A DNA stretch of 64,000 nucleotides, from assembly GCA_010909165.1 (NCBI GenBank), contig MU008173.1, forward strand, positions 1,276,883 to 1,340,882. The letters run 5' to 3'. The translations under genes were made by a program, and so were the position numbers. The notes beneath the pieces were generated by a model, which saw nothing but the letters and a program-made list of their open reading frames with translations, searched no databases and was not told the origin of the DNA. Positions 1 through 64,000 of the stretch are shown piece by piece (the stretch's first letter is position 1; each line of letters starts with the position of its first letter). This stretch comes from Anthoceros angustus (Eukaryota > Plantae > Anthocerotophyta).

Positions 1-2805
1 GGCCTCAGGTCCATGCAAAGCTGCGTATCTGTTGGCTGCACCAGGTCTGTCTTGGTCGTTGGAGAGGGATCACAACATTGGTGCCTGACACGCTTGCTTG
101 GTTGGATACAGTTCAAAAGTCAAGGCGTGACCGATACTGCGGTTGTGAAGATGAGCCCGTTGGAAGTCGGCAACAGAGTAATGGATGATGTTCGGCTCCC
201 AAACCTTGCCTAGGCTGGTCGAGTTAGTCTATCCCAAGTTCTACCCTTGTGTATCAATCTCGAAAACATATGGTCTCACACCTGCAGGCTTTTTGGTGAT
301 CAAGTGACTTCGTGAGTACGTCTTGCTACCGATGCTGCTAAATTCTGAAATGACAGGGAAACTCATTGACACTTCTATCCAAAATGGACGAGCTATAGAA
401 TGTCGGGTGAGAATGATAAGTCCGGTCTATGTGAGCCCACCAACTGCTCAAACCATCTAATACGCTCCATATTCCCAGGAAGGCTTAGGAAGCTCTCTTA
501 TAGTGCAGTACGTAATTCTGGACAATGAAAGGAGCCATATATTGTGTATGAAAAGTTAGCATAGAAGCTGGGCACTGAGCTATTTGTCCAGCTTAACTTC
601 AAACGGATGCAATAATGATATCTAATTCAAGAACAACAGACTTAAGCTCACTCTAGCTGGCGTTGAGACAAGAACACCTTGATATGGATCAAGGCTCTGA
701 AGAAAGTAATCAAATTCATTTATAAAAATATTAATTATTTATCAATTTGAATAATAGCTCTGCAGAAAGTGCTGGCTAAATCCTGTTTATAGGACGGCTA
801 CGTGCATAGGACTAACCAAATGGACACACATTTATAAGAATGCCGTGATAAAGCGTCCTGAGCCAAATGGACACACATTTAAAATGGACACACATTTATA
901 AGAACGCCGTGATTAAGCATCCTGAGCTTGGATCGGTACTTAGATGGGGTGCCTAAAGGGAGTGGATGTTCTTGGTGCAAGTAGCTTAGGCACACCATGG
1001 TACAAGTTGTTAAGTACCAAGTCCCATGATGGAAATCCGTCCTTAGTGGACTTAAATAAAATTCTTCTTCTCTTCTTCTTCTTTTTGGGTTGTTCCTCCT
1101 CGGACTTCAGGGGTAGATGGGAAATTTCTTCTCTTCTTCTTCTTTTTGGGTTGTTCCTCCTCGGACTTCAGGGGTAGATGGGATTTCCCATCTCATCTAT
1201 GAATAACGTCTACTCTATTCTTTTTCATCTGAATAATAATAATTTTTATATGTATTAATTATACCCTGCCGGAAATATAACACCAAGATCCTTTCCAAAA
1301 TTGAGGGGCGTGAGATTGTTGTGAGAGATTCGCACCGCGTTCACCATTTCAGGGATGGGGTTTGCTCATGTGAAGATTCTCGTTGACAAAGTTTGAAGTA
1401 TTACAGACATCATCCGTGCATTGGAACGATGGGCGTCCGGCCTAATAGGTCTGACATCGTGTTCTCATCTTTGGGCACGTACTTGCGGCTGTTGTGGTGA
1501 GTGTCGGCAACCTCCAGGTAGTACTTACTTTGCAATCAGATAGCTGGCCTCAGGTCCATGCAAAGCTGCGTATCTGTTGGCTGCACCAGGTCTGTCTTGG
1601 TCGTTGGAGAGGGATCACAACATTGGTGCCTGACACGCTTGCTTGGTTGGATACAGTTCAAAAGTCAAGGCGTGACCGATACTGCGGTTGTGAAGATGAG
1701 CCCGTTGGAAGTCGGCAACAGAGTAATGGATGATGTTCGGCTCCCAAACCTTGCCTAGGCTGGTCGAGTTAGTCTATCCCAAGTTCTACCCTTGTGTATC
1801 AATCTCGAAAACATATGGTCTCACACCTGCAGGCTTTTTGGTGATCAAGTGACTTCGTGAGTACGTCTTGCTACCGATGCTGCTAAATTCTGAAATGACA
1901 GGGAAACTCATTGACACTTCTATCCAAATGGACGAGCTATAGAATGTCGGGTGAGAATGATAAGTCCGGTCTATGTGAGCCCACCAACTGCTCAAACCAT
2001 CTAATACGCTCCATATTCCCAGGAAGGCTTAGGAAGCTCTCTTATAGTGCAGTACGTAATTCTGGACAATGAAAGGAGCCATATATTGTATGAAAGTTAG
2101 CATAGAAGCTGGGCACTGAGCTATTTGTCCAGCAACTTCAAACGGATGCAATAATGATATCTAATTCAAGAACAACAGACTTAAGCTCACTCTAGCTGGC
2201 GTTGAGACAAGAACACCTTGATATGGATCAAGGCTCTGAAGAAAGTAATCAAATTCATTTATAAAAATATTAATTATTTATCAATTTGAATAATAGCTCT
2301 GCAGAAAGTGCTGGCTAAATCCTGTTTATAGGACTACGTGCATAGGACTAACAAATGGACACACATTTATAAGAATGCCGTGATAAAGCGTCCTGAGCCA
2401 AATGGACACACATTTAAAATGGACACACATTTATAAGAACGCCGTGATTAAGCATCCGAGCTTGGATCTTTAGATGGGGTGCCTAAAGGAGTGGATGTTC
2501 TTGGTGCAAGTAGCTTAGGCACACCATGGTACAAGTTGTTAAGTACCAAGTCCCATGATGGAAATCAAGTCCTTAGTGGACTTAAATAAAATTCTTCTTC
2601 TTCTTCTTCTTTTTGGGTTGTTCCTCCTGGACTAGGGGTAGATGGAAATTCTTCTCTTCTTCTTTTTGGGTTGTTCCTCCTCGGACTTCAGGGGTAGATG
2701 GGATTTCCCATCTCATCTATGAATAACGTCTACTCTATTCTTTTTCATCTGAATAATAATAATTTTTATATGTATTAATTATACCCTGCCGGAAATATAA
2801 CACCA
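1..2805. repeat. Tandem direct repeat, period ~1.52-1.55 kb (copy 1 = 1-1285, cut by window start; copy 2 = 1546-2805)
   Basis: Near-identical sequence at offset 1545 (identical 66-aa ORFs at 13 and 1558). Identity ends at ...GGAAATATAACACCA (1285/2805). Copies differ mainly by 1-3 bp indels. Each copy has internal sub-repeats (AAATGGACACACATTT x3; ~60-bp CTT-rich duplication). Confidence 0.95.
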
Positions 2806-3897
2806 GCATCGCTGCACCGGCCATTTTATAGCCTGGTTTGTTGGGGGTGTACGAACAAACTTATGCTTTTTTGGCTGAGTATGATATTTATGTACTTGTG
2901 ATTTCGATATAGGGTTTCTTTTGATTCTATTGGTGTAGAACTTTTGGGTATTCTATCTTCGGTTGCATTCCTCTTGGTGACTATATGCAATCCGATACTT
3001 TACAAGCATATGGTTTCTTTTAAGGTGCATCGGACGAGTTTAGGCTATGCTGACAGGGTGTAATTTTTAAGTACATGTGATTTCGACATAGAGTTTGTTG
3101 GTGTGGGTTGCATATTTTATCTTTCATTCATGTATGTCGGCCACATTTTCCTTCACAGCAATTGCACGGCCATGCTTCCCTTCACAATAGTTGCTACCAT
3201 ACAAAAACTACAAGGCATAATCTCATTCTCGTAGAACACTTGTTTATCTATTTAGTAGACTATCTTTGTAATTCAAGAATAAACTATCAAGTTATCTTAA
3301 GTACATAATATATAAATGAATGTACACAAATCTATATGTTTGAACAATATCTTCACATTGGAGAAGTATATACCTTGGATTTAGCATTTTTGCAATTTGG
3401 TTCTCGAGATATGGCATTCTTGCAGTCTATATATGTCGTTTCAGTGACGCATTTATTTATGATCTCAGATAGTCTGCGAAGAATCACCTATTTGCTATTT
3501 GACATAAATAGTGCAATGCGAAGTGTTTAAAATCTGGTATGTAAAATTTTTGGCAGATTGTTACAATAGTTTGACACTTGGTACAAACTATAGATCTAAC
3601 TTGATAAGAATTTGAATGCAAACATGAATTAGTTCATTCCTCACAGAAAGAAGGAAAAACACCTAAAATCGAACTGGACCCGCCGTGAATCAACCTTCTG
3701 ATCTGGAGTCAGGTATCGAACGCGCAGCCTTCTGATTTGGAGTGAGATATCGAACACGCAGCCTTCTAACTTGCATGGTACATAGTGTTCTTTTTTACAA
3801 TATGTATAGGATACATAGTAAATTTTCTATATGGTCACATTTGATAAAGTCATGTTCTTACAGTTACAGTTTTTATGGGCAGCAATCTTGTACTAAA

Positions 3898-5613
3898 ATG
3901 GATATAATTTCATCGCAAAGTTTAAGGACCGTACATGATTCGATCGATAAGAATATTGGTGAAGGAAGAGGTACATCATATATTGTACCTCCAAAATACT
4001 ATTTAAATAACCATGAGTATGAAAGTCATAAGATGCAAGATACAAACTTTGAAGAGAATGATAATGCTCTCCAAGAAGGAGAGTGGAGTACATATTTGAA
4101 CTTATCAGCTCCATTGCCTTCTGAAGAAGAGCATAATGATGTGGATTTGGTGCTCGAATCATCGCCTCCATTTTCATCTTCCAATATCTTTGGTAATTCA
4201 GGACAAGACATGGTAGAGGATGTACCTGCATATTCTAACACTTCTTTCTTGTCACAGCTTGATGACAATCTATTTCTTGTTCTTTTTTTTGGACAAGGAG
4301 ATGAACAACTATATCAATGCAAGGAAGCAGATGTAGGAGAATATAACTCTCCACTACCATACATTCATACAACTTTAGAAGAAAGGGATCATGGTCAATT
4401 CGCAAATGCTGCACTTGCAGAGGGAGATTTCACCACAACTACGTCATTACAATGTCATGAAGAGGTATCAGTTTATAATAATTGCCTAATAGAGGAAATG
4501 TGTCCTGATGTTTCATACATGAATCTTCAACCTTCATACTCGGAAATAAGATGTGCTGATGGCTTGGGAATGGTAGCTTCAAACATGCAAGAATCGCAGA
4601 TGAGTACATCAAAGGAAATGAGTTCTAACAACTATGACAAAGAATCTTCTTCTTATAATGCATCATATGAAATGTCTCAAGACTTGATTATAGTTGAAAT
4701 GCTATCCAAAATTATGAGCACTCTTGAAGCTTGGACATTACTTGGATATTCTATGAAAAATAATGAAGGAGATTTTTTGAAGACATGTCCTACAAAGGAA
4801 GACCTTGAAAACATGGTAAAATTTGGCCAAGCAAGAGTTGGTCACTCTTCACGATCGAAAGCTGATTTTCATGGGGTGACGCAGCACAAAAAAACAAAAA
4901 TTTATGATGGTCAAATTTGGATTAACGAAGCACATATGACAACCGATCCAAACGAAAAAAATACTCTTGATGCACAAAGGAATATGGATGAGAAGGCTAC
5001 AAGTATCAATTTGACCACTAAAACTCGCAAAAGGGAAAAAAAAGGAAGACAAATATATTTGGGAGGGTCCAAAAACAATCCGATTTGGGTTGCACAACAA
5101 GTGGATAGAATGAAGCTAAAGATGTATCTTTGTGGGCTCTCATCCGGGCATGTAATAGATTTCAATTTTGCGCCCGTAACGTATCTGGCAGATATGTGTC
5201 ACCCTGATGTGCAAGCCATAACCAATTGGATGGACTATCGCACGTACCTACTATCACAGGATACAGATATCTTTCTAGAAAACAAAAGAAAGCTAGACGG
5301 ACTTATTGGTGTTTATACCAGGGTGAATGAAGTACCAGCTTCGTATTATACATACGTCCATGTAGATGGTAGAAATGGGAAAAGAGAGGTAATAGGAAAC
5401 TTTAATACAGGTATTGAGGCAGCTATAGCTTACGATTGTAACATCATAGCCCGAGGATATTTCATGGATAAAAAACTTTTTTTGAGGCGTTTAAACTTTC
5501 CACTGAGAAACTATCCAAGAGAGATAGAGAGTTATATTATTTTAAAACTAAACGGAAAACAACCTCTAGGAACTTCAGAAATAGAGGATCAATATGCCTC
5601 ATCCTCATCCTAG
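3898..5613 (+). CDS. Intronless, AT-rich, divergent double-AP2-domain protein (ANT/WRI-like lineage)
   Basis: Single ORF (first plausible ATG 3898). R1-like FHGVTQHKKTKIYDGQIW...KKGRQIYLGG...FNF (cf. YRGVTRHRWTGRYEAHLW...KGRQVYLGG). R2-like GLIGVY...IGNFNTGIEAAIAYD...LNFPLRNY (cf. LGTF.T.EEAA.AYD...NF). Long acidic/Ser-rich N-terminus. Confidence 0.75.
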   Translation: MDIISSQSLRTVHDSIDKNIGEGRGTSYIVPPKYYLNNHEYESHKMQDTNFEENDNALQEGEWSTYLNLSAPLPSEEEHNDVDLVLESSPPFSSSNIFGNSGQDMVEDVPAYSNTSFLSQLDDNLFLVLFFGQGDEQLYQCKEADVGEYNSPLPYIHTTLEERDHGQFANAALAEGDFTTTTSLQCHEEVSVYNNCLIEEMCPDVSYMNLQPSYSEIRCADGLGMVASNMQESQMSTSKEMSSNNYDKESSSYNASYEMSQDLIIVEMLSKIMSTLEAWTLLGYSMKNNEGDFLKTCPTKEDLENMVKFGQARVGHSSRSKADFHGVTQHKKTKIYDGQIWINEAHMTTDPNEKNTLDAQRNMDEKATSINLTTKTRKREKKGRQIYLGGSKNNPIWVAQQVDRMKLKMYLCGLSSGHVIDFNFAPVTYLADMCHPDVQAITNWMDYRTYLLSQDTDIFLENKRKLDGLIGVYTRVNEVPASYYTYVHVDGRNGKREVIGNFNTGIEAAIAYDCNIIARGYFMDKKLFLRRLNFPLRNYPREIESYIILKLNGKQPLGTSEIEDQYASSSS

Positions 5614-6420
5614 GATTGGTCTTATGTATATTAAACATATACAAACTGTGTCCGTACTGAGGCGATAAGGTATTAAAGGTTGAAAAGCTTTTCGGTTACT
5701 AGTGTTAAAGGTTAAGAAAAGCTCTCGCTGCTCCTATACTAGACTTTTAGACAGTTAGCTCTCTCTTTGATGTTTGTTGGTCTTCAATTGGCCTCATTTT
5801 TTGTAATATTTGTATTTTTGTTCACAAAAAAAAAAAAGCTTTATGTTTCTTGGTGTTAAAGGTTGAAAACCTCTCAACTTTTGGTGTTTGAGCAAATGAA
5901 AGCTCTGGTGCTAAGAAATTAGATTATCCCTTTGCATGGAAACAGTTTCTAGGTCGTGTGTGACGACGCATATCCCTCCTTCCACTCCTTTCTTTACCCG
6001 TAGAGGCAAGTTTCCACTTTAGGTGTGAAACCATGTGCTGGTGATGGAGAACCGTGTGGTATACATTAGGTTGCATCATCGGGAGACTATATCTCCGTGG
6101 AGAGAGTCCACATATATGAAACATGGATATACTCGCTGTGGATCGCACAACTGACATCTGATACTGATGGTTGACTCCTCTCAAGGGATACCATCTGGTT
6201 GGGTGGACTAGACAACGAAACGAGTTTGAAAGCGTCCAAGTTCAAATGTACAATGAAGTGCAATATTGGATTCATACTAGCCAGCCGAAACTTAGCTAGC
6301 TGTTTGGTGACTCCACTCCCATTGTACATAACAAGAAAAGTTTAGGGAATGCAACAATATACCAAGAGAAATTATCGGAACTAAACTTATGTTTGACCAA
6401 AAGTATTGCATCAACCTATC

Positions 6421-6526
6421 ATTCTAACACCACGACTGATATTCATTATAATTCCATTCTAACACCACGACTGATATTTATTCTAATTCCATTCTAACAC
6501 CACGACTGATATTCATTCTAATTCCA
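6421..6526. repeat. 35-bp minisatellite, 3 copies
   Basis: ATTCTAACACCACGACTGATATT(C/T)ATT(A/C)TAATTCC at 6421, 6456 and 6491. Confidence 0.9.
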
Positions 6527-6950
6527 ATCGCTTCTCCTCATGAGGCTTGGAAGTAGGAACAGTGGTGAATGAATACAGCTCTTGAATAAAGCTTTGGCAT
6601 AGATTTGCTTTCTCTTAAGTAAAAATTGTAGACTTTGCACCTCATTTCGTTGTTAATCATTGCGTGCTCGTGGTTCTGGAAAAGAATGGGAATTAAATAT
6701 CTTAATAAATAAAAGGTTTTTGTGTCGAAACCTACATGAATGAAACGCCTGAAAAATGGTCCCGAGAGTTTGTGTGAAACTCTAGCTTTATTTTCACGGA
6801 ATGCCCTAAGAGCGAGTTAAGTTCGACTTGTATGTGAGAAAACGATGGCGGGAACGGTACGAAGCTGAGGCATAAGGAGAACTTGAGTAGACCTGCTAGT
6901 AGATTGTGTTGAGCCCGCTGTCGTTGCAGTCCTCCCCAAAGGACTTCAAG

Positions 6951-9205
6951 ATGTTGTGGGTGGATAAGTACCGTCCTACAAAGCTGGACAAGGTGCAGGT
7001 TCATGTAGATGAAGCGCAGCATCTGAAAAAATTGGTAAGCTCTCGAGCTTCACAATTCCAATTTTGCAGCCCCGGCTTTGGGATTTCTTCTTCAGAAGAC
7101 CTGTTACTTGTTTGCAAGGGGATGGGGATCTGCAGCTGAAGCCCAACGACGTCGTGTAAATACTCAACTTGGATTGCATTGCAGATTGCGGAGGGGGACT
7201 GTCCGCACCTATTGTTCTATGGGCCTTCAGGAGCTGGCAAGAAAACACTTATCATGGCTTTGCTGAGGCAGATGTACGGCCCTGGTGCTGATAAGGTCTT
7301 GCGCGGCTTGCTCATGCATTGTCTTAGTTTTCCAGCAGGTTGTTTTGGAGATCCATGCATTGGCAGGTAGGACATAAGCAAAAGTTTGACGGCATGCGTC
7401 GGCGCGTGCAGGTGAAAGTGGAGAACAAGGGCTGGAAAATTGAGGTACTGCAGTTTCGCCATAGCCTTACTGATGTGATATACGTGTTTTTTTTTGGAAT
7501 TTGGGATGTGTCGTTGGCATGTTGTCTGATGAGTGTCTTTGGTTTTGTAAGGTTGGGGCGAGGAAAATCGAAATTGAGTTGACAACTGTGTCCAGCAACT
7601 ATCATGTGGAGCTGAATCCCAGCGATGCAGGCTTTCAAGATAGATATGTGGTTCAGGAGATTATCAAGGAGATGGCTAAAAGCAGACCCATCGATGTGAC
7701 TGGTCACAAGAGCTTCAAAGGTTTGTGTGCTTGTTTTAGCCCTTTTTCAGTACAAAATGTATGCATACTCCATTTCTTGAACATGAAGCAGTACTATTGC
7801 CATAAATGGTCACTGCGGACATTTTGCTGAAACCGAACGTGTGAATGGCAGTCCTTGTCCTCAACGAGGTTGACAGACTTTCAAAGGAAGCTCAGCACTC
7901 GCTTCGCCGGACTATGGAAAAGTACAGCTCTGCGTGCAGGTTGATTCTGTGCTGCAACAGCCCATCCAAAGTCATTGAGGCTGTGAGGTCCCGGTGTCTA
8001 AACATCCGCATCAGTGCACCCTCCGAGGCTGAGGTGAACCATTTTTCTCTAAGACAAAGTCGGTGTGAGTGTGTAATCAGTTTGTCATGGAAGGCCTCAT
8101 TGTTAACAACCTACGGCTTAAGAAATGTAGTCACTTGAGTTGTGATGGATTCTCAGTTACCACTCTTTGGTGCAGATTGTCAAGGTCCTGCAATTTGTAG
8201 CCAAGAAGGAGAATTTGATTCTTCCTGATGCTTTTGCTGCACGCATTGCTTCTGTTTCAAATAGAAACTTGCGGCGGGCCATTCTTTCTCTTGAAGCTTC
8301 CAAAGTGCAGAGGTATGTGTTTTATTTATTGAGATTCATCATCCAATCAACCCTGGGCTCCATTCTGTGGAGTCCTTCAAGTTGCTGTCCTATCAGTTTA
8401 GATTTATAGTCGTCTCTAGGTCAGAACTTGAATTCCCCTGCAGGTGGTAAGGTTCTCAACCCATTTGCTTCACAGATATCCGTTTACAGAAGACCAGGAG
8501 GTTCAAACAACGGACTGGGAACTCTATGTGGCCCAGATTGCAAATGACATCATAACTGAGCAGAGTCCGAAAAGGTTCATGCCCCACTCGTTTCTGTCAT
8601 AATTTTTGGGCTTTATGTGAGCATTTCTCGTTTCTCACTCGACAGTGGTTCATAGGTTGTTCACAGTGCGGGGAAAGCTCTACGACCTCCTCATCAACTG
8701 CATACCGCCTGAAGTTGTTCTCAAGGTTTGCTCAACTTCAGTCCCCATTTCCTTTCTCCTACTCCATGCTGATAGCGTCTAAGATCAAGCATCACGCAGA
8801 GGCTGTTGTTGGAGTTGATGAAGAAACTGGACTCTGAGCTCAAGCATGAGGTCTGTCATTGGGCGGCTTACTATGTAAGTACTTAGCATCCGCGCACCTT
8901 ACGTAAGCCGTGCACTCTCTCTAAGTTCGTTAACTAACAGCTCATTTTCCTGATTGTATTATTCACCTGCGTCCTTGTGTTACCTAACAGGAGCACCACA
9001 TGCAGCTGGGGCAAAAGCCCATATTCCACATCGAGGGTATGTCTACAGTCTTTTGGAATTCTCTTATTGTCATGATTTCTCACTGTGGATCTGAGCCAGC
9101 CTGTGGCGACGCTGGGTCTGAAGTACTTGCGTTGGTGGTTGTGCAGCTTTTGTGGCCAAGTTTATGAGTATCTACAAGCGTTTCCTTATTTCAACCCTTG
9201 GGTAG
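6951..9205 (+). CDS. RFC3: Replication factor C subunit 3 (38-kDa subunit; yeast Rfc5 orthologue), 11 exons
   Basis: Exons 6951-7034, 7185-7295, 7412-7444, 7552-7720, 7852-8033, 8176-8312, 8476-8574, 8656-8725, 8800-8874, 8991-9036, 9147-9205, all GT-AG and phase-compatible. Motifs MLWVDKYRP, PHLLFYGPSGAGKKT (Walker A), VLNEVD, SRC, HWAAYYEH, KFMSIYK. Confidence 0.97.
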
Positions 9206-9695
9206 ATCCTTGTGAGAGAGTGTACATTGCATCGACACCAGCTGGATGCAATCAATCAAGCACTTGTCATCGGCTGTACTGTGTATCATAGCGCATAGTA
9301 TCCACCCTGAAGCCTCGATTGCGGCAAGAATGCCGTGTGGGTCACTTCCATTCCTCCGATTCCTTTTCTTTTCAATCGCAGCCGGTGATTACAAAGGTAA
9401 GAAACATCCTTTAGTGTGCCGTGTTAGGAGGGGGCAGGAGTTGGAGGTGTCGGCGCTGTCCATCTGATTCGCGCACGCTTGTCCCGGGTAGTAAGTTAGG
9501 CTTTTACAGCCTTATTGTTGCAAGGTGTCGTCACTGTCATTTGATCTGACTGGCGCACGCGTCTCCTGAGCAGTAGGTGAGGCCTTCCTTTGCAGCATTG
9601 TTGCTGAAAGGCAAGAGCTTAACCTACTGGCCAGGAGACGGGTGTAGCATCGGGCTTTGCGAAAGCAAGAATGTTTGAAGAGCAACAGTAGTCAG

Positions 9696-10955
9696 TCAAG
9701 GCGCCACCAGCCTCTGCGCCCACTCACCACCGAACGGCACTCGGATCCTTCCTCCCCACTCAACTTCAAACAAAGTCTCAATGGTTCCACCGAACATCCA
9801 CTGCAGCTCCTCCTCGCTGAACAAGCCGTCCTGAGCGGACAAAATGGCCCACGCCTTTCCATAACCACACGCCGGTTCCACGAACGGGAAGTCGGTGCCC
9901 CACATCACCCTCTGCGCTCCGAACACATCCAACAGCTTCCGCAGAAGCGGCCATGTGTCCCGATACGGAAACTCGTCCCTGGAAACCCTAAAGAAGGCGC
10001 TGGCCTTGACGTAGAGCTGCGGAAACCTAGCGAGCCCGAGGAGCCGGCTCCAGGCCTCCTCCTCCGCGACGTCCGAGGGAGGCTTGCAGAAACCTAGATG
10101 ATCCAGCAGCACAGGTGTGGCAGGGAACTGGGAGCACAGCTCCTCGATCTCGTCCACATGCAGCATGAGGCCCTTGAAGCACATGAAGCCGACGGGGATT
10201 CCCAGCTCCCCGGCTTTGGCGAAGAGCGCCTTTCCCACGGCGTCCGTCATCTTGCGGCCGTCCGGCCACAGGTAGGGATTGAACCTGACGGCCCGGAATC
10301 CGTCCTCCTCCACCAGCCGCTGCAGCTCCTCCACTCCGACCAGCCCCGCGTGGATCCGCCAGGCAGCAGCCGACCAGCGTCTGCGGGTACCGCCGCAAGA
10401 TGGCGGACAGGTAGGAGTGGTCGAAGCCGTGGTTGATCGGCTGCACCACCAGCGCCCCGTCCACCCCGCGTCCGCCATGGCCGCCAGCAGCAGGTCCGCT
10501 CCCGCCGGGATGGTCGGCTGCTGGCCCGGCGCGTAGGGGAAGCGCGCCGCCTCCTCCGCGGGGGCCCAGACGTGCACATGCGCGTCGATCTTCCTGGCGT
10601 CCGGCAGAGCCGGCGGCCCCTTCATGGCTCCCTTCCCCCGCCCCCGCCTGAGCAGGAACAGTGTGGCCCCAGCGGACAGCGCCAGCAGCAGCCGCACCGG
10701 CAGCGTGTTCTTGGTCAAGCGCAGCGGCTGTAGCTCCTTCCCGGATGGATTCGCAAATCCCGGCGGCGCTGCCTGCAGCGACTCGGATTCGCCTCCCCCT
10801 CCCTGCTGCAATGCTGCGCTCACCTTCAGCCGCCTACAGCTCGCAACGCTATCCCTCCAGCGCCTCGCCTGGTGCTGTTCTCGGACTGAGAAACACGGCG
10901 GCCCCAACACCGCCTGCCGCCCGATCGTGACGCTCAACCCTAGCGCCATTTTCAT
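9696..10955 (-). CDS. Amidohydrolase_2-family metallohydrolase with transit-peptide-like N-terminus, intronless; two compensating apparent frameshifts
   Basis: IDAHVHVW, GFRAVRFNP, LLDHLG and RVMWGTDFPF motifs. The segment VDGALVVQPINHGFDHSY...CCLADP lies in another frame (~10465-10350), bounded by G-homopolymer runs (-1 and -2 nt), consistent with sequencing error. Confidence 0.88.
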   Translation of the reverse strand: MKMALGLSVTIGRQAVLGPPCFSVREQHQARRWRDSVASCRRLKVSAALQQGGGGESESLQAAPPGFANPSGKELQPLRLTKNTLPVRLLLALSAGATLFLLRRGRGKGAMKGPPALPDARKIDAHVHVWAPAEEAARFPYAPGQQPTIPAGADLLLAAMADAGWTGRWWCSRSTTASTTPTCPPSCGGTRRRWSAAAWRIHAGLVGVEELQRLVEEDGFRAVRFNPYLWPDGRKMTDAVGKALFAKAGELGIPVGFMCFKGLMLHVDEIEELCSQFPATPVLLDHLGFCKPPSDVAEEEAWSRLLGLARFPQLYVKASAFFRVSRDEFPYRDTWPLLRKLLDVFGAQRVMWGTDFPFVEPACGYGKAWAILSAQDGLFSEEELQWMFGGTIETLFEVEWGGRIRVPFGGEWAQRLVAP

Positions 10956-13325
10956 GTCTCGTTCCTCACTCTTGGAACTCGAATATCTACATGTGGCAAC
11001 AGGCTATTTACCTCTCACAATGAATGCGGACGGTGCATGAAGCAGGCATGCATTGGTTCAGTGTCGTTAGTCAGGCGTGCATTGGTACAGGAGCCTTCAA
11101 GAAGCCAATCCCTACACAAGGGGGTAAGCATGTCATCACGTCCTCATCAGGGATAGGCAAGACACACATTGTCAAGATCGACTGGACGTCTGTATGGCAC
11201 CATGGGCTGCCATACTCATCCGCATCTCCTTAGACTCAAACTATGGACGCCCTTCATCCTCAAGATGCGCTAGAGAGCTTGGAAATAAAGTTTTCAAATA
11301 AGACACTCAAGGTCGTCTGGAGGCTGATGAGTTTATGTGGTGCGTATAGGTTTCCAAATTATTTTAAAGAGAATTCTTACCGGATAGACACTCAAGGACC
11401 TTAGGTTTGATGAGTTTGTGTGGCACGTATAGTATCATCTATATGAATCCATCATGGATCTAGAGCTGCTGCAATAGGATTGACATCCTAACATTCTTAC
11501 ATGTGTGAAGTCGTCTCATTCATGACATGCTCACATGAAAAAAAAATTATGGACCACCTTTGGAACAATTAAGGCACATATGAACTCAATACCTTGATTT
11601 AGTCATTTTCACAATGTAAATAAGTAGACTAAAGTCTCAACACATAAGCCTTGTCTGTTAGATATTATTGGCACTCTCATTTTGATTTTGCCGTTGTGAG
11701 ATAGTTTTCCTCAATCACAGCAGCACGTATTATCATCGAATTGATTCCAATATCATTAAATAAAGCCTCTGCAGAATGTTCACAATGTTGTCAAACATGG
11801 GAGACTAAGAGACCTTATTTTGAAAAAGAGATGAGAAACCTACCTACCCACAAGAAGAGGAACAACTCATAAGGATATCAAACATGAAGATTACCAAGGA
11901 CCTCCCAAGGAGCAATAAAAAAGAGGAGCAAGCACCGTGTTGCAGGTAGCATGCTAAGAGTCTTCAACTCATTCAACTCAACCTGGCATGTCAAATAGAG
12001 AGCTATGATGCTCCAATCTACTAAATCTTTAAAACTAAGAAAATATTGGAGCACCTGTACTCTCAAGCCATTGAAAGCTGTGGACACATTGGACACTACT
12101 ACGTACCTTCATCACATAATAAGTTCAAACATCCAAAAAATGTCCATGGTCCTCCAAGGGGTTTTGGTCTGCCCAAGTTAGTGACCCTCATAGTCTCCCC
12201 AAGTTACTTGTAGCTCAGACCTATGTACATAGAAGGGATGGACGGAAGGACCCAGCAATCCCGCCTGCGGTCTCGCCTCGTCCCTCGGGCCTCACCCGAG
12301 CACACCAGGAAACCAGGAAATCAGGAAACCAGCAAACCAGCTGAGCTGTCGATCCCCATCCGAGGAGATCCACCAGTTGGTCACCTTGACTCCGTACCAT
12401 TTAGCAGCCCGACTGGGTTTAATGAAGCAGTGGAGCCTTTATCAGCTTGAGGGCAAAGTCGTACGATCGAGTTTATGGACGCCTCGCTTCGGTTTCAGAG
12501 CATCTGGCTGTGAAAATTGATGGCAGAGCTTCTAGAAAGAGAGGGCAGTGGCAGCGCGGTCACGGGCGACGGCCACGGGCGTGAGTCGTGACACACTGTA
12601 TACGACGATGATGATTGTGATTGGTGGAGGCGTGAAAACGAAAAGCAGGGAAGTGAGCGAATGATGATAGCGGGGGAGGGGAGGAGAGAACGTGGGCGGG
12701 AGATAAAAATAGTGGGATATCCATTGAAAAATGTGCAAGAGGGGAATGGAAAATTGGGCATGTCAGAAGCCGCTTATCCAGAGCAGGGCAGCGAAAGACG
12801 AAAGACAGGAAGGAAGATGTGTTGGGGCCAGGCCATGCCAGGCCAGGCCAGTGATGAGAAGGCACCACAGTACCACACACTCCCCAGTCCAGGCGGGGCG
12901 CTACAGGACACAGCTGCCCTGCCCTGTCCTGTCCACTCTCCGACTGTCGCGCGTGCTTGCTTCTTGCTTCTTGCAGCTTGCAGCTTGCCCGGAGCCGCAC
13001 CGTTCCCCGCCTTGCTTTCCTCCACCCGACAAGACGCGCTCGCCGGGCGAAGAAGTGGCCCATGTCCGACCCCGACCCCGACTCCGAATCCGACTCCCTC
13101 TCCCTCTCCCTCTCCTCCCCGAGTGGACCGGCTTCGGCTCCGGCTCCGGCTCCGGCTCCCCGGCTGCTGGCTGGGTCTGGCTCGTCCGCAGGGAAAGGAA
13201 AAGCAGCCCCCAGCCCCTCGGTCCCCCTCGGAGTCCCTGCATTGGCATGGTGAGGCTGCAGTTCCTGCTCCTGCTCCTGCTCCAGCTCCCGCTCCCCCTC
13301 CCGCTCCCGCTGCAGCTGCTCTCCG

Positions 13326-15068
13326 ATGCCTGAGGCGGCTGCGGGACTGGACGCCCCGGAGGCGGACGCCGGGGCGGCGGGGGAGTTCGATTTCAGAACT
13401 GCAGCTCGCTTCGCAGGGGAGGGGAACGGGAACGGGAACGGGAGCGGGAACGGGAACGGGAACGGGAACGGGGAGTGGTCGCCCTTGCACCCGCGGGCTC
13501 TGCCGGGGGCCGCCGGGAATGGAGCTCCTGGAGGGGATGCCAGGCTCAAGGCGCTCAAGGAGGCGCAGAAGCAGCAGCAGCAGCAGATGTGGAAGTGGCC
13601 TTTGTATCCTGGCACTCCCGCTAGGAATTTCGCGCAGTCGCAGCCGCAGCCGCAGCCGGCCGTGGCTATGGCGGAGAAGCGGGCCGTCGGGGTGGAGGCG
13701 CCTTCCGGAGGAAATGTGCCGCAGAGGTTCGGTGCTGTGAAATTCAATACTGCCATCGCGGTGAAGCCGCCTCGGTCCAAGTGGGACGACGCGGAGAAGT
13801 GGCTGGTGAACACGGGAGCCGGGGATTCCCCTGCGCATCCGCAACAGCAGCAACAACTGTTACAGCAGCAACAGCCACAGCAACAACATCTGATTCTGCA
13901 GCAACAGCAGCAGCAGATGCAGGTGCAGGTGCAGCTGCAGAGCAAGTACCTTCGGGCAAGAGGAGGAGGCTCGTCCTCGATTGCGGAGAGCTCGGATGGA
14001 GAAACCGGATCCTCTCGCACTGCGGAGTTCGTGTTTCCCACGGCGGGGGCCGGGGCTGTCCCGGCGGCCACCTCCCCACCTCCCAGGCACAAGCAGCTTC
14101 TGCAGCAGCCGCCCCGGCGGAACGCGGGGACGGGGATGTCGGGGAGGTTCTTCTCCGCAGAGGATGTGCCGAAGAGGAGTGCGCGGCCGGCCGCGGAGCA
14201 GGAGGCGGAGGCGGAGGCGGGGGGAAGCGCCCTGTTGGATGCTGCGGAGGACGGGATCGGTAGCTCCATGGGAAGCGAGGCGTTCAAGGACAAATTCGCG
14301 GACTCCGTGGTGGAGCAGCAGCCGCAACCGCAGCCGCAGTCACCGCAGGCGCAGGAAGGTCAGATTGTGGTGTCGCACCGGGACATGGGGACACAAATGA
14401 CTCCCATTCCCAGCCAGCGGGCGTCCAGATGCGCCACGCCGGGCCGGGCCAACTCGCCGTCCCGCCACAACACGCCGTCCCGGAGGTCCGCGTCGCTGGG
14501 ATCCATCTGCCTGGACCTGATCGAGCTGCAGACCTGTCACCTGGCCAAGCTGGAGCTGCGGCAGCTCTCGGAGGGCGTGGAGGGACCGGGGGGCGCCATG
14601 CTCGTAAACGGCCAGGGCGCGGAGCACGGCAGCAGCAACTGGAGCACCAAGGAGGAGGAGGAGGCGGAGAGCAGCAAGCGGCTGCGCCAGATCGACCTGG
14701 CCGAGGTGCGCAAGAGCGTGATCGAGGCCCGCACTGCGGCGTGGCAGGAGGCCGAGCAGGCCAAGTACCTGGCCAGGTTCAAGCGGGAGGAGGTGAAAAT
14801 TCAGGCGTGGGAGAATCACAAACGGGCGCAGGCGGAGGCGGAGATGAAGCGCATCGAGGTGAAGCTGGAGAAGATGCGGTCCCACGCCAACGAGAAGGCC
14901 ATGAACAGGCTCGTGTCCGCCCATCGGAAAGCCGAGGACATGCGCGCCATGGCTCAAGCGAAGCGCAGCGAGGCTGCTGCTAAGACCGTTGCTGGAGCCC
15001 AGCAAATTCGCCAGACGGGCCGCATCCCGCATCGTCCTTCATGCTTCTCGTCCTCCTGCGCCTCCTGA
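13326..15068 (+). CDS. Remorin, group-6 type, intronless
   Basis: PSKWDDAEKWL-like (RSKWDDAEKWL), RDMGTQMTP and TP.R..SP motifs. Remorin_C coiled coil (AAWQEAEQAKYLARFKREEVKIQAWEN...KLEKMRS...RKAE) and a Cys-containing C-terminal anchor. PolyQ and (NG)n tracts. Confidence 0.95.
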   Translation: MPEAAAGLDAPEADAGAAGEFDFRTAARFAGEGNGNGNGSGNGNGNGNGEWSPLHPRALPGAAGNGAPGGDARLKALKEAQKQQQQQMWKWPLYPGTPARNFAQSQPQPQPAVAMAEKRAVGVEAPSGGNVPQRFGAVKFNTAIAVKPPRSKWDDAEKWLVNTGAGDSPAHPQQQQQLLQQQQPQQQHLILQQQQQQMQVQVQLQSKYLRARGGGSSSIAESSDGETGSSRTAEFVFPTAGAGAVPAATSPPPRHKQLLQQPPRRNAGTGMSGRFFSAEDVPKRSARPAAEQEAEAEAGGSALLDAAEDGIGSSMGSEAFKDKFADSVVEQQPQPQPQSPQAQEGQIVVSHRDMGTQMTPIPSQRASRCATPGRANSPSRHNTPSRRSASLGSICLDLIELQTCHLAKLELRQLSEGVEGPGGAMLVNGQGAEHGSSNWSTKEEEEAESSKRLRQIDLAEVRKSVIEARTAAWQEAEQAKYLARFKREEVKIQAWENHKRAQAEAEMKRIEVKLEKMRSHANEKAMNRLVSAHRKAEDMRAMAQAKRSEAAAKTVAGAQQIRQTGRIPHRPSCFSSSCAS

Positions 15069-15499
15069 TCTCCTGACCCTCATCTCTTCACTCTTCTGGC
15101 TGCTGGCTGATTTTTTGTTCAAGGCTTGTTAGCAACTTTATTCAAGTAACTCTTCTCTTCACTCTCCTGGCTGCTAGCTGATTTTTCTCAAGGCTTGCTA
15201 GCTACTTTACTCATTTACTTGTCTTCAGCTGCTTGATAGTTGTAATATGCCGCAAGGAGCGTAGGTAGCAGAACTGAGTGCAGATGGTTACCCTAAGCTT
15301 TTAGAAGCTTGTAGACCTTCTACTTGTCTAAAGCTTGCTTGCACGTATTGCTCTACATACTGCGTACAGACAGGGAATACTGGAGATTGTCTCCACTTCA
15401 AAACTGAGCAGTCTTTTAGCGCTTGTTGCACTAAATGACGTGACTGCCTAAAAGGAATCCTGACATACCTCTTTCCATCACAGCCCTAGCCAGTAGCCA

Positions 15500-16815
15500 T
15501 CAAGAGACAACCTTCTGCAGAAACTTATCTGTGGAGCTCTCCTTCTGTTCTTCTAGATCATGTGCAGAAAGCAACTCCTTCACCTCCTCATCTGCTACGG
15601 GGCCTGGGGGAGGGGGCGGTGCAGGGCCTGACACAGTCTGTTGATACAGAACTCCTCCGAAAATACAGACCAAAAGAGCCAGAATGCCCAGGGGGGACGC
15701 ATGCTTGTTCCACATAAGCACGTTTATGACAACCGTGAGCAGCTTGTTTACTACTCCAACCACGGTATAAGCTGTAGCTGAGATTGCCTTCCGAGCCGAA
15801 AAGCCGAAGAAGGAGATACTCAGCCCAAACACGCAGGAGGCAAGCACAGGGAGAACCACTCCTGGTGACAGCCAGTTCGATTGCGACCACATGGTAAATA
15901 TCTCCCTTTCCTCTCCCATGACCAGTAGCGTGGGAGGGAAGAATGCCTGCACATCACGTGACTCGTGATCAGTCGCACATACGAGCATCAGGCGTCATGG
16001 CATTCGTGATGGTGCCGAGAAGGGTTCCGAAACTAAAAGAGGTATTGGTGTGTACCAGAGCGATAAGATTATTGTACAAAACTAAGCCCCACGTTTTGAG
16101 CCCCACTGTCATGACCACATGCTTGATATACACCATCTGCAGAAACAGTTGGCAAGCTGTGAGCGCGCCTGTGCGGAAACCGAGTCAGGAGTAGTAGGCG
16201 GCAAAGATCGGAGTAGAAAATACCTCGAATGTGATGGTGGCTAGGTAGGACAAGGCCCAGAAGTAGGCAGTCACGGTGAACTGGGAGTCAGAAAGCACAT
16301 AGGCAACTGCACCCGCCAGAATCACTAGCAAGGAGCCGAAAGTGCTCCGGGAGGGCCAAGGCCTCCCCATGAAGAACGAGTCCGCTATAGCCACCATCAG
16401 AGGTGTTGACGATCGAAACACAATAAACGTCTGCATTACACAGCAAGAAGCCGCGTGGTGAGCGCATCAGCCTGGCAAACACAAAGGGAAAACCTAACAA
16501 TGCATGAGACTGTGCATCTCATTGATGTACCTCGACGTTGGCGTGCTTCAACAACTCTGTGTTGGTGAAGATGGCAACGTAAAAGACGGCGGCAGCAGGG
16601 AGAAACTTCTTAATCATCTCCCAGCTTATGGCATCGTGCTCCACCACCTTGAACTTCCCCAAGACGAGCACCACCAGAGTACACGCGAGGTACTGCAGCG
16701 CCGTGAGCACGGCAGGGAAGGGGAACACGGTCACCGCATACTTGTTGATGATGGCCAGCATGCTGGAGCTGAAGGCATAGCCGAACACCACGGTTCCCAC
16801 GGCTAGGAAATTCAT
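15500..16815 (-). CDS. GFT1: Golgi nucleotide-sugar transporter, GDP-fucose transporter GFT1/GONST4-like, 4 exons
   Basis: Exons 16815-16531, 16430-16224, 16136-16056, 15946-15500 (GT-AG, phase 0). Motifs INKYA, KKFLPAA, HANVETFIVFRS, EMVYIKH, LYNN, ISATAYTVVGVVNK. Closer to recalled GONST4/GFT1 than to GONST3. Confidence 0.88.
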
Positions 16816-19800
16816 GGTGCCCCTCCTGCTCGGAAGCAATGCAGCAAGCTCCTGGAATAAAACCTGCTCTACCAAACTGAGGCGCAGCGACGTGCTGTGC
16901 ACCACAGTCTCGAGCACGGCATCATCCTCAAGCTCACCCCAGTGTCACCCGATCTTCGCCACCGCCTCCAGAAGTCCGCACAGGCCGCATTCACCTTCCG
17001 AGCTACGCAATTCCCGTTGGTGGCAAAATGCGAGAAACCTGATTCACGATTGAGGTGCGCGCTGCGCCGGAACCCGCAACCCGCAACCCGCAACCCACGG
17101 CTTTCAGCGTTCCGAGAATAGTCGGGGACGTGCTTAGCGTGGGACAAGGTGGGAAGAACGAAAGAATTCGTCAACGTCTCCGCCGCTTCTCACTGGTCCG
17201 ATCGGTCACTCCTTCTCCGGGGCATGTTGTCGTCACGAACGCCGCTTCACGACTGGAGTGAATATCTTTTGCGTGATTAAATTGCGACAGCTTTTTCCTT
17301 TCCTTTTCCACATGGTCACTACCAACCATGTATGTACTGGTAGGATACGAACTGGTTCACAGGCATTTCAGACAATAAGCAAAACCATAGCACAAAACCG
17401 CCAAAAGCAGTTATTCGAATAAGCAGAAATAAAATATGTACAAAGCTGGCACCAAAACGATGCCAGAAATGCCTATGGGTAGGTACTACCTGGGCGGTCA
17501 GGCCCCGCCAGTCCAAGCACGAGATGCCTTTATTCCTTACTCCTGGCAAACCAACTACCTACATACTTGGCACTCTCTACCTCTGTAAGCCAAGGACTGG
17601 CCAGGCCGCCAGATAGCTCTTGACACGCTTCAGAACTGAACATCAGCCTTCCCATATCCTTGTCCGCATAGATGAACCTGCACCACTAAGCAGCTTGGGC
17701 ACATGGGCTGTCGCATGCGTGCAAGCATATGGCCACCTCAGGACTGACCGCGCCCAACACAGCGCATGACACGAGAGGGCACGATCTGGAATAAGCCTGC
17801 CTGAAAAGACCTGACCGCCACAATACGCGTAGCAATTCTGGGCACCAAGCCGTCGCCCTCTGCAAAACAAAGTTAAATGGGTGGGGCGCCTGCGTGCGTC
17901 TGCTTGTGGCTTGTCCCATTCTGTACCAGCCATTTGCGAAACACACAAAGGGGAGATACCCAAAGACCACTCAGAGAGCACAGCTTAAACAAATCATGCC
18001 AAATGTAATGGGCCACCAGCAATAGAACAGCAGGGTTAGCATCGACCGCACAACTGGGATGTACCAATTCCCCGGCCAGTGTACTTGTCGCCAGTGGCAT
18101 CGCCTACGCCTGTTGGCAAGCTCCATTATCTCACAATCCCGTTCACAGATGACCTCCGTCGCAGACACAGCCACTCCAGCCACTCAGAGGCCAGCAGAGA
18201 CCTGAAACGGTGGGACTTGTGGCCTTACATTGTCACAAACTTGTGCACGGGCACACTCCTCCCAAGTTTTGGACATTCCCCCGGCCCCCTCAACCCAATA
18301 CCCAAAAATAAACAATCTAAAACAAAGGGTGTCAATCTGAAGAGAACAGGAACTCGTACAACTCCATTCTAAACTTCAAAAGCAACCTGATAGACAATGG
18401 TATGCCTTTCAAAAAAACTTGAAAGCGTTCACAACTACCATTGAAGGCAAGCAACAACAGGTAAGAACTCGAGGTCATGATCTTGGCAGCGGACAGCCGG
18501 CCAACAGATCAGAGGGTCCAGTACAGAGCCTGCTGGAGGGGTGACTATTGGCTGGGAAGGGAGCAGAGCTTGTAAGACCCAGACAAAACTTCCGGTGTTA
18601 ATCATAGATACACAGGTGTGAGGTTTGGTTAGCTCTTGGGTGGTGGGTGGCACCCACCAATCCATACATCACATGAAATAGACGGATCACACCACATCCA
18701 TGTCATTCAAGTGTCAAAACTTATTCTCAAGCAAACTTCAAACCTTAGGGTGCATGCATGACAGGACTCACAACAACAGCAAGAGCAAGACCAACTATGC
18801 ACAGTTCGACACGTAGCAGCGGAAAACCAGATATCCAATATGATAAGAGAAATCGGGATTACAAAGTGCGAAGATGCACATATCAACTTAGTACACAACC
18901 ACGGACGAAAGAGACTCGTGCCGTACCGAACTGTGCAGTAGCTGTGCTCCATCTACCACATGTCACTGGACCTGTAGGGAACTTCTTCAAGGCTCACTCT
19001 CATGACAGGCAGGAAGAATATACACAATGTGGCCAGAACGTGGGGTTATACATAGTCTCCACAAGATTGCAACCAGTCTAAAAGCCTAAGACAGAGACCG
19101 AATTTAGAGTTGCAAGGTCAGCTCCTCTTGTCCAAAGCCAATCTTTTGGCACATGTACACTCTCCAAAGGAGGGGAACTATGGTTAAGAAAACATGTGAT
19201 ATATGCACACATTGTGCAAACGTGTTTTGTCATCCAAGAGCCACCTTTGAAGAGAAACAAGGTGACGAAGATCTGCTACTGGGCTGAGAAGCAGGAATAA
19301 CTTGTCAAGGCACACAGTCCTTTTCTCAGAAATGTTACCAAAAAAGACAACTGCCAGACACAGTTCTCCTCCTTCTGTTCCATTTGTCTCCACTCATTAG
19401 AAACCCAAATTAGTACGTCACGAACTCAAAGGCTTGAGCGATATCCCACATCAATGGAGAAGGGAAGCAATGGATCTGATCGGATAGGCGAGGACGCAGG
19501 AAAACTGGCCAAGATCAAGAGAAGAAGGCCGAATGTGACAGGTGACAAGATATGAGACCAGGACGGGTTTTGTGGCAGGACAGATGGAAGTCCTTATACA
19601 ACAGGCACATCTAGCCCTACACACAAGAGATATGTATACCCAAGAGAGTGTCCACGGGAGGCCAGAGGGGATAGAGACGGGACGGAACGAGAGGAAGCTG
19701 CAGTAATAAGTCTCCTGCACATCGTTCACAGCTCACCTAGCCTCTGGCAGGAAAGTGGGGCAGACTTACAGAGAGGTAGTAGTAATTAGGCGGTCTTGGT

Positions 19801-19887
19801 TGAGCTCCATAATCCACCCCCTTTCGTAAGAAGTCATCGAGCAGACAGGCAGCAACCAATAAGGTTTCCAATTACGACATATCAGCT

Positions 19888-21759
19888 TCACTTGATCGCA
19901 TTGTCGGGTGCCTGTGCCTGTGCCTGTGAGAACTTAAAGCCGATCACTGCAGCAATGTTCTGATTGAGAAGTGCGAACCCCTCCAAGAGCTTCTCCAGCT
20001 TGTCATTCACTCGCTCAAGCACACAAAGCTGAGGCCTGCGGCTTTCCTCCCCAGTGTGCCCCGTCCTCTCCACATGCTCCATGTGCTGCGTCAGCAGGTC
20101 CATCATCAGCTCAGCTCGATACTTCATGGCCTCCTCCCTCTTCTCCGAAGCCTCCAGCTGCGCCTTCATCAACATTTGCATCTCCTTCAGAGAAGAGCTG
20201 ATGCCGCGGGTCTTCTTCTCAACAGGATTCACACAGCCGGGGTCGTTGGCAGAATACAGGATATCCTCTCTCCCAAAATCCGCCGCGAACGCATCACCAC
20301 CGTCCTCCAACCGAGGGTCCCCGCCAAACACGTCTCCCTTGGAATCAAGATTGAGATACTTGTCCTCCAAGGCGTGCGCAACGGGAATCGCCCTGGCGTC
20401 TTGCGATGCCCCAGCCGCATACCCGGACCCGGCAGCAGCCAAGCGGGGAAGCGGAGTGAGGTTCTTCCCCGACACCTCGTACCAAACATCATAAAACTTA
20501 GGCTTGAGAAGCTCCCGCCCGGCAATGCTAGGATTCCAGGACGGCTCTGAGCGTGCAATCTTAGCAGAGAGATACCTGTAGTCCGTGCACTCCCGCCTCA
20601 CGCTCCAGTACTTGCTCTGGCACTGCTTCTTGGAGAAGTGCTTACCGAACCTCTCCTGCATGGCCTTGAGGATGGGAGTCCACTTCTTCTGGTACTTCAC
20701 CTGGCCGTTGCTCTCCTCCCACAGCCGCTGGTGGATGGCGTCGTAGGTCCGGAAGAGGAACTTGACGGACTCGTCCGTCCACGTGATGGCCTGATCCGGG
20801 GACGCGCTCTTCCTCTCGTTCTTCTTCTTCTTCTTCCCATCGCCGCCGGCCCCGGCCTCCCTCGATGTCTCCTTGCTGCTGGATCCGCTGTAGAGCGCGG
20901 AAGGGGAGCAGAGGCCGGGCGCCGCCTCCGCCTCCTCCACGCCCCCGCGTTTGCGCTTCTTTTTCTTCTTCTTGCCGTCCTCGGACTCGTCCACGTCCGA
21001 CTCGTCGTCCCTGGCTCCCACCCGCTTGGCCTTCCTCCGCCCGGGCTCCTTCCCCGCCAGGCCCTTGTCCCCGTGCCGCTGCAGCGGGTCCTCCCTGGGA
21101 GACGTCCTCTTGGCCGAGCGGGCCCGCGCGGGCTCCTCCTCCTCCTCAAACGGGATGTCACTGCGGTTGCTGAATTCCGGACTCCCGGTGGAGTTCTCAC
21201 TGCCCTCGCCGCCTTCCATCTGTCCCTCTCCCTTGAGGAATGCGCGGCCGGCCGCGCCCCCGCCGCCGCTCCTCATGATGCTGTCCACCACCACGCCCTC
21301 GCTCTGCACGAGGTGCTGCCACGCCGAGGACGCCAGGAACTGCTCGGAGAAACCCGGCAGAATCTGCTGCAGCGGCGAGCCCTGCAGCAGCAGCTGGCCG
21401 GCCGCTCCGCTCGCGGAGCCCGGCTGCTGCATCCAGCCCGCGCCGGGCAGGCCTGGGGCCCCGGATCCGATTCCGCACCCGCCGCTCACCGTCCATCCCG
21501 GCCCGTAGAGCTGCGAGAAGAAGGAGGCCCCGGCGGACGGCGAGAAGGGCGCGGGCACGAAGAATGAGGGCAGGAGGCCCGGGCGGAAGCCGGCGTCGTC
21601 CCCCGAGCTGCCGGAGGTCCCGGAATCCTGCTTCTGCAGATGCTGCGCCTGCTCCGCCCACAGGCACTCCTGCTCTTCCAGCTGCACTTGCAGCGGCCCA
21701 TCGCGCAGCGCCTCGTCCGGAGACGGCGAGGACGCGGACTCGGACCTCGCCAGCTTCAT
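19888..21759 (-). CDS. Myb/SANT-like (trihelix-type) DNA-binding protein, intronless
   Basis: WTDESVKFL...KKW..I...M...F...QCQSKYW helix pattern, Lys-rich NLS-like tracts and a C-terminal coiled coil. GC-rich coding composition. First ATG at 21759. Confidence 0.82.
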   Translation of the reverse strand: MKLARSESASSPSPDEALRDGPLQVQLEEQECLWAEQAQHLQKQDSGTSGSSGDDAGFRPGLLPSFFVPAPFSPSAGASFFSQLYGPGWTVSGGCGIGSGAPGLPGAGWMQQPGSASGAAGQLLLQGSPLQQILPGFSEQFLASSAWQHLVQSEGVVVDSIMRSGGGGAAGRAFLKGEGQMEGGEGSENSTGSPEFSNRSDIPFEEEEEPARARSAKRTSPREDPLQRHGDKGLAGKEPGRRKAKRVGARDDESDVDESEDGKKKKKKRKRGGVEEAEAAPGLCSPSALYSGSSSKETSREAGAGGDGKKKKKNERKSASPDQAITWTDESVKFLFRTYDAIHQRLWEESNGQVKYQKKWTPILKAMQERFGKHFSKKQCQSKYWSVRRECTDYRYLSAKIARSEPSWNPSIAGRELLKPKFYDVWYEVSGKNLTPLPRLAAAGSGYAAGASQDARAIPVAHALEDKYLNLDSKGDVFGGDPRLEDGGDAFAADFGREDILYSANDPGCVNPVEKKTRGISSSLKEMQMLMKAQLEASEKREEAMKYRAELMMDLLTQHMEHVERTGHTGEESRRPQLCVLERVNDKLEKLLEGFALLNQNIAAVIGFKFSQAQAQAPDNAIK

Positions 21760-22218
21760 GCTCTCACACATTCCCGTCTACCCGCACGCACCACGCTGCC
21801 AAAACCCCGGAATCCCACCCTGCCACCCCCTCGCCGTTCCGTTCCTGGTCCGCACCCCGTTGCGGATATTCCACGCCTCCGCGCACATGGGCAACCTATC
21901 CCGCATTTTCGCCCTATACTTTTCATGCCTGCCCCATTATCTTATCTACCTATGTACGTACGTATCACTTTTAACCCAGCCACGGAGCCACAGGGCCACA
22001 GGGCCACCACCAAGTTTCTAATTACAGTCCACGTGAGGACTTGAGCTCGTTTAAAAGTCTGATAATCTGGTCAATTGTAAATGCAAGTATTAAAAACTTT
22101 GATCACCTTATCCATTGTAAATACAAGTGCATTTACGTAGGCTGAGAGGAGTGCTGCCATCTCAAGTCAAACATCAATGAACTCAAGATCTCCTACTTAG
22201 TGGAGGTAGAAGCTTTAA

Positions 22219-22279
22219 CCAACAACAACAACAACTTTATTTGTCATGGGTCGGAGATAGTACACAGCGTAAACGAGGA
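22219..22279 (-). mobile_element. ~60-bp 3'-end remnant of the same LINE family as 44575-45705
   Basis: Shares (CAA)n-CTTTATTT and TCATGGG..GAGATAGTAC..CGTAAA.GAGG with 44575-44653. On the minus strand this reads AATAAA followed by a (GTT)n tail. Confidence 0.75.
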
Positions 22280-22337
22280 GCTATCTAAGATGGTTTTGTC
22301 AAAAATTCTTAAAGACATCCTAATGTTTTGAAAACTG

Positions 22338-22970
22338 GCATGAGTACAACAAATAAGAGTGTTCGACCCTATGGCGTACTCTGGATAAGGAATTGCATGA
22401 GTACGATTGCATGAGTACGACAAATGAGAGTGCCTGACCCAATGGCGTACTCTGGGTAAAGGAATTGCATCACGAGAGTGCCTGACCCTATGTGTACTCT
22501 GGATAAGGAATTGCATGAGTACAACAAATGAAAGTACCTTGCATTTACTCTAGTTGCCATTACTTTGGAAGACATATAAACTAATATACAAACTTGACAT
22601 TGTCGTACCATATACAATCCACCATTTAGACCGAGTAAAAATATTATTTAATTTCCATCTCGGCATCTCATCATCCCTGTGCCACATATGTACATTCCGT
22701 CATTAGGACCACATACCATTCCATCATTCGTGTCATCCCCGGTGCCACATATATTCCACCATTTGGACCACGTACAACATTCGGGCACTACGTTGCCGAG
22801 GTGATATTCCACCATTTGGACCACGTACAACATTCGGGCACTACGTCACCTCGGCATCGTGATATTTAGCACTGTGACATTTAGGCATCCCGTTATCCCG
22901 GCACTATGACATCTAGGCATCCTGTTATCCCGGCACCCAGTCGGTGCTACATCCCGTTATCCCGGCACCT
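22338..22970. repeat. Composite repeat block: ~58-bp imperfect tandem (22338-22533), 43-bp direct repeat (22751, 22804), 19-bp motif x3 (22886, 22918, 22950)
   Basis: Repeated GCATGAGTAC...TACTCTGG(A/G)TAA(A)GGAATT, ATATTCCACCATTTGGACCACGTACAACATTCGGGCACTACGT and CATCC(C/T)GTTATCCCGGCAC read directly. Probably a non-autonomous TE remnant. Confidence 0.8.
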
Positions 22971-23994
22971 AGTTAGTGCAGCATACATTCTGCTATTATG
23001 ACCACGTACCTTTACTCAAAAGAACGTTTTGATTTGTCCTATTATATTGAATAGAAGCAAAGTGATAACAATTTGCAGCCTACGTTGAACATCCTCAACC
23101 ATGTACAAAAAAATGCTATTACTATTGTGAGGCATGTGAGAGTTCAAACTTTTATTATAAGAAGTGTATTCTACAACACTATGCAAATCACAAACACACG
23201 CAGATATAATAGATAGCGGATGAGTAGGTTGTAAGAGGTTGTTAAAAACTAGGTACGTGTATAAAAGAATCAACGTTAAACATGACAATAGATAAAATTG
23301 TAAAAGTGACTATAAATTTCTTAGAACAGAAAAGACATCAAAATTGAAGACAGAGTTTGGGTTTAACACAATGTTTATGTTGTGGCCATAAAATGTTTGG
23401 CGTGAAATGGTAACATTGTAGCATCAAATGCTATATTAATGTACAGACCCTAAAAGCCCTTTATTGCATTGATTCCATGTGAAATATATTTACCAACTAA
23501 ATATTCCGAAGGCGAAAATTTTGGAGGAAATTACTTGACCTGCAGTGTAATAAAGGTATCAAGAGAAAGTGAAGACATTAATAAACAAGAAGGATCATAT
23601 GTTGATGAACAACTTAGAGGAGTAGTTCTGATGTGTTGGGTGGGAGTGATAGAAATCTATAAAATTGTTATAACATATATCATATTAAGATTTTTTTTCA
23701 AAAAAATTAGAAGTATATATATTGATAATACTTAGATCAGAATAGAATTCGAGATAATGCCAAGCCCAAGTGCTATATATGTACTAGGTATTACTGCACA
23801 TAATGTACATATTGAACGTGAGATTTATTATTTTCCCAAAGAGAAGCCAGGACAGGTAGTCTGACTACCTATTGAAGTCAATTAGGGCTTCGGCCTTCAC
23901 AACCGCGTCCACGGTGAGTGTGGCTGTCGGCACTTCCTAAGTCCTCAGTCCATGAACAGCATTTTACTGAGGTCGGCACGCACCAAACGTGGAC

Positions 23995-24334
23995 ATGTCG
24001 CCGCAGTCTTCTCGTCGAATTGGGAGGAAGGTTGCGGACGTAGCTTACAAGGGTGTGACGGCGGGCCTTGGGGTCTGTACTGTTTTTTTCTTCGGAAATC
24101 TCATGTTCAACGTCGGCCGAGGCCTAGCTTGGCACATGTCTCAAGCTGTATGTGGTGCTCTTCGCTGTGGCTCTTGGATTTGAGTGAGGCTTATGTTTGG
24201 GCTTTGGCGTTCTGCACCTTTTGGATAGCTGTAGGCCACACTGGAAGAAGCTTCTGATTTACTGTTGGCATGTGCAGAGGGAGCAAGAGCAAGAGGCCGC
24301 GGCGCAGCAGAGTTCCCAGCGTGGTTCGCAGTAG
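23995..24334 (+). CDS. COX14: COX14-like small mitochondrial membrane protein (69 aa), 2 exons
   Basis: Exon 1 23995-24147 and exon 2 24278-24334 (GT-AG, phase 0). RKVADVAYKGVTAGLGVCTV...FNVGRGLAWHMSQ matches the recalled COX14 pattern (ADxxYK followed by a single TM helix; plant V.RGL.WH). Confidence 0.75.
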
Positions 24335-24346
24335 GGTTTAGGGTTT
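24332..24346 (+). promoter_or_regulatory. Telo-box (TAGGGTTTAGGGTTT) overlapping the COX14 stop and filling the spacer
   Basis: Two overlapping plant telomeric heptamers (reverse complement AAACCCTAAACCCTA). Telo-boxes are known in 5' regions of plant ribosome-biogenesis and translation genes. Confidence 0.6.
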
Positions 24347-25675
24347 ATGGTATATAGGCCTGCTGAGGGGGAGGCTGACGCTCCAAGGTTGCAGCGGCAG
24401 TTTGCAGCTTCGCTGAGGCCGGAAGACTTTGGGATGGATGATGTAGAAAGTCCAAAACAAGCTGTGAAACGAGAAGGTGAAAAGGGAAAGAAGAAGAAGA
24501 AGAAGGCCGAATGTAGTGAGCAAGGGAAGGAGGTGAAACAAGCGGTTGGCAGTGAGATGGCGGAGGAACGAATTGTGAAAGATGATAGCTTGTCGTGGAA
24601 GGAGGAGGAAATGAAGGTTGTCATGGGTGATGCTCCGGAGTTGCTAGGCCTTCTTGATGAGCTGAAGGGATCTCTTGAGGAGTTGGAGCAGAAGGTAATC
24701 TCTCTTGAAGAGAGAATGCGATCCGGTGGACTTCCTACAAAAGATGGCTTGAGCTATTTGGAGGTGAAGCATCTGCTTCTGTTGAGCTACAGTCAGGCCA
24801 TTGTGTTCTATCTGCTGCTCAAGGCTGAAGGTCGGTCTGTAAGGGATCACCCTGTGATTCCACGTCTTGTCGAGTTGCGTTTGTTCATGGAGAAGATGCG
24901 TCCTCTGGACAAGAAGCTTGAGTACCAAGTCGAGAAGCTCCTTAAGTCTACTGAGCTGAGCAATGGTTCCGAGGGTGTGAAGGATAAGGATGCGTTGAAG
25001 TACAGACCTAATCCCAGTTTACTCGTGCCTAAAGTTGACACAGACACTAAAGAAGCCGGAGGTGTGTATCGTCCGCCTATGCTAGCTCCAACTGCCATGA
25101 AGGAAGACATGAGGCCCGCTGACAAAAGGTCTAGGGATCGGGCAGAAAAGGAAGTCCGCCGTAGGGCAGCACGCAGTTCATTTGTGAAGGAGCTTGCGGA
25201 CGACTTGGAGGGTAGACCTGAAGAATTGAGGTTCCCTCAGTTCTTCATCGGGGCTGAAAGTAAGGAACTGAATAGAGAGCGGGAGAAACTGGAGGCTCGT
25301 GCTAGGCAAGAGGAAGATTTGTTTGCTAGAGTTCCTCTCTCTAAAGCCGAAAGGACGAAGCTGAAGCACATGAAGAGATCAAGGAGTGGCCTGATGGGCA
25401 TGTTTGATGACTTTGATGATGGAGTCGCGGATCTGGTGGAGATGGAGGACGGAAAGGCAAGGAAGGGTGTGGGCGGGCCGCCTGATGACTTGTTGCGGTC
25501 TCGAAAGAGTTCACAATTTATTGCTGAATCAGGTCGTGCTTCTAAGAAGCAAAGGGTGGCTTCTCATGCTGCTGTCCTACCGGTTAAGGATGATACTGGG
25601 GAGAGACGGAACACGCATGACATCCAGAAGGCTTCTAGGAAGCAGGTACCGAGGAGAAAGGGCAGACGATCCTGA
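24347..25675 (+). CDS. Sas10/Utp3/C1D-family SSU processome protein (neuroguidin/Lcp5-like core), intronless
   Basis: YLEVKHLLLLSY...HPV..RLVELRLFMEKMRPLDKKLEYQVEKL (Sas10_Utp3 domain) plus NGDN-type LKYRPNP, GVYRPP, GRPEE and EEDLFARV motifs. Confidence 0.88.
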   Translation: MVYRPAEGEADAPRLQRQFAASLRPEDFGMDDVESPKQAVKREGEKGKKKKKKAECSEQGKEVKQAVGSEMAEERIVKDDSLSWKEEEMKVVMGDAPELLGLLDELKGSLEELEQKVISLEERMRSGGLPTKDGLSYLEVKHLLLLSYSQAIVFYLLLKAEGRSVRDHPVIPRLVELRLFMEKMRPLDKKLEYQVEKLLKSTELSNGSEGVKDKDALKYRPNPSLLVPKVDTDTKEAGGVYRPPMLAPTAMKEDMRPADKRSRDRAEKEVRRRAARSSFVKELADDLEGRPEELRFPQFFIGAESKELNREREKLEARARQEEDLFARVPLSKAERTKLKHMKRSRSGLMGMFDDFDDGVADLVEMEDGKARKGVGGPPDDLLRSRKSSQFIAESGRASKKQRVASHAAVLPVKDDTGERRNTHDIQKASRKQVPRRKGRRS

Positions 25676-27319
25676 GGACTTGATAAGGCCTGATGAGGAC
25701 AATTTCTACCTACAGGCCAAAGACCTGCAGGCGTTCAAGAAGGCTGCAAAGTCTGCCAAGTACCTCCAGGGAGCAAACATTGACTTCGGCCGAGGAAGAT
25801 GTCGAAGGTGAAAGAAAAAATCAAGGCAGATGGAGAAGAAAATTAAGTCTATCAGTTTTATGCTACCGTTTGATTAATGTGCTGCAAGCAAACGTCGTCC
25901 ATTGTTAGAAACGTCTTGTCAAATATATGAACCTGCTTCATTGATTATTTTTCAATTAAAAAAGTTCCCTAAAACCCTTTTGCAAGTTCTTTCCTTTGAC
26001 ACCGCTCATGCTCCTATCGGCGCTCATGCTCATCCAGTATGCCGCAAGAACCACGGTTAGAAATGCTTTAACTGATTCTTTCGCTTCCTGGCTTGATTCT
26101 TTGGGTGAAATGAAATTAATTTGCTTTGAGCCCAAAAAACATTAGGCCAAGTTTCTCGGTGACCCTTGAGTTTCCGCCCAAAAGATAATATTTTACTGTA
26201 GACTTTTTAATTTTTATTTAGGCTAGAAACTAACTCAAAGTCAGTTCCATGATCCTTATGTAGTTAAGAATTATCTTATAACTTGTTAAGGCAAAACCCT
26301 TAAACTTTCAATACCAGGACTTCCCTTAGCTTTTCAACCTTCTAGCTTCAACCTAGAAAAAAAATGTTTCCCATCTAATAAACATCCTTACGACTCAATG
26401 TCACAATCACAAACTAAATAGAGGAAGACACAACTGAAGAGTCCTACGAAGAGTTTGAGGGAACGTATGAAAATTCAAAGATTTTTAAGCAAATGCACAC
26501 AACTTTAGAGTTTTTCACATGTTTTGATTTGTTTTTGGGAAAGTGATGGAGGGTTAACTTTATTGGATTACATATATAATATATAAAGATATTACAAATA
26601 GCTCATCTCATGCCTTGCATCGTTCTTGCAGTGCTCTCGATTAAGCTGTCGACTTCTCATGTAGAGCATTATGAAATACTAGTAGTAGTTGTTGGCACAC
26701 GCAAGTTCTTTTCATAGCTGTTCTGCTACGTGTAGTGTGAATTGAACCTTAACACTGCAAACGGTGGCCGTGTGGCAGATTTGTCTGTGCATTCTATGAT
26801 CCCTGCCACTCCAATAAAATTCCAGGATGGCCTCTTCGAAATTTCCTTGCCCTGGCTGTCCAACCGTGGCAACCGACGGACCTGCAAGTGCTGACCTGGG
26901 CGCTGTACTCGACCCTGTCAAGCGAGTTCCATGGGTGCATGTCAATTGATCTTTTTGGCAGTATCCTCAGTCTGAGGGAATCTTACCGCTCTCAGGCTAG
27001 CTTCATCAGATGCTGATCTCAACTCTACGCTTGCTCCTGAGATACCTGAGAATTGACAAGACCTGGAGTGTATTATGTTTGCTCTTGTGCAAAGGCCTCT
27101 GCAAGCGACACGTACAAGCGCCATGCTGCAGGAGACGTCTCCAAAGAACACAGCTCAGAAGGGAAGAACGGAACACCACTGGCGAACTACCGACACCACT
27201 GCGTCTTCATGGCAGGACAATCTCAGTTCGTAGTAGTCTAGAATCTTTCACGGTGTCTTCATAGTGAACTCTACGGCGAACAACTGGACCATGCATATGC
27301 TTCTGGCATGCTCCGACAA

Positions 27320-29414
<2,095 letters not shown>

Positions 29415-29970
29415 CTATAAATAGGCGGTTAGGCGGGCCCGTGACGATGGGACCGTGAACTTGCCCCGGCCCGGGATCGGCACATTTCTTATGGTTGGTG
29501 TGCAAGGGTTGCGGAGCAGGCAGCGCTCTTGCTTCTTCCCACTGAACAATCGTAGTGCAATCAGCTACCTGCCGGACGAGCAGCTTCGCGGACTCGAGGT
29601 GTAAGGTCGGTTTTCGATGGCATCCGCCAGCGCTGTGCAGGATTTCTGGGCCGGTTTTTCTTTGTGGTTATGCTGTTGCTGTGTGTGAATCCCTGTGAGG
29701 TGGAGGTAGGGTACTGGTTTCCGTTCGGATGCAAGGCAGGAATGTGGTTGGATGGGAAAGGAAGGCTCAGCATTTGTTTTGCTAGGCAGCTCTGTGCTGA
29801 AATTTGGGGTATATCGTTGAAGTAGATCGGGGTTAAGGCAGTAGGTGGAGCAGTCGAGGTCTGCTACGGATCATAGCTTGGCTCTTTTGGTGCTCAACTT
29901 GTGCTGACGGAATTGCACTTGGTCTCATGGAGTTTGACGCATGTTTGGTATGAGATTTTTGCAGGGCGTT

Positions 29971-30363
29971 ATGGCAGTGGATGATGATTGCGTCTGTGAG
30001 GACGTTGCCGCGCCTCGCGTTGAGGTAGCTCCTCACGGTGAGGTAATTGAAGTGGCCGAGCACAAGGGAAGCAAACATGCAGGAAACGGCAAGAGTGTGG
30101 GGCCCGGGAAGACTGCCGGCCATGGCAAGAGTGACGGCCAGGTGGCTACGAGGGAAGAGATGATAGAGAACTTGGTGCCACTTCCATACCGGGATGCTTG
30201 TGCGCACCTGCTTATCCCTTTGAACAAGTGTCGGAGGGAGACCTATTATCTTCCCTGGAAGTGTGAAGATCAGAGGCACGTATATGAGAAGTGCGAGTAT
30301 GAGTTGTTCCTGAAGAGAGTTCGGAAGATGGAGGAGCTTCGGGGTTACCGACAAGCCTCGTGA
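29971..30363 (+). CDS. NDUFB7: Mitochondrial complex I subunit NDUFB7 (B18) with N-terminal extension
   Basis: VATREEM...RDACAHLLIPLNKCRR..YYLPWKCED.RHVYEKCEY (twin Cx9C). ATG 29971 follows a putative 5'-UTR acceptor TTTTTGCAG (29964). Confidence 0.9.
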   Translation: MAVDDDCVCEDVAAPRVEVAPHGEVIEVAEHKGSKHAGNGKSVGPGKTAGHGKSDGQVATREEMIENLVPLPYRDACAHLLIPLNKCRRETYYLPWKCEDQRHVYEKCEYELFLKRVRKMEELRGYRQAS

Positions 30364-31464
30364 GCCTACGGTTCTGCCCAACGATGTCCACGGACTAGGT
30401 ATGACTTGTCTGAGCACAAGAATGCTGCAGAGCTATAAAATGGCTGGATAGCATCTGGCTTTTATAGGTCTTTCTTCTCTAACGTCCAAGTTTGATTCTT
30501 GTCCGTTATGTTTGAATCTGTTCTTCTCATTGTCACTGATTGGATTTGTTGTGAAGGCGTGTGAGCATCTGAGGAGTCAATTTATTATTTCCACCTGCTC
30601 CTCTCGAATCAGCCACAGTTGGTCCGGTTCCATGGACAGTTGCAGCATCTCCACTTATGAGAGTTGATCACTTTTGGTTCATTCTTGGCCACATCCATCG
30701 CGATGTGCAAGGTTTTGGTATCTGGCAAACAAATGTCTGTCACAGCCGGGAAAATGTACCAGGTTCAGAATAATATTGAGGTACTTCATTTCACGGCTGC
30801 CGAGCTCCCGGTTGAAAGCTCGATCCGGCAGTAGACAGTGTGATGTGTTACCACAAAGTGTGCTGTGATTTGTGCTCAACCTCTTCTGGATCAGGGAAGA
30901 TGCTGCATTCCCCTTTCAAGGGACGACAGGTGTTCGGAGAAGTGGCGAGTATGTGTTGATTAATGAATCAGGAAAATGGTGCCCATTTGTCCGCCCACGA
31001 TAGAGATGGAGATAGGAGGCCGCGGTTGCCTATTGGCTAGGTGTGTGCACTTCGGTCCTCACTCCTCTCAGGTTCGCCACCTCGGAAGATGTAGGGAAAA
31101 ACAAGTGGCGTTACCGGGTGGCCGGGACCGCCACACGGGGATGCCCTCCACCTGGGAACAGGTTCCGCCACCTCGGCTCGGGACCCAGGGCCACCAAGTT
31201 ATCCTATCGCTCGCATGTTGCTTGCTACCAGCTTACCTTGTCCACCTTACTCGAGTCCCTCGCCACACGCTTCCCTCACGTTCGGTGGCGGCCTTGCCCC
31301 TCTCAACAGCAGTCGTGTTGCTTCCTGCCTCCAGCTTGCTGAGCAGGGCCAGGGCCTGCCGGGCAGTTCCCGCATTGGGTGCCTGCACCTTGCACCCAGG
31401 ATCTTGGCTCAATTGCGGCCTTCTTGAAGCAGCGCATTGGCGAGCTGCCCTGCCTTCTTGCTTC

Positions 31465-33092
31465 ATGGCTTCCACATCTGCTTCCGTGCTACCGGCTGTC
31501 CATGTCGGAGGCGGCCTGTCTCCACTTCCTGACCGGTCTGCCGCCAGGAGCAGCAGCCGGCTCTGCTCAGCAGGAGGACTTTCACTCCGTTCCGGCTCCT
31601 CCGCCTTACAAGCCCGCGTGGCAAGGTCGGCGAATGTGCTCGCCTTTGGACCAGGTAATCTTTGCTGGAAGGAGGTGATCACATCTACAGGCAAGATTTG
31701 GGATTTCTTGTTGTGGGTTCGGTGTTTGGAAGGAATCCTGCGAGGGAAGAGCAAGAAGCGTGGGCTGTGCGAACAGATCTTAGGCAACAGTTCAGTCGCA
31801 GGCACATTTGGGCGCACGTCAGGGCAGCTGGCATATGTGGAGTGCAGACCTGAAAAATTTGTTCGGTGATGTGGAATTTTCGGTTTAGGTCTGTAGCGGA
31901 TGAAGCGTTGAAATTGTGGCAGTGACACCGCCCTCGGGTGTTTTCGAGTATTCTCCTTTCCTGGGGGACTGCGGTTGTGTGTCGCGGCGCAGAGATAGAA
32001 ACCCATTTCAGAGAGTGACGTGAAATGTTTTTCGACTTAACCTGCAGCTGAGAATGCTCGGAGGAAAGGAGTAGGGCTCTTAATGTTCGTGCGCTTACGA
32101 TCGTCGCTGTAATGCGCATGCTGCTGTTTTGTGCTCGCAGGGGCAAGAAGGTCTTACAGAATGGTGGCGATGGCTAGCTCGGAGGGTGAGAGTGAACCAG
32201 TCCAAAGTATTCTAGATTCTCTCAAAGGTGTTCAAGAAGCGGTAAGTGTCTTTCTCAACTCGCAATTTGACTTGTTAACCGATCTATGTTTATAGCCAGT
32301 GTGACATTTCCCCAATGAATGGCAGTGGGACAAGGTTGACGACAAGCTCGCTATTGGTGGGCTAGGATTCGCCGCATTGCTGGTCCTGTGGGCCTCTACT
32401 GGTCTCATTGGTGTAAGAATTCCACGACAGCTTCTCTTTGTATCTGCTTGTCCCTTTCTTCGAATGTAGGTCTCACGGGTCCGTTGGATCTCCTCGGTGT
32501 AGCCGTTATGATTAATTTGCTCACTTTTTTATGTCCATACCCGAGACATGTGTTATGGCTGTGAATGGAGTAGGATGGGTAGGCCGTTGTGCCACTGTCA
32601 CCTGTCAATGTCAGGCGTCAGGAGATGTGTTCTGCCCGTCTGTCCTCTTTCGGTTGCTTCCCATCAGACGGTCTGTTCTCCACGGTCACTGTTTGCAGGA
32701 TGTCTAACGATGCTTATTCTGGGTGCAGGCTATTGACAAATTGCCGATCATCCCCGATTTTTTTGAGTTGGTTGGCATCCTTTTCTCCGGGGTTTGTAAA
32801 TCTCACCTGACGTCTGGAACTGTCCCTTACTTGTCTGCCATTATTCCATTTGACCCGTCATAGCTCACTTCTCAGCACCTTATTCTTCGGTGTCTTTTTC
32901 CCAGTGGTTTGTCTACAGATACTTGCTTTTCAAGCCCGACAGGTAATGCGAGAGTTTACTGTGTTGAGCTTCTTGTTTTCAAGATGCATCTCTGACGATG
33001 TGCTTTGTAAGCTCACGCGCTTGTTTCGTGCTGGCAGGGAAGAATTGTTGCTGAAGGTAGAAGAAGCGAAGAAGAAAATTACTGGTCAGTGA
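31465..33092 (+). CDS. CURT1: CURVATURE THYLAKOID 1 (CURT1/CAAD) protein, CURT1C-like, 6 exons
   Basis: Exons 31465-31654, 32141-32241, 32326-32412, 32729-32791, 32905-32942, 33038-33092. Ser/Ala-rich transit peptide, then WDKVDDK, two TM helices, AIDKLP, WFVYRYLLFKPDREEL...ITGQ. Confidence 0.92.
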
Positions 33093-33715
33093 CGCTGGTT
33101 TTGTACTTATACCCACTTTGTTTGGGAACTGGGAGAGAATTGGAGAGTGACGAGCCGTTGCGCAACTGTGGCTGAACTCATGATTTAGTTCCACCGTTAT
33201 CCTTGCACCTGTGTAAGCTTATTGTGTGGCCTGGAAACGGTGACGTTCGGAGTTCCATGCCCATGGAGGAGGACTGATCACCTCTCAAAATTTTGATTTG
33301 TTAGCGGGGATACTGTTAAAAAACGGGCTTTCGTGTCAAGCAACTGGGTGGTGAGACATTGTGACAGAGGATCGCCCCGTCACTTGTCACTACATTCATG
33401 AAAGCATGCCTCTCACGTACTGACCATTCCTCTTCTCCTCACCTGGGTACACTTATGTGGTAGTTATACCATTCAGGTGTGAACCTTGTGATACACCAAT
33501 TCTTGTCACACGGCACTTACGAGGATTGTCGGCAAGTTATTTTGATGTCAGCAAATATTTTTCTCTCCAGCTTATTCTACCCAGGGCGCCGTGAAGCAAT
33601 GGGTAACATCCCCTGCTTCAAAAATGTGAGGAACGGATGGAACCGCCATTCGTCCCGCAAAACAAACTGGACGTAATATACAGAGTACTCCAATTCCGAA
33701 GCGGCTTGTAATGAT

Positions 33716-36700
33716 TCAATCTGCCTCTCGTCGTGCCAGGAAGTCGTACCCAACACTGCAGTGATTTGCATGCTTTGAACAACTGCACTGTCCTCCAAAC
33801 TGTGGGTGTATCATGTGCATTTCGAAGTGTTTCTGCAGAAATGCCATCGTTAATAAAATTGGTCTGTTTGACGGCACAACCGAACCCCCTTGATGCCTGT
33901 TTGACAGCACAACAGAAACACACTAATCATTACTATGTTTGCAGCTGATTCACTACCTGAAGAGTCTGTAAAAACCGTCTTCCGATTACAGAGATCGACT
34001 CTTTACTCTCTGCAAGCCCGCAGAGAAATGAGAGTCTTAGTCCAGTAATCAGCGGGATGACTATGAAAATTATAAAACATAATGTTAAGGGCTAGTCGAC
34101 TTACCCAGAAAGCCCTTTTCAATCATCGCTCCCTTGTTGTAAGAAGGCCGCAAGATCACCCCCCTAATAGCTGATACAACTAGTGACAGCATGACGGGAG
34201 CATTCAGCACGTAGACTGAACCTCCGCGGCCTGCAGAGGGAGAAAATACAGAGCCTTCAGATCGGAACGAGAGATAAAATTATATATCGATGCTCATCAT
34301 CACCACCAATCTCCTAACACATGGTAGACAACGACTTATATGGGTACACTCTAAAGAGGGCAAACCACCTGCATAGTCTCGGTTGAGAAGTGTTCCAAGC
34401 CGCTGGAGAATGTCCATGGGCGGCATTCGGAGCAAACCAAGTCCTGACAGATCTATGACCAGATTCATCTGTTCAACTGATCCATTGAATAGGTTGAGCT
34501 CTGCCAATTCCATGTTGGATACTGCAACAAAGCCAGTTTCAGCATCATGCATATGTAGTATTCATTATGGTAAGCAGCATAGCTGACAACGGCATGATAC
34601 AACATCAACATCAAATCAGAAGCATCAATGACAGGTGTGGTGTGAACCAGCTCTTCTTACCAATTACAGTCACAAGTGAGCCTAGCAATGTGGAAGATAA
34701 AGTACACACAGCCTTTCCCAAAAGAACACATAGTGTCGGTCTGCCTTTTTTGCAATGCCCGTGCCAGAAGACTAGATCGCGCCACGGAGCAGCTGCAAGA
34801 TCAGATACGCTCCAGTAATTCTGGTCTCCATGAGTATGACGCCTCTGTAGAATGGACCTTGACAATGTTCAGGCTTGCGAAACGTTAGGAAATTGCACAC
34901 CACTGTTTGGAAGCAACTTACACTTCTTATGGCCACACACAAGGGATGACTGCTGTGCGAATAGGCCACATTCCCTTCTCCAACTCGCTCATGCAAGATG
35001 ACATCATCGATTTGTGCTGTTCCTACACCCTCCTGTGATATGCACCCTGGCACATCACAGTTCTGAACAGACAGCGATTGCACAGCGATAGGCCCACCAG
35101 CAATGGGCAGGCCTTGATCATCCAGTACTTGGACCGTCTGTTCACTCCCAACTGTGCTTGTCCACACTTCCTCTTTACTCTGCCCTGGTGGCGCTGAACC
35201 TGGGACTGCTGGGGCTTGTTGGGGTGGTACTGTGGTTGAAAGATTGAGAAGCTCATCCTCACTGCAAGATGATGAGCGAAATTGTTAACAATCTGCAAGC
35301 TTGCATCATCAACGTGCATAATGACAGTTCCACCTCATCACCTCAACCCGTCTGTGAAGAGGAACTATACAAACACCGCTTAATAGTGGACATGCCGAAA
35401 ATCTCTAACCGGCCTCATTTTCATGTCACACTGGGATTTACCTGTCTGTAAAACCGAATGATGAGCTGGAGCTGGAGCTAGTCAGAGACTCAGTGTCTGG
35501 TCCAGGTTGGTGAGGATGGTAAGGTTCAGAACTAGTATGATCTGCCCACCTATTGTCCGCAGTTCCATCTGAGTTTGAGTTCAGGACATCAACTTTATCC
35601 ATGCTTGACACAGGCAGGGGTGCACAGGTGGCTCCCCTTCCAGATAGACCATACTCTCTCTTCAGGTGTTGTGCCCCAGTAGTTTTGGTTTTGATATCCA
35701 ATGAGTCAGACAAGAACTGCGAGTTTACCACCAGGAGATCGGCATCATCTGCTAATCTGACCTTGTCATGCTCCAACATGAATTCTGGATTGCCTGTAAC
35801 AAACGTTGATGGGCCATGATCCAAACTGTCAAAAGGTTTCCCAGGGTCTTGAGTATTTCCGGAGGACTTAAGACTCTCCAATGCGTCATGGCTGCCAACA
35901 TCACCTCCATCCTCATCATAGAGTACTACAGTACTTGCAGAGTCTCTGAGCCTGTCATCTGACCAGAAACCTGACTCCGGAGGTTGCATAGTTGCAGCAA
36001 TTTCAGTACAACTGTAAGTCTGCCCACTGGAGGATTTAGTATCCACCATGCCAACATCGGTGTAGTCCACCTCTGATCGACTCATCGTTTCTACTGCCTC
36101 AGACTTGATGCCCTGCATCACTGAAAGACGCTCAACTGGGAATGGATGACCCATAAGAGCGACGACGCCTGCACTGGGGATAGCACAAACAGATGGATTT
36201 GACTGTAAGGAGCATGGTCCACCCTCTTTTCGAACACTCACCGAGTGGTCTGCTATCTTGTCCATAGGCGAAAAGTTGTGGAAAGAGTTTTCTTCCATTT
36301 CCCCGAACTTTGACAGCTCTTGTCCTACAAGTCGACCCTTAAACAAGTCCTCTTCATGGTGCTCTATGAGAGCACAATCAACGCACGTGAGTGCATCGAA
36401 AAACACCTCAGTAGTAGGACTTTCAACTGAATCATCTATTCTAAGGGGGGAGTTCTCTACAGAGATGTCACCACAACCTACTTTCTGGACAGCCAGCCTG
36501 AGAGTCTTGGTAGCAGGAGGTAAAATACATGCTGGCTGTTCAATGGCTGCTAGCTGGACAGTATCCCCCGTCTGAGACTCTTCGAAAACCTGCGGATACA
36601 GCCCTTGCTCCACGCTCATCCGAGAGTCAGCTTGCTGACGGCCTTCCTGATCGGTGTGGGACCGATCAGAGCCAAGAGAAAGCAACGCCGAATCTCTCTC

Positions 36701-37774
36701 TTCAGGATTCAGAATGTATTCGGCTTCAATTGCTGAACTTTCTGGCGTGCGTTCGAGCGGATATCTGTGATCATTCGCACATGCTTTGGAAAGAGCTCCC
36801 ACATCCTGGAAAGGCGCCTCAAGTGCCTGCCATTCTGCTGCTTCTTTGCTCTTGAGTGCTGCACTGCACAGCTGCCTGAGTCCACCTTTTGACCCCCTCT
36901 GACTCTCAAGTAGCATCCTACAATCGTGATTTACTCTCAAGTCTCTCAAGGACAATAAGGCATGAGCTGTCAGAAAAGGGCCTAAGAGCGGACAGCAAAA
37001 CCGAGTGGAGACAGCCACACCAATCTTCAGAGCCACGTGTGACCACAGTCGCCACTTGGGAATCGTACTACGCGTATGCCTGTGAGGATGTACAGGCATC
37101 ATAGAGACCAAAAGCAGTTCAAACACCGGCCAATAGGCACTGGGCCGCACAAGTCTCAACCCCGCAGCCCCCACATATGTCAAAAAAAGACACCTACGGC
37201 AATCCATATCCAACACCTGCTGCTCCTCCATTTCACCAGGAATATACACACTTCTGGCATGACATCCTCTCGTAATACACGACAATGCATGCTCATCACC
37301 ACAACCAGTGTCACCATCTACATCAGCATCAACCAATTGACGATCCATCGCAACTCTGCCACCAATTCTGCCATCTTTGAAATCCAACTCCAAAGCGAAA
37401 CAATCCCTGCAGTGACCTCCTGCCACAGCAGGCGGACGAGACTGCTCTCCTCTGACAAGTTTCTGCATCAACTCCATAATATTTTCCATTTGCGAGCTTC
37501 GCACATCCTCCCTTCTCCTCCCGATGCAATGCAGCCTGTGCTGTCGTTTCCTGCTTCCACCGTTTCCACTCAGCATTCCACTGAGCTGCAACTGCGACCC
37601 CTGCTGCTGGACAACAGAATCGGCCGTCTCTGCACTAATCCCTTCCTGCTGCCCCCGACTCCGCCAAGGAAGGCTGAAAAGCCGCAGATTCTGAGAACGC
37701 TTACTGCGATCTGCTCGTTTCCTCCGTCCTCCCAGCTCCTCCACATCCATTGAGACCGAGCTCCCTTCCCTCAT
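33716..37774 (-). CDS. CRAL-TRIO (Sec14-like) domain protein with very long low-complexity N-terminal region, multi-exon
   Basis: C-terminal exons encode WRDLVFWHGHCKKGRPTLCVLLG, VSNMELAELNL...MNLVIDLSGLGLLRMP and VYVLNAP; last exon 33832-33716 encodes PQFGGQCSC. Upstream 778-aa ORF begins after an acceptor at 37783 and splices out at 35442. One exon junction near 34830-34920 needs an indel to reconcile phase. Confidence 0.7.
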
Positions 37775-38717
37775 TGGATCAACCTGGTATCAAACGAGCC
37801 AGATCGACCATCAGCGCAGCTTCAATTCCGCCTGCATAATTTGCTCCAGTACAGAGACGGGAAAAATGCGCAACGCCGGCGCTCTTCTTCTCTTCTTCTT
37901 TTGCGGCTTCATGCTCTAATACTCCTGGACTCGACAGATCACTCAGCAAAGATCGTTTCCGGAACACTCCGATTCTTGCTTCCAGCGCTCGTGTGACGAC
38001 GATCTCCCGACCCGGCGCCCCCCGAGCCCGAGCTGGTGCCGGCGCCCGCGCCCGCCGCCCGCGCCGGCAAAGCTCGCAGCAGCTCGCAGCCTTGGAACAG
38101 GAAATGTCCAGGCCATAGCTGCCCATGTTGACGTACAGACATAGAGATGCTGGCAGATTCGCCGCTTATTCCTCCCCGATACGCGCTACTGTAAGCCTAG
38201 CATTACAAACGGCATGTCCTGGCATTATTCGTTGCTAAACCCTAAACCCTTGAAAGTGCACTGCACCCGGTCGGCGACGGCCTTAATAGCACTAAAGGCG
38301 AGCTGCTCAAAACGAGCATGGTTCATGGGCAGCTGCTAAATGGAAGGGACGATATTCCGGAGCAGAAGGGCGCATATGCGTCTTGTGAGGTCCGGGCTGC
38401 TGGCAGCTGCCCAACTGGTATACACCACGTCTTCTCTCTCACCAAACCTCTGTAAACAAGCCTGTCATAACACGCCTCCAGCTTACAAGCCTGGCATGTC
38501 ACGGCTCCACCTTCTCATGGCCACATGGCAGAGACAGACTCTACACGAAAGTGAACAATTTATTATAGCTTTCGGTCTCACACCAGACAACAGACAGGGG
38601 CAAGTACATACCTTCTAGATCCTATCGGCCAAGAGTGGCTCGCACCACAGCACGGAAATAAGTTTGTAGTGGGAGTCTGGGATATGGTATAGGGAACGAA
38701 TCGTCTCAAGCGCGGGC

Positions 38718-41700
38718 TCAGCCTCGCCCAAAATTGGACTCAAACTCAAACTCGGAGATGACAACAAGCGAATCTCCTGACCTGAGTCCCAACGGCTGGG
38801 TCTTCCGTGCTGGGTTCAGGACCTACACAAAAGGATGATTTACAGAGAAGGTCGTCGTTGGTGAAGAGAAGTAAACACGGATTCCCGCAAAAGTCAAGAT
38901 GGAGTAAGAACAGTAAGTTGGGCTCACTATCTTGCCGTCCTGCCGGTATCCGATGGCTACTTCCTCTCGTGCTAGAGCCTTTTCGGAAAGGTCGAGGAAT
39001 GAGTTAGACTCTTCAGCCCTCTGATATAGTTCAATGTCCTGTCCAAACCAGTGAATGAATAATGGACTCAGGTACAGCATTGTGTGAAAAGTTCGCTCGC
39101 CCCACTGTTGACATCTGCTTTGAACACCTTACCTTCACATAGATCTCGTTTCCCCACGAATTTAGCAGCTCGGTCCAGACAGTGTTGAGCTCGCTCTGCT
39201 CCAGCACTTCAGGTAACAAATATGCCAGGTGAGTATACTTTCGAGCTTAGGTGTAATCCAGCAAGTGCAGGACATTCCACTCACCTTGGGCCGTCACGAG
39301 TCCCATCAGTTCAGTTGTGCCAATGTAGGTTAGCGAATTGTGACTTTTTACGACCTGTAGCAAGCCAACGGCAGATGGTAACGAGACACCAGGAAACAAA
39401 GGGAAACAGCGGAGCAAGATGACTTTGGCACCTGCTTTCCCAGGTTCGTATCCACCAGCTCTGCGACAAGGCTTGCAACCTGAGGTGATCGGTCATGTGA
39501 GCTTCATCCACATTGTCTGGTAAAGCTAGAGAAACTCAAGCCTAAACTTGATGCCTTTGCCCTAGAACAATCGGAGGTTTCTGTTTTCATCACCTTCACA
39601 TTGTGTTGCTTACACATGGATTCAGCCATAAGCAGAGCAAAAACTGATTGTTTATCTGGTTTGGACGTATCTGCATTGAAATAAAAAGCACGTCTCCAGA
39701 GGTTTACATGGAGACGAACTCACAAAAAGGACAGCCATATTACTCCTCGACACCTTTACATTGGTCATACCTCCAACACGCCAGCTTGTGTCAGCGATGA
39801 CTACAACAGACAGAGGAACCGTCTCAGTGTTGTCTGTAGATGCCGAGGCATCGAGTATTGCTTCTCTCAGATCTGCTTCACTCATAGGGTTACCGACCTG
39901 CACAAGCGGACCTTTCAACAGTTAGAAGTCCTCCTCCACAGTCGATGCGTGACCATGGCACAGGTGCCACTCTGCGTAAGCCTTCTTTTAAAATGGAAGA
40001 TAACGAACGTCTGGCAGCATACCTTATGTGTGACATGTACATTTTGTAAAGGGTTTGAGATTTTACGGTGCACATCCCGAGTTCGGTCTTCAAGAGAAGC
40101 TTCTGCTAATATAACCTACAGGCAATGGACGTCCTCTCCGTCCTGTTACTCTTCCAGTAAAAGTTGCAGCATATCAACGATAAAGCAGACCAACAGAAGG
40201 GGCGTTTTTCAGTCCATACCAGTTCACTACCATGTCCAACGTAGTCATCGTACTCCAGCATCATCTCACCAACACCTGGACGCCATCCCAGCATCACTAT
40301 CCGTTCCTTCCTATCCGTAGTCCATTCAGCTGTCTGCAAAGTACATACAGCCGCCTCTAAATACTTTGGCTGTAGCCTACAAAATACAACAATCCAAGGC
40401 CTTCCTTTACAAGGGAGACAGTCCTGACACTGGGAAGGTTCAAAATATCCCTTTGTTGAGACAGAAATTTACACCTTATCGCACAGAGAAGGCAGACATC
40501 ATTAAATTTTAGGAGACCTTGTGAAGCAAACCTCACCTTAGAAGGTGCTTTGGCAGCCCTCTGAACTGGTGATGGCCATGAAACTCGACTATTGACAGCT
40601 CTAGCTCTTCGAGTCAAATCAGGAGCCGAATTTCCCAGTCGATACTGTTCTGCTCTAGTGACTAGTGCTTCTGGAGGTTCCCTCTGAGTATTCCTTGGGG
40701 CTATTACAAGGAGCTGCATAGACATATTGGATAGATCATATAACAGAGCCCATGAAAACAGTTCAATCAGGGCCCTGCAGGCCTCTCATTCTGACCTTGT
40801 CTTTGTCTTGAAGAAACTCGTCGTCCTCTGGATGGAAATTCACCTTTCCAGCACGTATTAGACCACAGACCACGGCCTACGATTTACAAAAGCGGTCAGT
40901 AGAACAGCTTCTACTCACAGGTGGTTCCAGGGTGGACACTCTGCACACACAGAAAATGTCATGGGGAAGACAAGTAACCTCTGGGAATCCTTGCCATAGC
41001 TCTACAAATGGAATGCCAGTCAGTTGAGGATAGCTGCGCAAGTTGATAGTTTGCTCTGTTCACAGTTGACACCGTCAGGGGGCACAGACCCGCAAACAAC
41101 TGCAGTGCTAAACAAGCTGCTTCTCTACATGACAGGAACTGAAAGTCAGCAAGACTAGGCGGTATACTGCTCTGATCAAGAAGTTGGCGGTAGACATCCA
41201 CTAGTCCTCGTTGTCGTGAGCACTGCACAAAAAGCTTCGAAGAAAGATCCTGCACTGGGCTTACATTCAAACTACAGAGGGACTTTAAGAGCTCCGCAGT
41301 GCTGGCCCTGGATACCTGGAATTGGAATATAAAGAAATAGCATTACCTCATGTGATCGAGCCTCAGAAAGATCAGCCGAAACTTTCATACAATATGTTAC
41401 CCCACCTCCGCAACGATCTTTCCTGTGGAGCCTTCAAGTAGAGGCTGTAGAGCTAGCACTGAGAGGACTGCATCAGCATCGGATTCGTATCTGTACGCCA
41501 AGCTCATTTCATTGAAAACAGGAAGTGCCAGCACATGATCTATTTGAGCTGGGTACTAGCTTGAAGACCGGCCAAACTGATAGTCGGGGATCAAAACAAG
41601 GATCCAGTGACCTACTTGTCGTCCTTGTTTGCAAGAAGAATAATAGACTTAGCCTTATCCGCTGCAACTTTTTGAAACGAGCCTTTACTGCTAAGGCTGC

Positions 41701-43946
41701 CACTGCAAGAGCAAAGCTAACTCAGTTGAACTTGCTGAGACGTGTCGATGCATGGAGGTTACCATACAATGCCATCACAAAATATGTTGAACCTGTGCTG
41801 GATACCTCCGGGTCAAAACATGGATCTGGTCACATTCTCTGGCGACACTTGCAACAAGCTTCTCCATATCCTTCCTTGGTCGTTCTGACAGGATCAAAAC
41901 GGTCTGTTTCCTGTAAAGTGATCCGAAGATATTAAAACCATGTTAAGAGACACGTTGTCGTAGTTATCAGCTTTCGAGGCTCGTTATGTACTCAATGAAG
42001 CTTGCCTGCTGGTTGCAGTTCCGTCTTCGATGGCAAACTCTTGTGACTTGTTTAGTTGCTTTAGAATTGTTGTAAGGTGAGTGTTTGCTCCGCACACTAC
42101 GATATGTCCACTCTCCATGACTTGGGAATGGGCCCCCTCCCGAAGCCACTCCATTCGGCTCTGGCAATCATCCGAACAGCTCCTCAGCCTGCATTACTGA
42201 CCAGGACAACACAGAGACGTTTTATAACTTACCTTGAATTGTGCCGTCAGTGTGCTAGTCAGTAAAGAGTAAAAGAGCAGCCCTCCAAGGGCTAGCATGA
42301 GGCCAATCGTGCGCTCTGGACGGGTCTTTTCCTGGAGTCAACAAATACATTTGTGAGGGAATTCGGTTGCGCAAACTGGAAATCAAAATGACCGTAGAAC
42401 CAAGTCAGCTGCCTACCTTGAGATGTGTTCCAGATGAGCACACACATGCCCACGCATCCCACATAGCATCACCAAGTGTCTGCTTCCTATTCCTGAGGAA
42501 ATAATGAATTGATAGCATTAGACCTCCCAGCTGAGCAATGGTTGGAGGGAAGCAAACGAACGAAGGTCGAAATAGCCACACATGAAGAACGGAGAGAATT
42601 GCTTCATGCACTTAAGCGTTCTTCCTGCAAGGATCTCTGTGCAAATGAAAGATACAGTCCAGCTAAGCGCAGACCATACCTAAAATACGAGAACAGCACT
42701 CCACCGACTGTTATCAGGAAAACACATGCCATCATTTGAAATAGCACATAGCTGCAATCAGGCCGAAGGAACAGTGTTTAATCGAACTCATGCTACATGG
42801 TAAGCTTTCTCCAGTCAAAGAAGATGATCATAGACAGGAAACAGTAGGGCTTACGCCACTGGTTGTCTCTCCATCAAGACATCCAGCATGTATGACAGGT
42901 GCCCAAAACTCCATGACATGTGCACCACATCTGGTGGTGTGACATCGAGGGCAAGAGACCGAGGTTTTGCAGGTAGAGACGTAGCAATACATGCAAGCAA
43001 CTTAAATGGTCTTTGCTGACGATGAGCCAAAAGACCTCTCAAAGAATTGAATAACGACGATGTTGCATAATGGTGCAGAGAAACGGATCTAAATATCGTG
43101 GCCACAAGAGGGCCAAAATACATCACGGATGCACCAGCCAACATTCCCTGTTTGTTCAAAGTGGTCAGTAAAATACAGGGGATGTAACCGAGCTATCTCC
43201 GTAATCAATAGACTGTAATCGAAGTTCAAGTAGCTGACTGTGGAAACAGAGTGCACCATTAAGAACATAGAACTGTCAGGACGCTTCACCCAGGATTGTC
43301 GCTCAGATTCGGATTCCCCTATCATGAAAGCATCCTCTGTTTTGCCCAGATGCTTGCCATTCTGCTGCGTCAGTCTCTGCCGTGCTTTCTTTGATTTCCA
43401 GTACAGTTTCCCAACCTTGCTCCAACCTCCAAGACGCTCAACGTACGGAGACTTTCCGGAAATGCCATCTGGTGTGCATCCAGCAACTAGTGAGACTGAA
43501 ACAACGCGTACAAGTGACCTGACGGTCACAGTGGAATTCGGAATTCTCTCATTGCATACCTTCGTCCTCTGTGCCACCGGCAGACAAAGCTAAGACCCAT
43601 GATCTCCGTTCTTCAGCAAAAGGGCTACATTTGAAGAAGTGCACATGAAACCGACGCCTGCACAGCCCAATGTTGGATAACTAAGCTGCAGAATTTTGGA
43701 GGACGCTGAATTCCAGATGCTGCAAACCCGCTCAGTGAAACAAAAACGATCCATTCCCACTCAGCTTGCAGCTGCCAAGACGACAACCACCAATTTGAAC
43801 CCATCCACAAGCTGCAAGTGTCTATGTGGGTCAAACAGCTACCCAGGAGATGGGACATGTTGTGCATAGAAGAGGGGCGACGGAAAGCGGTGAGGAAGGG
43901 GCAGCTGTGAGCATTCCGCAATGCGATGCCAGTCAGTTGCGGGCAT
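38718..43946 (-). CDS. CASTOR/POLLUX-related channel, plastid envelope PEC1/PEC2 (POLLUX-like 2) type, ~20 exons
   Basis: Spliced peptides include [99 protein letters not shown] and SLVVISEFE. The 5' exons (43946-43843, 43657-43560) and start codon are less certain; frame break near 43190. Confidence 0.88.
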
Positions 43947-44574
43947 TGCGCTTACAATCGAGACAGTCAATCAACTGTCATGCGGGAGTGGCCTTGAAGC
44001 CGCAAGTTGCCAAGCCAAGGAATCACGTGATCCGGGAGCTCTTTATTATTCCGTTATTCTTTCAATAATTGTTGAACTTACACAAGGGAATTTGGCCTCC
44101 AAATTGGCGAGAGTAAAGGATAAACTGATACCCGACTTTAGACTTTAGAGTATGCAAGTGGCAGGCCAAAGCAAGGCTTAAGAAAGAAAATGAACACAAA
44201 GTGACTACCTGCTACCTTCATCAATGCAGACAAAGCAAGGCTGCAGAAAAATATGAACACAAGCGACTACATGTTACCATGGTGAAACCGAAACCACTCA
44301 TACATAGAATGCAATTACATCATACCTAGTTTCTCGGGAATGTTGAAGTGAATGCATAAGGGCAATCTCCATAGGAAGGATATTGGCTTCTATATGATTA
44401 TCATAAGGAAATCGCAGTATGAAACCATGTATAACATGCATACTTTTGACGTGATAGTCTTTTACATAGAGTTAGTAACATGCTTATTTATACATAATTA
44501 GTCACAAGGATATCTATTGTTTGTTCGTTTGTTCTATTATATTACATTATATTAGATTGAGTTTACATGCCTTT

Positions 44575-45705
44575 ACAACAACAACAACTTTATTTATGTC
44601 CGCTAAGGATGGAAGGACCATCATGGGACAGAGATAGTACAACGTAAAAGAGGTTTGAAACCGAGTACACTTACGTTCTTCTGAACTAGAGAAGCAGTTA
44701 CTGTATGAGGAAAGCAGAAAAGAAGGCGAAGACTACAAGGAGTCCAACAAGGCCTGCCGAAGATCAAGAAGCTTAGAGAGACATAGTCCAGAGAGCCTAG
44801 GAATGTGAAAAGAGAAAAATCTGCGCAGCGAGAAGCCGGCACACTCAAAAAGAAGAGAGTAACGAGACCGAATATCGGCATAGGCAGGACAATAAAAGAG
44901 GAAGAGGGTCCAAGGAGCAAAGCTTGCAGATCCTTTCGTCTTGGGAGGCGAGCTTGAGCCAGCGGTGGTCTCAATCCGAGGCGGTGGGAGCTAACACGAA
45001 ATTGACCTATGAGTGTGCAGAGTTTGAAGGATAGGGGAAGGCGAGGTAGTAGGGGGCGGTATGAAATTTACGGAGGAGGATTAACTGGAGCTTGTCTTTG
45101 TAAAAGCGGAGTCTAGAAGTGAGAGGGGGGGAAAAGGAAAGAGGGGACCAGGTGAGGCGAAGGTGTCTTAATTTGAGGGCCATGCGAATGGAGTGGTTGG
45201 GGGGGATGTGAGAAAGGGGGAGTTGGGAGGAGGGAGAGGGCCAAGCAGGGAGTCTAAAAGGTTCAAACTCGAGTCTTCTAAGCCAGTTGGCAACTTGAAA
45301 AAGCCAGTAAAAAGAAGCCTAAGGGTCAGTATTGAGCCAGAGCGAGCGGGAGGACCTGAAGGCAAGGAGGTGGTAAGAGGGATCCAAAATGGGATTAGCA
45401 ATATCAAGGAGGTGGAGGCGGTAAAGAAAGGATGAGAGGTGAAAAAGGCCATCAAGTTCGAGGGGAAAGGCGGCGAATTCAAAAAGGAGGATGGGTAATG
45501 GAGTCGAGCGCTTACAAGCAATGTGAGCGCGAAGAAAGGAAGATTGAACCCTTTCCACCTTAGCCCAAGAAGAAGGGAAAAGATCCGGGCCCCAAATTTC
45601 AGCGCCGTACAAGGCGGAGGGAATTACCATAGTGTTGAACAGCTGCTTCCGAAGATTGATATCCTGAAGATTAATCCTGTATAAAGAACGGCGCAAAGGG
45701 TTCAT
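44575..45705 (-). mobile_element. 5'-truncated non-LTR retrotransposon (LINE): end of RT plus C-terminal Zn finger, AATAAA-(GTT)n tail
   Basis: KQLFNTMVIPSALYGAEIWG (RT thumb region), FRVSSHRLRIETDRW...ERICKLC...LFYCPAYADIR. Tail at 44575-44595. Partial second copy at 46426-47280. Confidence 0.88.
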
Positions 45706-48010
45706 TCATGAGTTCGAGGGTTACTTGGTTTGGGTGCCTGTGTGAATCATACTGTCATGTTGTGTGCTGCATAAAGCTAGTATTGAAGGTGGCTCTCCAA
45801 CGGTGTTTGTGTGTGAATTTTGGTGTGCTACCATTGAATCAGATGTTGTGTGCAGATGCTGCTCTACGCCGGTGGCTTATGCGCGAGGGCATCCTGCGGT
45901 TGCACAAGTCGCTTGCCAAAATGAACCTGGCCACTTGTGTGTTACATGCTATTGGATGTTCATGGGGGTCTCATGCTCCTTGCTCTTCACACTTTAGCAT
46001 GGAACCTCTTCGCCAAGATTTGGTTGGGATTGATATGTGCCGGAGAAGACCATAGGCAATTCCACCTCATGATGATCTATGAGATGTCCACGATGGATTG
46101 GGCAAGCATTCTCTATGAGCAGGCGGTGGCTCATAGGAACCATTTGATGAGTGAGGAGGCCAAAATCGGTTTGTCTCCACCTTCCTAGTACATCTATACC
46201 ATAGGGAGGAAGTTACGAAGGAGGAGGCGGAGGCTAAGATAGAAGCTTCCTTGGTCCGAGTGGTGGAAGGAGGCCGTCTATGGCGGCGGAGGAGGAGGAG
46301 GTAGACAGACAACCGCCTGGGAAGACCACCACCCCACCCGGCCTGACACGGATCAAGAACCGAAAACGACAAGGGGAAGGAGAAGGAGCCTATGGCGCCT
46401 CCTAGAGAGAAGGTAGGATAGGACTCCAGAGCCTAGGAATGTGAAAAGAGAAAATCTGCCGGAAGCACACTCAAAAAGAAGAGAGTAACGAGACCGAATA
46501 TCGGCATAGGCAGGACAATAAAAGAGGAAGAGGGTCCAAGGAGCAAAGCTTGCAGATCCTTTCGTCTTGGGGAGGGGCAGGCTTGAGCCAACGGTCGGTC
46601 TCAATCCGGAGGCGGTGGGAGCTAACACGAAATTGACCTATGAGTGTGCAGAGTTTGAAGGATAGGGGGGAACTGAGGTAGTAGGGCAGGGTATGAAATT
46701 TACCAGAGGGAGGATTAACTCGGAGCTTGTCTTTGTAAAAGCGGAGTCTAGAAGTGAGAGGGGGGGAAAAGGAAGAGGGACCGGTGAGGCGAAGGTGTCT
46801 TAATTTGAGGCCATGCGATGGAGTGGTTGGGGGGATGTGAGAAAGGGGAGTTGGGAGGAGGAGGCCGGTGGAGTCTAAAAGGTTCAAACTCGAGTCTTCT
46901 AAGCCAGTTGGCAACTTGAAAAGCCAGAAGAAGCCTAAGGGTCGATTGAGCGAGCGGGAGGACCAAGGCAAGGAGGTGGTAAGAGGGATCCAAAATGGGA
47001 TTAGCAATATCAAGGAGGTGGAGGCGGTAAAGAAAGGATGAGAGGTGAAAAGGCCATCAAGTTCGAGGCGCGCGAATTCAAAAGGAGGATGGGTAATGGA
47101 GTCGAGCGCTTACAAGCAATGTGAGCGAAGAAAGGAAGATTGAACCCTTTCCACCTTAGCCCAAGAAGAAGGAAAAGATCCGGCCCCAAATTTCAGTGGC
47201 AAAGGCGGAGGAATTACCATAGTGTTGAACGCACATTGCTTAGAAGATTGATATCACGAAGATTAATCAGTAAGGGTTCATTCATGAGTTCGAGGGTTAC
47301 TTGGTTTGGGTGCCTGTGTGAATCATACTGTCATGTTGTGTGCTGCATAAAGCTAGTATTGAAGGTGGCTCTCCAACGGTGTTTGTGTGTGAATTTTGGT
47401 GTGCTACCATTGAATCAGATGTTGTGTGCAGATGCTGCTCTACGCCGGTGGCTTATGCGCGAGGGCATCCTGCGGTTGCACAAGTCGCTTGCCAAAATGA
47501 ACCTGGCCACTTGTGTGTTACATGCTATTGGATGTTCATGGGGGTCTCATGCTCCTTGCTCTTCACACTTTAGCATGGAACCTCTTCGCCAAGATTTGGT
47601 TGGGATTGATATGTGCAGCCCGGAAGACCTACATAGGCAATTCCCACCTCATGATGATCTATGAGATGTCCACAGTAGATTGGGCAAGCATTCTCTATGA
47701 GCAGGCGGTGGCTCATAGGAACCATTTGATGAGTGAGGAGGCCAAAATCAGTTTTGTCTCCACCTTCCTAGTACATCTATACCATAGGGAGGAAGTTCTG
47801 AAGGAGGAGGAACTGGAGGAAGCTAAGATAGAAGCTTCCTTGGTCCAGTGGTGGAAGGAGGCCGTCTATGGCGGCGGAGGAGGAGGAGGTAGACAACAAC
47901 CTTTGGGAAGACCACCACCCCAGCCTGACATGAGCTTGGATCAAGAAAGAAAGCGACAAGGGAAGGAAGGAGCCTATGGCGCCTCCTACAGAGAAGGTAG
48001 GATAGGACTC
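44788..48010. repeat. ~1.63-kb tandem duplication (44788-46425 / 46426-48010) spanning the LINE and the adjacent ORF remnant
   Basis: Both copies start AGAGCCTAGGAATGTGAAAAGAG and end GAAGGTAGGATAGGACTCC, with TCC microhomology at the junction. Indel-rich differences. Confidence 0.9.
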
Positions 48011-48449
48011 CCGACCACCTACCAGGGGGCTTTACATTGGTATGCAGCCACCACCAGCAGAGGAGGGCCCGGTAGGAACCGGACCACCTACGAAGGAGGT
48101 AGCTCCTACGGGAGGAGCTACAGCTGAAGAGGGACCTACGATAGGGGAACAAGCTCCCACCGAAGGAGGACAAGATGGGCCTGTCGCCATGGAAGTAGAG
48201 GGCGATAGGGAAGAGCGTCGAGGAATGTTGGTGATCTACGCACCAGCAGGAGGGGTAGTAGGAGGTGTGATGAGAGCAGCTGGAATCTTTGAGAGAATGG
48301 CTACCGAGCTGCAGGAGATTGGACTGGGGCCTATAGATGCCCTAGTAGACAGTTTGAGAGAAGCGGCCGAAGTTCGTGCTGAACTTCGGGATGTGAAGAA
48401 AGAGTTGGAGTATGCAGAGAAGAAGCTCAAGGGAGGCTTGAAGACGACC
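45706..48449 (+). pseudogene. Degenerate TE accessory-ORF-like remnant (hydrophobic helical core, G/P/E-rich linker, C-terminal coiled coil), interrupted at 48450 by Copia-1
   Basis: Frameshifted ORFs at 47140, 47513 and 48042 (VDWASILYEQ; LREAAEVRAELRDVKKELEYAEKKLK). The final ORF reads straight into the LTR TG. Family assignment is inferred. Confidence 0.45.
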
Positions 48450-48633
48450 TGTTAGTTTATAACCACGTCAACTGGTTAGGGTTACCCAAGTTGGGGTTAG
48501 GCTATGCATATGAACAGTTATCCAACTCAAGTTGGTTTTGTATATAAGAAACTCTTTACATTTAATTAATTAGTTCTTTGCTCAAGTGTTTTCTCTGTTC
48601 ACTGCTCATGCTAGCAACACTAGAAGTTTCACA
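48450..48633 (+). mobile_element. Copia-1 5' LTR (184 bp), followed by tRNA-iMet PBS
   Basis: TGTTAG...TTCACA termini with internal TATATAA. PBS TGGTATCACAGC at 48634-48645 (1 mismatch to TGGTATCAGAGC). No matching 3' LTR in the window. Confidence 0.85.
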
Positions 48634-49692
48634 TGGTATCACAGCACCCATGTTGCTGATCCTGATCTGATCTATGCCTGACCTCTCCTAGTTCTAGATG
48701 AAAGTGCCGAGAAATACAACTGGGCACAACACCTAGTAGCCACTCATCTTTATGACTCCTCGATCATATGCCCAGCATATTCCCAGCACCTACATCACAC
48801 ACAGAACTCAGCATCATAACAGATTACAGTTCTTTCCGCTGCACCTATGCTAGCTTTGCAGTGGCTAATTGAACGCCAGAATGCCTCGCTATAAATCAAA
48901 CCCTGGAAATCCTGGAGCAAGGCATCGCATCAATTTTCAGGATAGAGAAGGACGTCGTCCAGATTGGAATTCACAGGCTCTCCGCACTCGTAGACGAGAG
49001 TTTTTCCATCGGCGGCCTTCACAAGATCCTCCTCGGGCTTTCCCGCATCCTAACACGCACAGAACAAGATCAATAAGCTGTCCTGGAGTACCCACGAGGC
49101 TGCAGCAACGAGCATCAAGGAGGGATTTTTGCCACACACCTGAAGATACATACGAGCGACCTCAATCTTTCCACGATGTGCAGATGAAGCACTGGCTTCT
49201 GGTGCTCAAGGTGGAGATTTCCCAAGTCAGCTCGCAGGTGGAAGATTTGGCGTCCAACCTGCAAATTCTATGTAGATAATTCAGAGAAACGTTTGGGTTA
49301 GACCAAGGATCGAGGAGTTGGGTCTCTCGATCCACGATTTTCTTAACATCCTTTCCAAGCAATCGCAAGGCTCCTGTGCGCAGATGCTTGTTGCGACACT
49401 GGGAGATGCGAAGCGCTGCTGGCGCTGGAGCCGCGCGACATCAATCTGCGAAGAGGGTTTTTCCAGGTGCGAGTGAGCGAACAGGCGTGAGCGAGCAATG
49501 ACTAGGCGCGGACAGCAAAACTTGGAGGGACGCGAGCTTACAAGTTGCTGTAACCGCCGCGGCCGCCTTCACCTGCCCTGCTCGCGACGGTTGCTCAACT
49601 CTCACGTCCCCCGCATCCGCCGCCTGAACGTGCCTTCCTCTCTTCCCCCTGTGATACCTTAGAAATCTAGTTAGCTTCTACCCCTTTCTGCA

Positions 49693-50588
49693 ATGGCTGG
49701 CACAACACCTAATCAAGGAACAGATGGCATGACCGAATTGAGTAATGCCGCTGGTCTTCTCTTTGCGGCGCGTTGTCATCCTTTACTACTCTGCATCACT
49801 CTTTGGCTGCAATACGGGTTCGCCACGGCCTGGCTCGGGGCTGCCATTATTCCTCTGGACCCTCGGCAGGGTTCGAATTCTACAACCAACTGCCGCCCCT
49901 ATGGGCTGGATTTGGGGCTCCACTGCCAGCAGGAGTTGGAGCCGCCAATCCGCTGGAGTCGGAGCTGGTCTATGGAATCCACTGCCTGGTGTTGGAGCAA
50001 GACTTGGAGCACAACCTCTACATGTTGGTCTTGGGAATCCACATCATGGCGTTGGAGGAGGACCCGGGCAACCTCTGCTTGCCCTCCCTGCCTATCAGCC
50101 CACATCCACTTCAGAATTTAAAGAACGCGACAGATTCAATGGACAAAAGTACCCCATGTGGAGTGTCCGCATGAGGACTGCCCTTGAAGCTCGCCATGTA
50201 TGGGACGTAGTTTGTGGGAGCACTCCTCGACCTGCAGCAAATGCCAATCAGTACGATAAGGACAAGTGGGCTAATGCTAACAACGTAGCACGCGCCTTAA
50301 TAATCAGCGGCTTGGACGATGTGCTTGTACCCGACATTGCTTACCTCACCAGTGCCGAGGAGATGTGGAAGCAGCTGTGTGATACTTACGACGTCCGAAA
50401 CATGGTCACCATGTGTTCTGTGCGCAGTGAGCTGTTTTCTCTTCGCATGCGTGAAGGAGATAAAGGAGCTACCTTTGTCGGCAAGTTTAGACAGCTCCGG
50501 TCACAATTCATTTCTCTTGGTTGCACCGTGCCTGAACTTGATGCTGTAGCACAGCTGTTGACAAGTCTTCCACCCAGCTATCAACCCT
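49693..50588 (+). mobile_element. Copia-1 gag (UBN2-type), cut at 50588
   Basis: RFNGQKYPMWSVRMRTALEARHVWDVV...A..LI...L....SAEEMWKQL...ELFSLRMREG...LLTSLPPSY, then an abrupt switch to repeat DNA. Confidence 0.9.
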
Positions 50589-51006
50589 CACCACAAGAAT
50601 CGCAGGTGCTTTTACAACGCATTTTACAACGTAGTTTACAACCTCACGTTGTAAAAACGGGCATTACGTTGTAAACCGGTGGCGAAACTAGGTTGTAAAA
50701 TTGTTGACGTGGCAGGCAAGATTGCCACATCATCAAGTTCTGGCGTGGTTTACAACCTCATTTACAACGCATTTACAAGCGTGGTTTCTGGCGTGGTTTA
50801 CAACGTCATTTACAATGTTGGGCTCGTTTACAACCTAAATGACAACGCCATTTACAACGTGGTTGCCTTGTAATCTAGGTTGTAAAGTAGGTTGTTAATA
50901 GGAGGTTGTAGTCTGACAACTTAACTAGGTTGTAAAGTGGGTCTATTTACAACGTATTTTACAATATACGTTACAACCTCATTTACAACCTTCATACACC
51001 CTCACT

Positions 51007-51591
51007 TTACAACGTCATTTACAACGTGGTTTACGACGTGGTTTACGACGTGGTTTACGACGTGGTTTACGACGTGGTTTACGACGTGGTTTACGACGTG
51101 GTTTACGACGTGGTTTACGACGCGTGGTTTACGGCGTGGTTTGCGGCGTGGTTTACGGCGTGGTTTTGCGTGGTTTTACGCGTGGTTTGCACGGCGTGGT
51201 TTACGGCGTGGTTTGCGGCGTGGTTTTACGTGGTTTGCGGCGTGGTTTCACGGCGTGGTTTGCGACGTGGTTTATGACGTGGTTTACGACGTGGTTTACG
51301 ACGTGGTTTACGACGTGGTTTACGACGTGGTTTACGACGTGGTTTACGACGTGGTTTACGACGTGGTTTACGACGTGGTTTACGACGTGGTTTACAACGT
51401 GGTTTACGACGTGGTTTACGACGTGGTTTACCACGTGGTTTACCACGTGGTTTACAACGTGGTTTACAACGTGGTTTACAACGTGGTTTACAACGTGGTT
51501 TACAACGTGGTTTACAACGTCGTTTACAAGGTCGTTTACAACCTCATTTACAACCTCGTTTACAACCTCATTTACAACCTCATTTACAACC
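51007..51591. repeat. 12-bp minisatellite array (~48 units; consensus TTTACGACGTGG)
   Basis: Read directly. It produces the (TTWF)n, (VVYD)n and (VVNH)n ORFs in the track. Confidence 0.97.
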
Positions 51592-53505
51592 TAAAAAATT
51601 CGTGAATCGCTAGTTTTACAACACAATCTACAAGGTAGATTACAACTTGGAAAATTCACGTCTCAATGATTTACAACGTTGTTTATACATTAAAATATAT
51701 ACGTATTCTTTAAAATAGTATATATCTCTTTTTCATACATATGGGTACTGACATAAGGTATACTATATGGTATAATATACGAAGATCAAATTATATACGT
51801 ATATCATATAATACACGAGTATTTATTCAATATATGATAATATTGACAAAATAATTATTTAATTAACTAAATAGGTATCTAATTAAGATTATAATTCTAT
51901 GAATTTAATAATATAATTACATTATATCCATTCCATTTAAATCCTATTTTTTGGGCAGTATATATATACATATTATTTTAACTAAATTTGGCCCCTAATT
52001 AGGGACCAGATTTACATAAAATAATGCATACATAATATCTTAAAATTAGGATAAATGAAGGCAATATATATTGAAACATAATCCACTGACGCCTTATAAG
52101 TTCGCGCGATCTTTACAAGGTGGTTTGCTTGGCAAACAACCTGAAGAGATGGCTCCAACGCGCAACGGCCGATGCCGACTGGCGACAAGCACGCGAGCGG
52201 AAGCGTCATTGGAGATGGCAGAGGGAGCTAAACATGCGGCAAGGTGTGGCGATTGCCACTCCAAGTGCTCCTCACCCACCAGCTAACGGTGTGACAGTTG
52301 TTACTCACAATGGTAGGGGCAATGATCAACAAACACCAGCTCAACCAAGTGAACGGGACAATGATCAACAATGCGCGGAGGGATTGTTTCCATCTCACAC
52401 TCTTTCCGCAGAGATTGTGCATCCAGGGTTTCAAGAAAATCAGGCTGTAGAGACACATGAAGTTCGGGTGGCACCTGCAAGCGGAGCTGTCGCATCATCA
52501 CGCTTGTCAGCCACTTAAAGGTCAAGGCGGTGTCGGCCGCGGAAGGTTGCTCGACACTTCCGGTTTAAGGGGAGCCTCCGACGGGCTACCTGCAAGCGGT
52601 TGCTCGGGAGTTAGGTCCTTCTTTTGCGGAGGACTCGTCACTATAGTGGGGTGGGAGGAGGAGGATTTTGAGGCGTTCTCTACGCCGCATTAGAAATTTC
52701 GCGGTGCTAAGGGGAGGAAGGCCGGACTCGAAAAGCCACAAATCAAGCTGAGAACATCAGTGCCTATGAGGTCTACAAAGTGTGCAAGTTGCGGACAAGT
52801 TGAGAGCTCGGCAAACTTTCATGAACATCGTTTTGTCCAAGGATGTCATGCAAGAAGCGGTCAGCTGCCATGGGGCGTGCAGGGGTCAATAGGCGAGTTG
52901 TGGCGCGGCATGTGCAAACCCTTTGCCAATTGGACATCGCGAGCAGGGGCCACCAATGGTGCGGTGCGGGCGGAAGGTCGGTCAGTTCCTTGAGCTGGCT
53001 TGAAGGAAATAATTGTCCAGTTTTGGGAGAACTCCTCACGCCCTTCCTCGAACTCGAAGGATGCCAGGCGGCAATGGGTGGCCCCGTTTGTGTATCGTAC
53101 GCACATCACGCACTTCCTCGATACCTCACAGGTGAGCGCATGTTGGGGTTTCCTTCGTTGTTTACCACATCATGGGTTCTGTTGTGTGGCTGTGTAGCGC
53201 TTGTGGATGGGGGTTGGTCTGTGTGGAAGATGGTCCTAGCGCCAGTGGAGTCCTATCCAACATTGTGGCCTACAGTAGCGCTTTCACTCAGCTATCACTC
53301 GGGTGCAGCTAACACTGTCTCACACTAACATTTGCCAGTGTCTCACACTGCATGGTGCCGATGCCACCTGTGCTATTCAAGATGTCGCCGGCACTTTGCC
53401 AGATTACACTTTTAGGACAGCTTCATCACTTGATGGGGTTCATTGTCACAATTTAAAGTTGCCGGCAGCACTTCGCCCTGACCATGCTGCAGTTGAAGTG
53501 TCTGG

Positions 53506-53629
53506 TTGCACTTGCAGCTGTTACACTTGTTGCACTTGCAGTCTCTTACACTTGTTGCACTTGCAGTCTCTTACACTTGTTGCACTTGCAGTCTCTCAGT
53601 TGTTGCACTTGCAGTCTCTTACACTTGTG
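53506..53629. repeat. 25-bp tandem repeat (~5 copies) inside the transposase intron
   Basis: TTGCACTTGCAGTCTCTTACACTTG units. Confidence 0.9.
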
Positions 53630-56117
53630 GTCCCTTGTTGTTTGTGATGCAGACGGAGTTCTTCCTCCGATTCCGAAGTCAGTATCCTGAGATCAAGATA
53701 GGCCAGTGTGCCTTTGAGAGGTTGAAACCCTTCTACATCAAATCCTGCGGGAGGCGGGCGTGTGTTCTTTTGCGGTATCACGTTGAAATGGCATTTCTAA
53801 AGGATGCTCTCAACCAGCTCCGCGGTGTCCAATCAAAGGTTCACTTGAGTGCATGCTCATGTCCTTGTCTTTGTTGCCAAGGGAAGGTGCTTTGTGGACG
53901 GTCTTGTGACAGCCTTGTTGCTATTTCGATGCATGAGCGGTTTCTGATGTATTGTGCCCTAAAGCACATGACGAGGACTTCCATAAGCGGAAGTGTTTAA
54001 TGGGGAATTGCAATCGTTGTGCACAAAGATTGCATGCCCACTTAACACGTATTTATTCATGCCTAATTGACGGATTCAAGGCGAGGATTGGCCGTGCGCT
54101 CACGGTAGTTTCGGTATCATTAGCACATCTTAGTGAGCGTGAGACTGTGGGAATGACACAGAACCCTTCCTCGCCCGACGCCTTAACCGTGGTCTGCTGA
54201 TACCGTGCGGCTGGACCGGTGGGCTCCCCCAAAGCGGTGGCTGCGTTCGCTGTGAGGAAGGCGGCGATGCGTGGCGGAGAAAAGCCGGACCACCCACACT
54301 GCGTTTTCGTCGTGTGCCCGCTCCCTGCTTCTGGGCGGCTGCTGACCAGGGCTCCACCGTATAGGCTTAAAAAGCGTGGGGTTCGTTTCAATTTCCACAT
54401 TAGCATTACCCTCATGCAACGAGCTTGCATAGCACGCTCCGGTCGAGTTGGTAAATTCGATGATCTGGCGGGTTTTCCGCACCGGAGTTCGGCGGTCAGT
54501 GAGCATGGCAGTTGTGCATCCTGGGGATTCAGTTTGAAAAGAGCAAAGCCATGGTCTGGCCCTACAATAATGAAGTTTTGGCACTACACTTAGCACCACA
54601 AAATCGCGTCCAAACAAATGCCCCAGAATTCCACACAACCAGGGCCCTCCAACAGCCCGAAATGGGTCCCTGTGTATCAAAAAACTTTGCTCTACTTGTA
54701 GCGCGACGCTGGAATGGGAGGGACGTCCCTCTTTGCCGCTTCTCTTTGCAGCTTGTTCCACCGCTCCCGGTACGGGCTGGCCTCTTCTTCCTTTGTGAAT
54801 CTGGCTGCTGCTGGGCTCTTGGCTTTGATGATGCTTGGCTGCGTTTGCCAAGTTCCTCCGCACCGGCGATCCCGAATGCCTGCAACATCCCCTGCATTGA
54901 ACACCATTAGAAAAATGTACCTGCCTGTACCACATATGTACATATCATCATCCAACAGCTTACCCCGCTGATTCTGACTAACGGTGTCCTGCGTCTCTTC
55001 CCCACTACCTGACCAGAAGGCTCTGCCGTTGGTTCCAACTATGAGTAGAGCAAACAATCCACATTGCATGGGCCTGGACTGTCGTTCCTAGTTCCCTCTG
55101 TCCCAGGAACTCGCACCACCACATCCTCGGATGCTGCCAAGCCACACATAGTAGGTAACTGACATCACAAGGCTGCGATTGAAACAATTGCACCATGTCC
55201 AAACATTGTCCACATGAGCAGACAAAAGATTTTCCTTGCATCAGCATCATCGTGACTGCACATTCAAAATCCTCCATGTCATTTACAGTGCGTCGCGCCC
55301 ACGAGCCTCCTCCTTTGATGGCATCCTTGCCCACTTCGCCACAAATGCCATCCGGATGGGCTTCGCGCCTCGGCGCCCGAATGGATTAGTACTGCCAACA
55401 CGTAGCCGCGCGAGCATCCAGCGTTCTTCACGGCCAGCACACCCCTTTCCCTCGAGCTAGCTCTTGCACTCCAGCCTCCACTGCCTTCCTCCACTCCAAG
55501 AAAACCACATTCCCAGGACGCAGGTGTCTCTCGTAATCGCCCTTATTCCTTACACCTTTCTGCCTCCTTCACCGTGTCCTTACGAAATAGTTAGCAGCGA
55601 ACAGTGGAAAATTTCTTCCGTGAAATCCAAGTTCTTGATGTGAGGAAACTCCCACAGCCAAGTCCATCAACCGAGTCGCAATTTATGTCTTGCGTTTCCA
55701 ATGCCCCATTTTCATCCGTGTGATGACCAACTCATGAACGCGTTTGCCGAATGCATCCTTGTCATCCTCTCTTCCTCGTACAAACATTCCCCCGGCGGTT
55801 TGCCGCTCGCCATGACCTCCACCTTGAATTTTCTTTGAGACCTCGTCCTTCCCATGGAGGTGCAAGTGCTTTCAATGCTTCGATAACGGAACCTCGTCCG
55901 GCTTCAAAACCTCATATTCTGGTCGCGACCATGGCATGCTCCCCTCGGCGGGCCATGCGGCGGTGCCATAATGGGAGAAAACGCTGCTGCACTCCCGAGT
56001 CTTCCTCCGCATGGACTTGCTCCAAGGGAGGCAGCCCGTCCTCTGAGTCTTCCTCCAACGGAGGCAGACCCCCGGTCTCCTCCTCGCTCCCATATCTGCA
56101 GCCGTCATCCTCCAAAT

Positions 56118-56436
56118 TGTTAAATATATAACCATCGCGGGTTAAATGCCCATAGCTTATTTAGGTTTACGTAATTAGGTTATGACTCATCATTTATTTA
56201 TGCCTAGGGCTTTAGGTAGTTAGTTGTTATATTAGTTGCAACAACTTATGGTTGCAACAACTTATGGTTGGAACAACTTATGGTTACAACAAACTTGTTG
56301 TTGTAACCACCAACCACCTAGCCTATTTAAAGGCTTGTACTTTACTCTTGATTATTCATTGAATATACTTGTCATTCATTATCTCTTGCTTTCCTTTGCC
56401 TTCCTAACTTAGCTAGGTGCATAAGGATTTTCCACA
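56118..56436 (+). mobile_element. Copia-2 5' LTR (319 bp), followed by Met-type PBS
   Basis: TGTTAA...TCCACA termini; internal GTTGCAACAACTTATG repeats and TATTTAAA. PBS TGGTATCGAGGC at 56437-56448. The LTR start resembles that of Copia-1. Confidence 0.85.
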
Positions 56437-57240
56437 TGGTATCGAGGCAGATGCCACTTCACGATTTTTGTTCTTTGTGCAATGCCTCGTAGGAGGGACT
56501 CCCGTGCATCACCACTTATGCGTGAGGTTTTCCCACGCAACTCTACAAGTGTACAACGGGTTCCTCCAACTTGCAACGGACCATGGAGCCAATATTTTGA
56601 CGAATATCGTACCCAGATCCGTGCGCATTGGCAGAGGCAAGCACAAGAACGCAGATCGTAATCAGCTGAGAGATCGTAGAGGGGAGGCAATATCAGATGA
56701 AGAAAATGATGATTATGTCCCAGACTCTAGTGAATCACTATCAAAATTGATCAACTATCACTATGGAAGACTTGATGTTCGAATTTCTCAATTGATTGCA
56801 AGAGAAGATCTCTTTCTCACAGCCCTGCATGATATGGAGAAGAGATTGCAGCATAGCATTAATCAATGCACCAAGGATATAAGTGATGGTGTATTTGCAA
56901 CCCAACATTTGATCCAATTATTTATGCAACAATCAGATTTGAAGAAATTACAAAAATTGGGCCAATCAGGGCAAAGCCCTGATGATATTGTTCTTTGACT
57001 TCTGCTGCGCGTGGAGGGGATGATTGCAGTGGTGCGCATTGCTTGGGAGCCCACTTCTATCACGCTGGAGCAAGAAATTGCTTGTTTTTTGCTTGAGATT
57101 TGCTGCAAATCTGCAATTCTTTGCATGCATTCTTTGCTGCCCAATTTCTTTGTTGCCAATAGGTAGTTATTAAAAAAAAAAACAGTTATTATAACCACCT
57201 CCCCTGCCACCAGAAAATTCACATGAATTTTCTTATTAGT

Positions 57241-57390
57241 TTTTAGGGCACCCTTCGTTTTTAGGGCACGTTTCAGATTTTAAGATAGTTTTTTTGGATT
57301 TTAGGGCACCCTTCGTTTTAGGGCACGTTTCAGATTTGAAGTTAGTTTTTGGATTTTAGGGCACCCTTTATATTTTTAGGGCACCCTTCA
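57241..57390 (+). repeat. Cluster of six TTTAGGG-containing motifs (TTTTAGGGCAC) arranged as a ~57-bp higher-order repeat
   Basis: Read directly; lies upstream of the Copia-2 gag start. Confidence 0.85.
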
Positions 57391-57501
57391 CATTTAGGCA
57401 GTTACCTAGATATGAATCTCCCACACATTTTCTATTGACTCGTAGACATCTCTCTTGTAGCAGTCCTACTATAGTTCTGTTCACTTGACATTCGAACCGC
57501 C

Positions 57502-59560
57502 ATGGCAACACCTTCATTCACATCGATATCAAGGACAAAGACCGCTTCAATGGGACGAGATTTGACATTTGGAAGGTCCGTATGAAGACTACCTTGGTAG
57601 CTCGTGGCGTTTGGAGTGTTGTTGATGGCTCCTATCCGACCCGGTGTCCTCGTGCACAAGGAACCTGCAAATGTTACTCAAGGCCAAGGACAAGTGGGAT
57701 GGCTTCAATAGCATCGCCATTGCTCTTTTGGTTAACGGCTTGGATCGACCTTATTCACGAACCGAATACTTGACTAAAGCCAAGGATATATGGGATCAAT
57801 TATCAAATACTTACAAGGTTGAACATGATGACCTTTTGTGCAATCGCCTTGAACTTTTGACCGCGATGAGATGGATGGTGAGTCCGTGTCACATCATGTT
57901 AGCAAGTTTCACGCTTGCGATCCCAACTCAATGCACTTGGGAGTCCTATGAGGCGACGCAGTGGCACAATTCGTCACCCTTCCAAGCTATCAAACTTTTG
58001 TCACTACTGGAATATGCCCATTGCTCTTCCCGGGTCCTTCATTGGAACTCCAACCCCTTCACTGGAGGCTGTTGTGGGAGCCCTATACCAAGAAGAACAG
58101 ACACGACTTATGAGAGGGCAGCAAAAGCAACACAAAACCGACAAAGTTTTTTCAGCAACTAGAGGCAGAGGCAGAGGAAGTGGGAGAAATCTAAATCAAC
58201 GTGCTGGCCCCGGTTCTTACACACCTGGCAACACTGGTTCATCTTCCTCTACTCAGAAACGGCAAGGTACATGCAATTGGTGTGGTACTCCAGGTCATTG
58301 GGCACGGGAATGCCGGAAGAAGAAAGCTGGCGAGCCTCAACGGGCTTTTTCTCGACCCTCTGCACACATGACCACACAACAAGCCAGTCAAGATAGACGG
58401 TCCTCAACAACATCCACAAATTCAGGCAAGCCAGTAGTGAAGATTCTTACTGTTTGTCTGAATAACACTTTGACGAGTGAGGTGGATTGGTGGTTTTTGG
58501 ACTCAGGGGCCACGGCCCATATCTGTCGGGATGCATCTCTCTTTACCAGTTTGACACTATCAAGAATCGAAAAGGTATACTTGGGTGATGAGAGTGTGGG
58601 AGTAGTCTTATCCTTGGTAGAGGAGTCAGAAGTTTCCCTACGATAGTGTGTTAGTTCTTCCCGACGTCTTGTATGTACCAAAGATGGCTAAGAATTTGAT
58701 GTCACTTAGCAAATTGATGAAGATGAAGGATCTAGTCCTTACCGTCTCGAGATGACGCTTGTTGTTTCTCTAGACGTAGTGCTCCAAACATTTGTATCTT
58801 CAAAGCCTTTGTAGATTGATGTACCGTCTAGACATTTTCCTCCACGACGGCAAGCATTTTCTACTATTGGCGACCTCACGGTATCCAGTGAGCCGGTATG
58901 GCATATGCGCCTTGGCCATGCTAATGTAACTAAACTCATTGATATCTCTAAGCGGGACTACTATCGTGAGCCTCTTCCACGTTGTTTTAATGAGCTCCCC
59001 ATTTGTGAAGTTTGCACTCTTGCCAAGCAACGAGACTCCCTTTCCAAGAGCACTGCACAGTCAACATCGATCCTCGACTTAGTGCATTCAGACATATCAG
59101 GCAGGCTACAAACTCAGTCACTAGGTGGTGCAACCTATTATTTGACATTAATCGCGACTATAGCCGGTATACGTGGACATACCCTATGCATCATAAGAGT
59201 GATACATTTTCTATCTTCAAGGATTGGTTAACCATGGTGCTAAAGCGGTCGCTTGCTAAAGCTTTTCGGGGTGACAACGGTGGTGAATTTGTCGGCCATG
59301 CCTTCCGAGTTCTGGCCAAGGCATTATTCATCGCCTTATCGCTCCATATACCCAACAAAGAAATGGGGTCAGAAGCGAAAGAATCAAACATTGATGGGAA
59401 TGGCGAGATCAATGCTCTTGTGGTCGATTACCTTCTCCATATTAGGCGTGTCGTAGTTACTACATATACTCAACGACTTCCATCACATTGATCCCATCGC
59501 CTTTGAGAGATTCTACGGAAGAAAACCAAGTATCATGCATCTTCGCATCTTTGGTCCCCT
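57502..59560 (+). mobile_element. Copia-2 gag-protease-integrase (frameshifted, truncated before RT)
   Basis: KDKDRFNG..FDIWKVRM, Zn knuckle CNWCGTPGHWAREC, protease WFLDSGATAHIC, GAG-pre-integrase WHMRLGH...CEVC, integrase LVHSDISG and DNGGEF, HLRIFG at ~59550. Confidence 0.93.
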
Positions 59561-62500
59561 CACCACCTAGGGAAGTGTGGGAAGATATCCACTTCCCTCC
59601 TCTTGGTCAGCGGACCCGGTCTGACGAGGAGGCGGCCCGGCTCCAACCCGGCCACCGGCCCAGCAGCGGCCGAGGCCCGGCGAACTCGCGGGCACGAAGA
59701 GGCGGAAGGCGGTGCCACCGCCATGCACCTCGGCGGTGCAGGTGCCCTTGCCCACCTTGCAGGGTAGAGGTGAAGGCGGTGAGAAGGCGAGAAAGGGCGC
59801 CGCCCAAGGCGGAGGTCAGCTGGCCACGGGCGGTCACATCGCCCGGGAGGCAAGAGTCGGCTCCGAACCCCTCACCTCAGGAGCCCCAGGACGAAGAGGC
59901 GAATAAAATTAGCGGCCAAGAGGGCCAAGGAGGTGAAGCTCGGACCTCGGCAATCGGGACCTAAGGGACTGATTAGGTCAGGAGAACCCGTCGGACTCAC
60001 TCGGCTGCGGTATGGAGGTCCTTGGCGGACCGTGAGATGCCGCTCCCCTACGGACTTTTGGGGGCCTCACGGTGGCGGCCGTGGAAGAGACACGGCAGTC
60101 TGGCTACCGTCATGGGCGGTATGCTTTAAGGGTCTCTGGGACAGCGGAGAAGACCCGAGTAGAAGCCACCGGAGGCGCATGGTGCTCCTCCGAGGGAAAT
60201 TGGGCGGCCGGGAGGCGGAGGAAGGCAGCTCTCGGCCGCATCGAAGAAGCCGGGAGGCCGAAATCTGGTCCATTCGGGGACGGACTAAATTCCTTTGGGT
60301 GGGTGATGGCGGCCTGAGAGGCCCAGCCGGTGAAGACCTCTGTGCGGAGAGGGTGCCGAGGAGGCGAAGGAGGCCGGCGCATCGCTTGACACAGTGGGAC
60401 CGGCACCTGGCCAAAGCCAGTGGGCGAGGAGGCGGCTTGTTGCTAAGCCGACCCGCGATCACTATCGTGGCCGGTGGAGAGGCAGCGGGATAGCTGCGGC
60501 TAACACGAAGGCAGGAGGAGGCGGAGGCAGTGCGGGCCCCATGCGAGAGAAGGAAGCCCGCGACAAGGAGATGGAGGATCTCCGGACTCGATTCTTGTGA
60601 GTGGAGCAACGTGGCGGAGATGGAAGACCGCAAAGAGACCACAGGCTGGCTCAAGTTACCATTGAGAGGAATGGTCTGCGGGCGTGATCACGGATCACGA
60701 GCGAGATAAGCGGCTCCGGCTCTGTTGGCGGACGGAGGAGGTAAGCGATGGAGCAAGGAGGCGGGGCGTCGCGAAATGGAAAGGACACGGCGAAGCACTG
60801 ATCAGGCGAGTTGCAGCCGTCTGGAGAGGAGATGGCGGAGCTAAAGGCGAGATGAGCAGGGGCGAGCCTTGGGCGAGAAAGAAGGCTGGTCGATTAAGGA
60901 AGGCGGAAGGGGCTATTATGGCGATGGCGGCGGAGGCGGAAGCAGGGGCTGGAGGCGTGAACAACGGCGGTTGCGGAGGTGGCCGAGGCGGCCTTGGCCT
61001 CGAGATTCGGCCTCCGGTACGAACTGGCGGGAGATGGTCCAAGCGGACGGCCACGCTCGGCTCCGGAGCACCAATGGCGAAAGGAGTATCGGGTGCTCCG
61101 GGCACATGTGGAAGAGGCAATCCAGCAAATTGACTCGGTTTTGCCTACTACACCTTGAGCTCCTTAAGGCATTGGAAGCCTCTCAGCGCCCGCTACAAAT
61201 GGACGGACCCCCGGAAGGCTCAGAAGGGGATGAAGGGCATGGGGCGACAGGGACCCTAGTGGCCTGTTTGGAGGCAAGCGTGAGAGAAGAGCCTCGGGAG
61301 GAGGCGGGGCCAGCCAATGCGGACCTCGGGGTAAGTCCACGCAACACCTTTCGGGAGGATAGGGGGGCCACAGAAAGGCGCGGAAGGAGAAGCCAACCCG
61401 ACCCAAGACAAGGGTCGGTGGGTGAGATGAGGGCCTAGCGATGAGGTCCCGCGAGATAAAGTCGGAGCTTGGGGACGGACCCGTGTAAGGTCGGACCACG
61501 AGGCCGAAGATGAGCCGGACCCAGGCCGGACTCGGGAAATAAAGCGAGACTCCGAAGTTCGAGACTCGGGTCGAGGCCGGACCCCGGTCGGACTCGAGGG
61601 AGGAGTCCCTCGAGCTTATGGGAGGCGTCGGTCGGTGGCCCTAGGAGGGACCTTTGGGGGCGAGGCGTTGTGGTGGCGGTCGTCAGGGCCCTTGTGGATT
61701 AGGGAAGAGGAAGGGTCCGCCTCGCGGATCATCCGATTAGTGCGCAGCTATCGAGACGGAGATTGGACCACCAATCTAGGCGGAACCAGGACCTTCCAGG
61801 CCCACCGCCGAAGGAGATAGGAGGAGGAATAGGATGGTAGGCGGCATTAGGCGTCTTGGTAGCCACCGGCTCGGAATAGTGTAATAAAGGCCGACTTGGG
61901 CGTAGTATAAGAGGTGAGGTACTCTGAATAAATCATCTTCTCTTGGTGTTGATGCGTTTCTTGCAGACCTGTGTGTCTTCATGCTAAGCGTGAGTCACGA
62001 GTCAGGCGGGCAGCTCGGAGGCAGTCAAGGTCACAGTAGCGGACCCTAGCGTGTGGTGGTGTGTGCGGGGAGGCGGCGGGGACCCGTGTTCGTCCAGGCG
62101 GCCCAGTGCGGGCCGGGCGTGAGCGGAGGAACTCGGGAGGTGTCTGAGCCAGACGGAGGCCGGTTGAGCAACGGAGGAGGTCCGGGTGTAGCCACTTGCG
62201 TTCTTTTCCAAGGTTGATGGCGTGGTGAGTGATGAGGAAGGCGGACTAAAGGAGCAGTGGCGTGCGGGGAGCGATCTGGACGCAAAGCGGGTCCTTAAGC
62301 GTTTAGCCACACGGGCTGTTGATTGAGCGTTATGAGTAGTTAGGCCTTAAAGCGGCGATTGCGTGTTAAAGTTGAGACGCAAAAGTAAGGTGAGAATCGG
62401 TAAACGCGGCAAAGCAGGCTTATCATTCTCTGAACTGACTCCTTACTACGACAGATTGTGCGCGCCCGGCCGTCGACAAAAGTCGCGCCTGAGCTCTCCC

Positions 62501-64000
62501 AGAGGAATGAAGATGGAAAAAGGCGCGGTGGTGACCTACCCGAGGAAGCTCGGTGTATGCTCATCGGAGGGTAGACGCCAAGAGGGCCGAAATGGTTGGA
62601 GGAGGATAAGATTCTTGCGACCTCAAGTGGAATCGGTGAGTCAAGGCGCCATAATCGAGGAGCTTCAAGATGAGGTCTCATGGTGAGACAAATGGAAACA
62701 ATGGGCGCCTCTGGAAATTCAAGAAGTCAAGTAGAGATATAAGCGAGAGAGATGAAGCTAGGGCCGAGTCAAGAGAGGTGTAGGCCAAGAAGGCGAGCCA
62801 GCAACCTTGAGAGTCAAGCCACCACCGGGGGAAACTACCACCACGTGGCTAAAACCACCGCCGCGGAAGGAGGAGGAGTGGGAAGTCACCGCAAGCGAGT
62901 AGCGAGAGGGATACGATCCCACAGTCATACCCCACGAAAGCCACCATTGCCTCGAGCCTAGCTGGAATCTACAACCAAGCGTAAACTCGGGCGGAGGAAA
63001 AAACGAGGAGGTGTTTCCTTTAACTTGGCAGAGGCCATCATGGATCGACATTTATGATCACATTCGGACAACTCCTTGAGACAACCCACGGTATGCGGCG
63101 GTCGGGAGGGCATTGAAGGAAGCCCGGCCCAAAACGCCTTCCTAAGCGGGACCAAGACCACTTGCTGTCAACCTAGTATCCATGGTTGACCAAGGGCCAG
63201 CGGAACTCCAGGTAGAGATCGCGGGATGCATCATAAAAGGGGTACCTCTCGATACGGGGTCAGGTGTGAATATCATGACGGAGGAAACGGCCAGAAAATT
63301 GGGGTTGGAAATTGAGCATACAGGCAAGGTTTTGCGTTTGGCAGATATGTCCAGAATGGTGCCAGTAGGAGAACTCACAGGAGTGTTAACGATCGTTGGA
63401 ACCATTCCCTATCTAATGGATTATGTAGTCATCCAGCACAAGTCGCCGGGGTATAGCGTCTTAATTGGTCGAACATGGATGTACGGATCTCAATGCATGC
63501 TCAAATGGGGAAGAAAGGAAGTCGGATTCAAACCACTGGAATGGGATCCTAAGACCAAGGAAGGTAGGATTTGCCTAACCTGGAGTAAGGACATGTCTGT
63601 TGGTGAGACCCCAAAGCGGAAGGATACACCTCCAGAAGACACGTCGGAAAGCAGGAACAAGGGGTCTGGGCGCCCGTGGTAGGCTCATAACTCTGAGGCG
63701 GGACTGGTGTGTTGTGTGGGTTGTGTGAAGTTTGGTCTTAAATGAGCAATCAGCGTGAACCAGTCCACAGGCGCGTGTAAACTCCTTCTTCTTGAGGCGG
63801 GACCCGCAATTGTTTTGTGTCGTTGTGGGTGGAGGTTGGCGATTTTAGCGGTGCAAGTGATGCATTCGTGAAGGAGAGTAAGGCGCCTTGCTCGCTGAGA
63901 ATGAATGTCCTTTGCGGTGGCGTCGGGCATCACCACGACCTCGAACTTTCACAAGTCTCATGGGAATGAAACCCAACAGCGTCGCACGGCGATAATGTGG
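59561..64000 (+). mobile_element. Degenerate GC-rich Ty3/Gypsy-like element (gag-like remnant, retropepsin)
   Basis: ORF 63182-63682 has VEIAG..IKGVPLDTGSGVNIMT...LRLADMS..PVG...VIQ...YSVLIGRTW (retroviral-type aspartic protease). Weak gag-like remnants at ~62370-62600. The 59561-62300 assignment and left boundary are uncertain. Confidence 0.65.

What the first reader, a model, noticed from the sequence alone, without database searches (positions are those of the whole stretch)
23995..25675. Candidate dicistronic or read-through unit: COX14 sits 12 nt upstream of, and in frame with, a Sas10/NGDN ORF, with a telo-box as spacer
Seen: the spliced COX14-like CDS ends at TAG 24332-24334. It is followed by GGT TTA GGG TTT and then the ATG (24347) of a 442-aa ORF in the same frame. 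The spacer plus the stop forms two plant telomeric repeats, leaving no room for a terminator and promoter. Known: plants and green algae have rare dicistronic mRNAs and conserved-peptide uORFs, and telo-boxes mark ribosome-biogenesis genes. Inference: one mRNA may couple complex IV assembly to cytosolic 18S biogenesis through re-initiation, leaky scanning or UAG read-through (giving a membrane-anchored fusion). Alternatively the telo-box belongs to a promoter nested within COX14.
Basis: partly seen in the sequence, partly recalled or inferred. Interest (0 to 1): 0.78.

Follow-up and report, generated by a model that had tools for sequence, protein, structure and literature searches.

The report
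COX14-like plus neuroguidin two-gene messenger
In a land plant (probably a hornwort), a tiny mitochondrial-type membrane protein gene and a shortened ribosome-assembly gene lie 12 bases apart on what looks like one spliced RNA. This is a new gene pair for a kind of two-protein messenger already known from green algae and one land-plant locus.

Summary

**The two ORFs**
- ORF1 (23995-24147 + 24278-24334) belongs to a streptophyte-wide family of small one-helix proteins and keeps the family's intron position. It resembles COX14 only below Pfam's threshold.
- ORF2 (24347-25675) is an intronless Lcp5/neuroguidin gene. It lacks the N-terminal acidic region and the Sas10 C-terminal domain of its ~700-aa orthologues. 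Remnants of that domain lie out of frame after the stop.

**RNA evidence**
- Contigs of the same organism cover only 23912-25936.
- One error-free contig joins exon 1, the splice, the stop, the telo-box and ORF2.
- A ~12%-diverged paralogue and a related species (organism C) show the same junction, there apparently with a full-length ORF2.
- Marchantia, Diphasiastrum and Spirogloea do not link the two genes.

**Best reading (0.6):** a lineage-specific bicistronic mRNA. It was probably born when an Lcp5 cDNA, with the telo-box of its 5' UTR, landed behind the small gene. ORF2 is probably translated by leaky scanning.

**Rivals:** a start site nested in exon 2; ORF2 as an untranslated passenger; UAG read-through, which is unlikely.

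Contigs cannot show transcript ends. The scan has noted other bicistron candidates in this genome, but not this pair.

The parts
23912..23994 (+). 5' untranslated leader. The 5' ends of RNA contigs of three species fall at 23912-23919.
   Evidence: table 8 (X1 record 1, X2 record 9, X6 record 21)
23952..23954 (+). Upstream AUG in another frame. It opens 65 codons, and its stop TAG is created by the splice junction. Relatives read ACG here, so it is not conserved.
   Evidence: 23953 T>C in X2, X6
23995..24147 (+). ORF1 exon 1: 51 codons encoding a single hydrophobic helix. It holds the conserved core of a streptophyte small-protein family that resembles COX14.
24148..24277 (+). Intron of ORF1 (GT..AG), removed in the RNA. 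It sits at the family's conserved intron position.
   Evidence: joint 24147->24278, no intron depth; homologue models run into an intron after WHxxQ
24278..24334 (+). ORF1 exon 2: an 18-codon hydrophilic tail plus TAG.
24332..24346 (-). Double telo-box (two plant telomere units) that spans the ORF1 stop and the whole 12-nt spacer.
24347..25675 (+). ORF2: 442 codons, intronless. It is an Lcp5/neuroguidin-type protein lacking the N-terminal acidic region and the Sas10 C-terminal domain of its long orthologues.
24653..24895 (+). Sas10_Utp3 domain (residues 103-183 of ORF2).
   Evidence: PF04000, 73.6 bits against a cut-off of 30
25656..25840 (+). Decayed remnant of the Sas10 C-terminal region, readable only by changing frame about three times. 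Homology ends near 25840, where relatives continue with NRGLTPHRKK.
   Evidence: loose ends at 25840; +G after 25813 in relatives
25676..25936 (+). 3' untranslated region. The RNA contig ends at 25936, and no RNA follows until 26781.
   Evidence: X1 record 7; depth table

Best explanation
This is a lineage-specific bicistronic nuclear transcription unit in a land plant, probably a hornwort. One promoter upstream of about 23912 drives a spliced, roughly 1.9-kb RNA (23912-25936).

**ORF1.** The RNA first encodes a 69-residue single-helix protein. It belongs to a conserved streptophyte family that resembles the cytochrome oxidase assembly factor COX14.

**ORF2.** Twelve bases later the RNA encodes a 442-residue Lcp5/neuroguidin-type small-subunit processome protein.

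**Shown**
- Both ORFs are real, conserved genes.
- ORF1's intron is spliced.
- RNA contigs are continuous across the junction.
- The junction is shared by a paralogue and a related species.
- ORF2 has stayed open while the sequence after it decayed.

**Inferred: origin.** An intronless Lcp5 cDNA, carrying the telo-box of its own 5' UTR, landed at the end of the small gene and came to depend on that gene's promoter. The window holds a later duplicate. That duplicate lost the N-terminal acidic region by an in-frame deletion of about 169 codons, and lost the C-terminal domain by frameshifts. What remains is a protein with the architecture of the short neuroguidins of mosses, ferns, seed plants and animals.

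**Inferred: translation.** Ribosomes reach the ORF2 AUG mainly by leaky scanning past the ORF1 AUG. ORF1's AUG has G at -3 but U at +4, the only other AUGs inside ORF1 are in frame and in weak context, and none is out of frame. Termination-reinitiation over the 12-nt gap is the second possibility.
For: **RNA**
- X1 contigs are identical to the window and cover only 23912-24147 and 24278-25936.
- X1 record 2 (636 nt, 0 mismatches) holds 42 nt of exon 1, the 24147->24278 splice, the stop, the spacer, and ORF2 up to 24871.
- The depth bins add up exactly with no intron cover.
- X1 record 3 is a ~12%-diverged paralogue. It carries 24106-24135, 24280-24362 and ORF2 pieces on one contig, with about 509 extra bases.
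- X6 record 23 joins 24299-24355 to 24491. About 507 extra bases (169 codons) lie between, which matches the missing N-terminal region.

**ORF1 is a real gene**
- 44 relatives with E<=1e-3 among 1.84 billion proteins, 45-64% identical. They include Diphasiastrum, Spirogloea, Papaver and Beta.
- Of the 7 differences from relatives that one search lists inside exon 1, 5 are synonymous.
- 8 of 17 family members give sub-threshold COX14 Pfam hits.
- The three best ESM Atlas clusters are all COX14.

**ORF2 is a real gene**
- PF04000 E 2e-20; neuroguidin 7mq8 E 4e-29.
- 62-65% identity to the hornwort Nothoceros protein.
- 0 frame breaks in 1287 nt, followed by 3 in the next 170 nt.

**Origin**
- Marchantia's orthologue has at least 5 introns in the homologous part, and two telo-boxes about 200 nt before its ATG.
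- Telo-boxes sit mainly in 5' UTRs (PMC3022908).

**AUG inventory:**
Against: - All RNA evidence is from assembled contigs, which cannot show transcript starts, ends or single molecules. The tool itself warns that a contig across two genes shows no single transcript.
- The exon 1 contig has about half the depth of the ORF2 body (52.7 against 100-121 in X1). This fits 5'-end fall-off, but it also fits some transcripts starting in exon 2.
- Two in-frame AUGs inside ORF1 would hinder leaky scanning, and the lack of out-of-frame AUGs is not significant (P about 0.10-0.14).
- No poly(A) tract or target-site duplication supports retroposition, and this genome has many other long intronless ORFs.
- The sizes of the extra segments in relatives are inferred from contig arithmetic, not read from sequence.
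- No translation data exist for either ORF.
Confidence: 0.6

Rival explanations
1. Two overlapping transcription units. The telo-box marks the 5' UTR of an ORF2 mRNA whose start site lies inside exon 2 of the small gene (24278-24331). ORF2 is translated from that monocistronic RNA. Spanning RNAs are a by-product, or serve only ORF1.
For: - Telo-boxes lie mostly in 5' UTRs, just downstream of start sites (PMC3022908).
- Marchantia's Lcp5 has telo-boxes before its ATG.
- Depth of the exon 1 contig is about half that of the ORF2 body in X1 and X2.
Against: - No contig covers the intron, so a nested start would have to fall in a 54-nt stretch.
- In X6 exon 1 is deeper than ORF2.
- The halved depth is what a 224-nt 5'-terminal contig would show anyway.
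- The junction has been kept in a paralogue and a related species.
Confidence: 0.22
2. ORF2 is a dying passenger. The RNA is in effect a COX14-like mRNA with a long 3' UTR made of a truncated Lcp5 copy that is no longer translated. The full-length paralogue does the work.
For: - ORF2 lacks both terminal regions of its orthologues, and its C-terminal domain is broken by three frame changes.
- The window copy alone has Ser where the paralogue, the relatives and all orthologues have Cys in the SYCQ motif (24791).
- Another agent reported a similar 'dead second gene' in this genome (unchecked).
Against: - 442 codons stay open over about 12% divergence, while the 170 nt behind them collected 3 frameshifts. 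If indels fell uniformly, the chance is about 0.0016.
- The conserved motifs are kept.
- The remaining architecture equals the natural short neuroguidins of mosses, ferns and seed plants.
Confidence: 0.1
3. UAG read-through gives a membrane-anchored ORF1-ORF2 fusion protein.
For: The two ORFs are in frame, 15 nt from stop to AUG, and the stop is followed by G.
Against: - In the paralogue ORF1 appears to stop at a TAA at the exon junction. The distance to the AUG (about 68 nt) is not a multiple of three (tables 5 and 5c).
- No stable structure follows the stop (z +1.06).
- The context is not the stop-CAR-YYA type known from plant viruses (own knowledge).
Confidence: 0.03

Closest known systems
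CDC26-TTM3 bicistronic transcript of land plants and green algae (described in PMC11291117, citing Lorenzo-Orts et al.)
   Same: A small first ORF (65 against 69 residues) and a larger, unrelated second ORF lie on one nuclear mRNA. An NMD-prone layout is expected because the first stop is far from the 3' end.
   Different: CDC26-TTM3 is deeply conserved from algae to angiosperms and has been tested experimentally. This pair is confined to one lineage, is absent from Marchantia, Diphasiastrum and Spirogloea, and is known only from contigs.
Green-algal bicistronic loci (PMC7896298; leaky-scanning study PMC11291117)
   Same: ORF1 is short and ORF2 long. The inter-ORF gap is very short (algal medians 40-183 nt, some with overlapping stop and start). 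Small mitochondrial assembly-type proteins occur as ORF1, for example LYR proteins.
   Different: This is a land plant. ORF1 here keeps two in-frame internal AUGs, whereas in the algal reporter a single restored AUG abolished ORF2 expression. The spacer is a telo-box, a DNA element with no counterpart in the algal loci.
Neuroguidin / Lcp5 (SSU processome; human 7mq8 chain NC; Marchantia 'LCP5' P0004)
   Same: The Sas10_Utp3 domain and the conserved middle region are present. It is 47-65% identical to plant orthologues.
   Different: Long plant and algal orthologues (643-720 aa) have an acidic N-terminal region and a Sas10 C-terminal domain. The window copy has lost both and has no introns.
COX14 (PF14880; yeast Cox14, human C12orf62)
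   Same: The size matches, there is one transmembrane helix, and there is a short hydrophilic tail. Pfam and language-model similarity are weak but consistent.
   Different: The score is below Pfam's cut-off. No plant COX14 is recognised in the 2018 review (PMC5877523). Location and function are untested.
Retrogenes that borrow a host gene's promoter (general class; own knowledge)
   Same: An intronless copy of an intron-bearing gene sits directly behind an intron-bearing host gene and is transcribed with it.
   Different: There is no poly(A) remnant or target-site duplication. The host's coding sequence is not fused to the copy but kept as a separate cistron.

Membership tests
COX14 (PF14880) | Matches the Pfam model at or above the gathering score | tested here: not met
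   17.9 bits against a cut-off of 25, E 0.0027. 8 of 17 family members give similar sub-threshold hits, the best at 5e-4.
COX14 (PF14880) | Small (about 60-70 aa) protein with one transmembrane helix and a short polar tail | tested here: met
   69 residues. The hydrophobic stretch is about residues 20-38. The tail is rich in Gln, Glu, Ala and Ser.
COX14 (PF14880) | Inner-mitochondrial-membrane location and binding of newly made COX1 | not testable with these tools
   No experimental data. ESM Atlas neighbours are COX14 clusters at 0.86-0.87, which is a lead only.
Sas10/Utp3/C1D, neuroguidin-Lcp5 branch | Sas10_Utp3 domain above the Pfam threshold | tested here: met
   PF04000, 73.6 bits against a cut-off of 30, residues 103-183.
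Sas10/Utp3/C1D, neuroguidin-Lcp5 branch | Closer to neuroguidin/Lcp5 than to Sas10/THALLO | tested here: met
   PDB: neuroguidin E 4e-29 against Sas10 E 3e-17. 47-50% identity to plant neuroguidins against 32-36% to Sas10/THALLO-type proteins.
Sas10/Utp3/C1D, neuroguidin-Lcp5 branch | Sas10 C-terminal domain (PF09368), as in the long orthologues of liverworts, a lycophyte, a hornwort and algae | tested here: not met
   It is absent from the ORF. Remnants appear in three frames at 25656-25840, and homology then ends.
Bicistronic nuclear mRNA (green-alga / CDC26-TTM3 type) | Two conserved protein-coding ORFs, colinear, with a short gap and no room for a terminator plus promoter | tested here: met
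   The gap is 12 nt. Both ORFs have significant homologues.
Bicistronic nuclear mRNA (green-alga / CDC26-TTM3 type) | Single mature RNA molecules span both ORFs | tested here: inconclusive
   A spliced contig spans both with 0 mismatches, and there is one transcribed island. Contigs do not prove single molecules.
Bicistronic nuclear mRNA (green-alga / CDC26-TTM3 type) | No separate start site for ORF2, or only a minor one | not testable with these tools
   Only contigs were available. No raw reads, CAGE or long reads.
Bicistronic nuclear mRNA (green-alga / CDC26-TTM3 type) | Both ORFs translated | not testable with these tools
   No Ribo-seq or proteomics. The only indirect evidence is that both frames are kept open.
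Bicistronic nuclear mRNA (green-alga / CDC26-TTM3 type) | ORF1 start in weak context and ORF1 free of further AUGs (the leaky-scanning signature) | tested here: inconclusive
   The ORF1 AUG has G at -3 and U at +4. There are two in-frame internal AUGs in weak context and none out of frame. The depletion is not significant.
Retrogene | Intronless where orthologues have introns | tested here: met
   Marchantia has at least 5 introns in the part homologous to ORF2 residues 95-406. The window has none.
Retrogene | Poly(A) remnant and target-site duplication | tested here: not met
   None was seen. The 3' end of the copy is lost beyond 25840.
Programmed stop-codon read-through | In-frame relation conserved, and a read-through-promoting context or structure present | tested here: not met
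   The paralogue is out of frame. There is no structure.

The most novel reading that the evidence does not exclude
Hornworts, unlike other land plants studied so far, may keep an alga-like set of many bicistronic mRNAs whose first cistron is a very small protein. This locus would then show how a new one is born. An intronless cDNA of a ribosome-biogenesis gene, with the telo-box of its leader, lands just behind the stop of a small mitochondrial-protein gene. It is then expressed only through that gene's promoter, and is kept that way through speciation and duplication. The telo-box would act at the DNA level on the whole unit.
Probability: 0.3. Interest if true: 0.68.

Novelty: new member of a known kind. 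Interest (0 to 1): 0.55.

Why it matters
Two-protein nuclear messengers are well documented in green algae. In land plants I found only one locus of this kind discussed in the papers I read, CDC26-TTM3 (PMC11291117); 271 polycistronic read-through loci have also been reported in Arabidopsis (PMC9768141, not read).

A second, lineage-specific pair, in a genome where the scan has flagged several more, would suggest that hornworts use this layout regularly.

It would also give a datable example of how such a unit arises, apparently by gene movement rather than by functional coupling.

It points to a likely plant COX14, which the 2018 review of plant cytochrome oxidase assembly lists as missing.

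It also catches the long-to-short transition of neuroguidin in the act: one copy long, one copy freshly shortened.

For genome annotation it matters because gene callers will miss the 69-codon ORF or mis-join the two.

Tried and rejected
**Searches that found nothing useful**
- Word-index search with exon 1: no candidates. The exhaustive search was then needed.
- Exact look-ups of ORF2 and of a 777-aa neighbouring ORF: not on record, so the source genome could not be named.
- Logan and JGI contigs of more distant homologues (L002, L003, L004) have no second ORF and say nothing about hornworts.
- The Diphasiastrum Lcp5 look-up failed. Locus tags still place the two genes on different chromosomes.
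- The metagenome scan gave one unrelated genomic fragment with introns (L006).
- Rfam found nothing in the window.
- A profile of the small-protein family found no solved structure.
- Papers: nothing on a COX14 dicistron, and none of the 12 top-ranked papers in a search for Anthoceros with bicistronic/polycistronic/dicistronic mentions Anthoceros.

**Readings rejected**
- Read-through fusion.
- ORF1 as a merely regulatory uORF: it is a conserved stand-alone gene in other plants.
- Deep conservation of the pair.

- The joined (spliced) ORF1 model was not sent to any search tool. Exon 1 was searched by reference, and exon 2 (18 residues) is below the tools' minimum.
- A codon walk across the splice was done by coordinates inside a script, and no joined sequence was kept.
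- The sequences of the paralogue and of the relatives' contigs could not be fetched. Statements about them rest on the tables.
Full report
**Observation.** The sequence is exactly as described.
- An ATG at 23995 opens 51 codons, up to a GT donor at 24148.
- After a 130-nt GT..AG intron, exon 2 (24278-24334) adds 18 codons and a TAG.
- Twelve bases follow (GGTTTAGGGTTT), and then an ATG at 24347 opens a 442-codon ORF in the same frame, ending at TGA 25673-25675.
- The stop and the spacer together are two plant telomere units.
- Matches to this 15-mer at up to two mismatches number three in the 64-kb window, against 0.06 expected: the site itself, one overlapping it, and one at 38237.
- The single 8-mer occurs five times against 1.5 expected.

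**ORF1.** Pfam matches exon 1 to COX14 only below threshold: 17.9 bits against a cut-off of 25.
- The word-index search found nothing.
- The exhaustive search of 1.84 billion representatives found 44 relatives with E<=1e-3. Nearly all are proteins of 53-130 residues, 45-64% identical over residues 11-50.
- Named members come from Diphasiastrum, Spirogloea, Papaver, Beta, Genlisea, Adiantum and Eleusine.
- The alignment has nine invariant positions around one hydrophobic helix.
- Many database models run on into nonsense right after the WHxxQ motif. That is what an unrecognised intron would give, and it is the place of the window's intron, so the intron position is ancestral.
- Eight of 17 members give the same sub-threshold COX14 hit, and the three nearest ESM Atlas clusters are COX14 families.
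- A 2018 review lists no plant COX14 (PMC5877523).
- I therefore call ORF1 'COX14-like'. It is certainly a real, conserved small membrane protein, and probably the plant COX14, but membership is not shown.
- Of the seven differences from related species that one search lists inside exon 1, five are synonymous third-position changes. This fits selection on this frame.

**ORF2.** It carries a Sas10_Utp3 domain (E 2e-20), and its best solved relative is human neuroguidin of the small-subunit processome (E 4e-29).
- Its closest homologues are 643-720-residue proteins that also carry the Sas10 C-terminal domain. They come from the hornwort Nothoceros aenigmaticus (62-65% identity), from liverworts, from Diphasiastrum, from zygnematophytes and from chlorophytes.
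- Against these, the window protein lacks about 100-190 N-terminal acidic residues. Homology starts at residue 5.
- It also lacks the C-terminal domain.
- That domain is still visible after the stop, but only by changing frame near 25650, 25765 and 25815. Homology ends near 25840, where related species read on with NRGLTPHRKK.
- Three frame breaks in 170 nt after none in 1287 nt would happen with a chance of about 0.0016 if indels fell evenly. The 442 codons have therefore been kept open by selection.
- What remains has the extent of the natural short neuroguidins of mosses, ferns, seed plants and humans.
- ORF2 has no intron, whereas the Marchantia orthologue has at least five in the homologous part.

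**RNA.** The one reads call laid Logan contigs of four runs.
- They behave as RNA. They cover only 23912-24147, 24278-25936 and a separate exon at 26781-26893, and nothing between.
- In X1, whose contigs are identical to the window, one 636-nt contig holds the last 42 nt of exon 1, the 24147->24278 splice, exon 2, the stop, the telo-box, the ATG, and ORF2 up to 24871, all without a mismatch.
- The depth bins are reproduced exactly by the listed contigs with no intron cover.
- Contigs of three species begin at 23912-23919, and the last X1 contig ends at 25936.

**A second copy and the relatives.**
- A second X1 contig (1143 nt, about 12% diverged) starts at 24106, carries 24280-24362 and then ORF2 pieces. 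By position arithmetic it has about 509 extra bases between 24362 and 24735.
- In organism C, an 810-nt contig joins 24299-24355 to 24491 with about 507 extra bases (169 codons).
- In organism B, the sequence just before 24365 reads QSSDDDALAE, the acidic region the window lacks.
- I infer that the paralogue and organism C carry a full-length Lcp5 starting at the same ATG behind the same junction. Organism B shows a full-length N-terminus, but no contig across the junction. The window copy has an in-frame N-terminal deletion.
- At 24791, 24841, 24943, 26820 and 26851 the window differs from the paralogue and from all relatives together. The neighbouring exon is expressed in X1 only in the diverged form. 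The window therefore seems to be the faster-changing copy of a duplicated segment.

**Distribution.** The pair is not old.
- Marchantia's Lcp5 has a divergently oriented RNase P gene upstream and no COX14-like ORF.
- In Diphasiastrum the two genes carry locus tags of chromosomes 15 and 13, and the small gene stands alone within 6 kb.
- In Spirogloea they are on different scaffolds.
- A metatranscriptome contig of a homologue is monocistronic.

**Origin (inferred).** Four facts bear on it:
- ORF1 keeps its ancestral intron.
- ORF2 has none.
- Marchantia's Lcp5 has two telo-boxes about 200 nt before its ATG.
- Telo-boxes sit mainly in 5' UTRs (PMC3022908).

The simplest story is that an Lcp5 cDNA, with the telo-box of its leader, was inserted at the very end of the small gene. 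The telo-box may even supply the present stop codon. No poly(A) remnant or target-site duplication survives. This window also has several other long intronless ORFs, so general intron loss is an alternative.

**Translation (inferred).** In the mature RNA the AUGs before ORF2 are these:
- 23952, in another frame. Its stop is formed by the splice, and relatives read ACG here.
- The ORF1 AUG (G at -3, U at +4).
- Two in-frame AUGs in weak context.

None is out of frame, but that is not significant (P about 0.10-0.14). In green algae, leaky scanning was shown to serve such ORF2s, and an added AUG in ORF1 abolished ORF2 expression (PMC11291117). The two internal AUGs are therefore a difficulty here. 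The 12-nt gap would also suit termination-reinitiation, but 69 codons is long for that. Read-through is unlikely, for two reasons:
- The paralogue's ORF1 appears to end at a TAA at the exon junction, about 68 nt and out of frame from the ATG.
- No structure follows the stop.

A start site nested in exon 2 cannot be excluded with contigs. The exon 1 contig has half the depth of the ORF2 body in two runs, but not in the third.

**Comparison and novelty.**
- The layout works like the green-algal bicistrons and like CDC26-TTM3 (PMC7896298; PMC11291117). The gene pair, the telo-box spacer and the apparent birth by gene movement are new.
- I found no paper on a COX14 dicistron, and none of the top-ranked papers in the Anthoceros search deals with hornwort bicistrons.
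- Other notes of this scan, unchecked, report further bicistron candidates in the same genome and also guess that it is a hornwort. My only test of that guess is that the best ORF2 homologue is from Nothoceros.

**Limits.**
- The only RNA evidence is assembled contigs from one call.
- The sequences of the paralogue and the relatives could not be fetched.
- The joined ORF1 model was not searched. Exon 1 was searched by reference, and exon 2 is too short for the tools.

Noticed in passing
window 26781-26893: This is an exon of a neighbouring spliced gene. In the same-organism run it is represented only by a contig with 7 mismatches, which agrees with the three related species at 26820 and 26851. 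The window's copy may therefore be a silent duplicate, and the whole segment a duplicated block.
   Followed up: partly
window 23952-24147 (+24278-24279): An upstream AUG opens 65 codons in another frame and stops at a TAG created by the splice junction. The next AUG downstream is that of ORF2, 68 nt on. Relatives have ACG instead of this AUG.
   Followed up: partly
window 38237-38251: A second double telo-box (one mismatch) lies about 460 nt upstream of a 778-codon ORF on the minus strand (35438-37774). That ORF has no Pfam match.
   Followed up: no
window 19888-21771 (-): A 627-codon ORF lies in an island of about 70% G+C and has no Pfam match.
   Followed up: no
window 9696-10955 (-), 13326-15068 (+): These are long intronless ORFs for an amidohydrolase (PF04909) and a remorin (PF03763). 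With ORF2 and others, they suggest many intronless genes in this genome. The remorin points to a land plant.
   Followed up: partly
window 49745-50674 (+): A copia-type gag ORF (PF14223), a retrotransposon fragment.
   Followed up: no
L001 3790 and 3816 (Marchantia polymorpha): Two telo-boxes lie about 185-210 nt before the ATG of the Marchantia Lcp5 orthologue, in the 700-nt gap it shares with a divergently oriented RNase P p30 gene.
   Followed up: yes
proteins P0093-P0135: The streptophyte small-protein family found with ORF1 is mostly unnamed or mis-modelled in public annotation, with read-through into the intron and fusions such as P0115 and P0101. It may be the plant COX14 that reviews list as missing.
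   Followed up: partly
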